Source of the DNA: Patescibacteria group bacterium
GTDB lineage: Bacteria > Patescibacteriota > Patescibacteriia > UBA10025 > JAHIVO01
Direction: 5' to 3'
Assembly (NCBI GenBank): GCA_028718605.1
Contig: JAQULM010000002.1
Span: forward strand, 129,776 to 193,775
Length of the DNA: 64,000 nt
Below are positions 1-64,000 of the stretch, one piece after another. A program made the translations under genes and the position numbers. Each line of letters opens with the position of its first letter. Positions within the stretch are counted from its first letter, which is position 1. Below the pieces are notes generated by a model. It was given only the letters and a program-made list of their open reading frames with translations, was not told where the DNA came from and made no database searches.

Positions 1-85
1 TGCAAAACGGTTTGTTTGAGTTTCGGTTTATTGGAATACTATAACTGCAAACCAATACAACTGTTAATACAAGCCGCAAACGGCA

Positions 86-118
86 AAAGCCCGCTATAAG
101 CATGGAGCGGGCTTTTGG
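86..118. terminator. GC hairpin (aaagcccgct / agcgggcttt) followed by TTTT on both strands; putative bidirectional intrinsic terminator
   Basis: Inverted repeat read directly from the sequence; short T-tracts on either side. Confidence 0.35.
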
Positions 119-490
119 GAATGGGACAAGCCGTAGGAATACTCACGGTTAATGATTAGAATCCCGGCTCATCCGCTACCCCTCCCCGGAAAACAGCAGT
201 CGTACGTGCATCGAAAGCAAACGGTCGTCCGGGTGTGGGGAAGGTATTGTTATGAAAGAGCGTCTTCCCTCATCCGGTCCCTTGGGGGGTTTGCAAGGGG
301 GTGCCGGAGGGGGTTGCCGGAACCGCGGACGCTACCTCATTTTCTCGTCCGGCAGTGTGAATAAAGTATCGGTTTGAATCATGGGCCTATCGTGGTTAAT
401 TGTTAACGCATGAGCGCTCAACAGTATCGTAGCACCGTAAGTTGAATTTCCCGTGAATGCTGCCTTATACCGTTGGGAATGCTGGTAAAT

Positions 491-527
491 AAAAAAGGCT
501 CTGCTGCACGCAATGCGCAGCAGAGCC
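491..527 (-). terminator. Intrinsic terminator downstream of the 786..2264 gene (11-bp stem ggctctgctgc/gcagcagagcc, then a T6 run on the minus strand)
   Basis: Perfect 11-bp inverted repeat followed by AAAAAA on the plus strand, which is a T-tract on the minus strand. Confidence 0.5.
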
Positions 528-785
528 ATCGTCAATCAAAGAAGCATGGATAGCAGGTATCAATTGATACCGTACAGCCCGCCGATCCGGTCGGTGATGT
601 AATCGATCCAGTGGTGGGGGTCCAGTTCCTCACCGGTCGCATCGATCATCGCGCGGTCGAACGACTTCACGTACCCGTACGGGTACACGCGCTCCTGCTA
701 ACCGGTTTACCGCGGCATCCCGTCATTCAACGGGACAAATTGTGGCGTAGCAGGCAGTACAGTACGTCTCCCTGGGCATTCGGGT

Positions 786-2264
786 CTAAATTTTCCCTTT
801 GACAACAAAATAACCGAGCGCCAATGCAACCACCATGACACCCAAACCAACCAACTGCCAGTTTCGTTGCGCGGCATGATGCCGACCAGAGACTGAAGCC
901 GCTGAAGTGTTGGTAGTTACGGAATTTGTAATCGTATTTGTATTGATAATGGCACTATTCACATTGGTACCCTCTTCCGCGGCCTCGGGGGGGCTATACT
1001 GCGCATTCTGCCATTCGTACGCCTTGGGGGCATCCTGGATATAGCGCTCAATAGCATCCGCGGTTGCTGAATCATACGGACGGATTTTTGAAACATACAG
1101 TTCCAAAAAATCCTCGTGCTTCAAGGTATGGGTCGCATAATCAATTGTCAGTGGCGTATCACCGAGCCCTCCTCGGTCGAAATATAAGTCGTAGCGGCAG
1201 TTTGTGTCATCGGCTGCACAATCCGGAAAAGAAAATAATGCTTTCGTTTCTGACGGGGTCGGAGGCGTCCAGCCATCATAAAGCTGCGCATCACCGAACA
1301 TGAACGAAGCTAGTGTTCGATCCAACTCGTCTTGTGACGACGCCTGTTCCAAAGCTTCTGAATAATCCGAGAGTGCCATATCCGCGGCCTTCCCCGTGCA
1401 AAAAGCGCAATGCGGGCCGCCGGATAGGGCGCGGAGCGCGCTGGCAAGCTCAAGGGTGTTTCCAAAGCTTGCCGCATTACCCTTGAGGTTTTCGGCCTGA
1501 TTCACCAGGTCAAAATCGTATACACCGAGAACAATCACGGTGTCAGACTCCGGTTCGTAATCCTTCAGCGGCACGGTAATCGTATTGCCTACCACGGTAA
1601 ACGGTAAAACGTTTTCCCCGACCAACGGAACGTCTTCAACCACACTATAGTCTGTCAGCGTCTCGGGCATTTCAAATTTTACCGTACCGCTCCCGATCGG
1701 CCCTTTCCAGCCCCGGCCGGTGCCGAGCACATAGGTTAAGTAGTACACCTCGTAGTCCTTGCCGCTTTTGGCGTCATACGAAATCGCTAACGTTGTATCT
1801 TCTCCGGGCAAAAAAGTTTCCTGCCATTGGTACACACGGATAGACTGCTCTTCGTTGTCAATATTCGCTGTGAGGTGGCCGAGATCGCCCTCTCCCAGTA
1901 CGCGGCCATTCACGGTAAAGTTTTCAACCGTGCCATAACCCCCCTCGAAGCCGCTCACAAAAGCACTGTCGCTTGACGGAAAGTAGACGCGCAGAGTTTC
2001 CGCTTCCGTTCCCGTATTCCGCATTATAAAGGTGGCAGTCACATGAACTGGCATCACCTCGCCCCACATGTCATCTTGTTGGGGTTGGCTATACTTCAAT
2101 ACAACATCCTCGCTTGCCATCGTTACGTTTGTCGCCTCAGCATCGGTTTGCACAATGCCCCCCTGCGTAAAAACAGGTGGTGGACCGACGTCAGCACTCG
2201 CAGGACGCACCCAAACAAATAGGGTGCCTACGCTCATAAGGCAGAGTAACAGGAATGTTTTCAT
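786..2264 (-). CDS. Secreted/cell-surface protein, hypothetical (N-terminal signal peptide, Thr/Asn-rich linker, C-terminal TM anchor)
   Basis: 492-aa ORF. N-terminus MKTFLLLCLMSVGTLFVWVRPASA looks like a signal peptide. C-terminal hydrophobic segment LVGLGVMVVALALGYFVV followed by KGKI. Confidence 0.6.
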   Translation of the reverse strand: MKTFLLLCLMSVGTLFVWVRPASADVGPPPVFTQGGIVQTDAEATNVTMASEDVVLKYSQPQQDDMWGEVMPVHVTATFIMRNTGTEAETLRVYFPSSDSAFVSGFEGGYGTVENFTVNGRVLGEGDLGHLTANIDNEEQSIRVYQWQETFLPGEDTTLAISYDAKSGKDYEVYYLTYVLGTGRGWKGPIGSGTVKFEMPETLTDYSVVEDVPLVGENVLPFTVVGNTITVPLKDYEPESDTVIVLGVYDFDLVNQAENLKGNAASFGNTLELASALRALSGGPHCAFCTGKAADMALSDYSEALEQASSQDELDRTLASFMFGDAQLYDGWTPPTPSETKALFSFPDCAADDTNCRYDLYFDRGGLGDTPLTIDYATHTLKHEDFLELYVSKIRPYDSATADAIERYIQDAPKAYEWQNAQYSPPEAAEEGTNVNSAIINTNTITNSVTTNTSAASVSGRHHAAQRNWQLVGLGVMVVALALGYFVVKGKI

Positions 2265-2328
2265 ATAATAATGGTAGTTTGTTAATCACTCGATAGTCCC
2301 TGCCCATTAGTATACTCGAGATATCTGA

Positions 2329-2365
2329 AAACCCCAAAGCTCGACGAGTTGAATTGTCCCGCCTA
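2329..2365 (-). repeat. Degenerate copy of the tRNA-Asn 3' end plus trailer (aaaaccccaaagctcgacgagttgaattg vs aaaaccccaaagctccgcgagtcggattc at 3974-4002)
   Basis: About 26 of 32 nt identical, including the ctttgggg trailer and the T-arm-like part. Same orientation as the tRNA. Confidence 0.4.
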
Positions 2366-2538
2366 TTTTCTTTAAAAATTTTGCCAGAAAAAAAGAATGT
2401 ATTTATTCGTCTATACTGTGGATAAATACGTTTGACAAATAAGACATACTAGTATTAACTTATTAATAGTAATAACTTAATGGTATTCAAACACCCAAAA
2501 AATAGGCATTTTTTCAATGAAATAAGATATATACCCAC

Positions 2539-2904
2539 ATGACTGAAGACATCGCAATAGACAAGAAATTCCAAAAAGAGCTTAATGCGGGCATTGTGGC
2601 ACTCATTTTGTTAAGCATTTTAGATAAATCAAATAGTCCGCAATACGGATACCAAATTGCCAAAAAGATGGAAGCGACAAACACCGGGACCGTTTCCAAG
2701 CTGGGAACATTATACCCGGTTCTGAGATCGCTCGAGGCCAGCGACCTTCTCCAGAGCAGCGTTAAACCGTCGGTATCCGGCCCCCCGCGCCGCTACTACA
2801 CTATCACACTGAAAGGCCGCGCCACGCTCAAACGATGGGTCAACATTTGGACGCAGATAAAAAGTAACTTAGATACTACCATTAACGAATCGCCCCATGA
2901 CTAA
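2539..2904 (+). CDS. PadR-family transcriptional regulator
   Basis: 121 aa with a winged-helix PadR pattern (GYQIAKKMEA...LYPVLRSLEASDLL...YYTITLKGRATLKRW). TATATA lies 5 nt upstream of the ATG, so the mRNA is possibly leaderless. Confidence 0.8.
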   Translation: MTEDIAIDKKFQKELNAGIVALILLSILDKSNSPQYGYQIAKKMEATNTGTVSKLGTLYPVLRSLEASDLLQSSVKPSVSGPPRRYYTITLKGRATLKRWVNIWTQIKSNLDTTINESPHD

Positions 2905-3787
2905 TCATATCGAAGATTATCTTATACAGCTCAAGGAAAATCTATCCGGCTGCGATCCGGCCATGATCCAGGACGCCCTATCGGATGCCGAAGAATATTT
3001 ACGGAGCGAACTGGAATATTCCCGAAAAAACAATCCAACTGCGGACTCCGACAAACTGCTGGCCGAAATAATTGATAAGTACGGAACTCCGACGGAGATT
3101 GCCGCCTCATACAAAGACGCTGAAGCAAGACTGTCCCCTACCGTAGTACTTCATCCCCGCCCCGAGAACAAGGGCGCGTTGTCTGGATTTTTCTATATTT
3201 TTTCCGATCCGAGGGCTTGGAGCGGATTGCTTTATGGGATTTTTTCGTTAATAACAGGAATTATTTATTTCACCTGGGCCGTAACCGGCGTCTCTTTGTC
3301 CCTCGGCTTAATCATCCTGATAATCGGTTTGCCTGTCACGGGCCTCTTCCTGCTGTCAGTAAAAGGGATCTCTTTTGTCGAGGGCCGCATTGTTGAGGGA
3401 CTGTTAGGCATCCGCATGCCCCGAAAATCACAGTCGAACGATATGCATCTCAGCATGTGGGGCCGTTTCAAATCACTATTCACTGACTCCAAAATATGGC
3501 TTTCTGTCTTGTATATGATATTGATGTTACCGCTTGGCGTAATCTACTTTAGTGTTTACGTCACATTGTTCACGGTCTCGCTGTCAATAATCGTATCGCC
3601 TCTTGTAAGGATTTTTTACGATGCCGCAATTATCGAAACTGCACATGCCTCATACACTATCCCTCCCTACTTATTTCCGCTGACTTTAGTCATTGGCGTT
3701 ATTATGCTCGCCACCACGTTACATCTAGCAAAAAAAATCGGCGGTTGGCATGGCCTCCTGGCCAAATCAATGCTGGTAAGGCAATAG
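2897..3787 (+). CDS. PadR-associated HAAS/DUF1700-domain membrane protein
   Basis: N-terminus (IEDYLIQLKENLSG...IQDALSDAEEYL...KYGTPTEIAASYKD) matches the DUF1700/HAAS pattern. Followed by about 5 TM helices. Overlaps the PadR stop. Confidence 0.7.
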   Translation: MTNHIEDYLIQLKENLSGCDPAMIQDALSDAEEYLRSELEYSRKNNPTADSDKLLAEIIDKYGTPTEIAASYKDAEARLSPTVVLHPRPENKGALSGFFYIFSDPRAWSGLLYGIFSLITGIIYFTWAVTGVSLSLGLIILIIGLPVTGLFLLSVKGISFVEGRIVEGLLGIRMPRKSQSNDMHLSMWGRFKSLFTDSKIWLSVLYMILMLPLGVIYFSVYVTLFTVSLSIIVSPLVRIFYDAAIIETAHASYTIPPYLFPLTLVIGVIMLATTLHLAKKIGGWHGLLAKSMLVRQ

Positions 3788-3912
3788 TGTCATGACGGCA
3801 AACTCGCTACAGGACAGGCAGCCTCAGCTAGAGGCTGACCAAACTTTGGCGGGGGTTGCTCATCCCGGCGCTCAGCGGCGGTGCCCGCATCGCTGAGCCC
3901 GCCTCGTCGGCC

Positions 3913-3941
3913 GCGGCTGAAGCAGTTCAGCCGCTTTCCCC
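3913..3941 (+). terminator. Hairpin gcggctgaa-gcag-ttcagccgc followed by TTTCCCC; weak intrinsic terminator for the PadR/HAAS unit
   Basis: 9-bp perfect stem with a 4-nt loop. The T-tract is short. Confidence 0.35.
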
Positions 3942-3984
3942 GTCTCGGCCCATTGAGCTATATGGATATCCAAAAACCCCAAAG

Positions 3985-4056
3985 CTCCGCGAGTCGGATT
4001 CGGACCGACAACCTACCGGTTAACAGCCGGTTGCTCTACCATTGAGCTATCGCGGA
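3985..4056 (-). tRNA. tRNA-Asn (anticodon GTT)
   Basis: Cloverleaf folded by hand: acceptor TCCGCGA/TCGCGGA, U8, D-arm GCTC..GAGC, anticodon stem ACCGG/CCGGT with loop CTGTTAA, T-arm GTCGG-TCCGAAT-CCGAC, discriminator G. Leader and trailer extend the acceptor helix by 9 bp (ccccaaagc / gctttgggg). Confidence 0.85.
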
Positions 4057-4083
4057 GCTTTGGGGTTGAAGGCAACAAACGCT

Positions 4084-5304
4084 CTAGTAATCCCGCAGTT
4101 TTTTCATCCCCGTGTGCTCTTCAATCTTCTCGAGGGCCTTCGCTTCGATCTGGCGGATGCGCTCGCGGGTGACGCCGAATTCCTGGCCGACCTCCTCGAG
4201 CGTATGCGATACGCCGTCAGACAGACCGAAACGCATCTCAAGGATCTTCTGCTCGCGCGGGGAAAGCTCTTTGATGATTTCCTGCACGTGGTCCTTGAGG
4301 AGCTGCATTGCGGCAACACGGTCTGGCGTGACTGTTTTCACGTCTTCGATGAAATCCCCGAGGACCGAATCTTCATCATCGCTGTCGCCCACTGACGTTT
4401 CGAGGGATACGGTATCTTGGGATATTTTAATGATATGATGGATTTTGTCAACAGTTTCGCCCATCTCAGCGGCAATTTCCTCGGGAAGCGGCTCGCGCCC
4501 GAGATCCTGTATCAGCTGCCGTTCGATCTGCTGGAACCGGTTGATGGTCTCAACCATATGCACGGGAATACGGATCGTCCGCGACTGGTCGGCGAGCGCA
4601 CGCGTGATCGCCTGGCGGATCCACCAGGTCGCGTACGTGGAAAATTTATAGCCCTTGCGGTAATCGAACTTTTCGACGGCACGGAACAGGCCAATGTTCC
4701 CCTCTTGGATCAGATCAAGCAGTGATAATGACCTGCCAGTGAATTTCTTGGCGATCGAAACGACCAGGCGCAAGTTCGCCTCAACGAGCCGCCGCTGGGC
4801 TTCCACGTCACCCGCTTCTTTGCGCTTCGCGAGCTGGGTTTCCTCTTCGCCGGACAAGAGCGGCACCTTGCCGATTTCACGGAGGTACATCTGTATCGAA
4901 TCGTTTGAAATATCAGACAGGTCCAATCGGCGCTTGTCCACGTCGTTTTTTCCGGCTGGTTTCGCTTCCTCAACCTCGCCGATCAGCGAACCGGTGTTCT
5001 CGACAACCTGAATGCCGCTTCCTTCCAGTTTCGTCAAAAACTCCTCATATAATGGCAGGCATTCTTCCAGCTCAGGGAAGGCGTAGAGGATTTCCGTCTC
5101 GGTCAAAAAACCGCGCGAGCGTGCTTTCTCATACAGCTTCGCGAGTTTCTCTGGTGAAGGTATCTGGGCGACCGGCTTTTCCGGTGTTTTCCTGGCAGCA
5201 GGCTTTGCACCCTTCCGGGCTCCCTTTTTCAGTGCTGGCTTCTTCGCGCTGGACTTGGCCTTGGTTGTCGATTTTTTTGATTTCTTTTTTGCTTTTACTG
5301 CCAT
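4084..5304 (-). CDS. rpoD: RNA polymerase sigma-70 factor RpoD
   Basis: Region 2 is [37 protein letters not shown]; regions 3/4 present. Lys-rich N-terminal extension. Confidence 0.95.
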
Positions 5305-5351
5305 AAATATATAGACATCGCCCGCGGGGACATTATGATAAAATGTGAAAT

Positions 5352-7148
5352 TTATTCGAGCTGCTTGAGCTCTGCCGTCAGCTCGGAGAAATGCTGAGCG
5401 TACTGCTGTATCTTCTGCTCATCCTTGTCCGTTTCAGCGTCGCGGAGTGCCGCCTCAACCTCCCGGAGCTTTCGCTGGATCGCTGAATGCCGCAACTCAC
5501 GAGAGCTCTGCACGACAACCTGGCGGAGCGAATCGTCATCAAATGAGCCGTACGCATGCTCAGCGTGCATAGCCAAAACCTCAGCAAATGTGGCGAGATT
5601 CTTATTTTCCGCAGGAATTGTACGGACAAAATCCGTAGAGTCAAAAAGATGGTTCTTAGTATAGTACACAATTGCCTGTTTGTAAAGTTGCTGCTGCTTG
5701 ACAGTGGGAAAGTGCTCCGGCTCGACGTGTTCAATACAATAGTTCAGATGGTCGGGATATTGGAGCACGACGCCCAAGAGATCATCGCCGATTGACTCGT
5801 GCCGGTCGCGCACCGGTGCAGTCGCAGCATGCACTGCCTTCGTGCCGGGAGTTTGCTTCGAGCGGATCGACTTCAGCTTGTCGCGAAGCACGTCTTCGCC
5901 GACATGGAGGAGCGAGCTCAGTTTTTGGAGGTAATGAGTCTGCTCGATCGTATCACCGAGTTTCGCGATGACCGGCAGCAGCGCTTTGGTCGCGCGTTTT
6001 TTATGCTCGACGTTCGATAGGTCCGCGTTGCGGAACGTCGTATCAAAATAGTAGTCCATAATGGACCGGGCACCCTCAATGGCCTTGCGCCACGCACCGA
6101 CGCCCTGCTTCGCCACAAGCTCGTCGGGATCCTTTGCGCCCGCCGGCAAGACGATGACCTTGGTGCCCATTTCGAGCTCCCATGCCACGTCAATGCCGCG
6201 TTTTGACGCCGTATCGCCAGCAGTATCCTGGTCAAATGCGAATGCCAAATCACCCGTAAACCGCTTGAGGAGCCGCACCTGGTCGTGTGTCAGCGCGGTG
6301 CCCGAAGACGCCACAACATTCGTGACGCCAGCCTGGTGGGATGCGATGCAGTCCATATACCCTTCGACGATGATGGCGAGCTTTTCTTTCTTAATCGCGA
6401 CTTTTGCCTTGTCAATGCCGTAGAGAACCGCACTCTTGTTGTAGACGACCGTCTGGGGCGTATTGATGTATTTCGCGATGTCCTTCTCCAGCCCAAGCCA
6501 CCGTCCGCCGAACCCGATCACGTTCCCGTGGGTGTCTGCAATCGGAAACATCAGCCGGTTCCTAAAACGGTCGTTGTAACCAACCCCGCGGTCTTTCTTC
6601 AACGTGAGGCCTGCCTGGAAAATATCATCCGTTGAAAATTTCCGCTGTACTAAATGTGTGTTCAGTACGTCCCATGCGTCCGGCGCGAACCCGAGCTGCC
6701 ACGCGTCAATCGTTTCAGCAGCAACCTGCCGCTTCGCAAGGTAGTCGCGGACGTACTGTGCTTTTGGATGTTCGAGCAACAGCCGGTGGTAAAAATCGGC
6801 CGCTGCCTTGCATACGTCGAGAACTCTCGTCTTCTGGTTTGACAGCGCGGGGTCCTGGTACTGGAGCTGGACACCCGCTTTTTTCGCCAGCGTGCGGAGC
6901 GCCTCAGGGAATTCCAGGCCTTCCATCTTTTGGACGAACTCGAAAATGTCACCGCCCTCGCCGCAACCGAAGCAGTGCCAAATCTGTTTATCGCGGGATA
7001 TCACGAACGACGGCGTTTTCTCATTATGGAACGGGCACAGTGCCTTGAAACTGTTCGTGCCCGCCGGCTTCACCTGGATGTACTCCTGGATGAGGTCGAC
7101 GACGTCGACTTTGGACTTGATTTCTTCAATGTTATTATCGGTTGCCAT
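5352..7148 (-). CDS. dnaG: DNA primase DnaG
   Basis: Zinc ribbon [11 protein letters not shown]...[10 protein letters not shown]; [14 protein letters not shown]. Lies immediately upstream of rpoD, the classic macromolecular-synthesis operon arrangement. Confidence 0.95.
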
Positions 7149-7662
7149 GGGCGTACGGTAATTTGGAAATGCTAACGTCGGACACCTTTTGGTTGTTATC
7201 CAGCTTTGCGGTCAGGAAAAAAACCGCATCGCCGGCAACGATATCCTTGAAACAGTAGTTCAAATCATCCACCAATTCGTACTCGCTGTCAAGCACCTTA
7301 TCCTTATGGATCCAGAGGAGGTCGCCATCCTTGGTGTGGGTACCATGTGGCACCTTTTTAGACGGCACTGAAGTTTTAAAATACAACATGACCCAGTCTT
7401 CATCATACCCGCCCTCAAGTTTTACCACCCCCACCAGTGTAATCTGCTCGCTGGCAATACGGTACCCTGTTTCTTCCTCTGTTTCCCGGATCACCGCATC
7501 GAGAAAATTCTCCCCTGGCTCGACCCTGCCACCGATGGAATTCAGACGATTCGGGTCAATCCAACTATCTGGCTTCCGGTGCAACATTAAATACTCATCC
7601 CCGTGGAACAAAAAGTTGTTCACTGACGTCTGGACCTTGCGGATGTACTTCGGGTGGCTCAT
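7135..7662 (-). CDS. NUDIX hydrolase
   Basis: Nudix box GGRVEPGENFLDAVIRETEEETGY. Its stop overlaps the dnaG start. Confidence 0.8.
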   Translation of the reverse strand: MSHPKYIRKVQTSVNNFLFHGDEYLMLHRKPDSWIDPNRLNSIGGRVEPGENFLDAVIRETEEETGYRIASEQITLVGVVKLEGGYDEDWVMLYFKTSVPSKKVPHGTHTKDGDLLWIHKDKVLDSEYELVDDLNYCFKDIVAGDAVFFLTAKLDNNQKVSDVSISKLPYAHGNR

Positions 7663-8606
7663 AAGGTTCCACCGGTTATGCTGCCGCTATCGCCTCTGCC
7701 TTCAATGGCATCAACGATCCGCTGGCCGAGGAGCGGCGCAACGCGGGTCGAAAACGTTTCGTTGGGATGCGAATCATCGCTGCTCGCCGCGTATTCGGAT
7801 TTCAAATACAGGCCGCCGCCGGTTTCCAAGCTTCGGAAATCCCAGACGAAAATGTTGTCTCCGCGCACATCCCATTCATCCCGGACCCACGCGGCGAATC
7901 CGTTCGCCCGTTCAGCCTGTTCAGCGCTCATCGCTCCCTCAACCTGCGCTGAGCCGGTCCACACGATAAATGTAGTGTTCGGAAACGTAAGCATTTTTGC
8001 TCTCAACGCTCCGTATTGCAGCTTGTAATTCTCCAGTGTTTTATCAGACGAATCAACGCTCGGACTGCCAGTATCAGGCTCGATGTCGCTCACGGGAAAA
8101 CAGTGTTTCCAAACAATCACGTCGTACTCCTGGGTGAGCGTTTCAAGCGTCGGCTCCTCCTGGTACGCTTCCGCACCCGCGTGGTTTACCCAGATGTTCC
8201 AATAATCGTACGGGTAATTCTCCCAGCCGTACGGCGAATCCTTGGGGAACGCTTGCTCGGTGATTGCGTACGCCGTGCCATGGCTGGCATTATACTCGTC
8301 AAACCACGCGCTCACGCCGCCATCCCAAACGTTCTGGCCGGTGCTGTGGTGGAGGAATATGATTTGCTCGCCGTTAGAACTGCTATCCTGCTCAGCAAGT
8401 GTATTAACTAGAGCGTTGGTGGTAGTGTTCGTGGCTGTATCAACAGATGCGGCATTCGTATTCTGAATATTCTGCGCCGTCATCGTATTCGAATTCTTAG
8501 AAGTTTTTTCCGTGCACCCTGTCACAATGAACAGCAAACACGCGGCAAGTGCACACATGCCGACGGATACGCTCGATCGAATAATCTTCTCTTTCATAGT
8601 ATTCAA
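7659..8606 (-). CDS. Lipoprotein, hypothetical (possible SGNH-like hydrolase)
   Basis: Lipobox LFIVTGC after the signal peptide. A DSHPN motif near the C-terminus is reminiscent of SGNH block V. Overall fold not recognised. Confidence 0.5.
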   Translation of the reverse strand: MNTMKEKIIRSSVSVGMCALAACLLFIVTGCTEKTSKNSNTMTAQNIQNTNAASVDTATNTTTNALVNTLAEQDSSSNGEQIIFLHHSTGQNVWDGGVSAWFDEYNASHGTAYAITEQAFPKDSPYGWENYPYDYWNIWVNHAGAEAYQEEPTLETLTQEYDVIVWKHCFPVSDIEPDTGSPSVDSSDKTLENYKLQYGALRAKMLTFPNTTFIVWTGSAQVEGAMSAEQAERANGFAAWVRDEWDVRGDNIFVWDFRSLETGGGLYLKSEYAASSDDSHPNETFSTRVAPLLGQRIVDAIEGRGDSGSITGGTL

Positions 8607-8641
8607 TTTTTATACGCTGGCTAGGGCTCGATAGGGAAAGC

Positions 8642-9388
8642 TCACGCCAAATTATATTGTTTAATGAAACGGCCCATCTCTTCATTCACCACTCGGATCA
8701 CTTGAGGGTGATAGCGATAGCCATGCCCGCTCACGATTACTTTAAGCATTTTCGGTTCGGGAATAGCTTCAAATGATTTCCTGGCGGTATCGAGCGGGGT
8801 GAATTCGTCGCCGGTCCCGAAAATTAGAAGTTTTGGTTTGGTGCATTTTTGCAATGCCTCGCCCGGATTATATTTTTTACCATCAGTCCAATAGGCAATC
8901 GGCAGCCTGAACTCCTTCTGCTTTTTCGTCTTTGAAGTGCCCGGCGGAAAATCCCGATAGGAAAGCATGAACCCCTTTTGCATATCCTCTTTACATGGCG
9001 CAGAAGGTGCACCCAAGTTCGGCATAATCGCCACGATACCGATCACAGCCGAATTCACCATGCTCGAGAGTATTGCAGCCGCAGCTCCTCGGCTATGCCC
9101 AACGAGCAAGGTCGGCTTATGACCGAAGTACTCAATCAATTCGTTGATAGCCTTGAGATAATTTGTCGTGGTGCAGAGATCAATGCCGCCGGGGCTATCC
9201 CACGTGCCGGGCGGATCGAAGGCAACTGCAAGAAATCCTCGTTTTGCCAGATAATCGGCATGGCTGACAAAATTGGCATAGTCTTTGGTGTCTAGTCTTC
9301 CGGGAATTAACAAGGCAAGGTATTTTGCATTTTCATCCCCGCTTGTAAAAACTGCCAATTCGAATGTTTTCGTTCTGATAGTTTGCAT
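8642..9388 (-). CDS. Alpha/beta-fold hydrolase (dienelactone-hydrolase/esterase-like)
   Basis: Nucleophile elbow GHSRG. Length and pattern fit an alpha/beta hydrolase. Confidence 0.7.
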   Translation of the reverse strand: MQTIRTKTFELAVFTSGDENAKYLALLIPGRLDTKDYANFVSHADYLAKRGFLAVAFDPPGTWDSPGGIDLCTTTNYLKAINELIEYFGHKPTLLVGHSRGAAAAILSSMVNSAVIGIVAIMPNLGAPSAPCKEDMQKGFMLSYRDFPPGTSKTKKQKEFRLPIAYWTDGKKYNPGEALQKCTKPKLLIFGTGDEFTPLDTARKSFEAIPEPKMLKVIVSGHGYRYHPQVIRVVNEEMGRFIKQYNLA

Positions 9389-9517
9389 AGTACGATACTT
9401 CAGCAGAGCGGAGAGGGCGGCCCCGCTATCCCCTTCGTTTCACTCAGGGTCAGCGGGATTTCGCCATCTGGCCGAATTTTTGTTCTCAAGATTCGAACCT
9501 ACAAGACCCGTATAAAG

Positions 9518-9605
9518 CGGAGACGAGAGGATTTGAACCTCTGATACCCTTTTGAGGTATACGTCCTTTCCAGGGACGCCCGATCAACCACTCCGGCACG
9601 TCTCC
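9518..9605 (-). tRNA. tRNA-Ser (anticodon GGA), type II with long variable arm
   Basis: Acceptor GGAGACG/CGTCTCC; anticodon stem CGTCC/GGACG with loop CTGGAAA; variable-arm hairpin; T-arm AGAGG-TTCAAAT-CCTCT; discriminator G. Confidence 0.85.
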
Positions 9606-9769
9606 GCCCTATAAAGGTCGCTCACGCACTCGACCACGGAGCCTGCCCTGAGTGAGCCCGCAAGCGCGGGCGAACCGAAGGGCGACCTCTCCCCGTACTT
9701 AAAAACATACCAATTTTCCGCTGTTTCAGTATACCATAGCACCCAGCGCCTAAAAAGCAAAGGCCGCCC

Positions 9770-9798
9770 TTGACACGATTTCCTCTGTTCTATAAGAT
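9770..9798 (+). promoter_or_regulatory. Sigma-70-like promoter (TTGACA-17-TAAGAT, or TATAAG with a 15-nt spacer) at the start of an ORF-poor region
   Basis: Hexamers read directly. The first ATG (9805) lies 6-8 nt downstream of the -10. Confidence 0.4.
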
Positions 9799-10284
9799 GC
9801 GGGCATGGATACGGAGGGCAATATGGTTGGTTCATTGATTCTCTGTTTGTTGCCCGCATCCTATCCATGCCTTATCCCGGGCAAATCGTTGCCCGGAACC
9901 AGGCAGTTGGCTGAAACTGCGGCAATCGCTATGAGCTCCCTGGAAGCAATTCCGGGCGCTGCGGTTGGTGCAGTAGCCGACTTTGTCGCATTTCATCGCG
10001 GATCCCTTCGTGGATCCTGGAAAATCCAACCGGCTTATACGACAAAGTGCGAGATGCGGGCGTAACGACCCTTTTACAAACCTCGAGTTATGTATATTAC
10101 TCGAGCCGATGTGAGTTCCCTCATAGGAACATCTTTGGTTAGAAACAACCGCCATGCACACAGTATCCTGCGATACGACAGTGCAAATAAGAGATGTTTC
10201 CTCTCAGGAAAGGTTTCCCTTTGGCAAGGAAAGTTGGGCCGTTACTCTTTCAGTTATTTTCTACTTCAATACGAAGCGCTTCAG

Positions 10285-10319
10285 GAGGGTCTGTCCTCAC
10301 GCAGACCCTCTCTTTTTTA
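10285..10319 (+). terminator. Intrinsic terminator (gagggtctg-tcctcacg-cagaccctc followed by TCTTTTTTAT)
   Basis: Perfect 9-bp stem followed by a T-rich run, in a region with no annotated plus-strand gene. Confidence 0.6.
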
Positions 10320-10454
10320 TTGACACCATACGTGCACATGCTAGGCTGGCAGTAGCGGTACAGGGCGGGCATCAACAACGTTCACCACCAGGAGGCGTCC
10401 AATCCTGTATCCCGAAAACTAACCTGTGAATCTTTGTACAGGATGCAACCCAAA

Positions 10455-10495
10455 GGGCGGCACCATTTCCCCGGAGCCGCCCTGGATTATTTTTC
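10455..10495 (+). terminator. Intrinsic terminator (gggcggc...gccgccc followed by TGGATTATTTTTC); may also serve the convergent ABC gene
   Basis: 7-bp GC stem with a 14-nt loop, then a T-rich tract. Confidence 0.45.
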
Positions 10496-10505
10496 ACTTT
10501 TATTC

Positions 10506-12263
10506 TTATTGAATAAAGCCGCCTGCCTGGAGTTCCCACAACCGGCGATATACGCCAGCCGTTCGCATCAACGCAGCGTGCGATCCCTGTTCAACGATGC
10601 CTCCTTGGTCAATCACCACAATACGGTCCATCTTCCGAATCGTCGACAAACGGTGGGCGATCGCAATGACGGTCCTGCCTGCTATCAGCCCCTCCAGGGC
10701 GTCCTGGATCATGCGCTCGGATTCAGAATCCAAGCTCGACGTCGCTTCATCCAACACGAGGATCGGGGCACTGCTTAATATCGCCCGAGCTATGGCAACT
10801 CGCTGCCGCTCGCCACTCGAGAGTTTGACGCCGCGCTCACCAACGTACGTCTGGTACCCATCACTTAAGTTGCTGATAAATTCATGGCAGTGCGCACGCT
10901 TCGCTGCTTCGATGACCGCGGCGTCTGACACCGAGGGATTGCTGTAGCGGATATTTTCCAGAATCGAGCGGTGGAACAAAACGGGATCCTGGGGCACGAG
11001 GCTGATCGCCTGCCGCAGGCTCTGCTGGGTAATGTCGTGTATATCCTGGCCATCAACGAGGATTTTTCCGCCATCAATTTCATGTATCCGCAGCAGCAGC
11101 CGTACGAGTGTTGATTTTCCCGCACCCGACGGCCCGACCACCGCAACATGCTCGCGAGGCTTGATATCGAGGTTGAATTTCTTCAGCACCGGCCGCGTCT
11201 GGTTGTAGAAAAAGTCGACGTGCCGGAACGAAATAGCTCCCTCAACAACGCGGAGCGCGGTTGCGCCTGGCCGGTCCTTGATTTCATGGGGCGTTTCAAG
11301 AATCACGGCCATTTCCTCCGCGTCAGCGAGGTGCTCATAAATCTGCCGGATAACTTTTCCAAAATCCCACAAGCGGCTGAAAATATTGATCAGGTACGCC
11401 TGGATCAGTACAAAATCGCCAATGGTCAAGATTCCCCGCTGCCATAGGCGGATTGCGAGGTAAAAAATGCCGATTTCGAGGCCAACCATAAGAACGCCCT
11501 GCAGTGCTTCGAAGACGTTCCCGAGATCCCAGGTGATCCGCCGCAATTTCCGCAAAGCCTCGCTCGCACGGTCGAAACTCCGGGCTTCACGCGGCAGCCC
11601 GTTGAACAATTTCACCGTCCCCTGATTCGCAATCGTATCAGCGAGCAGTCCGGTTGTTTCCGTTTCAGCTGCGCTGCGGCGGAGGTCGTACTTCATCTTA
11701 AACCGCACGAAAAACCCGTTGAGCACCAAAAACAAGATTACCCAGCAGACAATGCCGCTCCCCAGCCAAACGTCACGGCGGAACAGTACGAAAGCGATCA
11801 CCCCGATATTCACGAAGAGGGGCGTTAAATTCCAGAGAATGCGGTCGCTGATGACCTCGTATGAACGCCCGAACCATTTGACCTTCTTCACGAGCGATCC
11901 GACGAAATTGTCGTTGAAAAATCGGAATGAATGCTGGTGAAGGTAAGAGAAACAGGTATTCGCGAGGTCGAGCATGACCTTTGGTTGGAAGTAGCTGGCC
12001 GTAAATGTTGCGACTCGCCAGCATGCCCAGTTGGCCATTTCCAAAACCGCGATCGCCAGCAGTATCGAAATCAGGTGTGGCGCGATATCATCCGGCGCTG
12101 AACTGCCAGTGAGCAGATTGAAAAAATCCTTGAAATACAACGGTACGATTACATTTGCGACGGCAGCGCCAACAATGCCGGCGATGCTGAACAAAACCGG
12201 CATTTTGTATTTCCACGTGGCTTCCCAGTAGAGCGAGATTGTTTTCCGTCGCCCAAATTTCAT
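10506..12263 (-). CDS. ABC transporter, fused permease/ATP-binding protein (MsbA/multidrug-exporter type)
   Basis: N-terminal six-TM domain; Walker A GPSGAGKST; ABC signature LSSGERQRVAIARAIL; Walker B ILVLDEATSSLD. Confidence 0.9.
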   Translation of the reverse strand: MKFGRRKTISLYWEATWKYKMPVLFSIAGIVGAAVANVIVPLYFKDFFNLLTGSSAPDDIAPHLISILLAIAVLEMANWACWRVATFTASYFQPKVMLDLANTCFSYLHQHSFRFFNDNFVGSLVKKVKWFGRSYEVISDRILWNLTPLFVNIGVIAFVLFRRDVWLGSGIVCWVILFLVLNGFFVRFKMKYDLRRSAAETETTGLLADTIANQGTVKLFNGLPREARSFDRASEALRKLRRITWDLGNVFEALQGVLMVGLEIGIFYLAIRLWQRGILTIGDFVLIQAYLINIFSRLWDFGKVIRQIYEHLADAEEMAVILETPHEIKDRPGATALRVVEGAISFRHVDFFYNQTRPVLKKFNLDIKPREHVAVVGPSGAGKSTLVRLLLRIHEIDGGKILVDGQDIHDITQQSLRQAISLVPQDPVLFHRSILENIRYSNPSVSDAAVIEAAKRAHCHEFISNLSDGYQTYVGERGVKLSSGERQRVAIARAILSSAPILVLDEATSSLDSESERMIQDALEGLIAGRTVIAIAHRLSTIRKMDRIVVIDQGGIVEQGSHAALMRTAGVYRRLWELQAGGFIQ

Positions 12264-12376
12264 ACAGATTGATTACGGATGTTCATTGATTTATTATGCG
12301 GCAGCGCTCCGAACGGACAACAAGCGTACCCCTCCCAAACGAAGGGTTCGCCGCGAGTATTGCTGATGCGCAACGC

Positions 12377-14791
12377 TTACCTTCGCTTCTCCAGCTTCAA
12401 AAGATTGATAGTCGTCTTGATAACGCGGTCAGGCGTGACTGAAACGCTGTTAATCCCTTCATTCGCCAGAAATTCCGCGTACCCGGGATGGTCGGACGGC
12501 GCTTGGCCGCAAATGCCGATATCCCGCTTGTTCTTCCGCGCTGCGCGGATGACCTGCGCGATCAGCCGTTTGACCGCAGGGTTCGTCTCGTCACCGACGT
12601 GGGTGAGCGTACCGGCGTCGCGGTCGAGGCCCAGGGTCAGCTGAGTCAGGTCATTGGAACCGATTGAGAAGCCATCAAATATTTTGCTGAATTCGTCGGC
12701 GAGAATGACATTGGACGGAATCTCGCACATCACGTACAGCTGTAAGCCATTAACGTGTTTGCGCAGGCCGTTCTGCGCCATGGCAGCGACGACTTTCTCC
12801 GCTTCCTCCACGGTGCGGCAGAATGGCACCATGACCTTAACGTTCGTCAAACCCATGACATCGCGGACGTACTTGAGCGCCTTGCACTCCATGTCGAATG
12901 CGGGGCGGTAGACCGGGTCATAGTACCGCGATGCGCCGCGCCACCCGAGCATGGGATTGTGCTCCACGGGCTCGAATTCTGCGCCGCCGATCAAACCGGC
13001 GTATTCATTGGTTTTAAAGTCGGATAATCGAACAATGATCTCGCGCGGATAGAACGCAGCGGCGATAGTCGCGATGCCGTACGCAAGCTTGTCAACATAA
13101 TACTGCCGTTTATCCGTATAACCAACAGTCATCTCCTCAATCAGCTTTTTTGCCTTCGGATCTTTCAGTTTGGGATAGTGGACCAACGCTAACGGGTGAA
13201 TTTTAATGTATGAAGTAATGATAAACTCTTCGCGGGCGAGCCCAACGCCGTCATTCGGTATCTGCGACGTTTGGAATGCAAGCTCCGGCGTGCCAAAAAT
13301 CAGTTTGACTTTGGTCTTTTTTGGCCGGCCCATGGCAGCGAGGTTTGTCCGCTTCACCGAGAACGGCAGCTTGCCGGCATACACGTGGCCGACGTCGCCC
13401 TCCGAACAGCTCACGGTGACGTCAATGCCATGCTTGATTTTCCGCGTCGCATTGCTGGTGCCGACGATTGCAGGGATGCCGAGCTCGCGCGATACGATGG
13501 CCGCGTGCGACGTCCGGCCGCCTTCATTCGTCACGATCGCAGACGCAATCTTCATGATCGGCTCCCAATCGGGATCCGTCATGTGGGTCACGAGGACTTC
13601 GCCTTTCTTGAACTTCATGATGCCTTTCACGTCCTTGATGACGTTCGTACGGCCGACACCGATCTTCTGGCCAACGGGCGAACCGGATGTAATAATTTTT
13701 CCCTTCTTCTTGAGCGAATATTCCTCAAGGACTCCCGCGTTCCGCTGGGATACGACCGTCTCGGGACGCGCCTGGACAATGAATAATTCGCCGGTCATGC
13801 CGTCTTTCGCCCATTCAGTATCCATCGGCTTGAAATGCCCCGCTTCCTTGGAGTAATGGTCTTCGATAATAATCGCCCATTTCGCAAGCTGCAGCGCTTC
13901 CGCGTCAGTGATGCAATACCGTTTGCGGTCTGCCTCGGGCGTTGGGATATTTTTCGTCGGGTGGGCGCCGCCGGCGTAAATCATCTTAATGCGCTTGGTG
14001 CCCATGGTCTTCGAAACGATCGGCCTAAACCCCTTGCGGAGCGTTGGTTTGTGGATATAAAACTCATCAGGGCTGACAGCGCCCTGCACGACGTTTTCGC
14101 CGAGGCCGTAGGATCCGTTGATGAGCACCATGTCTTTGTGGCCGGATTCGGTATCGATCGTGAACATGACGCCGGATGCTGCTTTATCAGAACGGACCAT
14201 CTTCTGCACGCCGATCGACAGCCCGATTGAAAAATGGTCAAAATGCTTGTCTTCGCGGTAGGAAATCGCCCGGTCAGTAAACAGCGAGGCGAAACAGCGA
14301 TGGCACGCATCAATGAGCGCCTTTGGCCCGCGGATATTGAGATAGGTTTCTTGCTGGCCAGCGAAGGACGCGTCTGGCAGGTCCTCTGCCGTCGCTGATG
14401 ATCGAACCGCGACATCAACGCCCTTCCCGTACTGTTTCTCCAGTTTATGGTAATTCTTTATGATAAGCTCTTCTAAATCTTTGGGGAATGGCGCGGACAA
14501 AACGAGCTTCCGCACTTTCTTCCCGCGTTCCTGCAGGTTACGCAGGTTGTGGGTGTTGAGATCCGAGAGGATCCGCTTAACCTCATTGCGAATCCCAGCT
14601 TTCTTAAGCAAATAAAAATACGCTGTTGCTGTTATCGCAAACCCATTCGGCACCTTTACTCCATGCCGAGTGAGATTCTGATACATTTCGCCCAATGAAG
14701 CGTTCTTGCCTCCAACCAGCGGAACGTCCTTGATGCCAAGCTCCGAAAACCATAGGATAAGCGCTCGTTTTCTCGATTGTGCATTCGCCAT
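12377..14791 (-). CDS. ppsA: Phosphoenolpyruvate synthase (pyruvate, water dikinase)
   Basis: N-terminus LILWFSELGIKDVPLVGGKNASLGEM matches PpsA. PEP-utilising mobile domain GGRTSHAAIVSRELGIPAIVG. C-terminal PEP-binding TIM-barrel region. Confidence 0.9.
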   Translation of the reverse strand: MANAQSRKRALILWFSELGIKDVPLVGGKNASLGEMYQNLTRHGVKVPNGFAITATAYFYLLKKAGIRNEVKRILSDLNTHNLRNLQERGKKVRKLVLSAPFPKDLEELIIKNYHKLEKQYGKGVDVAVRSSATAEDLPDASFAGQQETYLNIRGPKALIDACHRCFASLFTDRAISYREDKHFDHFSIGLSIGVQKMVRSDKAASGVMFTIDTESGHKDMVLINGSYGLGENVVQGAVSPDEFYIHKPTLRKGFRPIVSKTMGTKRIKMIYAGGAHPTKNIPTPEADRKRYCITDAEALQLAKWAIIIEDHYSKEAGHFKPMDTEWAKDGMTGELFIVQARPETVVSQRNAGVLEEYSLKKKGKIITSGSPVGQKIGVGRTNVIKDVKGIMKFKKGEVLVTHMTDPDWEPIMKIASAIVTNEGGRTSHAAIVSRELGIPAIVGTSNATRKIKHGIDVTVSCSEGDVGHVYAGKLPFSVKRTNLAAMGRPKKTKVKLIFGTPELAFQTSQIPNDGVGLAREEFIITSYIKIHPLALVHYPKLKDPKAKKLIEEMTVGYTDKRQYYVDKLAYGIATIAAAFYPREIIVRLSDFKTNEYAGLIGGAEFEPVEHNPMLGWRGASRYYDPVYRPAFDMECKALKYVRDVMGLTNVKVMVPFCRTVEEAEKVVAAMAQNGLRKHVNGLQLYVMCEIPSNVILADEFSKIFDGFSIGSNDLTQLTLGLDRDAGTLTHVGDETNPAVKRLIAQVIRAARKNKRDIGICGQAPSDHPGYAEFLANEGINSVSVTPDRVIKTTINLLKLEKRR

Positions 14792-14841
14792 ACAAAAAAT
14801 ATGTTACTGATCTTTTCGCATTTTACATATTGAAGTATACC

Positions 14842-14874
14842 ACAAAAAGCCCGGAATCACGAATCCCGGGCCTT
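14842..14874 (-). terminator. Intrinsic terminator after the small membrane-protein gene (aagcccgg...ccgggcctt, then T5 on the minus strand)
   Basis: GC hairpin with an A5 run on the plus strand, which is a T-run on the minus strand. Confidence 0.45.
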
Positions 14875-14904
14875 TCGCGTTGTATTGAAAAATTTCGGAA
14901 CCGA

Positions 14905-15219
14905 TTATACGTGAATTTTTTCTGCAATATCGCCGATGACCGGGATTTTGTATCGCTCGCCTGAGAGCGCCTTGATAAAACCGATAATCATGAGCACGAC
15001 GACGACAAACCACACGACCCAGCCGATCACCGGGATAACCCCGATGAACGACGCAATGAACAGAATGAGCCCCTGCTTGGCGTGAAATTTTACGAACTCA
15101 TCCTCCTTCTTGATAATAAGCATGACTATGCTGAGGATCCAAACATACGAGAGTGCCGCCATCAGGTTGCTGTCTCCGGTGGCAGCCGGTTTTACTGGGT
15201 TATTCTTTTGTTCTTCCAT
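14905..15219 (-). CDS. DUF4870-family small membrane protein
   Basis: LMAALSYVWILSIVMLIIKKEDEFVKFHAKQGLILFI...IPVIGW matches the DUF4870 pattern. Start chosen at the ATG preceded by AAGGAGGTG with 6-nt spacing; the ORF-track start is 24 nt upstream. Confidence 0.7.
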   Translation of the reverse strand: MEEQKNNPVKPAATGDSNLMAALSYVWILSIVMLIIKKEDEFVKFHAKQGLILFIASFIGVIPVIGWVVWFVVVVLMIIGFIKALSGERYKIPVIGDIAEKIHV

Positions 15220-15685
15220 ACATGACACCTCCTTTCGCATCACTGCGATTTCGCTTAGTAGTTAATGTTTGATATATAAGATACGTACCAAAGGTGATGG
15301 CAATCCCGATGCATCCTGTGATGAACGGCCGCCTGATGATATTGAGGAGATACACAAGTTCACGGTACCACGCGAGGTCAAAAATTACCAAGAGGAGGCC
15401 GGCGATACATGAAACATAGATTGCCGCCGCAATTGCCGTCGACAGGCGCACCTGGTATCGCTTGAGGAGCCACCCAGTCATCAGAACAAAGGCAATTGCA
15501 TCTGCAATCCACGGGCCGTATGGCAAAAAAAGATCATAGACGACCGCACCAATTTCTAACAAGATGAGAAGCACTATAATAATGCGTGTCGCCCGCCAAT
15601 AGAAGAGAAGGCTCTTGCCGGCGATGGATGCATCATCAGCCGGTCCTGTCGCCGCGAATGCATTGTGGACTGCCAGCTCATCCAT
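15200..15685 (-). CDS. Integral membrane protein, hypothetical
   Basis: Four predicted TM helices. Start moved to the internal Met (MDELAVH...) because the ORF-track N-terminal extension would run into the terminator hairpin at 15752-15781. Confidence 0.45.
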   Translation of the reverse strand: MDELAVHNAFAATGPADDASIAGKSLLFYWRATRIIIVLLILLEIGAVVYDLFLPYGPWIADAIAFVLMTGWLLKRYQVRLSTAIAAAIYVSCIAGLLLVIFDLAWYRELVYLLNIIRRPFITGCIGIAITFGTYLIYQTLTTKRNRSDAKGGVMYGRTKE

Positions 15686-15751
15686 ACGTACTGTGATAAA
15701 CTCCTCTGTTTCCCTATAAGTATACTGAAAATCAACGGGAATAGCAACAAA

Positions 15752-15781
15752 CAAAAATCCCGATGTTCATCGGGATTTTTG
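15752..15781. terminator. Hairpin aaatcccgatg..catcgggattttt flanked by an A-run and a T-run (bidirectional; groEL terminator on the minus strand)
   Basis: 7-9 bp stem with a T5 run on both strands. Confidence 0.45.
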
Positions 15782-15976
15782 CTGTATATCGAATGTGTAC
15801 ACAACGAAACTGATTATCGTCGAACCTGCATAGTATCGTGGGTTGCGGTTTTGCCGGCCGTACCGATATCATTTTATAGCCGAATAACACAAACGTTAAA
15901 CGATACGAGCTGCCTAAACTCAAACGCAAACCTTCCATCATTTTCCCCAATCGCTCCTCTACCTCTTCTTGCCTTT

Positions 15977-17653
<1,677 letters not shown>

Positions 17654-17932
17654 TTACTTTTCAACTTTTGCTAACACGTCTTCTTCCTTCAACACTTTGT
17701 ACTCGACATCGTCAACGGTGACCTCTTCGCCTGAGTACTTCCCGAAAATGACGATGTCCGCTTTCTTCAGGCCGAGCTTCTTGATCTTTTCTCCTTCTCC
17801 GACGGCAATAACCTCGCCTTCCTCTTTCTTTTCTTTTTCAACGGTATCGGGTAACACAATACCGGCCTTGGTAACCTCTTCGTCGGTTACCGGCTTGACG
17901 ATGACTCTGTCTCCCAATGGGACTAGTTTCAT
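17654..17932 (-). CDS. groS: Co-chaperonin GroES (Cpn10)
   Basis: 92 aa; KLVPLGDRVIVKP...GIVLP...IVIFGKYSG. AAGGAG Shine-Dalgarno site 8 nt upstream. Confidence 0.95.
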   Translation of the reverse strand: MKLVPLGDRVIVKPVTDEEVTKAGIVLPDTVEKEKKEEGEVIAVGEGEKIKKLGLKKADIVIFGKYSGEEVTVDDVEYKVLKEEDVLAKVEK

Positions 17933-17969
17933 AGTATTTGCTCCTTACTTAGTTATTTTTGGCTTGAAA

Positions 17970-17996
17970 TTAGCACTCATTAATCAAGAGTGCTAA
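17970..17996 (-). promoter_or_regulatory. CIRCE operator (HrcA binding site) TTAGCACTC-N9-GAGTGCTAA in the groES leader
   Basis: Perfect 9-N9-9 inverted repeat identical to the CIRCE consensus, sitting between the groES promoter and its Shine-Dalgarno site. Confidence 0.9.
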
Positions 17997-18008
17997 TCAG
18001 TAGTTTCC

Positions 18009-18038
18009 ATTGTATAGAATGCAAAAACCAGTGTCAAG
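18009..18038 (-). promoter_or_regulatory. groESL promoter TTGACA-17-TACAAT (minus strand)
   Basis: Consensus -35, 17-nt spacer and near-consensus -10, immediately upstream of CIRCE. Confidence 0.65.
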
Positions 18039-18046
18039 GCGTGCAA

Positions 18047-19408
18047 TTACTTCAAGTTATCCACAAAAAACTCCTCATACCGCTTTGCCCAGAGCCCGAG
18101 AATGAGCCAGAAAAATAATACGCCGAATGAGAGGCTCCAGAGATAATGGTCGACGGCCCCGAGCGCGAGGAGGACCACAAACGCAAGGCTGTATGCCGAA
18201 AACCAGCTGACCATCATGAATTTTTTCCGGTGTTCCCAAAATGCCATGGAGCACACCGTTCCGCACAGGACGACAAACGCCAATCCGCCGAACACGCCCG
18301 TCTCAGCAGTAATGAGAAGGTATATCGAATGCACCGGCTGGTAGTCCCACACGTTCCTGCCAGGCATGCGTTGCTGGGTGGCGGCTGTATAGCTGCCGAT
18401 CCCAACGCCCTGGTACCATGAATCCTCGATGACCTCAGCCGCTTCCCGGTATGAAGACAGCCGCTCGGTGTTTGATTTCACCTCGAGCCTGCCACCCTCG
18501 ACACGCGTCTGCCATACATCCGGCAGCAGGAGGACGCTGAACGCTGTCACGAGCACGATCCAGAATAAAACCGGTGTCAAAATTTTTACGCGGTAGGTGT
18601 CGCGATGCACGAGCGCAACGAAGAACAGCACGAGACAGGCACACCACCACGCGATGATCGCTGCTCGGGAAAACGTCAGTATCAACCCATAATACAAAAT
18701 GACAAGCGAGGTTACAGCACACAGGATACCGGCGATATTCTGCGACCGGTTGCGGTACGCACGGAACAGGTACGCGACAACAATGAGCAGGCATATGACG
18801 AGCAGCGCAGCGAGCATGTTTGGATGCGGCAAACCGCCGTACGCCCGCAGAAATCGGCCTGATGCTGTTTCAACAACGAAATCCCCCAGCACATCCGGAC
18901 TATGGCTCGCGATGCCCAAAATCGTGCTTGCCTCGATGCGCTGGGAGAAAAACTGGTAAATTCCTAACACTGCCTGGATCACGCCCGCTGCCACGAACGC
19001 AGCGCCGATTCGTTCCCAGCGGAACCGGACGCGGATGCACGTCCAAAAAAGCACGATTCCCTCCAGGAGCTTCGCAGCCGCATACCACGACGCGTCAGCA
19101 TTTTTTGACCAAAAAATCGAGCTGAACGCGATTGCGAACAGCACAACGATTACCGCCCGAATCTGGTGCAGCGGCTTATACGCGGCAACTTTAGGGGCGC
19201 TCAGGCTCAGGAGCGCGACGACGATGAGAATAATATCAGCGAGGTACAAACTGCATGTTCCGTACTCCCAGTGCCCGCCAGCGAGGAACCCCTGATGCCA
19301 GATCCAGCGGGTTTGCCACGGGAGGAAAAATACGAAAAGGTATATTCCGTATTCGGCGCATTTTTCAAAAATTTTTTTCATAGGATTCGGGCAGCGCGCT
19401 TGCGCCAT
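18047..19408 (-). CDS. O-antigen ligase/Wzy-like polytopic membrane protein
   Basis: About 12 TM helices with one large loop and about 450 aa, typical of the Wzy_C/O-antigen ligase family. No diagnostic motif checked. Confidence 0.45.
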   Translation of the reverse strand: MAQARCPNPMKKIFEKCAEYGIYLFVFFLPWQTRWIWHQGFLAGGHWEYGTCSLYLADIILIVVALLSLSAPKVAAYKPLHQIRAVIVVLFAIAFSSIFWSKNADASWYAAAKLLEGIVLFWTCIRVRFRWERIGAAFVAAGVIQAVLGIYQFFSQRIEASTILGIASHSPDVLGDFVVETASGRFLRAYGGLPHPNMLAALLVICLLIVVAYLFRAYRNRSQNIAGILCAVTSLVILYYGLILTFSRAAIIAWWCACLVLFFVALVHRDTYRVKILTPVLFWIVLVTAFSVLLLPDVWQTRVEGGRLEVKSNTERLSSYREAAEVIEDSWYQGVGIGSYTAATQQRMPGRNVWDYQPVHSIYLLITAETGVFGGLAFVVLCGTVCSMAFWEHRKKFMMVSWFSAYSLAFVVLLALGAVDHYLWSLSFGVLFFWLILGLWAKRYEEFFVDNLK

Positions 19409-20304
19409 TCCGCTAAGTAGACAGAACGACGGTCGTTGTCATGGAACTTAAGCATCCGGTCGGTGACGATCACGCGGGAATCTTTATTCGCAACATCCCG
19501 CAACCGCGCCGGCATAATCCGCAACTGGTACTTCTTGAAAATCGACTCGGGCACCAGGGCGCATAGTGCCTGCGTGAACTGCTGCAACCAGCGAACCGGC
19601 TGCACCGTACGGCGCGGTGTGGGTGCCACGGTAATCCAATGCGGAATCGTTTTCCACACCCAATTGTTTGCCGCGACGAAACGATCGTACGCACCATCAT
19701 CGTACACCGGTACAACCTGCGCGGTCCAATACGGCAAATAGATGTCGTCGCGAAGCTGCAGCTGCTCGATACTGAGCGCATCGTCAGACAGAAAAAAAGA
19801 AGCGCAGAACGTGTCACGGGTTCGTCCGGGCCGCGGCCGAACATTCAACAGACGCAGCAATCCGACGACCCAGAAACGTGACTGCCATATGCGGCCGTGC
19901 CGGGTAATGATGAACAGGTCGATGTCCGCGTCGGGGCGGCTGTTATTGAACGCGAGCGTGTTGCACACGCCGACCATGCGGACGAACGGGACAAACCGCA
20001 AAAGTTTCAGCATACGGACTGTCCGGCTGAATTTCTGTTCAGCAAACCGGTACCGATCCATCCGCTGATGGACGATGCCATCTCTGCCGGTGAGAAAATA
20101 AAAACCATACTTCGCGCTGACCGCGCCGCGCAGCGGAGCACTCGTTTCGAGAAGGGCAACGATATCAACAAGGGTTACAGCTGCAAGATCGCGGTTTTCA
20201 GCGCCGGTATACAGCCACTTCCACAGCTCAAAAGACGTCAATGGATAATCGAAAATATCGAAGTAGCACAGCGTCTTGAGTATTGCTTGTTCGAGGGCAT
20301 CCAT
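19378..20304 (-). CDS. Hypothetical protein (possible nucleotidyltransferase fold: ...SRPDADIDLFIIT...)
   Basis: 308-aa ORF overlapping the upstream gene's start by 31 nt. A DxD-type motif is the only clue. Confidence 0.45.
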   Translation of the reverse strand: MDALEQAILKTLCYFDIFDYPLTSFELWKWLYTGAENRDLAAVTLVDIVALLETSAPLRGAVSAKYGFYFLTGRDGIVHQRMDRYRFAEQKFSRTVRMLKLLRFVPFVRMVGVCNTLAFNNSRPDADIDLFIITRHGRIWQSRFWVVGLLRLLNVRPRPGRTRDTFCASFFLSDDALSIEQLQLRDDIYLPYWTAQVVPVYDDGAYDRFVAANNWVWKTIPHWITVAPTPRRTVQPVRWLQQFTQALCALVPESIFKKYQLRIMPARLRDVANKDSRVIVTDRMLKFHDNDRRSVYLAEWRKRAARIL

Positions 20305-20383
20305 ACGCTATAGTATACCGTGTTCTGCTGGTTACGGAAACTGACGCATTCAAAACAAATCCCGGTTATCACCGTAACCGGGA

Positions 20384-20584
20384 TCATTTCTTGCCCCCAA
20401 CGAGCATCTCGCCAATTAAGAACCAGATAAATACCCAGACGGCAACGAGCACTGACGCAGCCACTGAGCTGAACGCGCGCTGCAACCACGGTCCGTCGCC
20501 GAAAATCATTCCGGCCGAACCGTAAACGGCGAGGCAGAACACGAGCACCCAGACGCCCGTCCGACGAATACTCCGGACTGACAT
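20384..20584 (-). CDS. Small two-TM membrane protein, hypothetical
   Basis: 66 aa from the ATG preceded by GGGAGGA with 4-5 nt spacing; two hydrophobic helices. Confidence 0.45.
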   Translation of the reverse strand: MSVRSIRRTGVWVLVFCLAVYGSAGMIFGDGPWLQRAFSSVAASVLVAVWVFIWFLIGEMLVGGKK

Positions 20585-20724
20585 GATTTCCTCCCTTGGT
20601 TTCTGGCAAATGACATTCACTAATTCAAATGATGGTACTCCAAAACAGGACGCTTGTCAAGGTATGGCATGCCGTTGCTCAAATAATCCCAATTCAATTC
20701 CAAACAGAAAGAAGGGGTGGCCCC

Positions 20725-23550
20725 CTATTTCAAAACGCTCTTCAGGAACTGGCCGGTATAACTCCGCTTCACCTTTGAAATATCCCGCGGTGTGCCTTGG
20801 GCGACTATTTCGCCGCCTTTGTCGCCGCCCTCGGGCCCGAGGTCAACAATCCAGTCCGCTGACTTGATAACATCCAGATTATGCTCGATAACAAGAACGG
20901 TGTTGCCCTTGTCGACAAGCTGGCTTAGGACGTTGAGCAGGCGTTTTACGTCATCAAAATGCAAACCAGTGGTCGGTTCGTCAAGGATATAGAGCGTCTT
21001 CCCTGTCGCGCGGCGCGATAATTCTGTCGCAAGCTTCACGCGCTGGGCTTCGCCGCCGGAGAGCGTCGTCGCTGACTGGCCGAGATGCACGTACCCAAGG
21101 CCGACCTCATAGAGCGTTTGAAGTTTATTGAAAATCGCTGGTTGATTGCGGAAAAACTCCATCGCCTCCTCAACGGTCATCCCGAGTATATCCGCAATAG
21201 TTTTCCCTTTATAATGTATTTCAAGTGTTTGTTCGTTGTACCGGTGGCCTTTACATTCTTCGCATTCGACATACACGTCCGGCAGAAACTGCATCTCAAT
21301 CTTTACCAAACCGTCACCTTCACACGCTTCACACCGGCCCCCTGACACATTGAAGCTAAACCTGCCTGGCCCGTAGCCGCGTATCTTGGCCTCAGGCACC
21401 TGGGTGAAAAGGTCGCGGATATAAGTAAAAACACCGGTGTAGGTTGCGGGGTTTGACCGCGGTGTGCGGCCGATCGGCGACTGGTCAATATTGATAACCT
21501 TATCGAGGTGCTCCGTACCCTCAATCCGTTTGTACGCACCCGGCTCGTCTTTGGCATTGTAAAATTTCTGCGCGAGAGCTTTCGCGAGGATATCAGTCAT
21601 GAGTGTCGATTTTCCGGAACCGGAGACGCCGGTGATGCACACGAACGTGCCGAGCGGCATGCTGACATCGATGTTTTTCAAATTGAATTCTTTCGCGCCT
21701 CGGATGACCAGGCGTTTGCCGTTGCCCGGACGGTATTTCTTCGGCGTGGGGATCGAGAGGGTGCCTGATAAGTATTTGCCGGTTAATGAATTCTTGTTGC
21801 GCATGATCTCAGCCGGTGTGCCTGCCGCAACTACCTTGCCGCCATGTTCACCCGCTCCCGGCCCGATGTCGATGACGTAGTCAGACGCCTGAATGGTCCC
21901 CTCGTCGTGTTCGACAACGATAACCGTATTGCCCAATGATTTGAGCGCCTGGAGTGTTGCGATCAGCTTCGTATTATCCCGCTGGTGCAATCCGATGGAC
22001 GGTTCATCAAGAATATACACGACACCGACGAGCGATGACCCAATTTGGGTCGCCAGGCGGATGCGCTGCGCTTCGCCACCGGCAAGCGTCGCTGCGGCGC
22101 GGTCGAGCGTCAGGTAATCGAGCCCGACATTGTGCAAGAAGAGCAGGCGGGCGACGATCTCTTTCAGTATCTGGCGCGCGACTATCTTCTCTTTTTCAGA
22201 ACGCAAAACCAGCGAGCTGAAAAACTTTCTTGCTTCTTCGACTGTCATTGCGGCGACGTCGGATATCGACTTGTCGGCAACTGTCACCGACAGCGCTTCG
22301 GGCTTCAATCGCTTTCCCTTGCACATCGGGCACAGGAGCACGCGCATGTACTTCTCGATTTCAGAACGGATATAGTCAGACTGCGTTTCCTTGTACCGGC
22401 GCATGAGATTCGGGATAACTCCTTCAAAATTTCTCGTTAATTCGCCTTGGAACCGGTCACTGGCATACTCCATCGTGTACTCTTTGCTGCCGCTGCCATA
22501 GAGAATTAAATTCAGCTGTTCCTTGGTTAAATCTTTTACGGGAACATCAAGCGAAAACTTGTGCGCATCCGCGACCTGCTCCAGGAACCGGATGTACCAC
22601 GCCTGGTTTGCTGATGTCCGCGCCCACGGGCGGATAGCGCCCTCAGCGACGGTCAGCCGCGGGTTCGGGATGATGAGCTGTGGATCAATTTCAAGCCGCG
22701 TACCGAGGCCGGTGCATTCAGGGCAGGCGCCGTGCGGGCTGTTGAATGAAAAATTCCGCGGCTCGATCGGTGGCAGGTTGATGCCACAGTGCGGGCAGGA
22801 AAAATGCTGCGAGAAGAGGAGGTCTTCCTGGGTATCGAGCCGCTCGATGATGACGAGGCCGTCCCCGAGATCAAGGGCGGATTCGAGAGAGCTGATCAGA
22901 CGCGTTCGCTCCAAGGCCGCATCATTCGTCAATCGGTCAACAACAACATCAACAGTATGTTTCTTCTTCTTATCAACGCGCAGGTCCTCCGCCTCCTCGA
23001 CGGAATAGATCGTGCCGTCGAACCGGACGCGGACGTACCCTGCCTTGCGCACTTCTTCGACAACCTTCTTGTGCTCGCCCTTCTGGTCCCGGATAACTGG
23101 CGCGAGAACGATAAACTGGGTGCCCGACGGCAATGAGGTAACCCGCTCGGCGATCTGGTCGATTGTTTGCTTTGAAACAACGCGGCCGCACGACGGGCAA
23201 TGCGGAATGCCGACGCGCGCAAATAAAAGCCGGAGGTAGTCATACACTTCGGTAACGGTTCCCACGGTCGACCGAGGATTCCGGGATGTCGATTTCTGGT
23301 CAATGGAAATCGCTGGCGAGAGGCCATCAATCTGGTCAACGTCAGGCTTATCCATTAAACCCAAAAACTGCCGCGCGTACGCTGACAGGGATTCGACGTA
23401 CCGGCGCTGGCCTTCGGCGTAGATCGTATCGAATGCAAGGGAAGACTTGCCTGAACCTGAAATGCCGGTGATCACCACGAGTTTGTCCCGCGGGATGTCC
23501 ACGTCAATATTCTTCAGGTTGTGGACCCGCGCTCCGCGTATCGTTATCAT
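20725..23550 (-). CDS. uvrA: Excinuclease ABC subunit A (UvrA)
   Basis: N-terminus [56 protein letters not shown]. Two ABC modules and zinc-finger cysteines. Start set at the internal Met matching the UvrA N-terminus. Confidence 0.95.
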
Positions 23551-23614
23551 CTTTGGTTCATGAGTTCGCACTGGCATGAGGATTGCAAAAAAAGTGGGTA
23601 TGAATTCGGGTCTC

Positions 23615-23643
23615 AGTATACACCCCCTGTCAAGAGCAGTCAA
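23615..23643 (-). promoter_or_regulatory. uvrA promoter TTGACT-17-TATACT (minus strand)
   Basis: Hexamers read on the reverse complement. An overlapping second TTGACA is noted. Confidence 0.45.
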
Positions 23644-23680
23644 GGGCTATTACGGCAATCTCCAATTCTTCCAAAGACCC

Positions 23681-23709
23681 TTGACAGGAAGACTCCAAGG
23701 TGCTATTCT
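23681..23709 (+). promoter_or_regulatory. Promoter TTGACA-17-TATTCT driving the small plus-strand gene
   Basis: Consensus -35 with a 17-nt spacer. Confidence 0.5.
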
Positions 23710-23757
23710 TTCCCATTCACCAAACAGATAATATAGTTAGTAGTCAGAGGAAATGGT

Positions 23758-24012
23758 ATGGTGATTACCATTCCACATCGCACCCTTAACTCGAGGTGTT
23801 TAATGCCCAAGAGAAGCGGAAGAACCAAAACCGGTCATGGTAAATCGAGAGTCAAGATCGCCGGCAAGAAAGGGCTCAGGGTCGATTTGACCCTCCATGT
23901 ATTTGGCACTGTCGAGCAGACAGGCGAAGGAGGTCTCGATTTCGGATCACTGCTTAGTCTGATGGGGCCGATGCTGGCCAAGGCCGGCCGCCACAACCCG
24001 CACGAAGAATAG
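23758..24012 (+). CDS. Small basic protein, hypothetical (84 aa) with its own promoter and terminator
   Basis: AGAGGA Shine-Dalgarno site 6 nt before the ATG. A strong terminator follows. No recognisable family. Confidence 0.4.
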   Translation: MVITIPHRTLNSRCLMPKRSGRTKTGHGKSRVKIAGKKGLRVDLTLHVFGTVEQTGEGGLDFGSLLSLMGPMLAKAGRHNPHEE

Positions 24013-24052
24013 GACGTCAAACCCCTTTCCAGCGTGAGGGAGCCAACGTCAA

Positions 24053-24097
24053 ACGAGTCCCGTGCACTACGCTCAACGCGCGGGACTCGTTTTTTTG
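24053..24097 (+). terminator. Intrinsic terminator (10-bp stem acgagtcccg/cgggactcgt, T6-7 tract)
   Basis: Perfect 10-bp inverted repeat followed by TTTTTTT. It lies inside the ORF-track N-terminal extension of uvrC, which argues that uvrC starts at 24131. Confidence 0.65.
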
Positions 24098-24130
24098 TAC
24101 AATGGCCCGCTGAGGGGATATACTGAACAT

Positions 24131-25930
24131 ATGGACAAGCATAATAAAGCTACCATTAACCTCACGCTCGTCCCCCGAAAGCCCGGGGTGTACATTTTTA
24201 AAAACGAGAAGGGGGAGATTTTATATATCGGCAAGGCAAAACTGCTGAAAAGCCGCGTTTCGTCGTACTTCCACAAATCCGCACAGCTGGCGCCCGGCAA
24301 GCAGTTGATGATTCCAAAAATTGTAAAAATGGAATTCATCATTACGTCCTCAGAGGCTGAAGCGTTGCTTTTGGAATCGACCCTGATCAAAAAACACCAG
24401 CCGCCGTACAATGTCGACCTCAAGGACGATAAAAATTTCCAATACATCAAGATTACGACGGGCGAGGAATTCCCCCGAGTGTTCACGGTCCGGCGTATCG
24501 AGCGGGACAAAGCGAAATATTTCGGCCCGTACGTCTCCGGTTTGTCGGTTCGCCGCACGCTGCGGTTCCTCAGAAAATTATTCCCCCACCGGAGCTTCAC
24601 CCGCGCGCCGCAAAGCCACCAGCTGCGCTACCTCGTCAAACGGTACCAGAAACTGATCGGCCCTGCCGACCCCCGCGAATACCGAAAAACGATCGACCGC
24701 ATTATCAGTTTCTTGAACGGCAATTACCAGGGCATCGTGAACGAGCTTCAACGCGGCATGGAAGAGCGCTCTCGTGAGCAGAAATTCGAACAAGCGGCCG
24801 CGCTCCGTGATAAAATCCAAGCGATCGAACGGATCATGGAACGCCAGAAAGTGGTATCCGCAAAACCGGAGGACCAGGACATCTTGAACATCGCGCGTGA
24901 GGGCAGCCGCGCAGCGGTCAGCGTGTTTACCGTACGCGCAGGCAAGCTTATCGGCCAACAGAATTTTCTGCTTACAAACACCGAGGGACAAGGCGACGCC
25001 GAGCTCATGCAAACATTCATTGAACGGTATTACAGCCAGCATGCAAACGTACCGGATACGCTGATTGTACCGGCGAAACTGCCCAATATGCCGCTCATAC
25101 AAAAAACGTTCGGCCTTACTGTTCTGGTGCCCCAGCGCGGCATTAAAAAACGATACCTCGCTATGGGTTTTGAAAACGCACGCCACTACGTGCTGCTCCA
25201 GAAAGCTTCATGGGAACGGACTGAACATGCGATACAAAACGCACTGAATCAATTTCAAAAGACACTCCGGCTCCCCTCTGCGCCACACCGCATTGAAGCA
25301 TTCGATATCTCAAACATCCAGGGAACAAATCCTGTCGGCTCGATGGTAGTGTTTACAGACGGCAAACCGGACAAGAAATGGTACCGGAAATTTAAAATCA
25401 CGTCAGTGCGCGGTGCCAATGACCCGGCGATGATGGCTGAAGTCATTTCCCGCCGCTTCAAACACATTACCGCGGAGGGCCAAACGCCTCGTGCCAAGAA
25501 AAAACATCCGACAGCAGACTGGCCCAAGCCAGATCTTGTTATCCTGGACGGCGGCATGGGGCAGCTGAACGCCGCCCTTAAAGTACTGCGGTTCGCTCTT
25601 CCCCTCATCGCGCTCGCGAAGCAAGAAGAGAGCATTTACGTGCCCGGGCGGAAGTTGCCCATACGATTTCCGGCACAGTCAGACGCCCTATTCCTTATCC
25701 AGCGGATTCGCGACGAAGCGCACCGGTTCGCTATTACCTTTTACCGGAAAACCCACGGGAGCGGGCTCCAACGCTCCGTGCTCGACGAAATCCCCGGGGT
25801 CGGCCCTGCGACGAGAAAAAAACTCATCCGTACCTTTGGGTCAGTACGGGGCGTGCGAAGTGCCTCACCGGACGAGCTCAAAGCAGCCGTGGGCACCCGA
25901 ATCGCTCAACAATTATCCCGCTCATTATGA
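24131..25930 (+). CDS. uvrC: Excinuclease ABC subunit C (UvrC)
   Basis: GIY-YIG motif GVYIFKNEKGEILYIGKAKLLKSR; UvrBC-interaction, RNase H-like/EndoV and HhH C-terminal regions. Confidence 0.9.
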   Translation: MDKHNKATINLTLVPRKPGVYIFKNEKGEILYIGKAKLLKSRVSSYFHKSAQLAPGKQLMIPKIVKMEFIITSSEAEALLLESTLIKKHQPPYNVDLKDDKNFQYIKITTGEEFPRVFTVRRIERDKAKYFGPYVSGLSVRRTLRFLRKLFPHRSFTRAPQSHQLRYLVKRYQKLIGPADPREYRKTIDRIISFLNGNYQGIVNELQRGMEERSREQKFEQAAALRDKIQAIERIMERQKVVSAKPEDQDILNIAREGSRAAVSVFTVRAGKLIGQQNFLLTNTEGQGDAELMQTFIERYYSQHANVPDTLIVPAKLPNMPLIQKTFGLTVLVPQRGIKKRYLAMGFENARHYVLLQKASWERTEHAIQNALNQFQKTLRLPSAPHRIEAFDISNIQGTNPVGSMVVFTDGKPDKKWYRKFKITSVRGANDPAMMAEVISRRFKHITAEGQTPRAKKKHPTADWPKPDLVILDGGMGQLNAALKVLRFALPLIALAKQEESIYVPGRKLPIRFPAQSDALFLIQRIRDEAHRFAITFYRKTHGSGLQRSVLDEIPGVGPATRKKLIRTFGSVRGVRSASPDELKAAVGTRIAQQLSRSL

Positions 25931-26153
25931 AACACTACCATGTCGATGCCGAAGAGGCGCAGCGTGCGGTTGAAACGGCAGCAGCGCGCCGCGTGCGGAA
26001 GCGGCTGCCCCGCATGAAGCTGTCAGGCGCGCGTGTCAAGGACCTCCAGCGTTTAATTATTGACAAAGGGCGGCGCGCGCACCATGCTTGACAAGAGCAC
26101 CGGAGTTTGATACTGTTTATGGTGCTTTGCAAACCTTATTTTTTTATAGCGAT

Positions 26154-26378
26154 ATGCTCGAACTCACCCTCAATATTGTACAAATTGTCCTTGCCGGAAT
26201 TTTAATGGCTGCGGTCCTGTTGCAGAACCGCGGAGCCGGCTTAGGCGGCGTATTCGGCGGAGAGGGAAACGTATATCGTACGAAGCGCGGATTTGATAAA
26301 ATCCTTTTTGTCGTCACCATCATTGTCAGTATTGCCTTTTTCGGTACTGCGATGACGAATATCCTCATCCGCCAGTAG
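26154..26378 (+). CDS. secG: Preprotein translocase subunit SecG
   Basis: 74 aa with two TM segments and a Gly-rich loop (LQNRGAGLGGVFGGEG), typical of SecG. Start at the internal Met after the tandem TTGACA motifs. Confidence 0.7.
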   Translation: MLELTLNIVQIVLAGILMAAVLLQNRGAGLGGVFGGEGNVYRTKRGFDKILFVVTIIVSIAFFGTAMTNILIRQ

Positions 26379-26403
26379 CATTCACTAAGACCGCCACCGC
26401 ATT

Positions 26404-28236
26404 GTGAAACAGTTCGCGTTAAATTTTTTCAAAAGACTCAAAAACGGAAGTACAAAAGGAGCAGACGAAACGAGCCAACCCTTGAAAATCCCGTCTGTCC
26501 TCGAAGACAAGGATGAGCTTGATAAAAAGCTTGTTTTTTCGTTAGCGAAACAACGGTTTCCGACGTGGCAGCAAGTACAGTACCTCTCGCAATACCTTTC
26601 AAAAAAAGAAAAGCTCCTGATCCGCGGGCTTATCGTGATCACGCTGGCCGCCCTCGTCATCCTGGCCATCCGGTTTTATTTCCGGCATGTGGAATATCTT
26701 CCCCAAAACGGCGGTACGTATACCGAAGCGCTCGTTGGCCAGCCACAATACATCAATCCAGTCCTCGCACAGGGAGATATCGACCGAGATATCACCTCGC
26801 TGGTCTACGCCGGCCTGTTCCGGTACGATGCGGGATTGAAGCTTGTCACCGATCTCGCATCATCCTACGAACTGTCGGAAGATAAAAAAACGTATACGAT
26901 ACATTTGCGGGAAAATGTATACTGGCACAATGGCAACGCGATACTGGCTGACGATGTCGTATTTACGTTCGAAACAATCCAGGACCCGGAATACAAGAGT
27001 CCCTACTACCAAAACTTCCAGGGTGTCGCTATCGAGCGGATTGACGACCGTACGGTGACATTCACACTCCCCGAACCATTTGCCCCATTCCTTTCCAACC
27101 TAACCGTCGGGATCATCCCCGGCCATATCTGGGGTGATATCGGACCGAGCAATTTCCATCTCGCGGAATATAACACCAGGCCTGTCGGTTCTGGGCCGCT
27201 GCAGTTCAAGAAACTTACAAAAGACCGCTCGGGGAACATTAAATCATACGAACTTACCCGCTACGGCAGCTACCACGGATCGCGGACGTACATTGACGGC
27301 ATTATATTTAAATTCTACCCGGATTTCGAGTCGGCCATTACTGCGGTAAAAAATAATAATGTTGACGGCATCAGCTACCTGCCCAAGGAATCCCGGAATA
27401 CGCTCAATGGAAAACGCGGGTACCGTACGTATTCATTCCAACTGCCCCAATACACCGCTGTATTCTTTAACCAGAAAAATGAACTTCTGAAAAACAAAGA
27501 GCTCAAACAGGCTCTCGCCTATGCGACCGATAAAAAGCGTATCCTCACCGAAGCGCTGAAGGGGCTTGGCAAAAGCATTAATGGGCCGATCCTTCCAGGA
27601 TTTCTTGGTTACCACCCTGATATAAAAAAATACTCCTTTGATCCGGCAAAAGCAGCCGAATTGCTTGATCAGGCGGGCTGGAAAGTGCCAGAGGGCGGCG
27701 GCCTAAGGGCTAAGAATGGCGCCGAACTTAAATTTTCCCTTACCACTGTGGACCAGACGGAATACCTCAATACCGCCAATATTCTCCGTGAGAATTGGGA
27801 AGCGATAGGCGTCGGCATCGAACTGAAGATCATGAATCCGCTCCGCGTCGACAAGGAAGTGATCAAGCCAAAGGACTACGAGGCTTTCCTCTACGGCGAG
27901 ATACTCGGCTCTGACCCGGACCCATACCCATTCTGGCATTCAAGCCAGAGCACGAATGGCGGCCTCAATCTTTCCAATTATTACAATAAAGAGGTTGACA
28001 AGTTGCTTGAAGAGGGGCGCAAAATCGATGCCACAGACGAGCGTGCACAGAAGTACCGCGACTTCCAGAATATCATCGCCGAGGAAATGCCAGCGCTCTT
28101 TCTCTACTCCCCGTCCTACGACTATTATACTTCGGACACTATTAAAGGCATCACGACAACACGGATTAACATCCCGTCAGATCGCTTCAGTGGCATCTCG
28201 GGCTGGTATATAAAGACACGCCTGGGGTGGCAATAA
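26404..28236 (+). CDS. ABC-type solute-binding protein, family 5 (peptide/nickel-binding-like), N-terminally membrane-anchored, orphan
   Basis: SBP_bac_5 pattern (TYTIHLRENVYWHNGNAILADDVVFTFE...). N-terminal TM helix. No permease or ATPase genes adjacent. Confidence 0.8.
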   Translation: MKQFALNFFKRLKNGSTKGADETSQPLKIPSVLEDKDELDKKLVFSLAKQRFPTWQQVQYLSQYLSKKEKLLIRGLIVITLAALVILAIRFYFRHVEYLPQNGGTYTEALVGQPQYINPVLAQGDIDRDITSLVYAGLFRYDAGLKLVTDLASSYELSEDKKTYTIHLRENVYWHNGNAILADDVVFTFETIQDPEYKSPYYQNFQGVAIERIDDRTVTFTLPEPFAPFLSNLTVGIIPGHIWGDIGPSNFHLAEYNTRPVGSGPLQFKKLTKDRSGNIKSYELTRYGSYHGSRTYIDGIIFKFYPDFESAITAVKNNNVDGISYLPKESRNTLNGKRGYRTYSFQLPQYTAVFFNQKNELLKNKELKQALAYATDKKRILTEALKGLGKSINGPILPGFLGYHPDIKKYSFDPAKAAELLDQAGWKVPEGGGLRAKNGAELKFSLTTVDQTEYLNTANILRENWEAIGVGIELKIMNPLRVDKEVIKPKDYEAFLYGEILGSDPDPYPFWHSSQSTNGGLNLSNYYNKEVDKLLEEGRKIDATDERAQKYRDFQNIIAEEMPALFLYSPSYDYYTSDTIKGITTTRINIPSDRFSGISGWYIKTRLGWQ

Positions 28237-28342
28237 GCACGTAGGGAAACGCGCCGCGGGGCTGCCCGCAGACGCCGCTCATACTCCATTGCTGGGTAAG
28301 CTGGCAGGGCACCCTCGGACTATTTCACATTCACAACAATCT

Positions 28343-28429
28343 GCCGGAGTGGTGAAATTGGTATACACGCATGGTTCAGAGCCATGTGCCCGCAAGGGCT
28401 TGGAGGTTCAAGTCCTCTCTCCGGCACCA
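28343..28429 (+). tRNA. tRNA-Leu (anticodon CAG), type II, CCA encoded
   Basis: Acceptor GCCGGAG/CTCCGGC; anticodon stem CATGG/CCATG with loop TTCAGAG; variable-arm hairpin; T-arm GGAGG-TTCAAGT-CCTCT; ends ACCA. Confidence 0.9.
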
Positions 28430-28522
28430 GTTACGCACCCCTCACCGAATGAACGAAGGGAATCATCGTGTTGGGTTCTCCGCGGCATTCACTAACGAAA
28501 ACACGCACTGAATACTATTCTC

Positions 28523-30265
28523 ATGAAACAATCATACAACCAATATAAACAAGGCAGCCGCCGCCGGCAGCACAACAAACAGCGGCAGCCGCAGCGATCA
28601 AACGTATCACTCCGCATCATTCCTCTTGGCGGCCAAGAAGAGGTCGGCCGGAATATGACGGTTTTTGAATACGGAAATGACATTATCATCCTCGATATGG
28701 GGCTTCAGTTCCCCGAAGAAGACATGCCGGGCATTGATTACATCATTCCAAACACAACATACCTCAGAGGCAAAGAAAAGCGGATTCGTGCCGTCGTGTT
28801 CAGCCACGGCCACCTCGACCATATCGGCGCGGCCCCAATCCTCCTGCAGCAACTTGGGTACCCATTGGTAATCGGGAGGCCCCTCACCATAGCGCTGATA
28901 AAAAACCGCCTCGAGGATTTTTCCCGCGGCGCAGTAGCCCAACTGAAAAGCCAGCAAATAAAAACGCTCAATAATTCGTTTCGGTTTGGCCCCTTCACGG
29001 TCCGATTCTTCCAGGTTGACCACTCGATCATGGACGCAGTGGGGGTCATCGTGCAAACACCGAGCGGCACCGTCATCCATCCCGGGGACTGGACATACGA
29101 AAAAAATCCGATCGGCAGAAAAGCGATCACGTACCGCCATTTGTCGTCGCTCCCCCGACCGACACTACTTATGCTCGAAAGCCTTGGCGCGATAGCCCCG
29201 CATGCGCGGACGCCAGAGCGTACCATGTACCAAAATCTCGAAAACCTCATCCGCCAAGCGCGCGGCAGAGTTATCATTGGCACATTTTCCTCGCAACTCG
29301 AACGCATCCGCCAGATTATCGAATACGCCCAGCGAATTGATAAAAAAGTTGCGCTCGACGGGTACAGTATGCGCATGAACGTTGAAGTCGCCAAGCAGCT
29401 CGGGTACATCAAGGCGGGTAAAAAAACCTTGATACCGATCAATCAAATCCATAATTTCCCAGACAGGCGCATCGTTGTTTTGTGCACGGGCGCGCAGGGA
29501 GAAGGCAACGCTGTCCTCTCGAGGATTGTCAGTGGCGACCACCGGTTTGTAAAAATAAAGCGTGACGATACGATCGTATTTTCATCCTCCGTGATACCAG
29601 GCAATGAACGCACAGTCCAGCGGTTGAAAGACAATCTCTACCGGCTATGCGACAATGTCATACATACTGATATCATGGAAGTTCACTCGGGCGGGCATAG
29701 CAATGCTGAAGACATCGTCGAGTTGCTTCGGCAAATACAACCCACGTACTTCCTCCCGGTATACGCGAACCACTATATGCTGAAAGAGGCCGGTAAACTT
29801 GCAGTCCGTCATGGATTCAACCAGAAAAACATCGCAATCCTCGACAATGGCTCAGTGCTTGAGCTCCGGAATCGTGAAATGAAAGTGTTGCCAAAGAAGG
29901 TGCCGACCGACCATGTCTTCGTGGATGGGCTCGGCGTTGGTGATGTTTCAAACGTCGTACTCCGTGACCGCCAGTTACTCGCAAAGGACGGCATTTTTAT
30001 CGTGATTGTGACAATCGAAGGGCGGACCGGCCGGCTCGTTGGCGACCCGGACATTACAACCCATGGGTTCATCCAGCCGCGTGAAAACCAAGAGCTTATC
30101 GAAAACGTGCGGCGAAAAGTGAAAAAAATCCTCCGTGATGGCAACCCACGCACAGGAGCGGACGAACCATATATTAAAAATCAGATCAGGGACAAAATCG
30201 GCCAGTATCTCTTCACGAAGACTGAACGCCGGCCGATGGTACTTCCCGTCGTAATAGAAGTATAG
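28523..30265 (+). CDS. rnj: Ribonuclease J
   Basis: Metallo-beta-lactamase HxHxDH (FSHGHLDHIGA), beta-CASP and RNase J C-terminal domain. N-terminal basic extension. Confidence 0.9.
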   Translation: MKQSYNQYKQGSRRRQHNKQRQPQRSNVSLRIIPLGGQEEVGRNMTVFEYGNDIIILDMGLQFPEEDMPGIDYIIPNTTYLRGKEKRIRAVVFSHGHLDHIGAAPILLQQLGYPLVIGRPLTIALIKNRLEDFSRGAVAQLKSQQIKTLNNSFRFGPFTVRFFQVDHSIMDAVGVIVQTPSGTVIHPGDWTYEKNPIGRKAITYRHLSSLPRPTLLMLESLGAIAPHARTPERTMYQNLENLIRQARGRVIIGTFSSQLERIRQIIEYAQRIDKKVALDGYSMRMNVEVAKQLGYIKAGKKTLIPINQIHNFPDRRIVVLCTGAQGEGNAVLSRIVSGDHRFVKIKRDDTIVFSSSVIPGNERTVQRLKDNLYRLCDNVIHTDIMEVHSGGHSNAEDIVELLRQIQPTYFLPVYANHYMLKEAGKLAVRHGFNQKNIAILDNGSVLELRNREMKVLPKKVPTDHVFVDGLGVGDVSNVVLRDRQLLAKDGIFIVIVTIEGRTGRLVGDPDITTHGFIQPRENQELIENVRRKVKKILRDGNPRTGADEPYIKNQIRDKIGQYLFTKTERRPMVLPVVIEV

Positions 30266-30347
30266 GCCGACGTGCCCCGTAAAGTCATACGTAGCGGGGT
30301 GGTACGGCAGGTGGTAATCGAGGCGCAGCAGATATAATAAAATTGGA

Positions 30348-30376
30348 TTGCAAAATCCGTATAAAACGTCTATCAT
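30348..30376 (+). promoter_or_regulatory. trpS promoter TTGCAA-17-TATCAT, with the -10 located 6 nt upstream of the ATG (leaderless transcript predicted)
   Basis: Hexamers read directly; no Shine-Dalgarno site. Confidence 0.55.
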
Positions 30377-30382
30377 AGAGAC

Positions 30383-31516
30383 ATGAAACATGTCATTTTT
30401 TCAGGCATCCAGCCGTCAGGCCAGCTCCACATCGGCAACTATTTTGGAGCGATTCGGTCGTGGCTTGATCTGCAGAAGCAGCCAGGAACGACATGTATTT
30501 TTGCGATTGTCGACTACCACGCACTGACCGAGGGTCCAGACCCAAAAGAATTGGAACAGCGCATTTTTGATACCACGGTGGACTTCCTGGCGGCTGGCCT
30601 CAACCCGCAGAAAAGCACGATTATGCTGCAGTCGCTCGTCCCGGAACATACCGACCTCGCGTGGATCCTCAACTGCGTAACGCCGATCTCATGGCTCGAA
30701 CGCGTACCCACGTTTAAGGAAAAGGCAGCGCAGTTCAAAAATAACCTCAATATGGGCTTGATGGACTATCCCATCTTGATGGCCGCCGACATCCTGCTGT
30801 ACAACGCCACACTTGTGCCAGTCGGCCTGGACCAACTGCCACACCTAGAACTTGCCCGCGAGATCGCGAGAAGCTTCAACGCGCGGTACGGGAAGACGTT
30901 CGTGGAACCAGCGGATAGAATAACACCGACGCCAAAAATCATGAGCCTTACGGATCCCACTAAAAAAATGTCGAAGAGCCTGGGGATAAAAGCATACATC
31001 GCCCTCTCCGACGAACCAGCAGTTATCGAGAAAAAGATCGCGTCGCTCCCGACCGCGACCGGCAATGAGGCAACCATCATCCAGGAACTTCTCAAGAGTA
31101 CCAAAGAAATCCATGAGGAATTCAAGGACATCACGGCGAGCAAAACGGCAGATCGACAGATCACGACGGAAGCTGACCTGAACGCGCTCCGGAAAAAGCT
31201 CGGTGACGCGAAATACCGGACGTTCATGGCACTCTACAACTTTTACATGCTCCTGTACATCTTCGCATCGGCGCATGACCGGCGCCGCTTCCTGGACGAA
31301 CTCCAAAAAGGGACAGCGCAGTTTTCGGTATACAAGAAATTGCTCTCAAACCGCATTGCAACGTACCCGCCGTTTGTCGCATTCCGCAAGAAACGCGCCG
31401 AGCTTGTCCGCAACCCCAAACAGGTGGAAAAAACGCTCCGCGACGGCAGCGCACGCGCGCGGCGCCATGCAATCCGCAATCTCACCATCATCAAGAAAAA
31501 AATCGGCCTGGCATAA
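30383..31516 (+). CDS. trpS: Tryptophan--tRNA ligase
   Basis: HIGN (GIQPSGQLHIGNY) and KMSKS (KKMSKSLG) class-I motifs; TrpS-like core plus a C-terminal extension. Confidence 0.9.
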   Translation: MKHVIFSGIQPSGQLHIGNYFGAIRSWLDLQKQPGTTCIFAIVDYHALTEGPDPKELEQRIFDTTVDFLAAGLNPQKSTIMLQSLVPEHTDLAWILNCVTPISWLERVPTFKEKAAQFKNNLNMGLMDYPILMAADILLYNATLVPVGLDQLPHLELAREIARSFNARYGKTFVEPADRITPTPKIMSLTDPTKKMSKSLGIKAYIALSDEPAVIEKKIASLPTATGNEATIIQELLKSTKEIHEEFKDITASKTADRQITTEADLNALRKKLGDAKYRTFMALYNFYMLLYIFASAHDRRRFLDELQKGTAQFSVYKKLLSNRIATYPPFVAFRKKRAELVRNPKQVEKTLRDGSARARRHAIRNLTIIKKKIGLA

Positions 31517-31629
31517 ATAGATAACCCGCACCTTCTCTATTACTGACGCCGTCAGTCTCTGAAAATCGGAGGGTGCGATTTTGGAATACTTAGGAAAACA
31601 AAGAAAAAAGGAAATACAAGGAGGTAACA

Positions 31630-32766
31630 ATGCCCTTTACAGACCACCGACTGGACGGCTGTGTCCACGAACTCGTAGAGTCCCCTTTTGATGGCGGATT
31701 CACCATTGTACGGCACTTACCAGAGGTACCACCTGACCAACAAGAGGCGTATATTCGTGAACTGCTGTCACATTGGCGCTCAAGGGCAACGAATCGAACT
31801 GGGCTGATGCCGCTTGAAGAATGGTGTTTCTACTGCGGAAACGACAGGCAGTATACGTATCCTGATGAGGCAACCCATCAGACAGACTCAGGTCTCATCC
31901 GTGTAGTCACCTTGAAACAAGTTCCGCTTCGAACCGGAATCCCGATTGACCGGACCCCAGCTGACGAGACGTACAGCAGGAAAAACGCGTACGGGGCACT
32001 CGAGCGGATCATCCTGCCGAGCCACGACCGCCGCATTGCTGAACTCGACGCCGGTACCTTCGGCCTCTGCCTGCAGATTGCCGCCAGCCGAATCGCAGAC
32101 CTGGCCCGAGACCCGAACCTGAAATACGTCACGTTCTTCGTCGACGGCAATGGCGTAGTTGAGGATTGCGGCTTCATCCACACTCAGCTTCAGGTCATCG
32201 GCGTAACCGACGTACCGAAAATCAGAATCGCCCCCCAGTTGCAACGCTCTCTTGGATTCTACTATGGCCAGCAGAAAGAGCGCTGCCTTACCTGCGAAAC
32301 GATCGGCACGGAGCTGAAGAGGATTGACCGAATCGTTCTCACAACCGACCATTTCCTGTCGTGGATTCCATACGCGTCCCGGAGCCCCCTCGAAGTATGT
32401 TTCACGCCCCTTGACCATGCCGCGTCATATGAAGAAACGCCGCCGAGCCAGTTCGCTGAACTCGCCGGCCTCATCCTGGATGTGGTCCGGAAGCTCGAAC
32501 TGCTCCTCGGTACGCGGTTCCCATACCAGCTCAAGCTATTCAACGCGCCAGTCTGGTCATTCGGCCGTTTCCCCAATGGAAGCCCGGAAGTGAAGCGTGA
32601 GCACATTCAAAACGCATTCCATTGGCGCCTCGTCCTCGACCCAAACCTTGAGATCCCGGCTGTTATCAGGGAAGTCGTCGACTACGACATCAACGTGCTG
32701 CCGCCTAAGGTTGGTGCGATGCTCCTGCGCCTCCCTGACCACGAAATAAGCAAATGGACCAGCTGA
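31630..32766 (+). CDS. GalT-like (HIT superfamily) hexose-1-phosphate nucleotidyltransferase family protein, divergent
   Basis: CFYCGND resembles the GalT zinc motif CFLCAGN. DHFLSWIPYASRSP and HWRLVLDP align to the GalT motifs EHWLAVVPYWAAWP and HWQLHAHFYP. The canonical HPHGQ is replaced by IHTQLQ. AAGGAGGT Shine-Dalgarno site upstream. Confidence 0.5.
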   Translation: MPFTDHRLDGCVHELVESPFDGGFTIVRHLPEVPPDQQEAYIRELLSHWRSRATNRTGLMPLEEWCFYCGNDRQYTYPDEATHQTDSGLIRVVTLKQVPLRTGIPIDRTPADETYSRKNAYGALERIILPSHDRRIAELDAGTFGLCLQIAASRIADLARDPNLKYVTFFVDGNGVVEDCGFIHTQLQVIGVTDVPKIRIAPQLQRSLGFYYGQQKERCLTCETIGTELKRIDRIVLTTDHFLSWIPYASRSPLEVCFTPLDHAASYEETPPSQFAELAGLILDVVRKLELLLGTRFPYQLKLFNAPVWSFGRFPNGSPEVKREHIQNAFHWRLVLDPNLEIPAVIREVVDYDINVLPPKVGAMLLRLPDHEISKWTS

Positions 32767-32852
32767 AACAACGCTTGGGCATCCGTGCCAAGCACAAACA
32801 CACCCGTGTGCCTTCCAAATAGGCCACGGGTGATTATTTTACAATAGAACGG

Positions 32853-33416
32853 CTATGCCTTCCCGACGTACTTGCCCGTATCGGTATTGAGCACTATCAT
32901 GGCGCCCTCTTCGATGAAGAGCGGTGCGTCCATGACATACCCCGTTTCGAGCGTGACTTTTTTCAACACTGAACCCTGCGCCGTATCGCCCCGAATGCCC
33001 GGGGGCGCCGAGGTAACCCGGTACTCAATCTTCTTCGGGAGCTCAACGGTAATCGGATTGCCATTGAAATTGAGCACATCAACTTCGAGGTTCTCCTTCA
33101 GAAACGCAACTTTATCAGCGCCGATCTGGTCCTCGGTAACAAAAAACTGGTCGTACGTGGACGAATCCATGAAGTAATAATTTGAGTCTTCGCGGTATAA
33201 AAAATTCGCTTTCGAACGGCTGATATCAGCCGGCTCGACTTTATCCTGCCCCTTGAATGACCGGTCGAGCGTCTTGCCGGTCTTCAGCGCCTGAATCGTG
33301 GTCCGCATGACCCCCTGGCCACGCCCCATTTTCACAAAATCATGCTTCAGTATCACGTACGGCTCCCCGTCGAGGACGATATACACCCCTGCTTTGAGAT
33401 CATTGATGACCAGCAT
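32853..33416 (-). CDS. efp: Elongation factor P (Arg variant at the modification site)
   Basis: 187 aa EF-P fold. The loop FVKMGRGQG aligns to E. coli FVKPGKGQA, giving Arg where the beta-lysylated Lys34 usually sits. Confidence 0.9.
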   Translation of the reverse strand: MLVINDLKAGVYIVLDGEPYVILKHDFVKMGRGQGVMRTTIQALKTGKTLDRSFKGQDKVEPADISRSKANFLYREDSNYYFMDSSTYDQFFVTEDQIGADKVAFLKENLEVDVLNFNGNPITVELPKKIEYRVTSAPPGIRGDTAQGSVLKKVTLETGYVMDAPLFIEEGAMIVLNTDTGKYVGKA

Positions 33417-33419
33417 ACG

Positions 33420-33653
33420 CTACCGCAATGTATACGGCAGGAGCGCCATAAAACGCGCCCGCTTAATAGCCTCTGCAAGCTTGCGCTGGTGCTTCGCGCA
33501 AATGCCAGTTTTCTTACGGGGCAGAATTTTCCCGTACGAGGATGTAAACCGCTGGAGGAGCTTGATGTCTTTATAATCGACCTCGCTCATCGCGTTCGTG
33601 CAGAAATGGCACTCTCGCTGGACGATGACGACTTTGGTTCTTGGTTTTCGCAT
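33420..33653 (-). CDS. rpsR: 30S ribosomal protein S18
   Basis: [13 protein letters not shown]...[34 protein letters not shown]. Start at the internal Met. Confidence 0.85.
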
Positions 33654-33716
33654 AATGTGTTGGCCTTTTAGGTATGAATACAAGCATGGATTGCTCAAGC
33701 GCTGCGCCTACCGATG

Positions 33717-34160
33717 CTAGAACGGGATATCTTCAACGTTAATTTCCGGCTCACCGGATCCTGCGGGTTCCGGCTGTGCCCCTTCCGCTGCGGCAGGTGC
33801 ATTTTTTGATGATGGAGCCGCGGCCCCCGCACCTGGCCGGTCGAGCATGATCATATTTTCCGCAATAATTTCGGTCCGATAGCGTTTCACGCCGCTCTGG
33901 TCATCCCACGACCGGGTCTGGAGGCGGCCTTCGATATACACCTTGCTGCCCTTCTTGAGGTACTGCCCGACGATTTCCGCGAGCCGGCGCCATGCAACAA
34001 CCGTATGGTATTCAACCTGGTCTTGCTGCTGGCCGGATTGGTTTTTCCAACGGCGGTTTGTCGCAATGCCAATGGTGGCGACATTCTGGCCTGTTGGCGT
34101 TGTACGCACCTCAGGATCGCGCGTTACATTCCCGATAAGCATAACCTTATTCAAATTCAT
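33717..34160 (-). CDS. ssb: Single-stranded DNA-binding protein
   Basis: OB-fold N-terminus (NKVMLIGNVTRDPEVR), Gly/Ala/Pro-rich linker, acidic tail ending DIPF. Confidence 0.9.
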   Translation of the reverse strand: MNLNKVMLIGNVTRDPEVRTTPTGQNVATIGIATNRRWKNQSGQQQDQVEYHTVVAWRRLAEIVGQYLKKGSKVYIEGRLQTRSWDDQSGVKRYRTEIIAENMIMLDRPGAGAAAPSSKNAPAAAEGAQPEPAGSGEPEINVEDIPF

Positions 34161-34177
34161 ATGCGTAAAAGCGGAGA

Positions 34178-34681
34178 TTAAAATTCTTCCTTCAATATCT
34201 CATCGAGTTTCTTATCGAGGTCTTCAAGGCTGATTTTTGTCTCCTTTTTCGGTTCTTCCGAAACTGGCTTCGGCGGCTCAACAGGGGCAGCTGTTGCTGC
34301 TTGTTCTTGCGCGGCAACGCGTTGCTCTGCAGCACGCTTCGCCACAATTTTTTCACGCAACATGCGTTCAGCATTCACTTCCTGCGCAGTTTTCACGCGC
34401 TTGGTTAAAACCTGATACCGCAGGAGTTCCGGCATAAGTTTCAGGGTTGCATTCAAATTCTTCGGCAGAGACGACTCTGCGTCAAATTCAACCAGTACAT
34501 ACGCCCCATATTTCTCATGGCGTATATCATAGGCGAGTTTCCGCTTACCCCACTCCTCGGTCACGGTAACACGGCCTCCCTGCTGCACGATGCTTTCCTG
34601 GATCTTTTTCACGAGCGGCTCATGGTGCCGGTCGTCGACGCTCGATGAGATGATGAACAAAAGTTCGTAGTGCTGTACCAT
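34178..34681 (-). CDS. rpsF: 30S ribosomal protein S6 (with C-terminal charged extension)
   Basis: YELLFIISSS...GRV...EWGKRKLAY. Classic rpsF-ssb-rpsR order. Confidence 0.9.
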   Translation of the reverse strand: MVQHYELLFIISSSVDDRHHEPLVKKIQESIVQQGGRVTVTEEWGKRKLAYDIRHEKYGAYVLVEFDAESSLPKNLNATLKLMPELLRYQVLTKRVKTAQEVNAERMLREKIVAKRAAEQRVAAQEQAATAAPVEPPKPVSEEPKKETKISLEDLDKKLDEILKEEF

Positions 34682-34865
34682 ACGTACATTACGTTATTAT
34701 TACGGGTTTCATTTGGAAAGATTTCTGCTTCGAGGAACGGCCGTCTCTGTGGATAAAAAAACCGCTCCGCTTCTAGCACTTCACAGTATGTGGAGTCTAC
34801 CATACCGCCTGAAAAAACGCAAGGATGGCGCATAAGCGCCGGAACCTGCTATACTGTGAGTTGGT

Positions 34866-36101
34866 ATGCCCATATTGTGCTTCATTCTCGGTAATAATCC
34901 GCTCCTCTCACTCGCTGAGATTTTTTGCTACGCCCAATCAAACCACTGCGAGCTGAAAATCAAGGAAATTACACGGCAAGCGCTCGTCGTTGAAGCAGGC
35001 AGTGATATTGACGTTCGTGGGTGGCAGCGTTCGCTGGGGGGTTGTGTCAAAATCGGGACTGTCGTACAGACGTACGACAGCATCGCGTCGCTGACGCACG
35101 AGATGAATGCCACCGACGTAATAAAAAAATTCCTGCACCAGACGCAGCGAAAAATCCAATTTGGAATTTCTATCTATGGAGAAATGGCACGGACCTACCA
35201 GCGGCAGCTTGAGCGGACCGCGCTCCAGGTCAAGCGCGAGCTCTCAGAGTCCGGGTTTTCCAGCCGCGTCATCACGAGCGATACCGGGGCATTGACGAGC
35301 GTCCAAATCACGAAAAATAAAATTATCGAGCGCGGCGCCGAGATACTCGTTATCGCCGGATTGAACGCGTTCTATCTCGGAAAAACTCTTACGGTCCAGG
35401 AATTCGAAGAGTACTCCTACCGCGATTATGAACGGCCGGAGCGTGATTCGCGCAGCGGCATGCTTCCGCCAAAAGTAGCGAAGATAATGATTAACTTCTC
35501 GCGCACGCCGATGGTGGACCGCCTGCTGGATCCTTTTTGCGGTTCCGGCACGATCCTGCAGGAAGCGTGCCTCCTGGGGTTCGAAAAACTCATCGGAGCT
35601 GATATCAGCGAAAAGGCAATTTCCGACACGAGGAACAACCTCCGTTGGCTGGCAGAACACTACAGCGTGCCTACGGAACAAATCCAGCTCCACATTTCTG
35701 ACGTTGCGCACCTCGCTGCCATGCTCCAGCCTGAGTCGATCGATGCAATCGTGACTGAACCGTACCTCGGGCCGCCCGGGGCAAAAGACTTGAAGACAAT
35801 CGACATGCTTACATTGATACCGGAACTTGAATCCCAGTACCTCACCGCGTTTGCAACATTTAAAAAAATTACCAAACCCGGAGCGCGAATCGTCATCGTC
35901 TTCCCGCTGTTCAAAACAAAACATGGAATCTATGCCCTCAAGGTCCTCGAAACCCTCCAGCAGCAGGGTTTCCGCCGCGTGAATCCGATTCCCGAGGAAG
36001 CATCGCTCTTCGCAAAAGTAGGCCCAACAGCGCGCGGGTCCCTGGTTTACAGCCGCCCGGACCAGACAGTCCAGCGGGAACTCTTTATTTTTGAGCGATA
36101 A
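34866..36101 (+). CDS. THUMP/Trm11-RlmL-like SAM-dependent RNA (guanine-N2) methyltransferase
   Basis: Motif I DPFCGSGT and the following acidic-loop region. N-terminal THUMP-like part. Confidence 0.6.
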   Translation: MPILCFILGNNPLLSLAEIFCYAQSNHCELKIKEITRQALVVEAGSDIDVRGWQRSLGGCVKIGTVVQTYDSIASLTHEMNATDVIKKFLHQTQRKIQFGISIYGEMARTYQRQLERTALQVKRELSESGFSSRVITSDTGALTSVQITKNKIIERGAEILVIAGLNAFYLGKTLTVQEFEEYSYRDYERPERDSRSGMLPPKVAKIMINFSRTPMVDRLLDPFCGSGTILQEACLLGFEKLIGADISEKAISDTRNNLRWLAEHYSVPTEQIQLHISDVAHLAAMLQPESIDAIVTEPYLGPPGAKDLKTIDMLTLIPELESQYLTAFATFKKITKPGARIVIVFPLFKTKHGIYALKVLETLQQQGFRRVNPIPEEASLFAKVGPTARGSLVYSRPDQTVQRELFIFER

Positions 36102-36176
36102 ATCAGAGCCGCGGCGAATCATGGTGCCACGGCTCATAAACGATACTCGAGGTACGCTTCCTCCTACTGGTAATTG

Positions 36177-36216
36177 TGCTTCTCGATACAATCCGGACGC
36201 GAGAAGTGCTTTTTTT
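36177..36216 (+). terminator. Intrinsic terminator after the methyltransferase gene (cttctcg...cgagaag, T7)
   Basis: 7-bp stem with a 14-nt loop, followed by TTTTTTT. Confidence 0.5.
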
Positions 36217-36668
36217 CTGTCGAAGAGCAAGTCCGGAAGGGCAAGGCACGGGTGGCCCGCGTGCGGTAGCAGCTTTTGGCTACTCCCGGCTCGATTGCCC
36301 AAAGGGCGATCACCTCCTCTCTACACTGCGAAAATGAGGACAACAGACTTCTCCGAAAAGAGAGTGCGATCCGGGAACATACTCATGCCTCCTTTCTACT
36401 GCACGTGCCATCTCCAGCAGCACGTGCGTTGCGTTGCGATAACTCGGGCAATCCAACACCATGTCCGCGGCGGGAAATACGCTCTCCGCTTAAACAACCG
36501 GGACATTCGATTGGTACATGAATGCGGAAAAGACATCTACGGCCTCCTTCGGAGTGTGTAGACGTATGTCAAACAACATACTATCACTACTTCAAGTATA
36601 GCGCATCAGTATGGAAAAACAAGGGGTTGTGCATAACTCCTCATACTTTTTCATACGCCGGGAACCCA

Positions 36669-37715
36669 TTAAATCCTGAAGTAAATCACATCACCGTCCT
36701 GGACAATATACTCACGGCCTTCGATCCGCACTCTGCCTTTCGCTTTCGCGCCTGTTTCACCTCCGTACGTGACGATATCCTGCCACGACGCCACCTCTGC
36801 GCGAATGAATTTCTCCTCAAAATCAGAATGGATCCTGCCGCCCGCCACCGGCGCTGGCGCGCCCCGCTGCACGGTCCAGGCATGGGTTTCCTTGGGCCCC
36901 GCGGTGAAAAACGTAATGAGGTCAAGCGTACGGTATGCCGCTGAAATAAGCCGATCCAAGCCGGTACTCGTTAATCCGAGGGTGCGAAGGTACTCGCGCG
37001 CATCTGTCTCTGGCATCTCGGCAAGTTCTGCTTCTACTTTTGCACTAATAACAACATAACCCGGTTGCTCGTGTGCTGCAGACGATTCGTCCACATTGAG
37101 GACGTAGAGCATCGGCTTCAGAGTGAGCAGGTTCAGGTCGCGGATCCCCGCTTGCTCCTCGTCTGTCAGTTGGGCGTCAGCGAGCAGTGTCCCACGGTCA
37201 AGAATGCCCCGTACTTTTTCATACAGCCCAAGAGCGATGATGCCCTCCTTGTCCCCGCTCCGCGCTCGGGGAGCGGTCTCCTCGATGCGGCGGATGACAG
37301 TCGCGAGGTCGGCATAGACAAGCTCAAGGTTGATCGTCTGCTTGTCGGATTCCGGATCCACGTGCCCGCTGACGTGCGTGACGTCGGGATCGGTAAATCC
37401 GCGGACGACCTGGCAGATCGCATCAACCGTCCTGATGTGTGACAGGAATTTATTGCCCAAGCCCTCGCCCGTGTGTGCACCCGCAACTAATCCGGCAATA
37501 TCGACAAATTCAATAACGGTCGGGACGACTGCCGCGGATTGGTACACGGCGACTAATTTCTGGAGCCGGTCGTCCGGAACGGGAACGATACCGACGTTCG
37601 GATCGATCGTGCAGAACGGATAGTTTGCCGTATCGACCTGCTTCTTGGTCAGGGCTTTGAATAATGTTGACTTGCCGACGTTCGGCAAGCCGACGATGCC
37701 AACGGTAAGTTTCAT
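36669..37715 (-). CDS. ychF: Ribosome-binding ATPase YchF (Obg family)
   Basis: G1 motif GIVGLPNVGKSTLF; C-terminal TGS domain. TACAAT lies 8 nt upstream of the ATG. Confidence 0.9.
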   Translation of the reverse strand: MKLTVGIVGLPNVGKSTLFKALTKKQVDTANYPFCTIDPNVGIVPVPDDRLQKLVAVYQSAAVVPTVIEFVDIAGLVAGAHTGEGLGNKFLSHIRTVDAICQVVRGFTDPDVTHVSGHVDPESDKQTINLELVYADLATVIRRIEETAPRARSGDKEGIIALGLYEKVRGILDRGTLLADAQLTDEEQAGIRDLNLLTLKPMLYVLNVDESSAAHEQPGYVVISAKVEAELAEMPETDAREYLRTLGLTSTGLDRLISAAYRTLDLITFFTAGPKETHAWTVQRGAPAPVAGGRIHSDFEEKFIRAEVASWQDIVTYGGETGAKAKGRVRIEGREYIVQDGDVIYFRI

Positions 37716-37754
37716 ATGCTTCCATTGTACCAGAGAACCCCGTATAATAGAACT

Positions 37755-38471
37755 ATGCCGCACCGTTTTTTCATTCCATCACTGCTGATTGCCAATTCAA
37801 TTGCGACAATCAGCGACCCCAAAGTGGTCCGCCAGATCACGAACGTTTTGCGGATGAAGAAAAATGACCTGTTCACCGTTTTCTCCGAACAGACAGAATA
37901 CGACCTGGTTATCAAGGATATCGCGCCCCACCAGATTACGGCGACAGCGCTCGCAAGCCGGAAGCTAGAACGCGAACCAGCACGCCAGGTAATCCTGTAC
38001 CAATCGCTTCTCAAGAAGGACTGGTTTGAATTTATACTCCAGAAAGGGACCGAACTGGGAATCAAAGCCTTTGTGCCCCTGATCTGCCAAAATTCGATCG
38101 TACGGGACATCTCACCGAACAAAATGGCTCGTTACCAAGCAATTCTGAAGGAAGCGACCGAGCAATGCGGCGGAGGATCAATTCCCACGCTTGAACCGGC
38201 AATACCATTCGGAGAGGCCTTGCAAATTGCATGCAGTAAGGGCGGGCAAGTACTCTTTGCCTGGGAGGGGGAAACGGTGCAAATGCTTCCGAGCGTACTT
38301 GACCGCAGCGCTCGTTCATACCATCTGATTATCGGGCCTGAGGGAGGCTTTTCTGCGGACGAAATCAAGGAGGCTGAGCGCATGAACGTGCACCGAGTCA
38401 GCCTGGGCCGGCGGATCCTGAGGGCGGAAACTGCTGCCATTGCCGCAGCAAGCCTGATTCTATTGAGCTAA
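37755..38471 (+). CDS. rsmE: 16S rRNA (uracil1498-N3)-methyltransferase RsmE
   Basis: SPOUT C-terminal region HLIIGPEGGFSADEI...RILRAETAAI. TATAAT lies 6 nt upstream of the ATG. Confidence 0.85.
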   Translation: MPHRFFIPSLLIANSIATISDPKVVRQITNVLRMKKNDLFTVFSEQTEYDLVIKDIAPHQITATALASRKLEREPARQVILYQSLLKKDWFEFILQKGTELGIKAFVPLICQNSIVRDISPNKMARYQAILKEATEQCGGGSIPTLEPAIPFGEALQIACSKGGQVLFAWEGETVQMLPSVLDRSARSYHLIIGPEGGFSADEIKEAERMNVHRVSLGRRILRAETAAIAAASLILLS

Positions 38472-38523
38472 TACATTGAATCATGATATACTGAAAGCAT
38501 AAACAAGCATTAATAAGACTCTT

Positions 38524-39300
38524 ATGTTCGAGAATGTTCAACGCCAACAACCCGCACAGCCTGTCCCGCAGCCTGCGCCACAGAAAGATTGGGGTCCCTG
38601 GCGGCCCGTAGGACAAACGCGGTCAGCAGGACCGATGCCGCCACCGCCACTCGACCAATCACCCGTTCCGCCGCCTCCACGAGAAGGAGTCCCAATACCG
38701 GCACCGCGGCGCCAATTCCCGACACCTCCCTCAACGCCGACCTCTATGCCTCCGCTGCCTGTCGATATGGAACCCACGCCTCCGCCATCCAATAAACGGA
38801 AGCTCATCATGATTGGCGTTATCATCTTCGCACTCGTCATTGTCGTCATTGCCGGCGCTGTAGTCGCGTTGAGCTATTTCAGTAAAAACTCCAATGGGAA
38901 TACCAACGTGGAAGAAAATACGAACACAGAAGCCAATACGAACGTGAATGAAAATGTGAACACCGCTGCCAACACGAACGTGAACACGAACAGCACGAGC
39001 AACGTCAATTGGTGGGCGAACGTGAACACGAACAGCAACGCAAACAGGAATACGAACGGAAATCTGAATTCAAACACGAATAGAAATGTGAATACCACTA
39101 CAAACACGAATGCCACAAACGGCAATCAGAACGTCAATTACAATCTCGACAGTGATAATGACGGCCTGACTGATGAAGAGGAGGACCTCTGGACAACCGA
39201 TCGGCTCGATCCGGACACTGATGGTGACGGCTACCTCGACGGCGCTGAAATAGAAAACGGATTTAACCCACTGAAGGGTGACGGCGCAAAACTCCTCTAA
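38524..39300 (+). CDS. Membrane-anchored protein with Pro-rich N-terminus, Asn/Thr-rich low-complexity repeats and C-terminal TSP3-like Ca-binding motifs
   Basis: One TM helix (IMIGVIIFALVIVVIAGAVVAL). Repeats NTN(V/A/S)N. DSDNDGLTDEEED and DPDTDGDGYLDG resemble DxDxDG calcium loops. Confidence 0.6.
   Translation: MFENVQRQQPAQPVPQPAPQKDWGPWRPVGQTRSAGPMPPPPLDQSPVPPPPREGVPIPAPRRQFPTPPSTPTSMPPLPVDMEPTPPPSNKRKLIMIGVIIFALVIVVIAGAVVALSYFSKNSNGNTNVEENTNTEANTNVNENVNTAANTNVNTNSTSNVNWWANVNTNSNANRNTNGNLNSNTNRNVNTTTNTNATNGNQNVNYNLDSDNDGLTDEEEDLWTTDRLDPDTDGDGYLDGAEIENGFNPLKGDGAKLL
38890..39125 (+). repeat. Imperfect tandem AAYACGAAC-type repeats encoding the Asn-Thr-Asn low-complexity segment
   Basis: Reiterated aatacgaac / aacacgaac / gtgaacacg units visible in the DNA. 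Confidence 0.5.
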
Positions 39301-39315
39301 CTCAATTCGAAAACT

Positions 39316-39348
39316 GAAAACCAGGGCGACCGCCCTGGTTTTTTTTAT
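39316..39348. terminator. Bidirectional intrinsic terminator between convergent genes (ccagggc-gacc-gccctgg, T8 / A-run)
   Basis: Perfect 7-bp stem flanked by AAAACC and TTTTTTTT. Confidence 0.6.
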
Positions 39349-39872
39349 TTGAGAACCTTCAACAAATCACGCATTGCCGGCTTCATCCAGCGAAATGCCA
39401 GGCGGCTCCAGGGAATTTCCGTAGTGCGGAACCACCGCGCCTCGCTGACATCGTCCATGGGGCGCATTGTGCCGGACGCGATTTCAGCGCGATAAATGAT
39501 GTTCAAAACGCTGACGGTATAATGGTTGCGGTATGTATCCATGTAAATGCCGAGGGGTGAAATATTCTTGAGCCGCACGCCGAGCTCTTCGCGGAGCTCT
39601 CGCTGAACCCCCTTGAGCGGATGCTCGCCATCCTCGAGAAAGCCGCCAGCCGCATCCCACCAATCGCGTTTCGGATTAATCGCCCGCTTCACGAGGAGAA
39701 TCCGCCCGCGGCGGTCGGTTATAAAAGCTGACGCAGTCGGCTTCGAATTCTGGTAAAAAATAAAACCACACTTTTTACAGGCAAGCCGCGGCAAGCCGCC
39801 GTCGCGCCGAATCCCCAGGCGCTTGCTGCATACCGGACAGTATTTATAATACCCTTTACTTGTGGTGCTCAT
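39345..39872 (-). CDS. NUDIX hydrolase with N-terminal zinc-ribbon (NudC-like)
   Basis: CPVCSKR...CKKCG zinc ribbon; Nudix box GGFLEDGEHPLKGVQRELREELGV. Confidence 0.8.
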   Translation of the reverse strand: MSTTSKGYYKYCPVCSKRLGIRRDGGLPRLACKKCGFIFYQNSKPTASAFITDRRGRILLVKRAINPKRDWWDAAGGFLEDGEHPLKGVQRELREELGVRLKNISPLGIYMDTYRNHYTVSVLNIIYRAEIASGTMRPMDDVSEARWFRTTEIPWSRLAFRWMKPAMRDLLKVLK

Positions 39873-40686
39873 ACGCGCTGACGACGTTTTTTAAAAGCAT
39901 AGCAACGGTCATGGGACCGACGCCTCCCGGCACTGGTGTGATCCGCCCGGCGACATCCTTCACAGACGCAAAATCAACGTCACCAATAGCCCTACCCTGG
40001 ACGCGGTTATACCCAACGTCGACGACCAGTGCCCCGGGCTTTACCATTTTTCCCGTTACCAGGTTCGGAGATCCGACTGCAACAATGAGAATATCCCCTG
40101 TTGGCGCTTTCCGTTGCAGCGCCTGCGCCGTCGGTTTAAATGCCGTTACGGCAACACCCCGCTGCTTGAGAAGGTACGCAAGGGGTACGCTGAATACCTT
40201 GCTATTTGCCAAAACAACGGCGTGCATGCCGGCAAGACGAACGCCTGTGCCCTCAAGGAGCTGCATTATCCCTGCCGCAAGCCCAGGCACAACGAATGGT
40301 TTCCCCGCAAGGAGCGCTGTAATATTTTCCGGCTTGAACCCGTCAACGTCTTTCTCGGGTGCAATCGTACGTATTACTGTTTGCTTCGACAAACCACGCG
40401 GCAAAGGAAACTGCACGACAATGCCATGGATATCCTGCCGCGCATTGAGCTCCTTAATACATTTGAGCACTGCTTTCTCCGGCGTCGTGGCTGGAAAAAC
40501 ATACTTCTCGAAATGCACCCCGATCTCGCGCGCAGCTTTTTCTTTTAAACTAACGTACGTCCGCGATGCCGGGTCTGTTCCGACGAGCACAATCGCCAAA
40601 CCTGGCGTGCCGGACAAACGCGCCACGTGCTGTTTCAATTGTCTACGGATTGCCGCCGCAGTGCGCCGGCCGTCGATGATGTTCAT
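39856..40686 (-). CDS. folD: Bifunctional methylenetetrahydrofolate dehydrogenase/cyclohydrolase
   Basis: IIDGRRTAAAIRRQLKQHV...; FolD family pattern and length. Confidence 0.95.
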   Translation of the reverse strand: MNIIDGRRTAAAIRRQLKQHVARLSGTPGLAIVLVGTDPASRTYVSLKEKAAREIGVHFEKYVFPATTPEKAVLKCIKELNARQDIHGIVVQFPLPRGLSKQTVIRTIAPEKDVDGFKPENITALLAGKPFVVPGLAAGIMQLLEGTGVRLAGMHAVVLANSKVFSVPLAYLLKQRGVAVTAFKPTAQALQRKAPTGDILIVAVGSPNLVTGKMVKPGALVVDVGYNRVQGRAIGDVDFASVKDVAGRITPVPGGVGPMTVAMLLKNVVSAYEHHK

Positions 40687-40696
40687 ACCGTGGAAT

Positions 40697-41977
40697 TTAT
40701 GAGAGGCCGGCGTATAACGGATGCCGCTGCGTTAATTCTGAAATTTTCTTCCGTACGCTTTCTTTCACGAGCTCTTTCTTCGGATTGTGAATCACGTCGG
40801 CGATAACGTCAGCGACAAGTTTCATGTCAACCTCGGTGAATCCGCGTGTCGTCAATGCTGGCGTCCCGAGCCTGACGCCGGACGGATCCATTGGCTTGCG
40901 GGTGTCGTAGGGTACCGTATTTTTGTTCACGGTAATGCCAACCTCATCGAGGAGCGTTTCTGCTTCGCCGCCAGACAGATTTTTATTGGACAAATCAATA
41001 AGAATCAAATGATTGTCGGTGCCGCCGGTAATCAGCCGGAAGTCGTGGGCGAGGAGCTGGTCAGCAAGCGCACGTGCGTTTTTCACGATCTGCTCTCCGT
41101 ACCGCTTGAATGCGGGGGTCGACGCTTCGTCCAAAGCTGTTGCGATTGCGGCGGTTTGATGGTTATGCGGGCCGCCCTGCAATCCGGGAAATACCGCCCG
41201 GTCTATCAATTCGGCAAGGTTCCATTTTGAATCCTCATGGTATTTTTCTTTGAGGCGGTCCTCAATGCGCGGGCACATGATGATAGCGCCGCGCGGGCCA
41301 CGCAAAGTCTTATGCGTTGTGGTAGTAACAACGTCGGCATATGGCACGGGCGACTGATGCACTTCGGCAATGATCAAGCCTGCGATGTGAGCGATATCAG
41401 TCAATAGATACGCGCCAACCTCCGCAGCAATCTGGCCAAACGCCTTAAAATCAATCGCACGCGGGTATGCGGTAGCGCCGGCGATAATAAGCTGCGGCCG
41501 CTCTTTTCGTGCGAGCTCGAGTACGACGTCATAATCGATGAGGTGCGTCTCTTTATCCACACCGTATGGCACGGAATGGTAGTACCGGCCGGAAAAACTT
41601 ACCTTCCACCCGTGCGTCAAGTGCCCGCCGTGCGTCAGGCTCATACCCATCACCTTTTCGCCCGGCTTCAATAATGCGTAGTATACTGCCTGGTTTGCCG
41701 GCGACCCGGAATACGGCTGTACATTGGCGTGCTGTACGCCAAAAAGCTTTTTCGCGCGGCTAATGGCGAGATTCTCGATAACGTCAATGAACTCATTGCC
41801 GCCGTAGTACCGCTTGCCCGGGTACCCTTCGGAATACTTATTCGTTAATACGGAACCGAGCGCGCGCAAAACCGCCGGGGACACGAAATTTTCCGACGGG
41901 ATCATTTCCAGGCCGTTCTGCTGCCGTGCGAGCTCAGCGGCAAGAGCCTCATCCAGTTTTGCATCATGGTGTTCCAT
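40697..41977 (-). CDS. glyA: Serine hydroxymethyltransferase
   Basis: LEMIPSENFVSPAVLRALGSVLTNKYSEGYPGKRYYGG; PLP-lysine region TTTTHKTLRGPRG. Start set at the ATG 6 nt downstream of TACAAT; the ORF-track start is a TTG 36 nt upstream. Confidence 0.93.
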   Translation of the reverse strand: MEHHDAKLDEALAAELARQQNGLEMIPSENFVSPAVLRALGSVLTNKYSEGYPGKRYYGGNEFIDVIENLAISRAKKLFGVQHANVQPYSGSPANQAVYYALLKPGEKVMGMSLTHGGHLTHGWKVSFSGRYYHSVPYGVDKETHLIDYDVVLELARKERPQLIIAGATAYPRAIDFKAFGQIAAEVGAYLLTDIAHIAGLIIAEVHQSPVPYADVVTTTTHKTLRGPRGAIIMCPRIEDRLKEKYHEDSKWNLAELIDRAVFPGLQGGPHNHQTAAIATALDEASTPAFKRYGEQIVKNARALADQLLAHDFRLITGGTDNHLILIDLSNKNLSGGEAETLLDEVGITVNKNTVPYDTRKPMDPSGVRLGTPALTTRGFTEVDMKLVADVIADVIHNPKKELVKESVRKKISELTQRHPLYAGLS

Positions 41978-42094
41978 ACGCCTATTGTACCAGAGGTGTG
42001 CCTGGGAAATCAAAAAGGGTTAACCCCATCTTTACACTAACCAATGATTGTGCGATGATTACGCATACACAATACCAACGTCTACAATAATCAC

Positions 42095-42571
42095 ATGGAG
42101 CACTCATTCAAAGTCGGCATCAGTTTTGGCCTGACATCTGCTACCATCACGACACTTGGGCTTATGGTCGGCCTTGAAGCTGGCACGAGCTCCCGCTTAG
42201 CCGTTATTGGCGGTGTTTTAACGATCGCCATTGCCGATGCCTTCTCCGATGCCTTAGGCATCCACGTTTCCGAAGAATCAGAAAACGTCCACACGCGCAA
42301 AGAAATTTGGACTGCAACACTCTCGACATTCTTCGCAAAAGCGATATTCGCCTCGATCTTCATCATCCCGATCCTTCTCCTCCCCCTGACCACTGCGGTA
42401 TGGATCAACGTGGCGATCGGCATGGTCGTGCTCGGCATCTTCAGCTACATGATTGCGAAAGACGAGGGCGGCAAACCGCGAAACGTGATTGGTGAACACC
42501 TCTTGATCGCGGTTGTTGTGATTACGATCACCCACTTCCTCGGCGTTTGGATATCGAACGTGTTCCGATAA
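42095..42571 (+). CDS. VIT1/CCC1-family (DUF125) membrane protein
   Basis: Five TM helices. GLTSATITTLGLMVGLEAG and AIADAFSDALG resemble VIT-family motifs. Confidence 0.5.
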   Translation: MEHSFKVGISFGLTSATITTLGLMVGLEAGTSSRLAVIGGVLTIAIADAFSDALGIHVSEESENVHTRKEIWTATLSTFFAKAIFASIFIIPILLLPLTTAVWINVAIGMVVLGIFSYMIAKDEGGKPRNVIGEHLLIAVVVITITHFLGVWISNVFR

Positions 42572-42773
42572 ACCGCTCCCTGCGCGGCAGCGCAGGAGCG
42601 TCATTTGACATTGGAAAAAATTTCGTGTAAACTGCCATGCATATGGAAACTATTTTTCCACAAGTGAAGAACTCTTACTGGCATCGCACCTGCGATTTTA
42701 TTACTCTTGCCGAAGAGGACTCTTTACGTACGGACCAATAGTGCCATAATCAACAGCCAATAGCCAGAAAAAA

Positions 42774-42807
42774 CCTCTTCGTACAAAACAGCAAGAGGTG
42801 TTTTTTT
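42774..42807 (+). terminator. Intrinsic terminator (cctctt...aagagg, T7) after the VIT-family gene
   Basis: 6-bp stem followed by TGTTTTTTT. Confidence 0.45.
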
Positions 42808-42903
42808 GCGTTGGGAAAAACAAAATCCAGAAAAACGTTTTTGAACGTCCGTTCAGCGGACGCAAGAGCGTACTATGGGAAAAACGTACTTTACCAAGGA
42901 GCA

Positions 42904-43065
42904 ATGATGGAAACCAAAAAAATCCTGTGCACAGCCGACCAACTCAGGGAGATCGCGACCGGCCTCGGCATCGCGCCGGCCGTGGCCGAGGACCTCATCC
43001 AACAGCTGCCCAAACAGGAACCGCCGAACCCATACCCGTTCGCGGGATGCGGCGCATGGTGCTAA
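42904..43065 (+). CDS. Putative RiPP precursor peptide (53 aa; leader-like N-terminus, C-terminal ...PNPYPFAGCGAWC)
   Basis: AAGGAG Shine-Dalgarno site 5 nt before the second ATG. Small ORF immediately upstream of a radical-SAM/SPASM gene. Cys-containing C-terminal tail. Confidence 0.5.
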   Translation: MMETKKILCTADQLREIATGLGIAPAVAEDLIQQLPKQEPPNPYPFAGCGAWC

Positions 43066-43102
43066 CGCATCCAAGAATTGAAATCGTAATAAAGGAGGTA
43101 AC

Positions 43103-43351
43103 ATGAACACACCTAAAGATGAATGGTCGTGTTTACCAGACCACTCACACCTGCATCTCAGCGGTACCCGCACGGCAATGCCCCAAATCGTAAGCCGGGA
43201 CGGCAGGAAACGAGTTTCCCGGTGCCCTGACTCGCCGACAGGAAAACATAAATGGCACACCCCGATGCGGCCGCCGTATGCTATCGACGATCCACCCGAT
43301 TGTTGCGAGTACTGCGGCCTGCCGCGCAATGAACAACTGAAACTGAAGTAA
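43103..43351 (+). CDS. Small Cys-rich protein (82 aa; C10, C41, C67-C68, C71), possible second precursor or partner
   Basis: AAAGGAGGT Shine-Dalgarno site. Stop overlaps the Shine-Dalgarno site of the radical-SAM gene. Ends ...DCCEYCGLPRNEQLKLK. Confidence 0.5.
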   Translation: MNTPKDEWSCLPDHSHLHLSGTRTAMPQIVSRDGRKRVSRCPDSPTGKHKWHTPMRPPYAIDDPPDCCEYCGLPRNEQLKLK

Positions 43352-43362
43352 AGGAGTATAAT

Positions 43363-44421
43363 ATGAACGAACTGAACAAACTCAGCCGACGCTACGACGA
43401 ACAAGCGCCGCGCGCAGGGCTGAAGTACGGCATTATCGAAGTGACGACGCGGTGCCAGTGCGCATGCCCGGGGTGCTATATGGTCCGGCGGGACAGCCTG
43501 AATAAAGGCGCCGTACCGCTCGCCCGCGCTGTCCGCGTGCTCGACATGTGCCGCGACTATACCGGCTGCGAACTCGAAACGATGGACCTCTTGGGCGGCG
43601 ATCCGCTGCTGTGGCCGCACTTGAAGGCGTACTGTACCATCCTGCTCAAACGCGGGATCCTTCCGTGGGTGTTCACCAACATGATCGCCATCACCCCTGA
43701 AATGGCACGGTGGCTGTTCGAACGGCAGGTCCATATTACCGGCAAACTGAACATCAATCCTGACAACGCGGAGGCGATGCCGCTGCAAGCCGAGATGATC
43801 GGGCAGCGTCTCGGCATCGCAAAAAAAATGCTGGCGGCGATCAGCATTTTCACTGATGCAGGCTACCGCCAACCGCTCTTCCGGCTGCAGAACCTGATCC
43901 GGCGGAGCAACATCAGCCTGGTTCCTGACTACTACCGCTGGTGCCTGCAACACGGCGTTGGTACCGATCTGGAGCTTATGGCGTCAGGCGAGCCGATCGA
44001 CCAGGAATATTTCCGCATCGCGCCAAACCCGGAAGAGCTGGCCGCAATGATACAGAACGTCCAGGCGGTGCGCGCGGAATGTGGCTTGCCGGAAGCCGAC
44101 GTACTCATGCCGCACGTGTTCGGCGCCTGCCCGTTCTTCGACAAAGGATTGTACTTCGCCGTCGACGGGTCGATCCGCGCGTGTTCAAATTCCAGCGTTA
44201 CACTGGCAAACCTGGACGATCCTGACCCGATCCGCAAGGCGTATGAATCGCCGCTTATCTGCAACAGGCTCAAACTGTCGCAAGCGGTTGTCGGCGAACC
44301 GTGCCGCTCCTGCGACCGCTGGGAACGCTGCCGAGGCGGCTGCCGGGCGACCGCAGAAGGCACCGGAGACCCTTTCGGCGGGTACATGCTGTGCCCCGTC
44401 CCGCACCTTCTGGCCGGATAG
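43363..44421 (+). CDS. Radical-SAM/SPASM-domain peptide-modifying enzyme (maturase-like)
   Basis: CxxxCxxC (TTRCQCACPGCYM) near the N-terminus. C-terminal Cys-rich SPASM-like region (CPFFDKG...CSNS...CNR...CRSCDRWERCRGGCRA). AAGGAG Shine-Dalgarno site 6 nt upstream. Confidence 0.85.
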   Translation: MNELNKLSRRYDEQAPRAGLKYGIIEVTTRCQCACPGCYMVRRDSLNKGAVPLARAVRVLDMCRDYTGCELETMDLLGGDPLLWPHLKAYCTILLKRGILPWVFTNMIAITPEMARWLFERQVHITGKLNINPDNAEAMPLQAEMIGQRLGIAKKMLAAISIFTDAGYRQPLFRLQNLIRRSNISLVPDYYRWCLQHGVGTDLELMASGEPIDQEYFRIAPNPEELAAMIQNVQAVRAECGLPEADVLMPHVFGACPFFDKGLYFAVDGSIRACSNSSVTLANLDDPDPIRKAYESPLICNRLKLSQAVVGEPCRSCDRWERCRGGCRATAEGTGDPFGGYMLCPVPHLLAG

Positions 44422-44585
44422 CAAAACGGGGGCTGAAGCAAATCTAATTTGTTTCAGCCCTCCCTTTAAAACACTACCGCATTTAAAAATATTTACCGTA
44501 TCTAACAACACTATGCAGAAAAAAATAATTGAAATCGCCCGGGCAACCATTCGACGATTGCAGCTCACGTACCCGCGGTTCATTA

Positions 44586-44981
44586 ATGTCATCCTCGATG
44601 ACTGGCGCGGGTACCGGCTTCATTTACGATACCGATGACGTACGGAATTGTCGGAATCGCTGCGAACAGTGCCAGCTGTACCAATTACTAAATAACGAGC
44701 AAGGCGGTACATTCACCGCCCGGTTGAAAAAAGCTTCCGAAGCTGATAAACGCCTCTTCGGGCCCCAGAACTTCCTCAACTGCAAGACGATCGCACAGTA
44801 CCAGCGCTGCTACAGCAGCTTCATCTGCACGCAAATCAAAACGAAAAAGGAGCTCCAGCGCGAACTCACACTGCTCCGGGGCATGAAAATAGTTTTTACT
44901 CGCGGTAACAATAACCGCGCCCTCGAACGCCAATTTAAACGCGCAGTACTCGCCTCGTTCTCGGGCGGGTTTAAAAATTAA
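44586..44981 (+). CDS. Cys-rich hypothetical protein; possibly a frameshifted fusion with the 41-aa ORF 44513..44638 in another frame
   Basis: Frame-0 ORF with CRNRCEQCQ and CYSSFIC motifs. An overlapping frame-2 ORF (MQKKIIEIARATIRRLQLTYPRFINVILDDWRGYR...) ends inside it. Confidence 0.3.
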   Translation: MSSSMTGAGTGFIYDTDDVRNCRNRCEQCQLYQLLNNEQGGTFTARLKKASEADKRLFGPQNFLNCKTIAQYQRCYSSFICTQIKTKKELQRELTLLRGMKIVFTRGNNNRALERQFKRAVLASFSGGFKN

Positions 44982-45272
44982 AGTCCGACGCATATAGAAA
45001 ATGTATCCTTCTCGTAACCACCCATTACAAAGAAATGTTACAAAAACAGAGCGAGGAAGAACGGTCCCGCCTAGAGCGGGGCCGCGCCGTATTGTTTGAG
45101 CGTACGAGCGGGAGCGAGAAGCGAGTTACGGACGCGGAGTGATGACGAGCCTGTTGGCGCCTGCCCCGTAAATGCGAAGTGGCAACGGTGCATTGTACGG
45201 GGTTAATTTCTTTGTACGGGCGGAATCTCTTTTCTGCTGCTTTTCTGGATTCGCAGAAAAGCAGCGAAAAAA

Positions 45273-46820
45273 TCATAACTCCTTTTCCATATACGTCCTT
45301 TTCAGCCGGTACCCGAGCTTCCGGTAGTACTCACGCACACCAATGCCGGCGATAACGGCAATTTTTTGATATCCTGCATTCCGCCCGATGCGTTCTGCTT
45401 CTGCCATCAAACGCTTCCCCAAACCGACGTGCTGCACCGCTTTTTTCTTTGAGCCGACTGAAACCAGCTCGCCATACGTGTGCAGCTCGCGAACAAGCGC
45501 TGTTCCTGCATCGAACGGGCCTTCTCCGAAACCGCGTATCGCAGGAAGTCGCAGCCGGACAAATGCATAGAGCCTTTTTCTGTCAGGGCTCTCAAAACTG
45601 ATTAAGTGCTCAGTCCCTGCGGCTGCTGAATATTTACGGTGTACCAATCGAATGTCTTTGAGCTGGAATTTGGCTCCCCGCACTTCACGGCAACGAATGC
45701 ACATGCACGTGACTCCCTGCTCGCGGAGAAGCTGGCGTAAGTTCGTGACCCGATTGCCGGCAACAATATCATGGCCCGGAATATCGCGGATCAGGCGGTT
45801 GATGCGGACGTACGGAGGCACCAGTGCCTTGATTCGAATGAGCAGCTTTTCTAACACCGCATTCGAGTATGGTTTGTACTTCCCCTGTTGATACCAACGG
45901 TACAGAAGAGAATTTTTTATTACTACGCATGGGTAGATTTTCAGCATGTCCGGCTGGAAGCGCGGATCGGAAAAAAGTTTTTTAAAAACAGCCAGGTCTT
46001 TCGCCGGCGTCGAGCCAGGAAGCCCCGGCATGATATGGTAGGTAATTTTAAATCCGAACTCCCGCAACAGCGCGGTTGCACGTGCTATGTTCTCGAGCGT
46101 GTCATCCCGATGAATATAATCGAGAATATCCTGGTGCAGCGTCTGCACACCGATCTGGACATGGGTACACCCCAATAATCGCATGTGCCGCAATTCATCA
46201 GGCGTAACATGGTCAGGCCGCGTTTCCAGTGACAATCCAATAATGCGATGGGGAGCGCGTTCGTTTTTTTTCTGCGCCAATGCCAACGTTGCCGAGGTTG
46301 AACCATTGGCGCCGTCAAAACAACGCTTCACAAACCACTCGCGGTACCGTTTCGGGTAATGCGACCACGTGCCCCCGAGGACGATGAGCTCAATTTTTCC
46401 GGCACTATGGCCATTCCCCTCGAGGACGCGGATGCGCGTGCTAACCTGCCGGTACGGGTCGAATTTGAGGAGGTGCGCCCGCTGGGCAGCTGGCTCGGAC
46501 TTCAGGTAACTCTTTGGCATGCCGGCAGGCGCTGGGCAGTATACACACCTCCCGGGACACGGATATGGCTTGGTGAGCACCGTTACCGGCGCAACCCCGG
46601 ACTGCGTCCGAATGCTTCGCTTGCGCAGGAGCTCGACGAACCGTTGGTCCTCCTTTCCTTTGTAAACCTGCCGATAGTTCTGCAACAGCTCTGAATTGGG
46701 TATAATGGTAGTATGGTACCGATCAGCGAGCGCACCCTTGGCGCGGCGTAGCGCAGGCCGATTCTGCACCCGCAAACGGACGAGGTCGGTGATATAGTCT
46801 TTTTGAATGGATTTCTTCAT
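45273..46820 (-). CDS. Elp3-family radical-SAM/GNAT protein (tRNA wobble-uridine modification-type)
   Basis: Radical-SAM CPGRCVYCP. C-terminal GNAT-like segment (HVGLGKRLMAEAERIGRNAGYQKIAVIAGIGVREYYRKLGY). Central Elp3 signature region. Confidence 0.75.
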   Translation of the reverse strand: MKKSIQKDYITDLVRLRVQNRPALRRAKGALADRYHTTIIPNSELLQNYRQVYKGKEDQRFVELLRKRSIRTQSGVAPVTVLTKPYPCPGRCVYCPAPAGMPKSYLKSEPAAQRAHLLKFDPYRQVSTRIRVLEGNGHSAGKIELIVLGGTWSHYPKRYREWFVKRCFDGANGSTSATLALAQKKNERAPHRIIGLSLETRPDHVTPDELRHMRLLGCTHVQIGVQTLHQDILDYIHRDDTLENIARATALLREFGFKITYHIMPGLPGSTPAKDLAVFKKLFSDPRFQPDMLKIYPCVVIKNSLLYRWYQQGKYKPYSNAVLEKLLIRIKALVPPYVRINRLIRDIPGHDIVAGNRVTNLRQLLREQGVTCMCIRCREVRGAKFQLKDIRLVHRKYSAAAGTEHLISFESPDRKRLYAFVRLRLPAIRGFGEGPFDAGTALVRELHTYGELVSVGSKKKAVQHVGLGKRLMAEAERIGRNAGYQKIAVIAGIGVREYYRKLGYRLKRTYMEKEL

Positions 46821-46822
46821 AT

Positions 46823-47542
46823 ATGAAAAACGAGGTTGCACAGCACATTGTAGAGGAAAATCGCAGAATCTACAATGTGATCGCGGAACAATTTTCGTCG
46901 ACACGGTCGTCCCCGTGGCCGGAGTTCTCGTTGTTTGAAGCCTATGTACGCAGTACTGATGCGCTGCTCGACATTGGCTGCGGCAACGGCCGTATTGCGC
47001 AGTATTTCAAACCAAAAGGCGTACGGTACACTGGTTTGGACAATAGCAGTGCGCTCGTTGAACGCGCGCGGACAGCGAACCTGCACGGTACGTTTGTTGT
47101 TGGCGAAGCAACGCGGCTGCCGTTCAAGTCAGAATCATTTGACGTCATCCTGTGCGTTGCGACGCTCCACCACATCCCCTCAAACGAATTACGGCAACAG
47201 GCTGTGAACGAAGCATTCCGCACGGCAAAGCACGGCGCGTACTTCCTCCTGACCGAATGGAACCTCTGGAGCATGCGGTGGTGGCAAACCCTGCTGGCGT
47301 TCTCATGGAAAAAGGCTTGCCGCAGAAGCTCCCTCGATTGGGGTGATGTCCGGAAACCCTGGAAAAATTCGCACGGCATTGTCATGGGCGAACGGTATCT
47401 CCATTTGTTCACGCTCCGAGGGCTCACCTGCCTGCTCCGGAATGCAGGCTTTCAAGTAATCGAGCACCGTTTTACAAGCCGCACAGGCACGGCAACCCGC
47501 CTCACTGCACGAAATATCTTCACGGTTGCCCAAAAGCCTTGA
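46823..47542 (+). CDS. Class I SAM-dependent methyltransferase
   Basis: Motif I LDIGCGNGRIAQYF; acidic loop LDNS. Start ATG is 2 nt from the divergent Elp3 start codon. Confidence 0.75.
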   Translation: MKNEVAQHIVEENRRIYNVIAEQFSSTRSSPWPEFSLFEAYVRSTDALLDIGCGNGRIAQYFKPKGVRYTGLDNSSALVERARTANLHGTFVVGEATRLPFKSESFDVILCVATLHHIPSNELRQQAVNEAFRTAKHGAYFLLTEWNLWSMRWWQTLLAFSWKKACRRSSLDWGDVRKPWKNSHGIVMGERYLHLFTLRGLTCLLRNAGFQVIEHRFTSRTGTATRLTARNIFTVAQKP

Positions 47543-47600
47543 TTTTCCGGCAAAAAAATGGTACGGTAATAGCACGATAAAACGTATTGCACGCTCTCCT

Positions 47601-48839
47601 ATGAAAAAACGTTCGATTGTTCTGGCTGTATTTTTTTTGCTCGCTCTGTGCATTCCGACGGTCATCAGCGCGCAGAGTGCTCTCAATACACACTATAAGA
47701 ACTTCCTCGAGCCGATTCTCGACAGCATACGGGCTAATCTGCCGCAACCGGATATTACCGTACCCGAAGGCGACACTGTGAAAGATAACTATGTGCGCGC
47801 CGCCGATTCTATTACGATCGATGGCGCGGTTGACGGCGACGTAATCGTCGCAGCGTACGAAGTGACAGTAAATGGAAACGTGACGGGCGACGTGATTGCT
47901 GCCGGCGAAAAAGTCAGAATCAATGGCACCATCGGCGGTAACGTGCGGGTTGCCGGCGAAGAGGTCTTGGTAAATGGTTCAGTCGGAAAAAACTGCACGC
48001 TGCTCGCTGCAACCGCAATGATCACCGAACGCGCACATATCGGATGGTCGCTTGCATTTGCAGGATCAAACGTCACTGTGCAGGGGCCTGTCGGCGGCAG
48101 CCTCTATGGCTATGGCGGCACGATACAACTCAAAAGCACGGTCGGAACCAATGCAACATTGATTCTCGATGAAAAAGGCTCCGCTGCACTCGAAGACGGC
48201 GCGCTCATCAGCGGCGACCTGAACTACCGGAGCGACGGCAATGTTACCGTTGCACAGGGCGCGACGGTCAAGGGTGAAACAATCCATCGCTTTACGCCCC
48301 CACGGGTACTGGAAGCGCGGAAATTCCTGTCGGGTTCGTGGATATTCTTCAAAGCAATCGAACTGCTCGGCCTGCTCGTGGTCGGAACGATTATCATCAG
48401 CATATTTGAGAAGCAAGCACGTGCTGTCAGCGGAGCTCTCTGGACACGTGCCGGAATAAAAATTCTCAAGGGTCTCCTGGTACTGCTCGGAATACCATTG
48501 GCAATCATTGTCTGCGCGATAACGATCGTCGGCATGCCTGTTGCAGCCATCGCCGGCGGCATCTATTGCCTCCTCATATACATCGCCCCGGTTTGTATTG
48601 GTTTTTCAATTGGGGAGTATATACTCCGCGTCCGCGTGAAAGCGGAAAAGCCGATCGCCCCGATCTGGACGATGATGCTCGGCACGGCGATTGTTTTTAT
48701 TCTTACGTCGATCCCGCGCGTCGGATGGATTTTCTCGCTCGGGAGCGCGCTGCTCTTCCTCGGAACGCTCTGGACATTTATCCCCTGGCGTAGTAAAAAG
48801 CAGGACGTCTCAAACGCAACCCTGAAAAAAAGCCAATAA
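47601..48839 (+). CDS. Secreted membrane protein with bactofilin-like (polymer-forming, beta-helical) G-x-V/I repeats and C-terminal 4-TM domain
   Basis: Signal peptide MKKRSIVLAVFFLLALCIPTVISAQS. Repeats VDGDVIVAAYEVTVNGNVTGDVIAAGEKVRINGTIGGNVRVAG... Hydrophobic C-terminal half. Confidence 0.5.
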   Translation: MKKRSIVLAVFFLLALCIPTVISAQSALNTHYKNFLEPILDSIRANLPQPDITVPEGDTVKDNYVRAADSITIDGAVDGDVIVAAYEVTVNGNVTGDVIAAGEKVRINGTIGGNVRVAGEEVLVNGSVGKNCTLLAATAMITERAHIGWSLAFAGSNVTVQGPVGGSLYGYGGTIQLKSTVGTNATLILDEKGSAALEDGALISGDLNYRSDGNVTVAQGATVKGETIHRFTPPRVLEARKFLSGSWIFFKAIELLGLLVVGTIIISIFEKQARAVSGALWTRAGIKILKGLLVLLGIPLAIIVCAITIVGMPVAAIAGGIYCLLIYIAPVCIGFSIGEYILRVRVKAEKPIAPIWTMMLGTAIVFILTSIPRVGWIFSLGSALLFLGTLWTFIPWRSKKQDVSNATLKKSQ

Positions 48840-48865
48840 AAACCGATAATAGATTACGACTCCCT

Positions 48866-51076
48866 ATGGCTGAACGAAAAATATTTTCAAACCCAGAAGA
48901 ACGCCAACGTTATCTTGGCGAACTGATAGTGGAATACCACCAGGGCATTGAAAACGCGACACCCGCCGAATTCAAAAACAACCCGGTATTTGACCTGGCG
49001 AATGACGGTTCAATTTCTCTGACCTTAACGCGCGAACGGGTCGAACTGTGGAACCTTGAAGGATGGCTCGCGAATTACAAAAAAGAGGCTGAACACTCGA
49101 CAGGCGGCATCCGCGGCCCGCAAAATATATTGTACCCATGGGATCCCCGCTTCCCCTTAAACCAAATTGGCGTTGCCCTCGCAACACTCGGGAAGAGCCT
49201 CGTGTTGAAAGAAAAACTGCCGGGGCGCGATATCCATAAAATCGTTTCCGGCGAAGTCAGGTACAACACAAAACGATACATCGATATTATTTCGCGAATC
49301 CACGCGGCGAATGGCATCTACACCCACCAAGTTCCCAATAATGAAACCACGGCTGTATGGCTCGTATCATTCGTCATATTCATGCTCGACTACGACGGCG
49401 GTGAATACGTGACCTCGAGCCACGCGATGAGCAGCAAAATCGCGACGAAAGACCTCGACACCCAAGGCAGTCAATTCCTCCCTGAGATGTCGCTTGCTTT
49501 TATCGCAAAAATTGAGGAGATCATTAAAAAAGCGAAGGAGTCGCCTGATGGCTACACGATCACACTCGCCCCGAAAAAAAATCCGCATACGATCCAAGAT
49601 TTCGACGGGTATGACCTGTACATGAACTACTTGCGGGATGGCGTCGCGACGGACGAGAATCTCCAGCTCATCAAAGATGCTACCCAAAACGGCATGCGGC
49701 TGATGTATGAAACCGTCGGTGGGTGCATGTACCGGACTATGGTCCCTTTGCTGAAGAAATTCGGCATCCTCGAACCATTTGAATGGAATAACAAGGAGGA
49801 AGACCCCTATTTCCACGGCATCGGCAAAACACGGCAGACCAACCCGGCAACCGGAAAAGAGCAATACTTCGACTTATCCTGCGACGCGTGCCTCTCGGAA
49901 GTCGTTGACACAATGTACTACGAGCACATCCTTCGTGATAAGCCGATCGGGTATGTCGTACTCATCACCGACCCAGATGGAGACCGGCTCGTTCTTGGGC
50001 AGGTGGAGCCCGCATCAAACGCATCGCTCATCAGCGATCTCGGTTTGTACTATATTCCGATCAATGAAGAAAAAATCGTATCGATTTACCATCCGACGTT
50101 TTCCTTCCTGATGATCATGGATTTCCACATGAAACGCCTCAAACAAACTGGGCATTGGGATGACCACGCGCGGTTCATCATGACCACGACGCCTTCGTCC
50201 CGCGCATGGGATGAATGGGCTCGAGCAAACGGAATGGCGGTCCTCACAACGCCGGTCGGCATCAAGGAAATTGCGAACCTCATGAAGAAAGCGGAAAAAA
50301 AACTATTTGCAAATCCGGCAGAGCCGGTCGTGATGGATGATGTATGGAAGCAAAACATTACGCTCGGTATCGACCCACGGATCGCGTTTGCTGGCGAGGA
50401 AAGCGGTGGTATGGTCATCGGCCCGGAAAATATTATCCAGAGTAAGGCTGGGAGAAAAGCGCTCGCCATGCGGGAAAAAAGCGCTGGCGAAGCGTCGATC
50501 ATCGCGACCGCACTCGCCGCGCATCTTTACCAAGAAAAAAAATCGATGGCTGAATATTTACAGCAAATCTTCCAGGAAAATAACATCAAGTACCGGTACT
50601 ACAACCGCGCGGATATCACCTACTACAACGAGAGCGAACCGGACCCGGTAAAACTTCTTGCAGAAAAAACAGCAGGTGAACAAAAACGCGACGCAATCGA
50701 TCTGTACTGCCTCGGGCTCGCGCTTTCGCTAAAAGATAAGCGCATCACGATCGATGACGCCCGCACAATCCTTGCGGAGGCGATGCCGGAACTCGACTTC
50801 GCGTCGCTCGAAAACATCGTGTTCACTGGCGATGCGACGTACTTCGCGTTCCACAATATGTTCGTACAGATACGGAAATCCGGTACCGATGCCAAGCTTC
50901 GCGGATACAGCAACGGGGACAATAATGAAAAAATCAAGCGATACCTCGACGTCATGGTCCACTACTCCGGAGCGATTACCCCCCTCTATAATAAAAAAAT
51001 CCCTGCAACCTTCCGCTCAACCATCTACGATACGACGAAAAAGCTGTATGATCACTACCTTTACGTGGGTTTATAA
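48866..51076 (+). CDS. Alpha-D-phosphohexomutase-family protein (PGM/PMM-like), large variant
   Basis: Metal loop ITDPDGDRLVLG (DxDGDR). Sugar-binding AGEESGGMVIG. Ser-loop-like STGGIRGP near the N-terminus. 736 aa is longer than typical. Confidence 0.55.
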   Translation: MAERKIFSNPEERQRYLGELIVEYHQGIENATPAEFKNNPVFDLANDGSISLTLTRERVELWNLEGWLANYKKEAEHSTGGIRGPQNILYPWDPRFPLNQIGVALATLGKSLVLKEKLPGRDIHKIVSGEVRYNTKRYIDIISRIHAANGIYTHQVPNNETTAVWLVSFVIFMLDYDGGEYVTSSHAMSSKIATKDLDTQGSQFLPEMSLAFIAKIEEIIKKAKESPDGYTITLAPKKNPHTIQDFDGYDLYMNYLRDGVATDENLQLIKDATQNGMRLMYETVGGCMYRTMVPLLKKFGILEPFEWNNKEEDPYFHGIGKTRQTNPATGKEQYFDLSCDACLSEVVDTMYYEHILRDKPIGYVVLITDPDGDRLVLGQVEPASNASLISDLGLYYIPINEEKIVSIYHPTFSFLMIMDFHMKRLKQTGHWDDHARFIMTTTPSSRAWDEWARANGMAVLTTPVGIKEIANLMKKAEKKLFANPAEPVVMDDVWKQNITLGIDPRIAFAGEESGGMVIGPENIIQSKAGRKALAMREKSAGEASIIATALAAHLYQEKKSMAEYLQQIFQENNIKYRYYNRADITYYNESEPDPVKLLAEKTAGEQKRDAIDLYCLGLALSLKDKRITIDDARTILAEAMPELDFASLENIVFTGDATYFAFHNMFVQIRKSGTDAKLRGYSNGDNNEKIKRYLDVMVHYSGAITPLYNKKIPATFRSTIYDTTKKLYDHYLYVGL

Positions 51077-51079
51077 CGT

Positions 51080-51751
51080 ATGATACGCGGCGTTATCTTT
51101 GACATGGACGGGGTAATCATTGACTCGGAACCGCTGTGGGAAGAAGCGAATTCACAATTCCTTGCAAACCACGGTGCAGTTATCCAAAACACGCCCGCGC
51201 AGGAAAAGTTCTGGAATACGCACGTCAGGGGAAGGACTGAGCGTTACGGAATGCGATTGATACAGAAGCGTTTTAAACTCCAGGGCCCGCTCAATAAACT
51301 CATGGAGGAAAAAATTGCGCTCGTGCTCGCTCTGTTCAAACGCAAGCTCACCCTGGTACCAGGTTCACTGCAGCTGATAAAAAAGCTCTCTACCGAAGGA
51401 TTTCGCGTCGGCCTCGCCTCATCTTCACCCCTGCGGGTAATCCAATATGTAATTCGCCGGTACCGGTTGCGGCCGTACCTAACGGCATACCTGTCAGGAA
51501 ACTCGTGCCGGCACGGCAAACCGCATCCTGAATCATTCCTCAGGACAGCACGCCTCATGCATGTCGCTCCCCGCAATACAGTCGTTATCGAGGACTCAGG
51601 CAATGGTGTCACTGCCGCAATACGCGCTGGCATGCATTGCATTGCTTTGAAACAACCGTATATGCCATTGAGTCGCCTCCGTGCTGCGCATGCCATTGTC
51701 CGGAAGCTCAATCGCGCCACCATCGACCAAATAATCACCATTCTGCAATAA
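51080..51751 (+). CDS. HAD-superfamily hydrolase, subfamily IA (beta-phosphoglucomutase-like)
   Basis: Motif I VIFDMDGVIIDSE; HAD motifs II-IV (LASSS, ...K..., EDSGNGV). Confidence 0.8.
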   Translation: MIRGVIFDMDGVIIDSEPLWEEANSQFLANHGAVIQNTPAQEKFWNTHVRGRTERYGMRLIQKRFKLQGPLNKLMEEKIALVLALFKRKLTLVPGSLQLIKKLSTEGFRVGLASSSPLRVIQYVIRRYRLRPYLTAYLSGNSCRHGKPHPESFLRTARLMHVAPRNTVVIEDSGNGVTAAIRAGMHCIALKQPYMPLSRLRAAHAIVRKLNRATIDQIITILQ

Positions 51752-51761
51752 TTACTACGGT

Positions 51762-53291
51762 ATGAAACTCAAACGCCCCCTTGCTTTAATCATCATGGAC
51801 GGATGGGGCATCGGTGAAAACGACGAACACAATCCGATTTTCCTCGCCGATACGCCAAATATTGACTTCCTCATGAAGACATACCCGCATACGATCATCG
51901 GCGCCGCAGGCGAATTTATCGGCTTAACGCCTGGGCACCAGGGATCGTCAGAAATCGGCCATTTGATCATTGGCGCGGGGAGGAACGTACTGCTCCCGCA
52001 AACGCAAATCAAGCATGCGATGGACACCGGCGAAATCATGAATAACCCGGCATACCTGCACTCGCTTGAGGTGCTCAAAAAAACCAACGGCCGGCTCCAT
52101 TTAATGGGATTACTGTCTGACCAGGGAGTGCATTCATACGACAGAGCGTGCCACCTGCTCCTCAAGCTCGCAAAGGACGCGGGCGTTCCGAATGAACGAA
52201 TTTTTATCCATGTTTTTTCGGACGGCCGCGATGTCGGGCCCCAAACTTCAAAACTGTACACCGGCCGGCTCGCTGCAATCGGCATCGGGCGCGTTGCGAG
52301 CATCATGGGCCGGTACTGGGCAATGGACCGCGACCACCGCTGGGAACGGGTTGAAAAAGCGTATACGATGCTCACTGAAGGAAAGGCAGACTATGAAGCG
52401 TCGTCCGTTGAAGCAGCAATTGATATGGCATATAAACGCGATGAAACGGACGAATTCATCAAACCAACAGTTATTCTGCGCGATGGATGTTTCAATGATG
52501 GCGATGTAGTATGGAACTTCTGCTACCGCGTCGATCGTGAGATTGAAATAACACAGGCGCTCATCGAAACAAGCTTCACGGAATTTAAGCGGGCGAAACG
52601 CCCCGCGATCCACTACGTCGCGATGACGGATTACTACGAGGGAATCCCATGCCCGGTCGCATTTGTCCGCCAGTTCCCGAAAAATACGCTCGGTGAAATA
52701 TTGAGCAAAAACGGCCTTGCCCAATTTCGCTGTACTGAAACGGAAAAATGGGTGTACGTTACAAAAATTTTTAACGGCTTGCAGGAGGATCCGTTCCCCG
52801 GTGAAGTTCGTAAATTGATTCCGTCCGACAAAATCGCAACATACGACCTGAAGCCGGAGATGAAAGCGATGGAAATCGCGAAGGAACTCGTCCAGTACCT
52901 GCATCAACGGGCGTTCGACGTGTACATCGTCAACTTTGCAAATCCCGACATGCTCGGGCACACCGGCAACAAAAAAGCCATTATGAAAGGGATCCACGTA
53001 GTTGACACCGCAATCGGGCTCGTATACGAGGAACTTATGAACGTCGGCGGCACCGCACTCATCACCGCAGATCACGGTGATGCAGAAATCATCTGGGATA
53101 AAAAACTCCAGCAGCCGCACACGTTCCACTCCGATAACCACGTCCCTTTTATTTTCATTGATGATGAACACAAAACGGCAACGCTCCGCGAAATGGGCAC
53201 ACTTCGGGACGTCGCACCAACGGTACTCAACTGTATCGGCATCAAACAACCGCCGGAGATGACCGGCAGCTCACTTATTGCACGCCTATGA
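51762..53291 (+). CDS. gpmI: 2,3-bisphosphoglycerate-independent phosphoglycerate mutase
   Basis: N-terminus KRPLALIIMDGWGIGENDEHN; metal-binding DGRDV and ITADHGDAE. Confidence 0.9.
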   Translation: MKLKRPLALIIMDGWGIGENDEHNPIFLADTPNIDFLMKTYPHTIIGAAGEFIGLTPGHQGSSEIGHLIIGAGRNVLLPQTQIKHAMDTGEIMNNPAYLHSLEVLKKTNGRLHLMGLLSDQGVHSYDRACHLLLKLAKDAGVPNERIFIHVFSDGRDVGPQTSKLYTGRLAAIGIGRVASIMGRYWAMDRDHRWERVEKAYTMLTEGKADYEASSVEAAIDMAYKRDETDEFIKPTVILRDGCFNDGDVVWNFCYRVDREIEITQALIETSFTEFKRAKRPAIHYVAMTDYYEGIPCPVAFVRQFPKNTLGEILSKNGLAQFRCTETEKWVYVTKIFNGLQEDPFPGEVRKLIPSDKIATYDLKPEMKAMEIAKELVQYLHQRAFDVYIVNFANPDMLGHTGNKKAIMKGIHVVDTAIGLVYEELMNVGGTALITADHGDAEIIWDKKLQQPHTFHSDNHVPFIFIDDEHKTATLREMGTLRDVAPTVLNCIGIKQPPEMTGSSLIARL

Positions 53292-54079
53292 TCGGCATAT
53301 TTGACTCTGGCATCGGTGGCCTGACCATCGTACGCGAAGTATTCAAGCAGCTCCCGGACCGGCAGCTGGTATATTTTGGCGACACCGCGCGTACTCCGTA
53401 CGGAAATAAAAGTGCAGACACCATTATCCAGTATGCGCTCGAGGATACGGAATTCCTCCTCTCTCAGGGCGCAAAAATCATCGTTGTCGCATGCAATACC
53501 GCGTCAGCAGTTGCCACCGACGCAATCAAAAAACGGTACCCCGACGTACCACTGTTCGAGGTGATCACCCCTGCCGTATCGGCGGCGGTCAAACGCACCA
53601 AAAACAGACGGATTGGCGTTATCGGCACCCGGGCTACGGTACAGAGCATGATTTACCAAAAAAAAATCGAAATGATGCACAATGACTGTACGATCATCAG
53701 CAAACCATGCCCGCTCTTCGTCCCCCTCGTGGAGGAAAATTTTATCAACGACCCGATCACGAAGATGATCGCGCGGCGCTATTTGCGCCCCTTGCGCTTG
53801 CAACAGATCGACACGCTCATCCTCGGCTGTACCCACTACCCGTTGATTAAAAGCATCATCCAAATTAAAATCGGCAAACGCGTATCGCTGATCGACCCAG
53901 CAGAGCAAACAGTCGCTGAGCTTAAAAAGTACATCGAGGAGCATCCTGATATCGAGCGCCAACCGCCGAAAAACAGCGAACACCACTTTTTCTTCAGTGA
54001 CGTAGCGCCCCACCTCAAGCAACTTGCGGCGCAGTGGCTTGATACAAAAATACAGCCTCTGCTCCACCGCCTCCGCTAA
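53288..54079 (+). CDS. murI: Glutamate racemase
   Basis: MIGIFDSGIGGLTIV...; catalytic VVACNTAS and GCTHYPL. Confidence 0.9.
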   Translation: MIGIFDSGIGGLTIVREVFKQLPDRQLVYFGDTARTPYGNKSADTIIQYALEDTEFLLSQGAKIIVVACNTASAVATDAIKKRYPDVPLFEVITPAVSAAVKRTKNRRIGVIGTRATVQSMIYQKKIEMMHNDCTIISKPCPLFVPLVEENFINDPITKMIARRYLRPLRLQQIDTLILGCTHYPLIKSIIQIKIGKRVSLIDPAEQTVAELKKYIEEHPDIERQPPKNSEHHFFFSDVAPHLKQLAAQWLDTKIQPLLHRLR

Positions 54080-54097
54080 TGCACCCAGGAGGATGCC

Positions 54098-56617
54098 TTA
54101 GGAATCTTGCGAGGAAAGATCGCCCAAATCATGGCCTCCCGCCGCCGGTTGGGCTGGTTTCTGTTCCGGCACCGCACCTTTGCGCGTTTGCTTCGGGACA
54201 GACCGCCTACGATCCTGCCGTCCAGTTTCCCGTTTTTTCGGCATTCTGCCTTTTTCTGGCAGCGCCGCTTCGGCCGCTGCTGGTTCCTGCCCTTTTCCCC
54301 GAATTTCTGAAGCACCTCCGGAAACACCCTCGTCAACCGCTTCGAGCGTGATCACCGTGCCCTTTCCGGGAAGCGTCGGCGCTGCAGCCGCTTCTTTTGG
54401 TTTGAGCTCAACCTTCAATCGAATCAACCCTTGCCGCCTACCGACGGTAATCGGGCGGCTTTTAAACGTCTCGTATCCGTTCTTCACGGCGACGAGGTAG
54501 TATGAACCAGGGGCTACGAGTGCAGTGAACTGGCCACGGCTATTCGTCACGCGAGTACCCAGAAGCGTGCTCTTCTCTGCATTATAAATCCTGACGACTG
54601 CCATAGAAATCGGCTCGCCAGTTTCAGCGTCCTGCGTTACGCCCCACGACCGTTCGAGGATCCCGCCGATGAGATATTTAATGAAAATCAGCGCCGTATA
54701 CAAACTTAATATGGCATAATTGGCAATCACAGGATCGAGTACGAGCGCAAGCCAACTCAATACAGTGCCAGTAATCAACAGTGGCGTACTGACTCGCTCA
54801 AGTATAAACCCGATGCGATTCAGGATGCGCAGCCATCGCAACCGTGACTCTGGCACGGCTTCGGTATCCGGGTCTATCGGGATATTAATATTGAGCGTAC
54901 CTGCATCTTTCTCGCTGACCGTAAACGTATCCCCCCGGTAAATATTTTCATACTGGCTGATAGCTGCTGTTTTTAAAATATGTGACGGAAAAATATACCC
55001 GGGACGCACCACGGTCACGTAATACTCCCCCGGCTCAACCAAAAAGCCGAATCGGCCCTGCGCGTCGGTGATCTGGCTCTCCCGGAGTTTATTGAATTCG
55101 CGGGAAAAAATTCTCACAATCGCACGGCGGATTGGCCGGCCTGTCGTGCTGTCGAATACCGATCCCCACGACCGCTTGCGCTTGCCAAAGGCGACCGGCG
55201 CGAGCCACAGGTAGCTGAACCTGAAAAATAAATATATAATGTTTATTAACTGGAAAGACGTAATGGTAGTCGCCGTGACACCCGTTGCAACAATAATGGC
55301 GGCGGTCGTTACGGAAGGCTCAACAATCTGGTTCAGGATCGACGTGACGGTCGGGTTATTGCGAATATCGCCAATGGTATTGCCGATGGCATCCGTAATG
55401 GCGCGGATCGGCTTCGGGAGCGCTTCTTCGATTTTATCCAGTATCTTCGCTGCCGGTGGCGCGGTATCGTCATTGGTTTGGGGGGTACTTCCGTCATCGC
55501 CCGGCTGTCCATCCGGCGGAACTGGCGTCGTTGGGGCGCCAATAGTAAATGACTCCGATGCGCTGGTACTATTGCCCGCGAAGTCGTATGCGAGCGCACG
55601 GACAGTATGTTTGCCATCAGCTAATTCGGGGAGTGTATACGGCGTTGTCGCACCGACGTCAACCAGAACAACCGCGAGTCCGTCAACTGATATACCATAG
55701 TGGTGGATGCCGGATGTCGCATCGGTCGTTTCAAAACTGATGCGCGGCGTTTTATTTTGCGTTCGCTTCCCATCAAGGAGGTCGATCGAGAATTCGAGCG
55801 GAGGAGTTCTATCAATCTGGACCTTATAGTGCCCTGCTGGGCCCCAGCCATCCTCATTCTCCGCGCGAACGTGGAAATACCACGTCCCGTCACCCGTTTC
55901 CGTATAGCTTGACGACCGGCCAGTCGTATCGCGAATTGTATCAGGAGTGGTGCTTGCTTGGTCGTCAAATGCGTAGCTGAAACCAGTGACGCCGCTTTGC
56001 TGCGTCCATTCGAATGTACTGTCAGCAACCGCATACCACAGTGCTTGCTCAGGATGCGTCGGAGAGGTGATCGTCGGAGCTACGGGGAGATGCTTCTCCT
56101 CTTCAGGTGGCGGCGGGGGGGGCGGAGGTGGCTCGCCTGGTTCTGAAACTGTATATGTTCCTCCCGCACTGCCAGTGAGTACATTGGTGCCCAATCCGTC
56201 GTTCGCGAGCACGCTCGCTGAACCGATCGTCACATTTGCTGTACCCGCTACTAACGCGTGAAATGTAATAGTGATAATCCCGCCGCCAGAACCGGTATAC
56301 CCTGGATTGGGCACGCCTCCCGCGAATGTTATAGTGCCGCTCGCATTCGAGTACGAAGGCGTGACCGGCCATAATGAAAATACTCCCGCTTGGGAAATGG
56401 CGGTTACCTCGAGAATATCATTAGGGTATGTTACGGTCGCCTGGGCTGAATTGATCGCAACCCCCGCCGTATTGACGCCGACAGAGACATTAAAGCTCCC
56501 GCCAACGGTCGGAGAAGCGGACGACGGTGCGAGATAGAGCGTTGCTGCATGCGCGGCAGCAGGAAACAGTACGCAACATGCAACAATCCAAAGTGCTATG
56601 GAAAAACGCCGTGCCAT
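54098..56617 (-). CDS. Large cell-surface protein: signal peptide, cohesin-like domain, poly-Pro linker, Ig-like domains, TM segment, CarboxypepD_reg/Cna-B-like repeats, basic C-tail
   Basis: Signal peptide MARRFSIALWIVACCVLFPAAAHA. Cohesin-like block ...VTYPNDILEV...FSLWP...ITITFHALVAGTANVTI...LANDGLGT. PPPPPPPPP linker. Repeats GRPIRRAIVRIF / GEPISMAVVRIYN. Confidence 0.65.
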   Translation of the reverse strand: MARRFSIALWIVACCVLFPAAAHAATLYLAPSSASPTVGGSFNVSVGVNTAGVAINSAQATVTYPNDILEVTAISQAGVFSLWPVTPSYSNASGTITFAGGVPNPGYTGSGGGIITITFHALVAGTANVTIGSASVLANDGLGTNVLTGSAGGTYTVSEPGEPPPPPPPPPEEEKHLPVAPTITSPTHPEQALWYAVADSTFEWTQQSGVTGFSYAFDDQASTTPDTIRDTTGRSSSYTETGDGTWYFHVRAENEDGWGPAGHYKVQIDRTPPLEFSIDLLDGKRTQNKTPRISFETTDATSGIHHYGISVDGLAVVLVDVGATTPYTLPELADGKHTVRALAYDFAGNSTSASESFTIGAPTTPVPPDGQPGDDGSTPQTNDDTAPPAAKILDKIEEALPKPIRAITDAIGNTIGDIRNNPTVTSILNQIVEPSVTTAAIIVATGVTATTITSFQLINIIYLFFRFSYLWLAPVAFGKRKRSWGSVFDSTTGRPIRRAIVRIFSREFNKLRESQITDAQGRFGFLVEPGEYYVTVVRPGYIFPSHILKTAAISQYENIYRGDTFTVSEKDAGTLNINIPIDPDTEAVPESRLRWLRILNRIGFILERVSTPLLITGTVLSWLALVLDPVIANYAILSLYTALIFIKYLIGGILERSWGVTQDAETGEPISMAVVRIYNAEKSTLLGTRVTNSRGQFTALVAPGSYYLVAVKNGYETFKSRPITVGRRQGLIRLKVELKPKEAAAAPTLPGKGTVITLEAVDEGVSGGASEIRGKGQEPAAAEAALPEKGRMPKKRETGRQDRRRSVPKQTRKGAVPEQKPAQPAAGGHDLGDLSSQDS

Positions 56618-56626
56618 AGGAATGCG

Positions 56627-57766
56627 CTACCGTTTACGATTTGAGCGGAGCCCAAGCAGCAAAAGCGCTGAGAGCAGCAGTATCGCTGCAAGCGCAAAAA
56701 GTATTTTCGTGCCGTACGCCTGGACTGTACCCCGAGTACTCCGCTGATAGAATTGGTAGGTTGTCGAGTTGCCGGCAACGTCATATGCGACGACGCGGAC
56801 TGTTTGCAAATTATCTGAGCTCTGGAGCACATGGGGAGATACTGCACGCTGGGTTCGGGTGCCGGCTTCGTACACATCGTAGTGGTCAATGCCTGACATC
56901 TTATCGGTCGCCGAAAATACAATAAACGCCTTCCCCCCGTACAGCGTCGGCTCTGCTGATGAAAAAGCGGTAACCGTCCCCGGAGAGGTGCCGTCGATCA
57001 TGACGCGGCGGCTGCCGGCAATCTTCCATTCTTCGCCGGGAAGCTTTTCACGCAGGATAAAGTAATGGACGCCGTCGGCGAGATTTAAAAATGTCACAGT
57101 ACCAACAACGTCTTCACGATCATCATCCGGTATCTCGCTGACTGAATCACTGACGACATAGCTGTATCCTGCACCTGGCGTAGCAGTCCAATTGACCGTG
57201 AAATCACGCTCCCGGTACCACGTCTTCTCTGAAGGGTGCGTGGGCGAAATAATAGAAAACGACGTCGCAGGCGTGATATCAACTATTCCTGAATTCAACG
57301 TCAGCGGAGCTTCGGTCCCAAGTCCATCGTTTAACAGGACGTGTGTCACATCATCTTGAAAACCAATCTCCACCCCGCCAGTTGCGAACGCCTGGAATGT
57401 AATCGTGACAACAATTCCGCCAGAAACGTAGCTGCCGCTCGGGATGCCGCCAATCATGGTGATAACGCCTGCCTCTCGGTCAACCGCCGGCTCCTCAGGC
57501 CAGAGCGTCAAAAATGATCCACCGCGTGATACGCCAATAACCTCCAACATATCTGCCGGATAGGTAACCGCTGCCTCAACAGCATTGATCACCTGCTGAT
57601 CGCTGGATATATGCACGAGAACATCAAAAACCTTACCCTGTTCGAATTTCTTCTCTGCTGCATCCGCAGAAAGTGACGCAGCATCCGCATGATGGGCGAT
57701 GGCAGACACGCCTGCGATGATGCCAGTTACAATGCACACGATGTATAAATATCTCTTCATACGCAT
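56627..57766 (-). CDS. Cohesin-like-domain surface protein (paralogue of the upstream large protein), C-terminal TM anchor
   Basis: Block AVTYPADMLEVIGVSRGGSFLTLWPE...VVTITFQAFATGGVEIGF...LLNDGLGT is shared with 54098..56617. C-terminal LFALAAILLLSALLLLGL followed by RSNRKR. Confidence 0.6.
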   Translation of the reverse strand: MRMKRYLYIVCIVTGIIAGVSAIAHHADAASLSADAAEKKFEQGKVFDVLVHISSDQQVINAVEAAVTYPADMLEVIGVSRGGSFLTLWPEEPAVDREAGVITMIGGIPSGSYVSGGIVVTITFQAFATGGVEIGFQDDVTHVLLNDGLGTEAPLTLNSGIVDITPATSFSIISPTHPSEKTWYRERDFTVNWTATPGAGYSYVVSDSVSEIPDDDREDVVGTVTFLNLADGVHYFILREKLPGEEWKIAGSRRVMIDGTSPGTVTAFSSAEPTLYGGKAFIVFSATDKMSGIDHYDVYEAGTRTQRAVSPHVLQSSDNLQTVRVVAYDVAGNSTTYQFYQRSTRGTVQAYGTKILFALAAILLLSALLLLGLRSNRKR

Positions 57767-57767
57767 A

Positions 57768-58679
57768 TTATCCTGTCCAATAGTACAGCATGATGCTGAA
57801 ATCAATGATGTCGACCGTTCCGTCTTGGTTAATATCGGCACGGGCATTGCTTGGATTTGAAGCATTCCAATAAAACAGCATGATACTAAAATCGATCAAG
57901 TTTACCGCTCCATCGCAATTGATATCACCAGGAACCGCCCCTGCACAAACATCAGGCTCGCCGGTCCCTGTCACATCAAACGACACGGTATCGCTGAACT
58001 CTGACACTGCTTGGGATATCGGTTCGGTTGCCTGTGCTTTTGCTGAATGGGTCCCCTCAACCAAATCATCCGCATTGAAAAGCTGCAGCCACCGGCCATT
58101 GGTATCCGAACTCGCGATATGAACGGCGATTTTCGTCGGATTCGAGCCCGCTCCTGCACCGACTTGCGGGGAGGTCAGCGTCACATTGACTGTGCTTTCG
58201 GGGGCAGTTGTGCCGGAGAGCGTGACGGTTTCACCGGGACCGATGCTTGGCGGAGTCCTCGTAATCGTTGGCCCGAGAAAAATCCCGCTGATTGTTGTTG
58301 TGCTTCCCTTGGAAAGCAGCAGGGTAAAATTCGACACGCGCCCGCGCGTACCATTGACGTCGGTTCCGTATACGCTGAATGTATACGTGCCAGGATCAAC
58401 AATCACCGATACTTCAAACCGCGCCTGGGAATTTGCCGTAATGATTGAAATCGGTGTTCCGTCCTGCGTTATGGTAATGGTTGATCGGGGATATGCGATT
58501 CCGCTGAATACAACGGTCGTATCAGGCTCTTCGATCGGCGGTTTCTCGGGAACCGTCGCCGTGACAGTTACCTGGTAGGAAACCTGGGCAATCGCAAACG
58601 AATATCCCGCGACCACAATGATCAACGGGATAATCGATGCAAAAATGCGCCGAAATATTACATAACTTGATTGCCGCAT
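57768..58679 (-). CDS. Secreted Ig-like repeat protein with C-terminal tandem dockerin-type (EF-hand-like) repeats
   Basis: GDINCDGAVNLIDFSIMLFYW and ADINQDGTVDIIDFSIMLYYW fit the dockerin type I repeat DxNxDGxVNxxD. N-terminal signal/anchor. Confidence 0.65.
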   Translation of the reverse strand: MRQSSYVIFRRIFASIIPLIIVVAGYSFAIAQVSYQVTVTATVPEKPPIEEPDTTVVFSGIAYPRSTITITQDGTPISIITANSQARFEVSVIVDPGTYTFSVYGTDVNGTRGRVSNFTLLLSKGSTTTISGIFLGPTITRTPPSIGPGETVTLSGTTAPESTVNVTLTSPQVGAGAGSNPTKIAVHIASSDTNGRWLQLFNADDLVEGTHSAKAQATEPISQAVSEFSDTVSFDVTGTGEPDVCAGAVPGDINCDGAVNLIDFSIMLFYWNASNPSNARADINQDGTVDIIDFSIMLYYWTG

Positions 58680-58682
58680 GTA

Positions 58683-59684
58683 CTACCCTTTTGATTTCTT
58701 TACAATCCAAGCGTTGTACCTCTTAATTGCGAGAATCAACAGAAGGACGGCGATCACGATCACGATGCCCCAAACGAGAAGTACCCGCCATGGTATGATC
58801 CAATACGATACCGATGCCTGATCGGACACGCTGTCGGAAGTTCCTGCTGTTACTGAAAGTTTCGCGGTATATTTCCCCAAGGCAAAATTATTCTTCTCGT
58901 TGCCGTACTCCTTCCAGAACGCCGTCCAGGCGTTGCCTGCCGTATCCCCGACTTGTCCGCGCTCCCAGACAGCCTCGTAGCGCCGGGTAGAATCGCGGAG
59001 AGTCGCACCGCGGCCTGCATTGAACTCTATCGTATCGCTCACCTTCCCGAACATGTTCGAGACTGCGATCGTTCCCGTCGGCCTCAGGTGGACATTACCC
59101 GTGTTCTTGAACCGGGCAAAAAACTGCACCGGAGGACGATTGAGCACATGTTTGCTACCGACGACATTGAACTCGGCAATCGAACCTTGCTCGCTGACAT
59201 CGCCGGCAACTTTCGCTAAAAGGAGTGTCCCGACTTTTGACGAAATCTTGATCTGGCCTGCTTCGGGAGGGGTTGATGTAAAGAATAGGGACGCATAGTG
59301 GCCGCCCGGATCTGCATCGGACGGTGTCGAAATTGTCACCGGAACCTCATATCGCTCATTCGGAGCGATGACAATGGGACCCTTTTCGACAGAAACCCAG
59401 CTGCTCAAACCAACCTGCTCAGCATTAAAATCAAATGTCGGCTGGCCTGTCTCCCCCTGGGCTGTAAAATTCCGCGCTTCAGTATACAGCTGAAGGGTAT
59501 TGGCGGTCTCATTGAACAACTTAACGATCGTCTGGGATGTCTGTCCCGGTGTCAGAGAAATTTCGAGCGACGGCGGTATGAGCGTAATCGCATGCGCAGG
59601 ATAGGCGAATACGATGCTGCCCACTGCCACGATGAGTGCACAGAACGCTATACTGCAGATAAATTGTCGAGCAGACTTAACCAT
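58683..59684 (-). CDS. DUF916-like cell-surface protein (signal peptide, Ig/chaperone-like beta domain, C-terminal TM plus basic tail)
   Basis: ITLIPPSLEISLTPGQTSQTIVKLFNET pattern. C-terminal helix WGIVIVIAVLLLILAI followed by KRYNAWIVKKSKG. Confidence 0.5.
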   Translation of the reverse strand: MVKSARQFICSIAFCALIVAVGSIVFAYPAHAITLIPPSLEISLTPGQTSQTIVKLFNETANTLQLYTEARNFTAQGETGQPTFDFNAEQVGLSSWVSVEKGPIVIAPNERYEVPVTISTPSDADPGGHYASLFFTSTPPEAGQIKISSKVGTLLLAKVAGDVSEQGSIAEFNVVGSKHVLNRPPVQFFARFKNTGNVHLRPTGTIAVSNMFGKVSDTIEFNAGRGATLRDSTRRYEAVWERGQVGDTAGNAWTAFWKEYGNEKNNFALGKYTAKLSVTAGTSDSVSDQASVSYWIIPWRVLLVWGIVIVIAVLLLILAIKRYNAWIVKKSKG

Positions 59685-59721
59685 AGCTCGTTAATTTTAT
59701 CACCGATGGTAAATGGGGAGT

Positions 59722-60648
59722 TTATTTAGCCGAAACCTCTGGTGCTTTAGTTCGAGCGTCCCCTTTTCGCATGAGCAGAATGGCAACGACAATAAGCACG
59801 ACAAGAACAACCGCAATAATCACGATTCCCATGGTCGAAATAACCATGAAATTTGCGCTCGCGGTCTCCGTTACGGTTCCCGCGGTTATCGTGACCTTCG
59901 CAGTATACGAACCGAATGCGTTCCCGAGGTCCTTCCATGTACCAACGGCATACTCACGGGAATACCCCGGCAGTACCGCCGACTGATCCTCGTTTATCTT
60001 GAACGTCTTAACTGTCTTGCCAAACATGTTAGTAATCATTACGGTACCCATCGGCTTTAGATGGACATCCCCGGTATTCTCAATCAGTATCGGATCGAAA
60101 ACGATTGGGCCTGACGTATACGTCGACTTCTCGTCTTTTGTCGCAAATTTTGCGATCTCGGCGCTCTCCGTGTAGTCTCCGGTTACTGTCGCGAGGAACG
60201 GGATTCCAACGGATGACTGGATCGTCACCTGGCCCGCAACTTGCTTTTCGCCGAAATTGAATACAACGCCTGCATAGTGGCCACCCGCTTTTGCAGTTGC
60301 TGGCACGGCAAATGTCACGGCCACCGCCTGGGTCTCATCCTTCTGAAGCGTAAAGGTACTCTCAGTAATCGTCATCCATGTAGCAATATCCGTCGGTGTC
60401 CCGGTGATATTGTAGAGAGGTTCGCCGCTCGTCTCGTCTTTTGGCGTGAAATTAACCGCCTTCGCCGTCACCTCCACTGCCTGCGGCATATCATTGGTGA
60501 CGTCAATCATCGCGGTTTTTTCCTCGCCAGGCTTCAGGGTAATCTCGCGGATAGCCGGCGTGATTTCCAGCGCGTCCATTCGGCTGGGGATTAAGAGCAC
60601 CGCAAAGAACAGGGTAGCTCCGAGTAAAAATGTCACTTTCTTTACCAT
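59722..60648 (-). CDS. DUF916-like cell-surface protein (paralogue of 58683..59684)
   Basis: LEITPAIREITLKPGEEKTAMIDVTND pattern; C-terminal TM helix followed by RKGDARTKAPEVSAK. Confidence 0.5.
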   Translation of the reverse strand: MVKKVTFLLGATLFFAVLLIPSRMDALEITPAIREITLKPGEEKTAMIDVTNDMPQAVEVTAKAVNFTPKDETSGEPLYNITGTPTDIATWMTITESTFTLQKDETQAVAVTFAVPATAKAGGHYAGVVFNFGEKQVAGQVTIQSSVGIPFLATVTGDYTESAEIAKFATKDEKSTYTSGPIVFDPILIENTGDVHLKPMGTVMITNMFGKTVKTFKINEDQSAVLPGYSREYAVGTWKDLGNAFGSYTAKVTITAGTVTETASANFMVISTMGIVIIAVVLVVLIVVAILLMRKGDARTKAPEVSAK

Positions 60649-60756
60649 AGTCGTGTTATGTTAACCTTATTTTCTACCCTCCCTCCTGTCGTCCAATGGC
60701 GGCTTCATCGCGCTCCGATTGCGAATCTGCCGGGGGGAGTACCCGTAAAATCTTTT

Positions 60757-61839
60757 TTAAAACGTGGCGGTCGCAATGTACGTTATGCTCGTCGTGTAAT
60801 CGCCCGCTTCAGTACTGCCTGAAATGTTGGCGATGTAGTACAGGTCAACCGTTTCGGTCGATGTCGGGCCGGTTTCCGAAACGAGCGTCGTTGTCGTCGA
60901 AGCAGCGAAGCTATAATTATCACTCGCGTAATCGTACGCTGAAGTGATTGTCGCATCGCCGGTTGTCGATGCGGCGATAGCAAACTGCTCGGTCGTCGGT
61001 GTGCCGTCTCCATCACCAGCAATCGTCGCCGGGGTAATAGTGCCCCCGGTACCCGTCAGGGTCGCCCCATAGTAGGTGACAACATAGCCATTGTCGGCGT
61101 TCGTTGATACTTGCAGTTCGTGTGCACCGCTGCCAACCGCCTGCTGAACTGCGGTACCGGCGCCGTCTGCGGTCGCCCATCGCGCTGCTGTTGCGCTCAG
61201 CGATCCAAACCCGATCGACGTATCATTGATTGAAAACGTGATCGTCGGATCGACGGTCGCAGCTACCGCGACATCATCCTCGGTCAAAATCCGTACTGCA
61301 AGCGTTCCGGTATCGCCAAAAACGCCGGCGAGATCAATGGTCACTGCGCCTGCCGCCGGGTTCGTGAGCTGGGCATTGCCGGCTACACCAGCTGTTGCAT
61401 TCAAACCTATCTGGATTTGTACGCAGCGATCCGCGGTAATTTCACCTGCCGCAGCATCGGTCGGAGGCGTCAGCGTAAGAACGCCGTCTGCAAAAGCGGC
61501 GCCCCAGGTGGCAGCGTCCGCCGCAGCTGCTAACGTTTTGTCAGTCCATGCACCGTCGCACACATTGTCATCATCAACCGCGAGGTCAATGTCGGTATAG
61601 TCAACGCTCCCGGTAGTAAATGATGCCAAATCGAGAGTGATTGTGTCTGTCGAAGCTTGAACGCCAGTCGGTGTCACGAAAATAATTTCATGATTTGCCA
61701 CGGCTGTTTCTTCGACCGAACTCAGCGTGTCTTTTATGTTTCCCAACGAATCCGCATATGCTGGCAACGCAGGAACGCTGAAAGCGACGGCCATAAAAAG
61801 AGCGAACAATACGATTGCTATCCGCTTTAATTTCACCAT
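60757..61839 (-). CDS. Secreted Thr/Ala/Gly-rich protein with a conserved ~170-aa C-terminal domain ending ...ITYIATATF
   Basis: Signal peptide MVKLKRIAIVLFALFMAVAFSVPALPAYA. The C-terminal domain is about 75% identical to the C-terminus of 61996..63993. Confidence 0.55.
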   Translation of the reverse strand: MVKLKRIAIVLFALFMAVAFSVPALPAYADSLGNIKDTLSSVEETAVANHEIIFVTPTGVQASTDTITLDLASFTTGSVDYTDIDLAVDDDNVCDGAWTDKTLAAAADAATWGAAFADGVLTLTPPTDAAAGEITADRCVQIQIGLNATAGVAGNAQLTNPAAGAVTIDLAGVFGDTGTLAVRILTEDDVAVAATVDPTITFSINDTSIGFGSLSATAARWATADGAGTAVQQAVGSGAHELQVSTNADNGYVVTYYGATLTGTGGTITPATIAGDGDGTPTTEQFAIAASTTGDATITSAYDYASDNYSFAASTTTTLVSETGPTSTETVDLYYIANISGSTEAGDYTTSITYIATATF

Positions 61840-61945
61840 ATATTCATGGTTACGTATTAATTTATATATTAAAATTTATTATAGCCGAGCTTTACTGTCC
61901 TGCCGTCCCACTGCCGAGGCGAACCTAGCTCTCTCGGAGCATTTC

Positions 61946-61974
61946 CTGCATATACACTATAGCATATTTTTCCG
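61946..61974 (-). promoter_or_regulatory. Promoter TTGACT-17-TATAGT (minus strand) in the AT-rich spacer upstream of 60757..61839
   Basis: Hexamers read on the reverse complement. A TATAAT box is also present nearer the gene. Confidence 0.5.
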
Positions 61975-61995
61975 CCAAAGTCAAAAGGTTTTCCA

Positions 61996-63993
61996 CTAGA
62001 ACGATGCCGTGGCAATATATGTTATCGCGGTCGCGTATGAACCTGCCTCAGTCTGGCCCGAGATGTTCGCTATGTAGTAAATATCGATCGTTTCGGTGCT
62101 CGTCGTCCCGCTTTCAGAGGCGATTGTCGTGGTTGTATCTGCTACAAAACTGTAATTATCAGATGAATACTGGTACGCTGCTGGAATCGTCGCGTCGCCG
62201 GTTGTCGAAGCGGCAATAGCAAACTGTTCCGTATTCTGCGTGCCATCTCCGTCGCCCGCGATGGTTGCTGGCTCAATAGTGCCCGTATCACCGCTCAGTG
62301 TTGAACCATAGTATGAAATCACGTACCCATTCTGAGCGTTTGACGAGAAAGCGAGCTCGTGGGCACCGCTGCCGGCTGCTGGCCGGCTACTGGTGCCATT
62401 TTCGTCAGCTGTCGCCCATCGCGCTGTTGATGCCGACAGGCTCCCAAAGCCGATGGAAGTGTCCGAAATGGTAAATGTCAGCGAATTCAGGAACCAGCAA
62501 TCATTATTGGTCGAATCGCGGTTGGTACCGTCTGACGCGTCAATATCGGGTGGCTGGTCGCATGCGTACGAATCGCGCACGTCAGTGTTCGACACGGACC
62601 GCGTGCCAGCAACATTGATTTTCCACTGCGTGCCGGTCGATGACGAACGCAAGTACACCCGCGTACCCGTTGCCTGCCCGTCGAAATCGATATTTTGGAA
62701 TGTATACGTAGCCCCCGCCTTGAATAAGAGCTGGGAATTCGCAGTTGCAGCGGTAAGTGTGTTTTGGGTTTCCGCATTAGCCCCAAGCGACACATCGGGA
62801 TTCGAGGCTCCTGCATTCGTTACCGTAAGATTATAGAAGCGGTCAGATGCGCCTGTCATCTGTCCATCTAATGTCTGCCCACTCGTACCATCAACGGTCA
62901 GCGTGCCTGTCCCAGCCGTGAAATCGCCGTTATTCGTCCAGTTGCCACTGAGCGTGAATGTGGCAGTTGATGATGCTTGCAGCAAACCTTTCGAGGTGAT
63001 GGCAACAGACGCAGTATCGAGCACGCGGTCATTGGTGTCGTTGTCGACCGTCGTTTTATTGCTGTCGCTGGCTTTGCCGATCGTTAATGTCCCGTTCGAT
63101 TTAATCTGGCCTGAGCCGCCTGTAGCAAACGTAACTGTCCGGTCAGACGCTGATGAGTTTTCGAACGAGAGGTTTTCAAACACCCAGTCATTGGACCCTG
63201 ATGTCGTGCCGAAATTCTCAGCCGCAGCAACGCGCTGCAGGAACGTGCCGCCAGTGCGGGTAATCGTGCCTGCGCCCCTGACCGTGCCGTTGACCGTCAC
63301 GTTGTTCGTACCCGAGAACGTGCCGTTGGTCATTACCAAATCATTGGTAATCGTCATCGCCGCCGAATTCGACCAGCCGCCGCTCGCCCCGTTAAATTCA
63401 ACGTCATAGAACGAGGACGTGTTCGGAGCGATGGTATTTCCGCTGTCAGTCGCATCAAATATCACCGAACCGGACTGTGCCGTAAAGATATCGCTGTTGG
63501 ACCAATTGCCGCCTACAGTGATCGCGTTATTCTCGCCACTCTTCGCGTCGAGCACGCCACCCGTAATCGTGACATTATTATCGACATCGACAGGGTCCTC
63601 CACCTCAACAGTAAGGGTATACGTGCCTCCGCCATCGTCAACGGTCAGGTTATAGAGAGAACCGGTTCCGGCGGTAATAAGGTCGTTGGTAATATCGGTC
63701 ACCGTCCCGGGCATGGTGAATTTCACTGTTGAATTGCCATGGGTGAACGTACCGCCGCTCTGCAGGTCAAAATCGTCATCCGTATCGATTTCCGTGAGGT
63801 CTTGCTCGCAATCAGGGCCCAATTCGCAGTCAGTGGCGTCCAGTGTACCGCCATTCTTAATCTTGACGCCGCCGATGCCGATATCGAGGTCATACCCGTC
63901 AGTCTCTAAAATATCTCCATTATTGATGCTCAGAGTCTTAGCAACCATGTCGGAATCCAGGTTGGTCGTATCAGGCGAGGTGCCGATCTCCAC
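61996..63993 (-). CDS. Large secreted Thr/Gly/Asn-rich beta-solenoid-like protein, 5' end probably beyond the window; shares the C-terminal domain ...ITYIATASF
   Basis: ORF runs to within 7 nt of the window edge with no signal peptide at the apparent start. Repetitive G-T-x-T/N-x-T composition. Confidence 0.5.
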   Translation of the reverse strand: MEIGTSPDTTNLDSDMVAKTLSINNGDILETDGYDLDIGIGGVKIKNGGTLDATDCELGPDCEQDLTEIDTDDDFDLQSGGTFTHGNSTVKFTMPGTVTDITNDLITAGTGSLYNLTVDDGGGTYTLTVEVEDPVDVDNNVTITGGVLDAKSGENNAITVGGNWSNSDIFTAQSGSVIFDATDSGNTIAPNTSSFYDVEFNGASGGWSNSAAMTITNDLVMTNGTFSGTNNVTVNGTVRGAGTITRTGGTFLQRVAAAENFGTTSGSNDWVFENLSFENSSASDRTVTFATGGSGQIKSNGTLTIGKASDSNKTTVDNDTNDRVLDTASVAITSKGLLQASSTATFTLSGNWTNNGDFTAGTGTLTVDGTSGQTLDGQMTGASDRFYNLTVTNAGASNPDVSLGANAETQNTLTAATANSQLLFKAGATYTFQNIDFDGQATGTRVYLRSSSTGTQWKINVAGTRSVSNTDVRDSYACDQPPDIDASDGTNRDSTNNDCWFLNSLTFTISDTSIGFGSLSASTARWATADENGTSSRPAAGSGAHELAFSSNAQNGYVISYYGSTLSGDTGTIEPATIAGDGDGTQNTEQFAIAASTTGDATIPAAYQYSSDNYSFVADTTTTIASESGTTSTETIDIYYIANISGQTEAGSYATAITYIATASF

Positions 63994-64000
63994 GTCGCCG

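Follow-up and report, generated by a model that had tools for sequence, protein, structure and literature searches.

The best structural match to the enzyme described here is anSMEcpe (PDB 4k39), an anaerobic sulfatase-maturating enzyme (anSME) of housekeeping type, not a RiPP enzyme; its substrate is a full-length protein whose gene lies close to its own. The matches that follow anSME, namely SuiB (streptide), CteB (ranthipeptide/SCIFF), SkfB, ChlB and AlbA, belong to the same fold class. These RiPP maturases have an RRE at the N-terminus, and their precursor families are conserved and co-vary with them. QhpD is a radical-SAM/SPASM maturase that forms Cys-Asp/Glu thioethers in the gamma subunit (QhpC, ~100 aa) of quinohemoprotein amine dehydrogenase. 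In graspetide loci, the position upstream of SPASM enzymes is taken by unrelated small auxiliary proteins (LPL family; PMC8939145).

We analysed a 64,000-nucleotide stretch of DNA (the window) from a member of the Patescibacteria (assembly GCA_028711455.1), in line with an original prediction, which raised the possibility that the genome is CPR-like. The same prediction read three tightly packed plus-strand genes as a RiPP pathway, in which two small Cys-containing ORFs (pepA and pepB) supply a radical-SAM/SPASM enzyme with its precursors. The ORFs themselves are present as predicted, each with a strong Shine-Dalgarno (SD) site of a kind that is rare elsewhere in the window. The RiPP reading of the locus is nevertheless not the best one, because the small ORFs are genome-specific and the enzyme family has other usual neighbours. 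On balance we favour a conserved CPR protein-maturation module, in which a TrpR-like gene has here been replaced by two SD-led orphan ORFs and the partner gene carries a frameshift.

The enzyme is a radical-SAM/SPASM protein of 352 aa, encoded on the plus strand at positions 43363–44421. Its radical-SAM motif, C31-x3-C35-x2-C38, is invariant across 21 orthologues. The CxxxCxxC had been recognized in the original prediction but was placed 25 residues from the N-terminus, whereas the first Cys is residue 31. Since the motif begins at this residue, the enzyme has no room for an N-terminal domain, and searches of Pfam and NCBIfam gave no RRE/PqqD match in the enzyme, in pepA or in pepB; a fused domain of this type had been predicted to be absent. 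The C-terminal SPASM-type array is also borne out, with seven Cys (C256-x12-G269-x4-C274 ... C314-x2-C317-x5-C323-x3-C327 ... C344) that are invariant or nearly so across the same 21 orthologues. Profile matches to both domains fall under their thresholds: Pfam PF04055 gives an E-value of 2.6e-5 and 24.9 bits (gathering score 29.5), and the SPASM HMM (TIGR04085) gives 26.5 bits, slightly under its cut-off of 27.

The AF2 model of the enzyme (pLDDT 79.6, pTM 0.83) has the partial TIM-barrel fold of the radical SAM superfamily. It matches 58 PDB entries at E<=0.001, and nearly all of those listed are radical-SAM enzymes. The closest folds are those of anSMEcpe (Foldseek E 8e-10, TM 0.63), ChlB, SuiB, CteB and SkfB, all of which modify peptides or proteins, with small-molecule enzymes ranking lower. 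Like anSME, the enzyme is a SPASM protein of ~350–370 aa that has two auxiliary clusters and lacks an RRE. Their likeness is at the level of the fold, however, as sequence identity is just 13–15%, and the anSME family is absent from the 25 listed NCBIfam matches of the enzyme. Neither the window nor the related loci encode a sulfatase, and near the enzyme there is no C/S-x-P-x-R target; its conserved partner is instead an unrelated Cys-rich protein of ~165 aa. The QhpD/QhpC pair presumably offers a parallel in which the substrate of a SPASM enzyme is a small protein rich in Cys, with conserved Cys, Asp/Glu and Trp, rather than a leader-core peptide. No sequence relationship to this pair was detected, and the module differs from it in having no dehydrogenase subunits, peptidase or transporter and a partner unrelated to QhpC.

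At the sequence level, the sole PDB match of the enzyme is PqqE (6c8v, E 2e-4). PqqE and MftC are also its best NCBIfam matches, at 28.6 and 28.3 bits over the SPASM cluster region only, far under the respective cut-offs of 381 bits (TIGR02109) and 265 bits (TIGR03962). Unlike in those pathways, nothing resembling PqqD, PqqA or MftA is encoded at the locus, nor is any further pathway gene present. The enzyme scores less than 30 bits, far under threshold, against all curated RiPP-maturase families in NCBIfam.

Relatives of the enzyme are numerous, with more than 180 found at 56–78% identity in several CPR lineages. In an alignment of 21 sequences the mean column identity is 59%, and ~100 columns are invariant. 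The window enzyme has all the invariant residues at more than 55% identity, and is the orthologue in this genome of a strongly conserved, uncharacterized radical-SAM/SPASM family found across Patescibacteria. Among columns that are at least 90% conserved it deviates at just 2, both conservatively, which is the joint lowest count of the 21 sequences and argues that it keeps the ancestral function.

The gene neighbourhood of this family is conserved too. Synteny counts were drawn from 82 related loci. A Cys-rich protein of ~165 aa is encoded downstream of the enzyme in 53 of 56 loci, on the same strand and with gaps of 42–97 nt. Upstream, a YerC/TrpR-like gene is present in 46 of 50 loci, again on the same strand and with gaps of mostly 95–217 nt; its product matches Pfam Trp_repressor and TIGR02531 (YerC/YecD). 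The conserved gene unit is thus a YerC/TrpR-like gene, then the radical-SAM/SPASM gene, then the gene for the Cys-rich protein. It is sited among housekeeping genes, and this wider context varies from genome to genome. Full-text literature searches found no paper on such a module, with PMC8939145 providing a parallel only. What is described there is analogous to the replacement of the TrpR-like protein by pepA and pepB, although graspetide loci differ in having an ATP-grasp ligase, for which there is no counterpart here, and the usual upstream protein of the CPR module is a YerC/TrpR-type HTH protein, not an LPL. The role of the slot protein is putative in both systems.

The window departs from the conserved arrangement on both sides of the enzyme. 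No match to the TrpR-like gene occurs anywhere in the 64 kb (best E 2.3), and the gene is missing also from the loci of the two closest relatives, L001 and L083. Upstream neighbours of the enzyme differ among these three loci, indicating that the region has been rearranged in the clade. Neighbouring genes in the window encode a VIT1-like protein, SHMT, FolD, a NUDIX protein, an Elp3-like radical-SAM protein, a methyltransferase and phosphoglucomutase, and there is no leader peptidase or exporter near the enzyme. The slot usually held by the TrpR-like gene would here be occupied by the genome-specific pepA and pepB.

The first of these, pepA, is an orphan ORF on the plus strand at 42907–43065. 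The predicted 53-aa peptide with Cys and Trp at its C-terminus (...PYPFAGCGAWC) is present, and has 53 aa if translation starts at the ATG at 42904 or 52 aa from the second ATG at 42907, which has the better SD spacing. The second, pepB, is an orphan ORF on the same strand at 43103–43351 that encodes 82 aa with five Cys. Its TAA stop overlaps the SD of the enzyme gene (AAGGAG, 43351–43356), as had been proposed. The SD of pepA is AAGGAG at 42896–42901 and that of pepB is AAGGAGGT at 43092–43099. Across the window's ~45 probable genes, an SD of 6 nt or more is found only at pepA, pepB, the enzyme and a GalT-like gene (31630). The pattern AAGGAG-N3-8-ATG occurs 10 times in the window against 2.2 expected, and 5 of the 10 lead into real ORFs, these being GroES, the GalT-like gene, pepA, pepB and the enzyme. 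At the start of the radical-SAM gene, GGAGG/AGGAG is almost always present in orthologues from other CPR genomes as well.

Coding signal separates the two small ORFs. The codon-usage log-likelihood ratio of pepA is +0.34 per codon, in the range of real genes and above the 95th percentile of spurious ORFs, and its GC3 of 0.77 is similar to that of the enzyme gene. For pepB the value is -0.07, which lies inside the range of spurious ORFs yet beats both alternative frames of pepB. No Pfam or NCBIfam family matches pepB in searches of both profile libraries. Public annotations independently call both ORFs. We conclude that pepA is probably a real small protein and that the coding status of pepB is doubtful. 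Since pepA and pepB are co-oriented and tightly packed with the enzyme gene and each has a strong SD, they are probably co-transcribed and translated with it.

We looked for relatives of pepA and pepB by several routes. Local tblastn against first 9 and then 82 related loci, those of the two closest relatives (77–78% enzyme identity) among them, returned none. A word-indexed search of 5.8 billion proteins gave self-matches only, and a concatenated query scanned with HMMER against 1.84 billion representatives found no relative, the sole non-self matches being low-complexity proline-rich sequences that span the artificial junction. Scans of viral contigs were likewise negative. Neither ORF resembles the downstream Cys-rich family in profile comparison, and no conserved small ORF is hidden in the gaps between the TrpR-like and radical-SAM genes of other genomes. 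The "PSQKEGVLF" peptides that other loci seem to share arise from out-of-frame reading of the TrpR-like gene at its 3' end and of the conserved terminator hairpin. We also considered pepA as a leftover of the TrpR-like HTH protein and ruled this out, as it scores 1.4 bits against the TrpR-like profile.

One explanation for these results is that pepA, pepB or both are non-functional, either as chance ORFs or as remnants of the rearranged region, with SD-like sequences that are fortuitous or relics. Their orphan status in all databases searched, the pepB codon score and the differing upstream neighbours in the window, L001 and L083 are all consistent with this. Three consecutive strong SD sites with correct spacing, in 64 kb that contain just five SD-led real ORFs, are harder to reconcile with it, as are the pepA codon score and the independent annotation of both ORFs, and we regard this explanation as distinctly unlikely. 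The strong SD sites of pepA and pepB make pure noise unlikely and leave room for a role as substrate. As occupants of the upstream slot, pepA and pepB may be auxiliary or regulatory, or they may be evolutionarily young genes.

A substrate role is central to the original prediction, which saw the small ORFs as sources of RiPP precursors for the enzyme, and which reasoned that the enzyme would be a housekeeping one if it grouped with a non-RiPP family and the small ORFs lacked conservation in relatives. No relative of pepA or pepB occurs at the 82 loci, and the CPR-wide enzyme family has other conserved neighbours, so this central claim does not hold in its general form. A lineage-specific version would have the TrpR-like gene lost, the partner disrupted and pepA modified by the conserved enzyme or by one of its promiscuous activities, for example through a thioether or C-C crosslink in GCGAWC, with pepB as second substrate or recognition partner. 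Small Cys/Trp ORFs directly upstream of a maturase are indeed what RiPP operons contain, and the three genes are tightly packed with strong SD sites in a genome that rarely uses them. The layout of pepA as a leader plus Cys/Trp core, its gene-like codon usage, the fold class of the enzyme and the frameshifted canonical partner all fit as well. Against this, neither peptide has a homologue anywhere searched, even in the two closest relatives; RRE, protease and exporter are all absent; the enzyme has no altered constraint and stays far under the threshold of every curated RiPP-maturase family; and the coding signal of pepB is poor. Positive support for it thus comes down to adjacency and the SD sites, and we assign lineage-specific RiPP biosynthesis a low probability.

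Non-coding elements upstream of pepA were compared with those of the orthologous loci. A weak hairpin (cctctt...aagagg, then a T7 run; 42774–42807, plus strand, -9.4 kcal/mol) lies downstream of the VIT1-like gene. It resembles in appearance the GC-rich terminator hairpin found after the TrpR-like gene at other loci, where terminator-like hairpins occur in 34 of 44 gaps between the TrpR-like and radical-SAM genes. The upstream 6-5-6 palindrome of the original prediction (cgtccg ttcag cggacg) exists, one base from where it had been placed, at 42846–42862 on the plus strand with a fold of -10.4 kcal/mol. The window contains 135 perfect 6-bp hairpins of this kind, compared with 81–106 in shuffled sequences, a frequency close to chance, so the palindrome is not remarkable on its own. 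It was also compared with the leader hairpin conserved at distant loci; a covariance model built from 5 leaders gave no match near 42.8–42.9 kb, and an equivalence of the two is not supported. Directly upstream of pepA, a sigma-70 promoter scan gave nothing convincing, and an Rfam search of the window returned three tRNAs only.

A further leader element lies closer to pepA. In 33 of 56 orthologous leaders, a GTTCTTT[N]AA motif is found 19–36 nt upstream of the radical-SAM start. In the window, GTACTTTACC at 42886–42895 (plus strand) matches this motif and precedes pepA, with a PWM score of 8.0 bits that ranks 102 among 127,982 window positions and a chance of ~1–4% in the interval. The proximal leader motif of orthologous radical-SAM genes lies here in front of pepA, which fits the module that we favour. 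One form of rewiring, in which loss of the TrpR-like gene and breakage of the partner were accompanied by capture of a young pepA (core GCGAWC) as a new substrate behind the ancestral leader, strikes us as improbable. If true, a RiPP would here have arisen from a housekeeping maturase of a CPR bacterium.

Downstream of the enzyme, the partner gene is split. Its N-terminal part (44513–44638, plus strand) encodes 41 aa and ends prematurely after ...DDWRGYR, owing to an apparent 1-nt insertion at ~44618, which may reflect either a pseudogene or a read error. The C-terminal part (44586–44981, plus strand) continues in the +1 frame, with the homologous stretch starting from 44619 as FIYDTDDVRNCRNRCEQC. 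The split is seen both as a divided tblastn match and as HMM matches in two frames, and the frameshift is read identically in both available assemblies (NCBI and Logan). The partner appears to be cytoplasmic. Its predicted model, built from 4 sequences only, is of low confidence and gave no informative fold match. Between the two genes lies a strong 13-bp hairpin (44430–44460, plus strand, -24.4 kcal/mol), and comparable hairpins are visible in short upstream stretches of L001, L006 and L009. Because of these hairpins, the enzyme and its downstream gene may not be strictly co-expressed. The frameshift in the window and the lack of an adjacent partner in 3 of 56 loci, set beside an intact enzyme, suggest that the enzyme may matter without an adjacent intact partner.

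Within the maturation module that we favour, the enzyme would most likely act post-translationally on a conserved protein, with the help of SAM and its three Fe-S clusters. The best candidate substrate, assigned by synteny alone, is the adjacent Cys-rich protein, whose family is marked by the motifs D-x-W-x-G, CxxxCxxC and FGPQNFLNCKT. The mode of action may resemble that of anSME on sulfatases or QhpD on QhpC, unlike that of a maturase of diffusible RiPPs.

The same partner invites a different reading, in which the substrate is a small molecule or cofactor, as for the SPASM/twitch enzymes BtrN and NirJ/AhbD. The Cys-rich protein would then serve as a carrier or as an Fe-S or redox partner, and the TrpR-like protein would regulate in response to a ligand; pepA and pepB would play no part in catalysis. 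The CxxxCxxC triad of the partner and two further conserved Cys would suit metal or Fe-S binding, and the weak NCBIfam matches of the enzyme include NirJ, AhbC and a tungsten-cofactor maturase. TrpR-family proteins are typically repressors that respond to small molecules, and the structure between the TrpR-like and radical-SAM genes is terminator- or attenuator-like. On the other hand, the Cys triad is dispensable, having been lost in ~6 of 51 lineages, CPR genomes contain little cofactor biosynthesis, and the top structural matches of the enzyme are all peptide or protein modifiers. Overall, a small-molecule substrate seems unlikely.

The locus offers a caution for genome mining, since a SPASM enzyme behind small Cys-containing ORFs mimics a RiPP cluster where comparative genomics here points to a housekeeping-type module accompanied by orphan ORFs specific to the lineage. 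The enzyme family has no curated family and no related solved structure, and no literature on it was found. CPR organisms have very small genomes and yet many of their lineages keep this enzyme, at ~60–78% identity, together with its Cys-rich and, usually, TrpR-like neighbours, so the module is likely to be important to them. Were the substrate identified, a new maturation reaction, of a protein or of a cofactor, would come to light, and hundreds of genes now labelled "hypothetical" or "radical SAM" would be annotated.

Three co-oriented open reading frames are found on the forward strand at the locus: pepA (42904 or 42907 to 43065, giving 53 or 52 residues), pepB (43103-43351, 82 residues with five cysteines), and the gene for the radical-SAM/SPASM enzyme, or rSAM gene (43363-44421, 352 residues). 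A strong Shine-Dalgarno (SD) site precedes each on the same strand: AAGGAG at 42896 for pepA, AAGGAGGT at 43092 for pepB, and AAGGAG at 43351 for the rSAM gene, where it overlaps the pepB stop codon. The original prediction that such sites are uncommon in this genome and cluster at the locus is borne out by a census and a comparison with shuffled sequence. Among approximately 45 probable genes in the window, SD sites of at least 6 nt occur only at pepA, pepB, the rSAM gene, and a GalT-like gene at 31630. The pattern AAGGAG-N3-8-ATG has 10 occurrences where shuffles predict 2.2, and substantial ORFs stand behind only five such sites (GroES, GalT-like, pepA, pepB, and rSAM). Most genes of this genome have no recognisable SD. 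Away from the locus, strong AAGGAG sites lead only GroES (17654-17932, reverse strand) and the GalT-like gene (31630-32766, forward strand), which belongs to the galactose-1-phosphate uridylyltransferase family and has the 11-mer AAGGAGGTAAC in common with pepB. The genome is indeed CPR-like, the window being identical to a contig of the Patescibacteria MAG GCA_028711455.1.

Codon usage was assessed using a log-likelihood score (LLR) trained on 41 long ORFs from the window. Real genes in 52-codon chunks average 0.29 per codon, and spurious ORFs of 45-100 residues average -0.16 with a 95th percentile of 0.18. Judged against these sets, pepA (+0.34 per codon, GC3 0.77) looks like a real gene, and its GC3 resembles that of the rSAM gene (+0.24, GC3 0.76). 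The score of pepB (-0.07, GC3 0.59) lies within the spurious range, yet is above both its alternative frames. A non-functional pair would fit the pepB score and not the SD sites, which argue for translation of both ORFs; we regard this reading as improbable. Neither ORF has a family in Pfam, NCBIfam, PADLOC, or PHROGs. Both are absent from every related locus searched, including L001 and L083, the closest relatives by enzyme (77-78% enzyme identity), and profile searches on six-frame ORFs recovered them at 0 loci outside the window's own genome. Searches of 5.8 billion proteins, an HMMER scan of 1.84 billion representatives, and searches of viral contigs returned self-matches only, and the short gaps upstream of orthologous enzymes contain no conserved small ORF. 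The two ORFs are genome-specific. Their reading as RiPP precursors had been tied to conservation in relatives, and fails that test.

The enzyme belongs, as an orthologue, to a conserved, CPR-wide rSAM/SPASM family. More than 180 homologues, with identities of 56-78%, came up in a protein search; they are distributed over Buchananbacteria, Doudnabacteria, Gribaldobacteria, Gracilibacteria, Magasanikbacteria, Peribacteria, and unclassified Patescibacteria. Across a 21-homologue alignment, the mean column identity is 59% with approximately 100 invariant columns, and conservation of the family is far above the norm for RiPP maturases. Both predicted cysteine motifs are present: the seven-Cys SPASM array is complete in a 21-sequence alignment, and the radical-SAM motif is C31-x3-C35-x2-C38, its first cysteine being residue 31 rather than approximately residue 25. 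Pfam and NCBIfam yield only generic radical-SAM and SPASM signatures, both slightly below threshold, with no curated family above 30 bits (PqqE 28.6, MftC 28.3). The nearest fold neighbours of an AF2 model (pLDDT 79.6, pTM 0.83) are anSMEcpe, ChlB, SuiB, CteB, and SkfB (TM approximately 0.6, 13-16% identity), which are peptide- or protein-modifying SPASM/twitch enzymes; as in anSME, an N-terminal RRE is absent. The enzyme is intact, with 2 deviations at columns at least 90% conserved, both conservative (L to M and I to V) and the joint lowest count among the 21 sequences. Nothing in these columns points to decay or to a switch of substrate. That a RiPP substrate has been newly recruited is quite improbable.

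We compared 9 genome loci, 72 metagenome loci, and several individual contigs using profile searches on six-frame ORFs, with module genes counted only over loci with enough flank. A Cys-rich protein of approximately 165 residues (the partner) is encoded on the same strand 42-97 nt downstream of the rSAM gene in 53 of 56 loci, and a YerC/TrpR-like gene (PF01371, TIGR02531) lies upstream in 46 of 50, usually across a gap of 95-217 nt. The wider neighbourhood is housekeeping and differs by genome (ribosomal-protein operons, SecA, competence genes), which leaves the three genes as the conserved unit, in which the TrpR-like and Cys-rich proteins are conserved partners of the rSAM/SPASM family. This module is spread over many Patescibacteria lineages (L002-L081; e.g. 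L002:4542-6559 and L086:6589-8562) and has no curated family; no description of it was found in the full-text literature, a graspetide parallel (PMC8939145) aside. The enzyme is a new family inside a known kind, the SPASM radical-SAM maturases, with an unusual and conserved partner set. TrpR-like and rSAM genes are also present in two MAGs labelled 'uncultured Gammaproteobacteria', L004 (CAYJKP010000001.1) and L008 (CAYGGS010000008.1, which also has the partner gene), at 62-65% enzyme identity; these taxonomic labels may be wrong.

In the window, the partner gene spans 44513-44981 and is split by one extra base (tac cgg c ttc, at approximately 44618) into a 41-residue N-terminal part and a C-terminal part of 127-131 residues. 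The same frameshifted sequence is found in the NCBI assembly and, independently, in a Logan assembly of run SRR22315508; it may reflect a true pseudogene or an error in the reads. Approximately 300 nt past the partner gene lies a second, unrelated radical-SAM gene of opposite orientation (45273-46904, reverse; Pfam Radical_SAM and Radical_SAM_C in the NCBI gene call). The partner has no family in any library searched, PADLOC and PHROGs among them, and no PDB relative; its AF2 model, of moderate quality (pLDDT 69, four sequences), has only generic helical fold matches. Conservation was taken from alignment A3 (L001:6097-6552 and 50 further loci). D29, W31, and G33 (DDWRG) are conserved across the 51 sequences, as is, strongly, the segment FGPQNFLNCKT...QY...C (C90 in 49/51, K91 invariant, C99 in 46/51). 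A CxxxCxxC triad in 45/51 sequences has the C-x3-C-x2-C spacing of the radical-SAM motif, and is lost with the rest of the protein retained in approximately six lineages (L020, L037, L041, L073, L060, and L022).

From the fold class, the missing RRE, the housekeeping context, and the strictness of the synteny, the most likely role of the enzyme is to modify a conserved protein, with the adjacent Cys-rich partner as the probable substrate. Such a pair would be comparable to anSME with sulfatase, and QhpD acting on QhpC is a second analogue. A small molecule as substrate, with the partner helping as an Fe-S protein, would suit the triad and the further conserved cysteines of the partner and sit less easily with the peptide- or protein-modifying fold neighbours; we consider it unlikely, though deserving some weight.

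The TrpR-like gene was not found anywhere in the 64-kb window, and pepA is not detectable as a leftover of it (profile score 1.4 bits). Lineage-specific, unrelated ORFs lie directly upstream of the rSAM gene in other lineages too: 33 residues, led by aaaggaggtga, in L083 (4860-4975), which has no TrpR-like gene, and 119 and 195 residues between the TrpR-like and rSAM genes of L007 (4655-5014) and L074 (648-1235). Gene content of the upstream slot seems to turn over easily. In other genomes, 34/44 TrpR-to-rSAM gaps contain a GC-rich hairpin with a T-run behind it, which takes the terminator-like form CCCCTTCTC-n4-GAGAAGGGG plus T-run in L002, L013, L024, L039, L050, and others. The TrpR-like ORF can pair through its 3' end with the 5' arm of the hairpin, better than shuffled sequence does (median z -2.4); the DNA involved, in the last ~45 nt of the ORF, encodes a tail conserved in the proteins, HH-x-N-SS...KGL. 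An attenuator between the two genes is possible on this sequence evidence.

Orthologous rSAM genes almost always have a GGAGG or AGGAG site, and the consensus GTTCTTT[N]AA reaches 8 bits or more in 33/56 leaders, nearly always 19-36 nt before the start. Near the locus, the window's best match is GTACTTTACC at 42886, which is 21 nt upstream of the pepA ATG and precedes pepA, not pepB or the enzyme gene. It ranks 102nd of 127,982 positions, and the chance of this placement is ~1-4%, which suggests that the ancestral leader of the enzyme gene may stand in front of pepA. The palindrome upstream of pepA, previously singled out, is present at 42846-42862, one base from its predicted position; by itself it is unremarkable, as the window contains 135 perfect 6-bp hairpins, this one among them, and shuffles contain 81-106. 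Between a VIT1-like gene and the hairpin upstream of pepA, a promoter-like TTGACA-17-TAAACT (10/12 matches) is followed by a 34-residue ORF, MHMETIFPQVKNSYWHRTCDFITLAEEDSLRTDQ, with a poor codon score (42605-42742). In a subset of rSAM leaders, two small hairpins side by side, first TCCGC-n-GCGGA and then TCCC-n-GGGA, precede a GTTCTTTACA-like motif and SD (L045:3940-4021, L053:3879-3973, L060:3908-3988, L069:3934-4006, and L009:4925-5003). These may form a structured 5' leader, with only one compensatory pair in five sequences; homology of the palindrome to them has no support, a covariance model built from them having missed the window leader.

We infer that pepA and pepB fill the upstream slot in a lineage-specific manner and are co-expressed with the enzyme. 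The slot parallels that of graspetide loci, where unrelated small proteins take the same position upstream of SPASM enzymes (PMC8939145). The RiPP claim as written merits far less weight than it was first given, and the CPR-wide module that underlies it is worth following up.

What the first reader, a model, noticed from the sequence alone, without database searches (positions are those of the whole stretch)
54098..63993. 10-kb single-strand operon of cohesin-, dockerin- and DUF916-like surface proteins
- Seven consecutive minus-strand genes, separated by 1-110 nt, all encode signal-peptide proteins with C-terminal TM anchors or basic tails.
- Two carry a cohesin-like beta-sandwich block (…VTYP(N/A)D(I/M)LEV…SLWP…ITITF…LNDGLGT).
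- One ends in two canonical dockerin repeats (DINCDGAVNLIDF… and DINQDGTVDIIDF…).
- Two are DUF916-like proteins with a chaperone/Ig fold.
- Two are Thr/Gly-rich proteins sharing a C-terminal domain.

Cohesin and dockerin partners encoded side by side suggest a self-assembling, cellulosome-like scaffold on the cell surface. It could serve for attachment, for example to a host cell if the organism is an episymbiont. The large protein also has a poly-Pro stalk and CarboxypepD_reg/Cna-B-like repeats.
Basis: partly seen in the sequence, partly recalled or inferred. Interest (0 to 1): 0.6.

Follow-up and report, generated by a model that had tools for sequence, protein, structure and literature searches.

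The report
Pilus operon with cohesin-dockerin anchor
This is a surface-filament (Pam-type pilus) gene cluster of an ultrasmall CPR bacterium, carrying a giant tip adhesin and apparently tied to the cell membrane through a cohesin-dockerin joint, a part so far known mainly from cellulose-degrading enzyme complexes.

Summary
The seven minus-strand ORFs are real. The seventh is only the last 2 kb of a gene called at 8,379 codons in the source MAG, a Patescibacteria bacterium (GCA_028711455.1).

The cluster is a variant of the Pam pilus system described in a 2026 preprint, not a cellulosome-like scaffold.
- **Pilin domain:** the two Thr/Gly-rich proteins share the Pam pilin C-terminal domain (NCBIfam NF058581).
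- **Chaperones:** the two "DUF916-like" proteins are membrane-anchored and resemble WxLIP and PapD. A homologue sits in a canonical PamT-pilin-pilin-chaperone-PamR operon.
- **Cohesin and dockerin:** both calls hold. g2 passes the Pfam Cohesin cut-off, and g3 passes Dockerin_1 with both Ca loops intact.

What is new is how the parts fit. The dockerin protein g3 has no pilin domain. Its conserved, disordered mature N-terminus copies the pilins' donor-strand motif. The giant protein has the acceptor domain but no donor motif.

My inferred order is: giant tip adhesin, pilin shaft, g3 terminator, then dockerin-cohesin binding to the membrane proteins g2 and g1. These would replace the membrane-anchored terminator PamR.

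The gene order recurs in 17 further genomes, 12 of them with all seven genes in the same order or cut only by a contig end. Assembly, strand donation and cohesin-dockerin binding are inferred, not shown.

The parts
61996..64000 (-). 3' end (last 667 codons) of a giant gene called at 8,379 codons: the proposed tip adhesin. It is Thr/Gly/Ser/Asn-rich with degenerate ~100-110-residue repeats.
   Evidence: There is no stop upstream of 63993. The gene is called at 8,379 aa in GCA_028711455.1 and at >=7,109 aa on a Logan contig. No Pfam family is found in its last 3,280 aa. Its homologues carry names such as 'beta strand repeat-containing protein'.
61999..62484 (-). Pam pilin C-terminal (acceptor) domain of the giant protein. 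It is preceded by a conserved Cys pair (SYAC...NDCW) and has no donor-strand motif.
   Evidence: NF058581 scores 50.7 bits, E 1.9e-13. The domain is 73% identical to the g6 C-terminal domain. The best donor-motif score anywhere in g7 is 5.1 bits. The giant-protein tails of the 11 other loci that hold one end the same way.
61956..61984 (-). Promoter-like site (TTGACT-17-TATAGT, with TG) in the 156-nt gap between the giant gene and the pilin gene.
   Evidence: The number of such sites in the region is not above the shuffled expectation, so this is only a lead.
60757..61839 (-). g6, a 360-aa Pam-type pilin and the proposed shaft subunit: signal peptide, N-terminal domain, linker donor strand, C-terminal acceptor domain.
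   Evidence: NF058581 scores 56.8 bits against a cut-off of 55, E 2.5e-15. g6 aligns end to end with the pilins of a canonical Pam operon (A3). Orthologues score up to 100 bits. The signal-like segment is at residues 7-25.
61243..61278 (-). Linker donor-strand motif of g6 (DDVAVAATVDPT, residues 188-199).
   Evidence: It is conserved as D-[DQS]-phi-x-phi-[ST]-A-x-V-[DP]-P in 13 pilins. V192, A194 and V196 are nearly invariant or invariant in A3, which includes the canonical pilins.
59722..60648 (-). g5, a 308-aa membrane-anchored chaperone resembling PapD and WxLIP (PamC/D-like).
   Evidence: The AF2 model has pLDDT 92.4, two beta-sandwich domains and a TM helix at 272-298. Foldseek top hits are WxLIP 9i1y (E 4.7e-11), CsuC, CfaA, Caf1M, PapD and FimC. 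Homologue P0030 (E 7.6e-20) occupies the chaperone slot of a canonical Pam operon.
58683..59684 (-). g4, a 333-aa second membrane-anchored chaperone and paralogue of g5.
   Evidence: g4 is 31% identical to g5, E 1e-44. Its TM segment is at 302-320. It is conserved next to the g5 orthologue in the 12 closely related loci and in L024.
57768..58679 (-). g3, a 303-aa proposed terminator/adaptor: signal peptide, free N-terminal donor-like strand, two Ig/FnIII-like domains, type I dockerin. It has no pilin acceptor domain and no TM anchor.
   Evidence: Pfam gives Dockerin_1 at 42 bits and Big_6. The AF2 model has pLDDT 89.1. Foldseek gives generic tandem Ig/FnIII matches, with RbmA among them. g3 is the most conserved gene of the cassette (57-73% identity).
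58536..58586 (-). Mature N-terminus of g3 (QVSYQVTVTATVPEKPP, residues 32-48), a donor-strand-like motif.
   Evidence: It is the best non-pilin match (16.9 bits; next best 10.2) to a scoring matrix built from pilin linkers, among 58,149 positions in the window. It is also the best non-pilin match in 10 of 14 loci in a leave-one-locus-out test. A41 and V43 are invariant in 52 family members. The segment is disordered in the model, pLDDT 45-58. It is the only part of g3 that aligns with PamR.
57771..57932 (-). Type I dockerin of g3, with two Ca-binding loops (DINCDGAVNLID and DINQDGTVDIID).
   Evidence: The best solved matches are type I dockerins 5nrm_B (E 2.6e-5) and 2y3n_B. D252, N254, D256, D263, D282 and D293 are invariant in 52 sequences.
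56627..57760 (-). g2, a 377-aa proposed membrane anchor: signal peptide, cohesin (about 57347-57655), two Ig-like domains, C-terminal TM and basic tail.
   Evidence: Pfam Cohesin scores 30.0 bits against 24.1. The start codon follows the source gene calls. The TM segment is at 353-371. A profile of these cohesins best matches cellulosomal anchoring scaffoldin B, 4ums_A, E 2.4e-4.
54098..56617 (-). g1, an 839-aa second proposed anchor: signal peptide, divergent cohesin (about 56153-56503), poly-Pro, two Ig-like domains, then a polytopic membrane region with two CarboxypepD_reg domains and a charged tail.
   Evidence: g1 is 34% identical to g2 over ~330 residues. CarboxypepD_reg appears twice (E 2.4e-17) and Big_13 once. 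There is no Cohesin hit on its own, but orthologues score 33-36 bits. Hydrophobic segments lie at 609-654, with a weaker one around 436-480.

Best explanation
The locus is a Pam-type pilus operon of a Patescibacteria (CPR) bacterium. Pam pili are filaments built without an usher, by chaperone-assisted donor-strand exchange on the outer face of the cytoplasmic membrane.

**Proposed mechanism**
1. All parts are exported by Sec.
2. The two TM-anchored chaperones, g4 and g5, hold the incomplete Ig-like C-terminal domain of newly exported subunits. They resemble PapD and WxLIP.
3. The giant protein (called at 8,379 aa) has this acceptor domain but no donor strand, so it can only sit at the distal tip, where its long beta-strand-repeat region acts as the adhesin.
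4. The pilin g6 has both a linker donor strand and an acceptor domain, so it polymerises beneath the tip.
5. g3 has a donor-like strand at its mature N-terminus but no acceptor domain, so it caps the proximal end and stops growth.
6. The C-terminal dockerin of g3 binds the cohesin of the membrane proteins g2 and/or g1, tethering the fibre to the cell. Together, g3 plus g2/g1 do the job assigned to the single protein PamR (N-terminal strand, two FnIII domains, TM helix) in the canonical system.

**Shown here**
- Domain identities, folds and TM anchors.
- Homology to the components of a canonical Pam operon.
- The distribution of the donor motif among the three kinds of subunit.
- Conservation of the gene order.

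**Inferred**
- Filament formation and the order of subunits.
- Strand donation by g3.
- Cohesin-dockerin binding, and which cohesin is the partner.
- Host attachment as the function.
For: **Pilin domain**
- NF058581 (CPR_Pam_pilin_C) hits g6 at 56.8 bits (cut-off 55) and g7 at 50.7 bits.
- Orthologous pilins score up to 100 bits, and giant-protein tails score 42-47 bits.
- g6 aligns along its full length with the pilins of a canonical operon.

**Chaperones**
- The g5 model has pLDDT 92.4, with two beta-sandwich domains and a TM helix.
- Foldseek top hits are WxLIP and the chaperone-usher chaperones CsuC, CfaA, Caf1M, PapD and FimC.
- Homologue P0030 (E 7.6e-20) lies between two Pam pilins and PamR, after PamT, next to ATP synthase genes. 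PamR scores 421.7 bits against a cut-off of 300, and PamT 318.8 against 240.
- This gene content and neighbourhood match the preprint's description (10.64898/2026.03.03.709456).

**Donor-strand logic**
- The pilin linker motif is conserved in 13 pilins.
- The mature N-terminus of g3 is the best non-pilin match in the window: 16.9 bits against 10.2 for the next best, over 58,149 positions.
- It is also the best non-pilin match in 10 of 14 loci in a leave-one-locus-out test.
- The segment holds 2 of the 18 invariant columns in 52 family members, yet is disordered in a confident model.
- It is the only part of g3 that aligns with PamR.
- The giant-protein tails and PamT lack the motif.
- The chaperones carry a similar V-x-V-T-F-x-T-P strand.

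**Anchor**
- Cohesin and dockerin pass the Pfam cut-offs and match cellulosomal modules in the PDB.
- The window holds exactly one dockerin, and no Pfam hit is on record for the whole giant protein.
- Every cohesin protein in distant loci has a TM segment near its C-terminus followed by a basic or charged cytoplasmic tail.
- No PamR homologue is present.

**Synteny**
- Twelve other species-level genomes share the seven-gene order; in two of them a contig end cuts off the giant gene or the giant and pilin genes. L024 has it too.
- Four more distant loci keep pilin, chaperone, g3 and 2-3 cohesin proteins. Three of them are preceded by a giant protein that ends in the pilin domain; L022 has two large flanking proteins that do not.
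Against: - No experiment or complex prediction supports any of the contacts.
- The structure tools accepted only single chains, so g6-g6, g6-g3, chaperone-subunit and dockerin-cohesin interfaces were not modelled.
- The g6 structure was not predicted, so the truncated-Ig acceptor groove rests on sequence homology alone.
- The donor-motif match is short (7-12 residues). It weakens in the most distant loci: rank 4 in L023, and not in the top 4 in L022. In the canonical locus L005, the PamR strand is not in the top 4.
- The Ig domains of g3 show no specific similarity to PamR (hhalign probability 5.6%; generic Foldseek hits).
- g7 scores below the NF058581 cut-off.
- The number of g6 copies per fibre is unknown; it could be one, giving an anchored adhesin rather than a long pilus.
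- Two cohesins for one dockerin is unexplained.
- The membrane topology of g1 is uncertain. The positive-inside rule would place its CarboxypepD_reg domains in the cytoplasm, which is unusual.
- The Pam model itself comes from a preprint, in which only PamA/PamB filaments are experimentally resolved.
Confidence: 0.68

Rival explanations
1. Static WxL-like surface display, with no filament. As proposed for Firmicute WxL clusters, the two TM-anchored two-Ig proteins (g4, g5) would be permanent holders rather than transient chaperones. Each would insert a beta-hairpin into the C-terminal domain of the giant protein or of g6 and keep it on the membrane. The cohesin-dockerin trio would be a separate surface complex that happens to be co-transcribed.
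For: - The best solved match of g5 is WxLIP of E. faecium, including an entry bound to a 'long WxL' protein (9i1y and 9i25, E ~1e-10).
- The best Pfam hit is WxLIP_PGBD.
- WxL clusters likewise hold a small protein, a large protein with the same C-terminal domain, and a TM-anchored two-Ig partner predicted to insert a hairpin (PMC10599100).
- Two chaperone-like genes and two proteins bearing the C-terminal domain give a 1:1 count.
Against: - g6 keeps the linker donor strand that is conserved in the canonical Pam pilins of L005. According to the preprint, the M. amalyticus pilins form filaments resolved by cryo-EM.
- The distant loci L021, L023 and L025 have one chaperone for two or three proteins bearing the domain, including the giant protein.
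- The donor-like N-terminus of g3 and its strict adjacency to the chaperones argue that the dockerin protein belongs to the same assembly line.
- The Pfam WxL domain does not hit g6 or g7.
Confidence: 0.14
2. Cellulosome-like scaffold. Cohesin-dockerin pairing would be the main assembly principle, building a multi-protein surface complex for attachment. The other proteins would be cargo or accessory surface proteins.
For: - Cohesin and dockerin are genuine and adjacent.
- The tandem-Ig plus dockerin body of g3 is a widely reused module: 122 of the 150 best representatives end in a dockerin, many with other N-terminal regions. This suggests a broader cohesin-based display system in these bacteria.
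- Distant loci carry up to three cohesin proteins.
Against: - Each protein carries a single cohesin. The window holds one dockerin and no enzymes or carbohydrate-binding modules.
- This view does not explain the Pam pilin domains, the chaperones, or the way the donor motif is distributed.
Confidence: 0.08
3. The pilus is as in the best explanation, but the cohesin-dockerin pair acts in trans or laterally, for example by bundling fibres, linking neighbouring cells, or recruiting g3 as a regulator. It would not anchor the base. Anchoring would instead come from the TM chaperones that remain bound to the last subunit.
For: - The preprint notes that Pam pili detach easily, and no dedicated anchor has been demonstrated.
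- Two or three cohesins per dockerin fit a multivalent or cross-linking role.
Against: - g3 lacks an acceptor domain and has the donor motif at its very N-terminus, which is the arrangement of a terminator.
- All cohesin proteins are membrane-anchored, with the cohesin at the far end from the membrane.
- g3 takes the operon position that PamR holds in the canonical locus.
Confidence: 0.1

Closest known systems
Pam pilus system of Ca. Mycosynbacter amalyticus and other CPR bacteria (Troman et al., bioRxiv 10.64898/2026.03.03.709456; NCBIfam NF058578, NF058579 and NF058581)
   Same: - The pilin has an N-terminal domain, a linker donor strand and the Pam C-terminal domain.
- The chaperones resemble PapD/FimC and have a C-terminal TM helix.
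- There is no usher.
- A tip subunit lacks the donor strand, and a terminator donates an N-terminal strand.
- It occurs in CPR bacteria.
   Different: - There is no PamR. The terminator has a dockerin instead of a TM helix, and separate cohesin-bearing membrane proteins are added.
- The tip is a giant protein (1,346 to 8,379 aa across loci) rather than the 240-aa single-domain PamT.
- There is a single pilin gene rather than PamA, PamB and PamE.
- No ATP synthase genes are seen nearby, and the lineage is near Kerfeldbacteria/Parcubacteria rather than Saccharimonadia or Microgenomatia.
- The preprint does not mention cohesin, dockerin or WxL.
Chaperone-usher pili of Gram-negative bacteria (Pap, Fim, Csu, CFA/I, Caf1)
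   Same: - The chaperone has the same two-domain fold (Foldseek E 1e-9 to 1e-7).
- The logic is the same: a tip adhesin with an acceptor pilin domain, shaft subunits that donate and accept, and a terminator (as PapH) that cannot be extended.
   Different: - There is no outer membrane and no usher.
- The chaperones are tethered to the membrane.
- The donor strand is an internal linker rather than an N-terminal extension, except in g3.
- Anchoring would be through cohesin-dockerin rather than through the usher.
WxL / WxLIP (DUF916-DUF3324-TM) clusters of Firmicutes (PMC10599100; PDB 9i1y, 9i25)
   Same: - WxLIP is the closest solved structure to g5.
- The partner is a TM-anchored two-Ig protein predicted to insert a hairpin.
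- The cluster holds one small and one large protein that share a C-terminal domain.
   Different: - g6 and g7 give no Pfam WxL hit, and DUF916 scores below the cut-off.
- WxL proteins are described as peptidoglycan-bound surface proteins, not filaments.
- WxL clusters have no cohesin or dockerin.
Cellulosomal type I cohesin-dockerin pairs, especially anchoring scaffoldins (for example ScaB cohesin 4UMS; dockerins 5NRM, 2Y3N)
   Same: - The cohesin beta-sandwich and the duplicated Ca-binding dockerin are both present.
- The cohesin sits on a cell-bound protein and the dockerin on the partner to be tethered.
   Different: - There are no enzymes, no carbohydrate-binding module and no multi-cohesin scaffoldin.
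- Anchoring is by TM helix rather than by SLH domains or sortase.
- The cargo is a pilus terminator.

Membership tests
Pam pilus system (CPR) | Pilin subunit with the Pam pilin C-terminal domain (NF058581) | tested here: met
   g6 scores 56.8 bits against a cut-off of 55 (E 2.5e-15). g7 scores 50.7 bits (E 1.9e-13), below the cut-off. Orthologues score 57-100 bits.
Pam pilus system (CPR) | Conserved linker strand between the N- and C-terminal domains, donated to the next subunit | tested here: inconclusive
   The motif is present and conserved, and it aligns with the linker of canonical pilins. Donation itself was not modelled.
Pam pilus system (CPR) | PapD/FimC-like chaperone with a C-terminal TM helix (PamC/PamD) | tested here: met
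   TM segments are. A homologue sits in a canonical operon. No NCBIfam chaperone model matched.
Pam pilus system (CPR) | PamT tip subunit (NF058579 equivalog) | tested here: not met
   g6 scores 23.7 bits against a cut-off of 240, and g7 gives no hit. The giant protein is a functional analogue only: it has the acceptor domain and no donor motif.
Pam pilus system (CPR) | PamR terminator/anchor (NF058578: N-terminal strand, two FnIII domains, C-terminal TM) | tested here: not met
   None of the seven proteins hits this model. g3 shares only the N-terminal strand plus the P-x-K-PP motif with PamR and has a dockerin instead of a TM helix.
Pam pilus system (CPR) | Assembly into an extracellular helical filament | not testable with these tools
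   This needs microscopy or proteomics.
Pam pilus system (CPR) | Neighbourhood with ATP synthase genes (reported as common, not defining) | tested here: not met
   The neighbours are glutamate racemase, iPGM, a HAD hydrolase and PGM. No ATP synthase was found among the 20 other ORFs scanned. It is present beside the canonical locus L005.
Cohesin-dockerin system / cellulosome | Cohesin domain (PF00963) | tested here: met
   g2 scores 30.0 bits against 24.1. g1 gives no hit on its own, but it is 34% identical to g2 and its orthologues score 33-36 bits. The best PDB match of the cohesin profile is a scaffoldin cohesin.
Cohesin-dockerin system / cellulosome | Dockerin with two Ca-binding loop-helix repeats (PF00404) | tested here: met
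   The domain scores 42 bits against 22.9. The loop residues are invariant in 52 homologues. The best PDB matches are type I dockerins.
Cohesin-dockerin system / cellulosome | Multi-cohesin scaffoldin that recruits several dockerin-bearing enzymes | tested here: not met
   Each protein has one cohesin. The window holds one dockerin and no catalytic domains or carbohydrate-binding modules.
Cohesin-dockerin system / cellulosome | Physical, Ca-dependent binding between the encoded cohesin and dockerin | not testable with these tools
Chaperone-usher pili | Outer-membrane usher | tested here: not met
   No usher family appears among the Pfam or NCBIfam hits of the seven proteins.
Chaperone-usher pili | Two-domain PapD-like chaperone | tested here: met
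   Foldseek matches CsuC, CfaA, Caf1M, PapD, FaeE, FimC and EcpB at E 1e-9 to 3e-7, with target TM-scores of 0.45-0.54. This is at fold level only.
WxL cluster | WxLIP (DUF916 + DUF3324 + TM) | tested here: inconclusive
   PF06030 scores 19-21 bits, below the 27.3 cut-off. WxLIP 9i1y is nevertheless the top structural match, and a TM helix is present.
WxL cluster | Proteins with a C-terminal WxL domain | tested here: not met
   g6 and g7 give no Pfam WxL hit at E<=1. A pilin profile found no WxL chain in the PDB. A structural comparison was not done.

The most novel reading that the evidence does not exclude
A cohesin-dockerin joint forms part of a pilus. A donor-strand-exchange fibre carrying a giant tip adhesin (up to 8,379 aa) would be capped by a subunit whose dockerin plugs into cohesins on membrane proteins. 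That gives a non-covalent, possibly releasable or exchangeable anchor in bacteria that have neither an outer-membrane usher nor a sortase. This would be the first cohesin-dockerin pair with a role in pilus biogenesis. Together with the WxLIP-like chaperones, it would link Pam pili, Firmicute WxL clusters and chaperone-usher pili as one ancient family of chaperone-assisted strand-exchange systems.
Probability: 0.45. Interest if true: 0.75.

Novelty: new variant of a known kind. Interest (0 to 1): 0.62.

Why it matters
**Why the question is open**
- Attachment to a host cell is the central, poorly understood step in the life of CPR/Patescibacteria.
- Pam pili were recognised only in 2026, and how they are anchored and what sits at their tip are open points in that work.

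**What this locus suggests**
- **The tip:** a giant adhesin that ends in the pilin domain.
- **The anchor:** a dockerin-bearing terminator bound to cohesin-bearing membrane proteins.
- **The range:** the system extends to Kerfeldbacteria- and Parcubacteria-type lineages.

**What can be tested**
- Dockerin-cohesin and strand-pilin binding can be tested with recombinant fragments, so an uncultured organism is not an obstacle.

**Wider implication**
- It widens the known uses of cohesin-dockerin modules beyond enzyme complexes.
- It points to a possible evolutionary link between Pam pili and the WxL/WxLIP surface systems of Firmicutes.

Tried and rejected
**Searches that found nothing**
- Sequence searches of the PDB with g6, g5 and a 13-pilin profile found nothing meaningful. 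PamA and PamB are therefore either not in the PDB copy or not detectable this way.
- Pfam found no family in the last 3,280 residues of the giant protein.
- A homologue search with the g7 tail aimed to recover the full 8,379-aa sequence. It returned only fragments of up to 1,155 aa, so the N-terminus and signal peptide of the giant protein were never seen.

I spent the last prediction on g3, so the pilin fold is untested.
It worked with the closer alignment.

**Ideas tested and dropped**
- g3 as a PamR homologue with its anchor swapped: hhalign and BLASTP align only the signal peptide and the strand, and Foldseek gives generic tandem-Ig hits. I claim only a functional analogy.
- Promoter and terminator scans give counts no higher than shuffled sequence.
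- A mobile-element or phage origin: the flanks are housekeeping genes such as RpoD, DnaG, GroEL, UvrA/C, RNase J and SHMT, and GC content is even across the window.
- The 2023 giant-gene preprint on Omnitrophota has no bearing on this locus.

Full report
**1. What is in the sequence**

Positions 54098-64000 carry seven consecutive minus-strand ORFs. I number them g1 (54098-56617) to g7 (61996 to the window end).
- The gaps between them are 9, 7, 3, 37, 108 and 156 nt. This assumes g2 starts at 57760, as called in the source records.
- g7 has no stop codon upstream of 63993, so it runs off the window.
- An exact-sequence look-up of g6 places the locus in NCBI assembly GCA_028711455.1, contig JAQTSE010000001.1. 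There g7 is the end of a gene called at 8,379 codons. A Logan contig carries at least 7,109 codons of the same gene.
- NCBI labels the MAG 'Patescibacteria group bacterium'.
- The rest of the window is ordinary chromosome: RpoD, DnaG, PPDK, GroEL, UvrA, UvrC, RNase J, SHMT and three tRNAs, with even GC content.
- g1 to g6 each begin with a signal-like hydrophobic segment. g2, g4 and g5 end in a TM segment, and g1 has internal ones. g3 and g6 have none.

**2.

Most hold.

|---|---|---|---|
| g2 | cohesin | Passes Pfam Cohesin: 30.0 bits against a cut-off of 24.1 | 3 |
| g1 | cohesin | No hit on its own; 34% identical to g2 over ~330 residues; 3 of 6 orthologues score 33-36 bits | 16, 67 |
| g1 + g2 + orthologues | cohesin | A profile of 18 such modules best matches a cellulosomal anchoring-scaffoldin cohesin (4UMS, E 2.4e-4) | 69 |
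| g3 | dockerin | Passes Dockerin_1 (42 bits against 22.9); best solved matches are type I dockerins (5NRM, 2Y3N) | 3, 70 |
| g4, g5 | DUF916-like | Paralogues; best Pfam hit is DUF916/WxLIP_PGBD, below cut-off | 3, 17 |
| g6, g7 | shared C-terminal domain | 162 residues at 73% identity | 18 |

- The Ca-loop residues of the g3 dockerin are invariant in 52 homologues. Its two loops are the only such motifs in the window.
- A confident model of g5 (pLDDT 92.4) shows two beta-sandwich domains and a C-terminal TM helix.
- The best solved matches of g5 are WxLIP of Enterococcus faecium (9i1y, E 4.7e-11), then CsuC, CfaA, Caf1M, PapD, FaeE and FimC.

**3.

NCBIfam identifies the shared C-terminal domain as CPR_Pam_pilin_C (NF058581). 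g6 scores 56.8 bits against a cut-off of 55, and g7 scores 50.7 bits. The family comes from a 2026 preprint (10.64898/2026.03.03.709456), which reports the following:
- Cryo-EM structures of two pilins of Ca. Mycosynbacter amalyticus. Each has an N-terminal beta-sandwich, a linker strand donated to the next subunit, and a truncated Ig-like C-terminal domain.
- PapD/FimC-like chaperones (PamC/D) with a C-terminal TM helix, and no usher.
- A single-domain tip subunit, PamT, which lacks the linker strand.
- PamR (N-terminal strand, two FnIII domains, TM helix), proposed to terminate and anchor the fibre.

**4. The link to a canonical Pam operon**

- The g5 family has 37 detectable members.
- One of them, P0030 (E 7.6e-20), lies in a locus next to ATP synthase genes (L005).
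- That locus reads PamT (318.8 bits against 240), two Pam pilins, P0030, then PamR (421.7 bits against 300).
- g4 and g5 therefore belong to the Pam chaperone family.
- g6 aligns along its full length with the pilins of that operon. The shared features include the linker (V192, A194, V196), the TNA..GY and GTE.FG motifs, and the terminal Phe.

**5. Conservation of the gene order**

- A scan of one genome per species found 12 other genomes in which every gene held by the locus follows the same order. That order is giant protein, pilin, g5-type chaperone, g4-type chaperone, dockerin protein, cohesin-TM protein, cohesin-CarboxypepD_reg protein.
- Two of these loci start at a contig end: L010 lacks the giant gene, and L016 lacks both the giant and the pilin genes.
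- One of the 12 is a closed Ca. Kerfeldbacteria chromosome, CP181398.1.
- The g3 family is larger, with 257 members.
- Four more distant members (40-47% identity) sit in loci with 1-2 pilins, one chaperone, the dockerin protein and 2-3 cohesin proteins. Three of these loci are preceded by a giant protein that ends in the pilin domain. The fourth, L022, has two large flanking proteins that do not.
- L024, from Parcubacteria GW2011_GWA2_48_9 (g3 55% identical), keeps the full seven-gene order. Its tip protein is only 1,346 aa.
- Pilins and giant-protein tails of these loci all hit NF058581 (42-100 bits).
- Every cohesin protein in the distant loci has a TM segment near its C-terminus, followed by a basic or charged cytoplasmic tail.
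- None of these loci matched my PamR query or was flagged as PamR. The canonical locus L005 and a CPR3 locus (L019) have no cohesin or dockerin.

**6. The donor-strand pattern**

The pilin linker reads D-[DQS]-phi-x-phi-[ST]-A-x-V-[DP]-P in 13 pilins. I built a scoring matrix from these sites and scanned all 58,149 positions in six-frame ORFs of the window.

| Rank | Site | Score |
|---|---|---|
| 1 | g6 linker itself | 34.3 bits |
| 2 | mature N-terminus of g3 (YQVTVTATVPEK) | 16.9 bits |
| 3 | next best site | 10.2 bits |

- In a leave-one-locus-out test, the g3 site was the best non-pilin hit in 10 of 14 loci. These were 9 of the 10 close loci tested, plus L021.
- It ranked third overall in L007 and fourth in L023, and was absent from the top four in L022.
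- In g3 this segment directly follows an A-x-A-type signal-peptide cleavage site.
- It holds 2 of the 18 invariant columns in 52 family members (A41 and V43).
- It is nevertheless disordered in a confident model (pLDDT 45-58 against more than 95 for the Ig domains). A strand that becomes ordered only in a complex would behave this way.
- It is the only part of g3 that aligns with PamR: VTVTATVPEKPP against IGVTGTLPSKPP.
- The giant-protein tails go straight from a conserved Cys pair into the C-terminal domain without the motif, as does PamT.
- The chaperones carry a similar strand, V-x-V-T-F-x-T-P, just before an invariant GGHY. It scores weakly with the same matrix.

The cassette thus encodes one acceptor-only protein, one donor-plus-acceptor protein and one donor-only protein. 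This matches the tip, shaft and terminator of chaperone-usher pili.

**7. Mechanism**

I propose a Pam-type fibre. The giant protein is the distal adhesin, g6 is the shaft, and g4/g5 are membrane-bound chaperones. g3 is a cap that cannot be extended, and its dockerin binds the cohesin of g2 and/or g1 at the membrane.
- g3 plus a cohesin protein then equals a PamR split into two polypeptides.
- g3 occupies the operon position of PamR.
- g3 is the most conserved gene (57-73% identity) and the pilin the least (25-52%). This fits an internal joint against an exposed shaft.

I could not model g6. I could not see the first ~5,100 residues of the giant protein.

Three points remain unexplained:
- why there are two cohesins for one dockerin;
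- the topology and role of the C-terminal half of g1, which holds two [TM-RSWG-CarboxypepD_reg] units;
- how many g6 copies a fibre holds.

**8. Comparison with known systems, and novelty**

- **Pam membership:** the locus meets the criteria for pilin and chaperone, but fails the PamT and PamR equivalogs.
- **Cellulosome:** it is not one, since it has single cohesins, one dockerin and no enzymes.
- **Chaperone-usher pili:** it shares the chaperone fold and the subunit logic, but has no usher.
- **WxL clusters:** its chaperones are structurally closest to WxLIP. WxL clusters have a parallel layout of a small and a large protein sharing a C-terminal domain, plus a TM-anchored two-Ig partner that inserts a hairpin (PMC10599100).
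- **Prior mention:** the Pam preprint does not mention cohesin, dockerin or WxL. A literature search for dockerin, cohesin and CPR pili found nothing relevant.

I therefore class the locus as a new variant of a recently described kind. Confidence is high for 'Pam-type pilus operon' and moderate for the cohesin-dockerin anchor and the giant tip.

Noticed in passing
window 61996-64000, continuing beyond the window (L002 1-9844): The seventh ORF is the tail of a gene called at 8,379 codons. Tip-protein size varies widely between related loci: 1,346 aa in L024, 6,710 aa in L025, at least 3,654 aa in L021 and at least 3,870 aa in L004 (all as called). The visible 3,280 residues are 47% Thr, Gly, Ser and Asn, with degenerate ~100-110-residue repeats.
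   Followed up: partly
g5 model (window 59722-60648) against PDB 9i1y and 9i25: The closest solved structure to the Pam-type chaperone is WxLIP of Enterococcus faecium, including an entry bound to a 'long WxL' protein. WxL clusters have the same layout of a small and a large protein sharing a C-terminal domain, plus a TM-anchored two-Ig partner. A Pam-WxL relationship is not mentioned in the Pam preprint. I could not test it for the pilin domain.
   Followed up: partly
L023 15844-16533, L024 13417-14025, L025 15266-15967: In three distant loci a signal peptidase I gene (Peptidase_S26) lies just downstream of the cassette, directly in L025 and after a glycosyltransferase gene in L023 and L024. 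HisRS, HIT and YqeY follow, and then a very large T4SS_pilin/Big_5 protein. Signal-peptide cleavage would expose the donor-like N-terminus of g3. The window's own locus lacks this neighbour.
   Followed up: no
P0206-P0347: The tandem-Ig body of g3 has 962 relatives among the 50%-identity representatives. Of the best 150, 122 end in a dockerin and only one in a TM segment. About 90 are longer proteins with other, mostly unannotated N-terminal regions in place of the donor strand. This suggests a wider cohesin-based display system in these bacteria.
   Followed up: partly
L020 9212-10753 (WOR-3 MAG); P0036 (Methanoregulaceae archaeon MAG): Proteins of the chaperone family (E 1e-54 to my chaperone profile; E 3.5e-10 to g5) occur in MAGs labelled as non-CPR, one of them archaeal. 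The chaperone family may therefore not be restricted to CPR, or these contigs are mis-binned.
   Followed up: no
L007, L009, L010, L012, L016 (record titles): Five MAGs that carry this Patescibacteria-type cassette are titled 'uncultured Gammaproteobacteria bacterium' in their TPA records. These are probably placeholder or wrong taxonomic labels.
   Followed up: no
window 54098-55300 (g1 residues ~436-839): The C-terminal half of g1 holds two repeats of [hydrophobic segment(s) - RSWG - CarboxypepD_reg domain], then a long charged tail. By the positive-inside rule the beta-sandwich domains would be cytoplasmic, which is odd for this fold. The module is conserved in the closely related loci and in L024, but is absent from the extra cohesin proteins of L021, L022, L023 and L025.
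   Followed up: partly
L004 16494-18300: In one related genome the cassette lies next to type IV pilus genes (an N_methyl prepilin and PilM). The two filament systems are therefore neighbours there.
   Followed up: no
A3, A2 and A4 alignments: Rates of change differ sharply within the cassette. Identity to the window's protein is 25-52% for pilin orthologues, 41-57% for the g5 chaperone and 57-73% for the dockerin protein g3.
   Followed up: partly
window 61956-61984 (-): A good sigma-70-like promoter match (10 of 12, with an extended -10 TG) lies between the giant gene and the pilin gene. It could allow the pilin to be expressed separately and more strongly. The number of promoter matches in the region is not above chance.
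   Followed up: no
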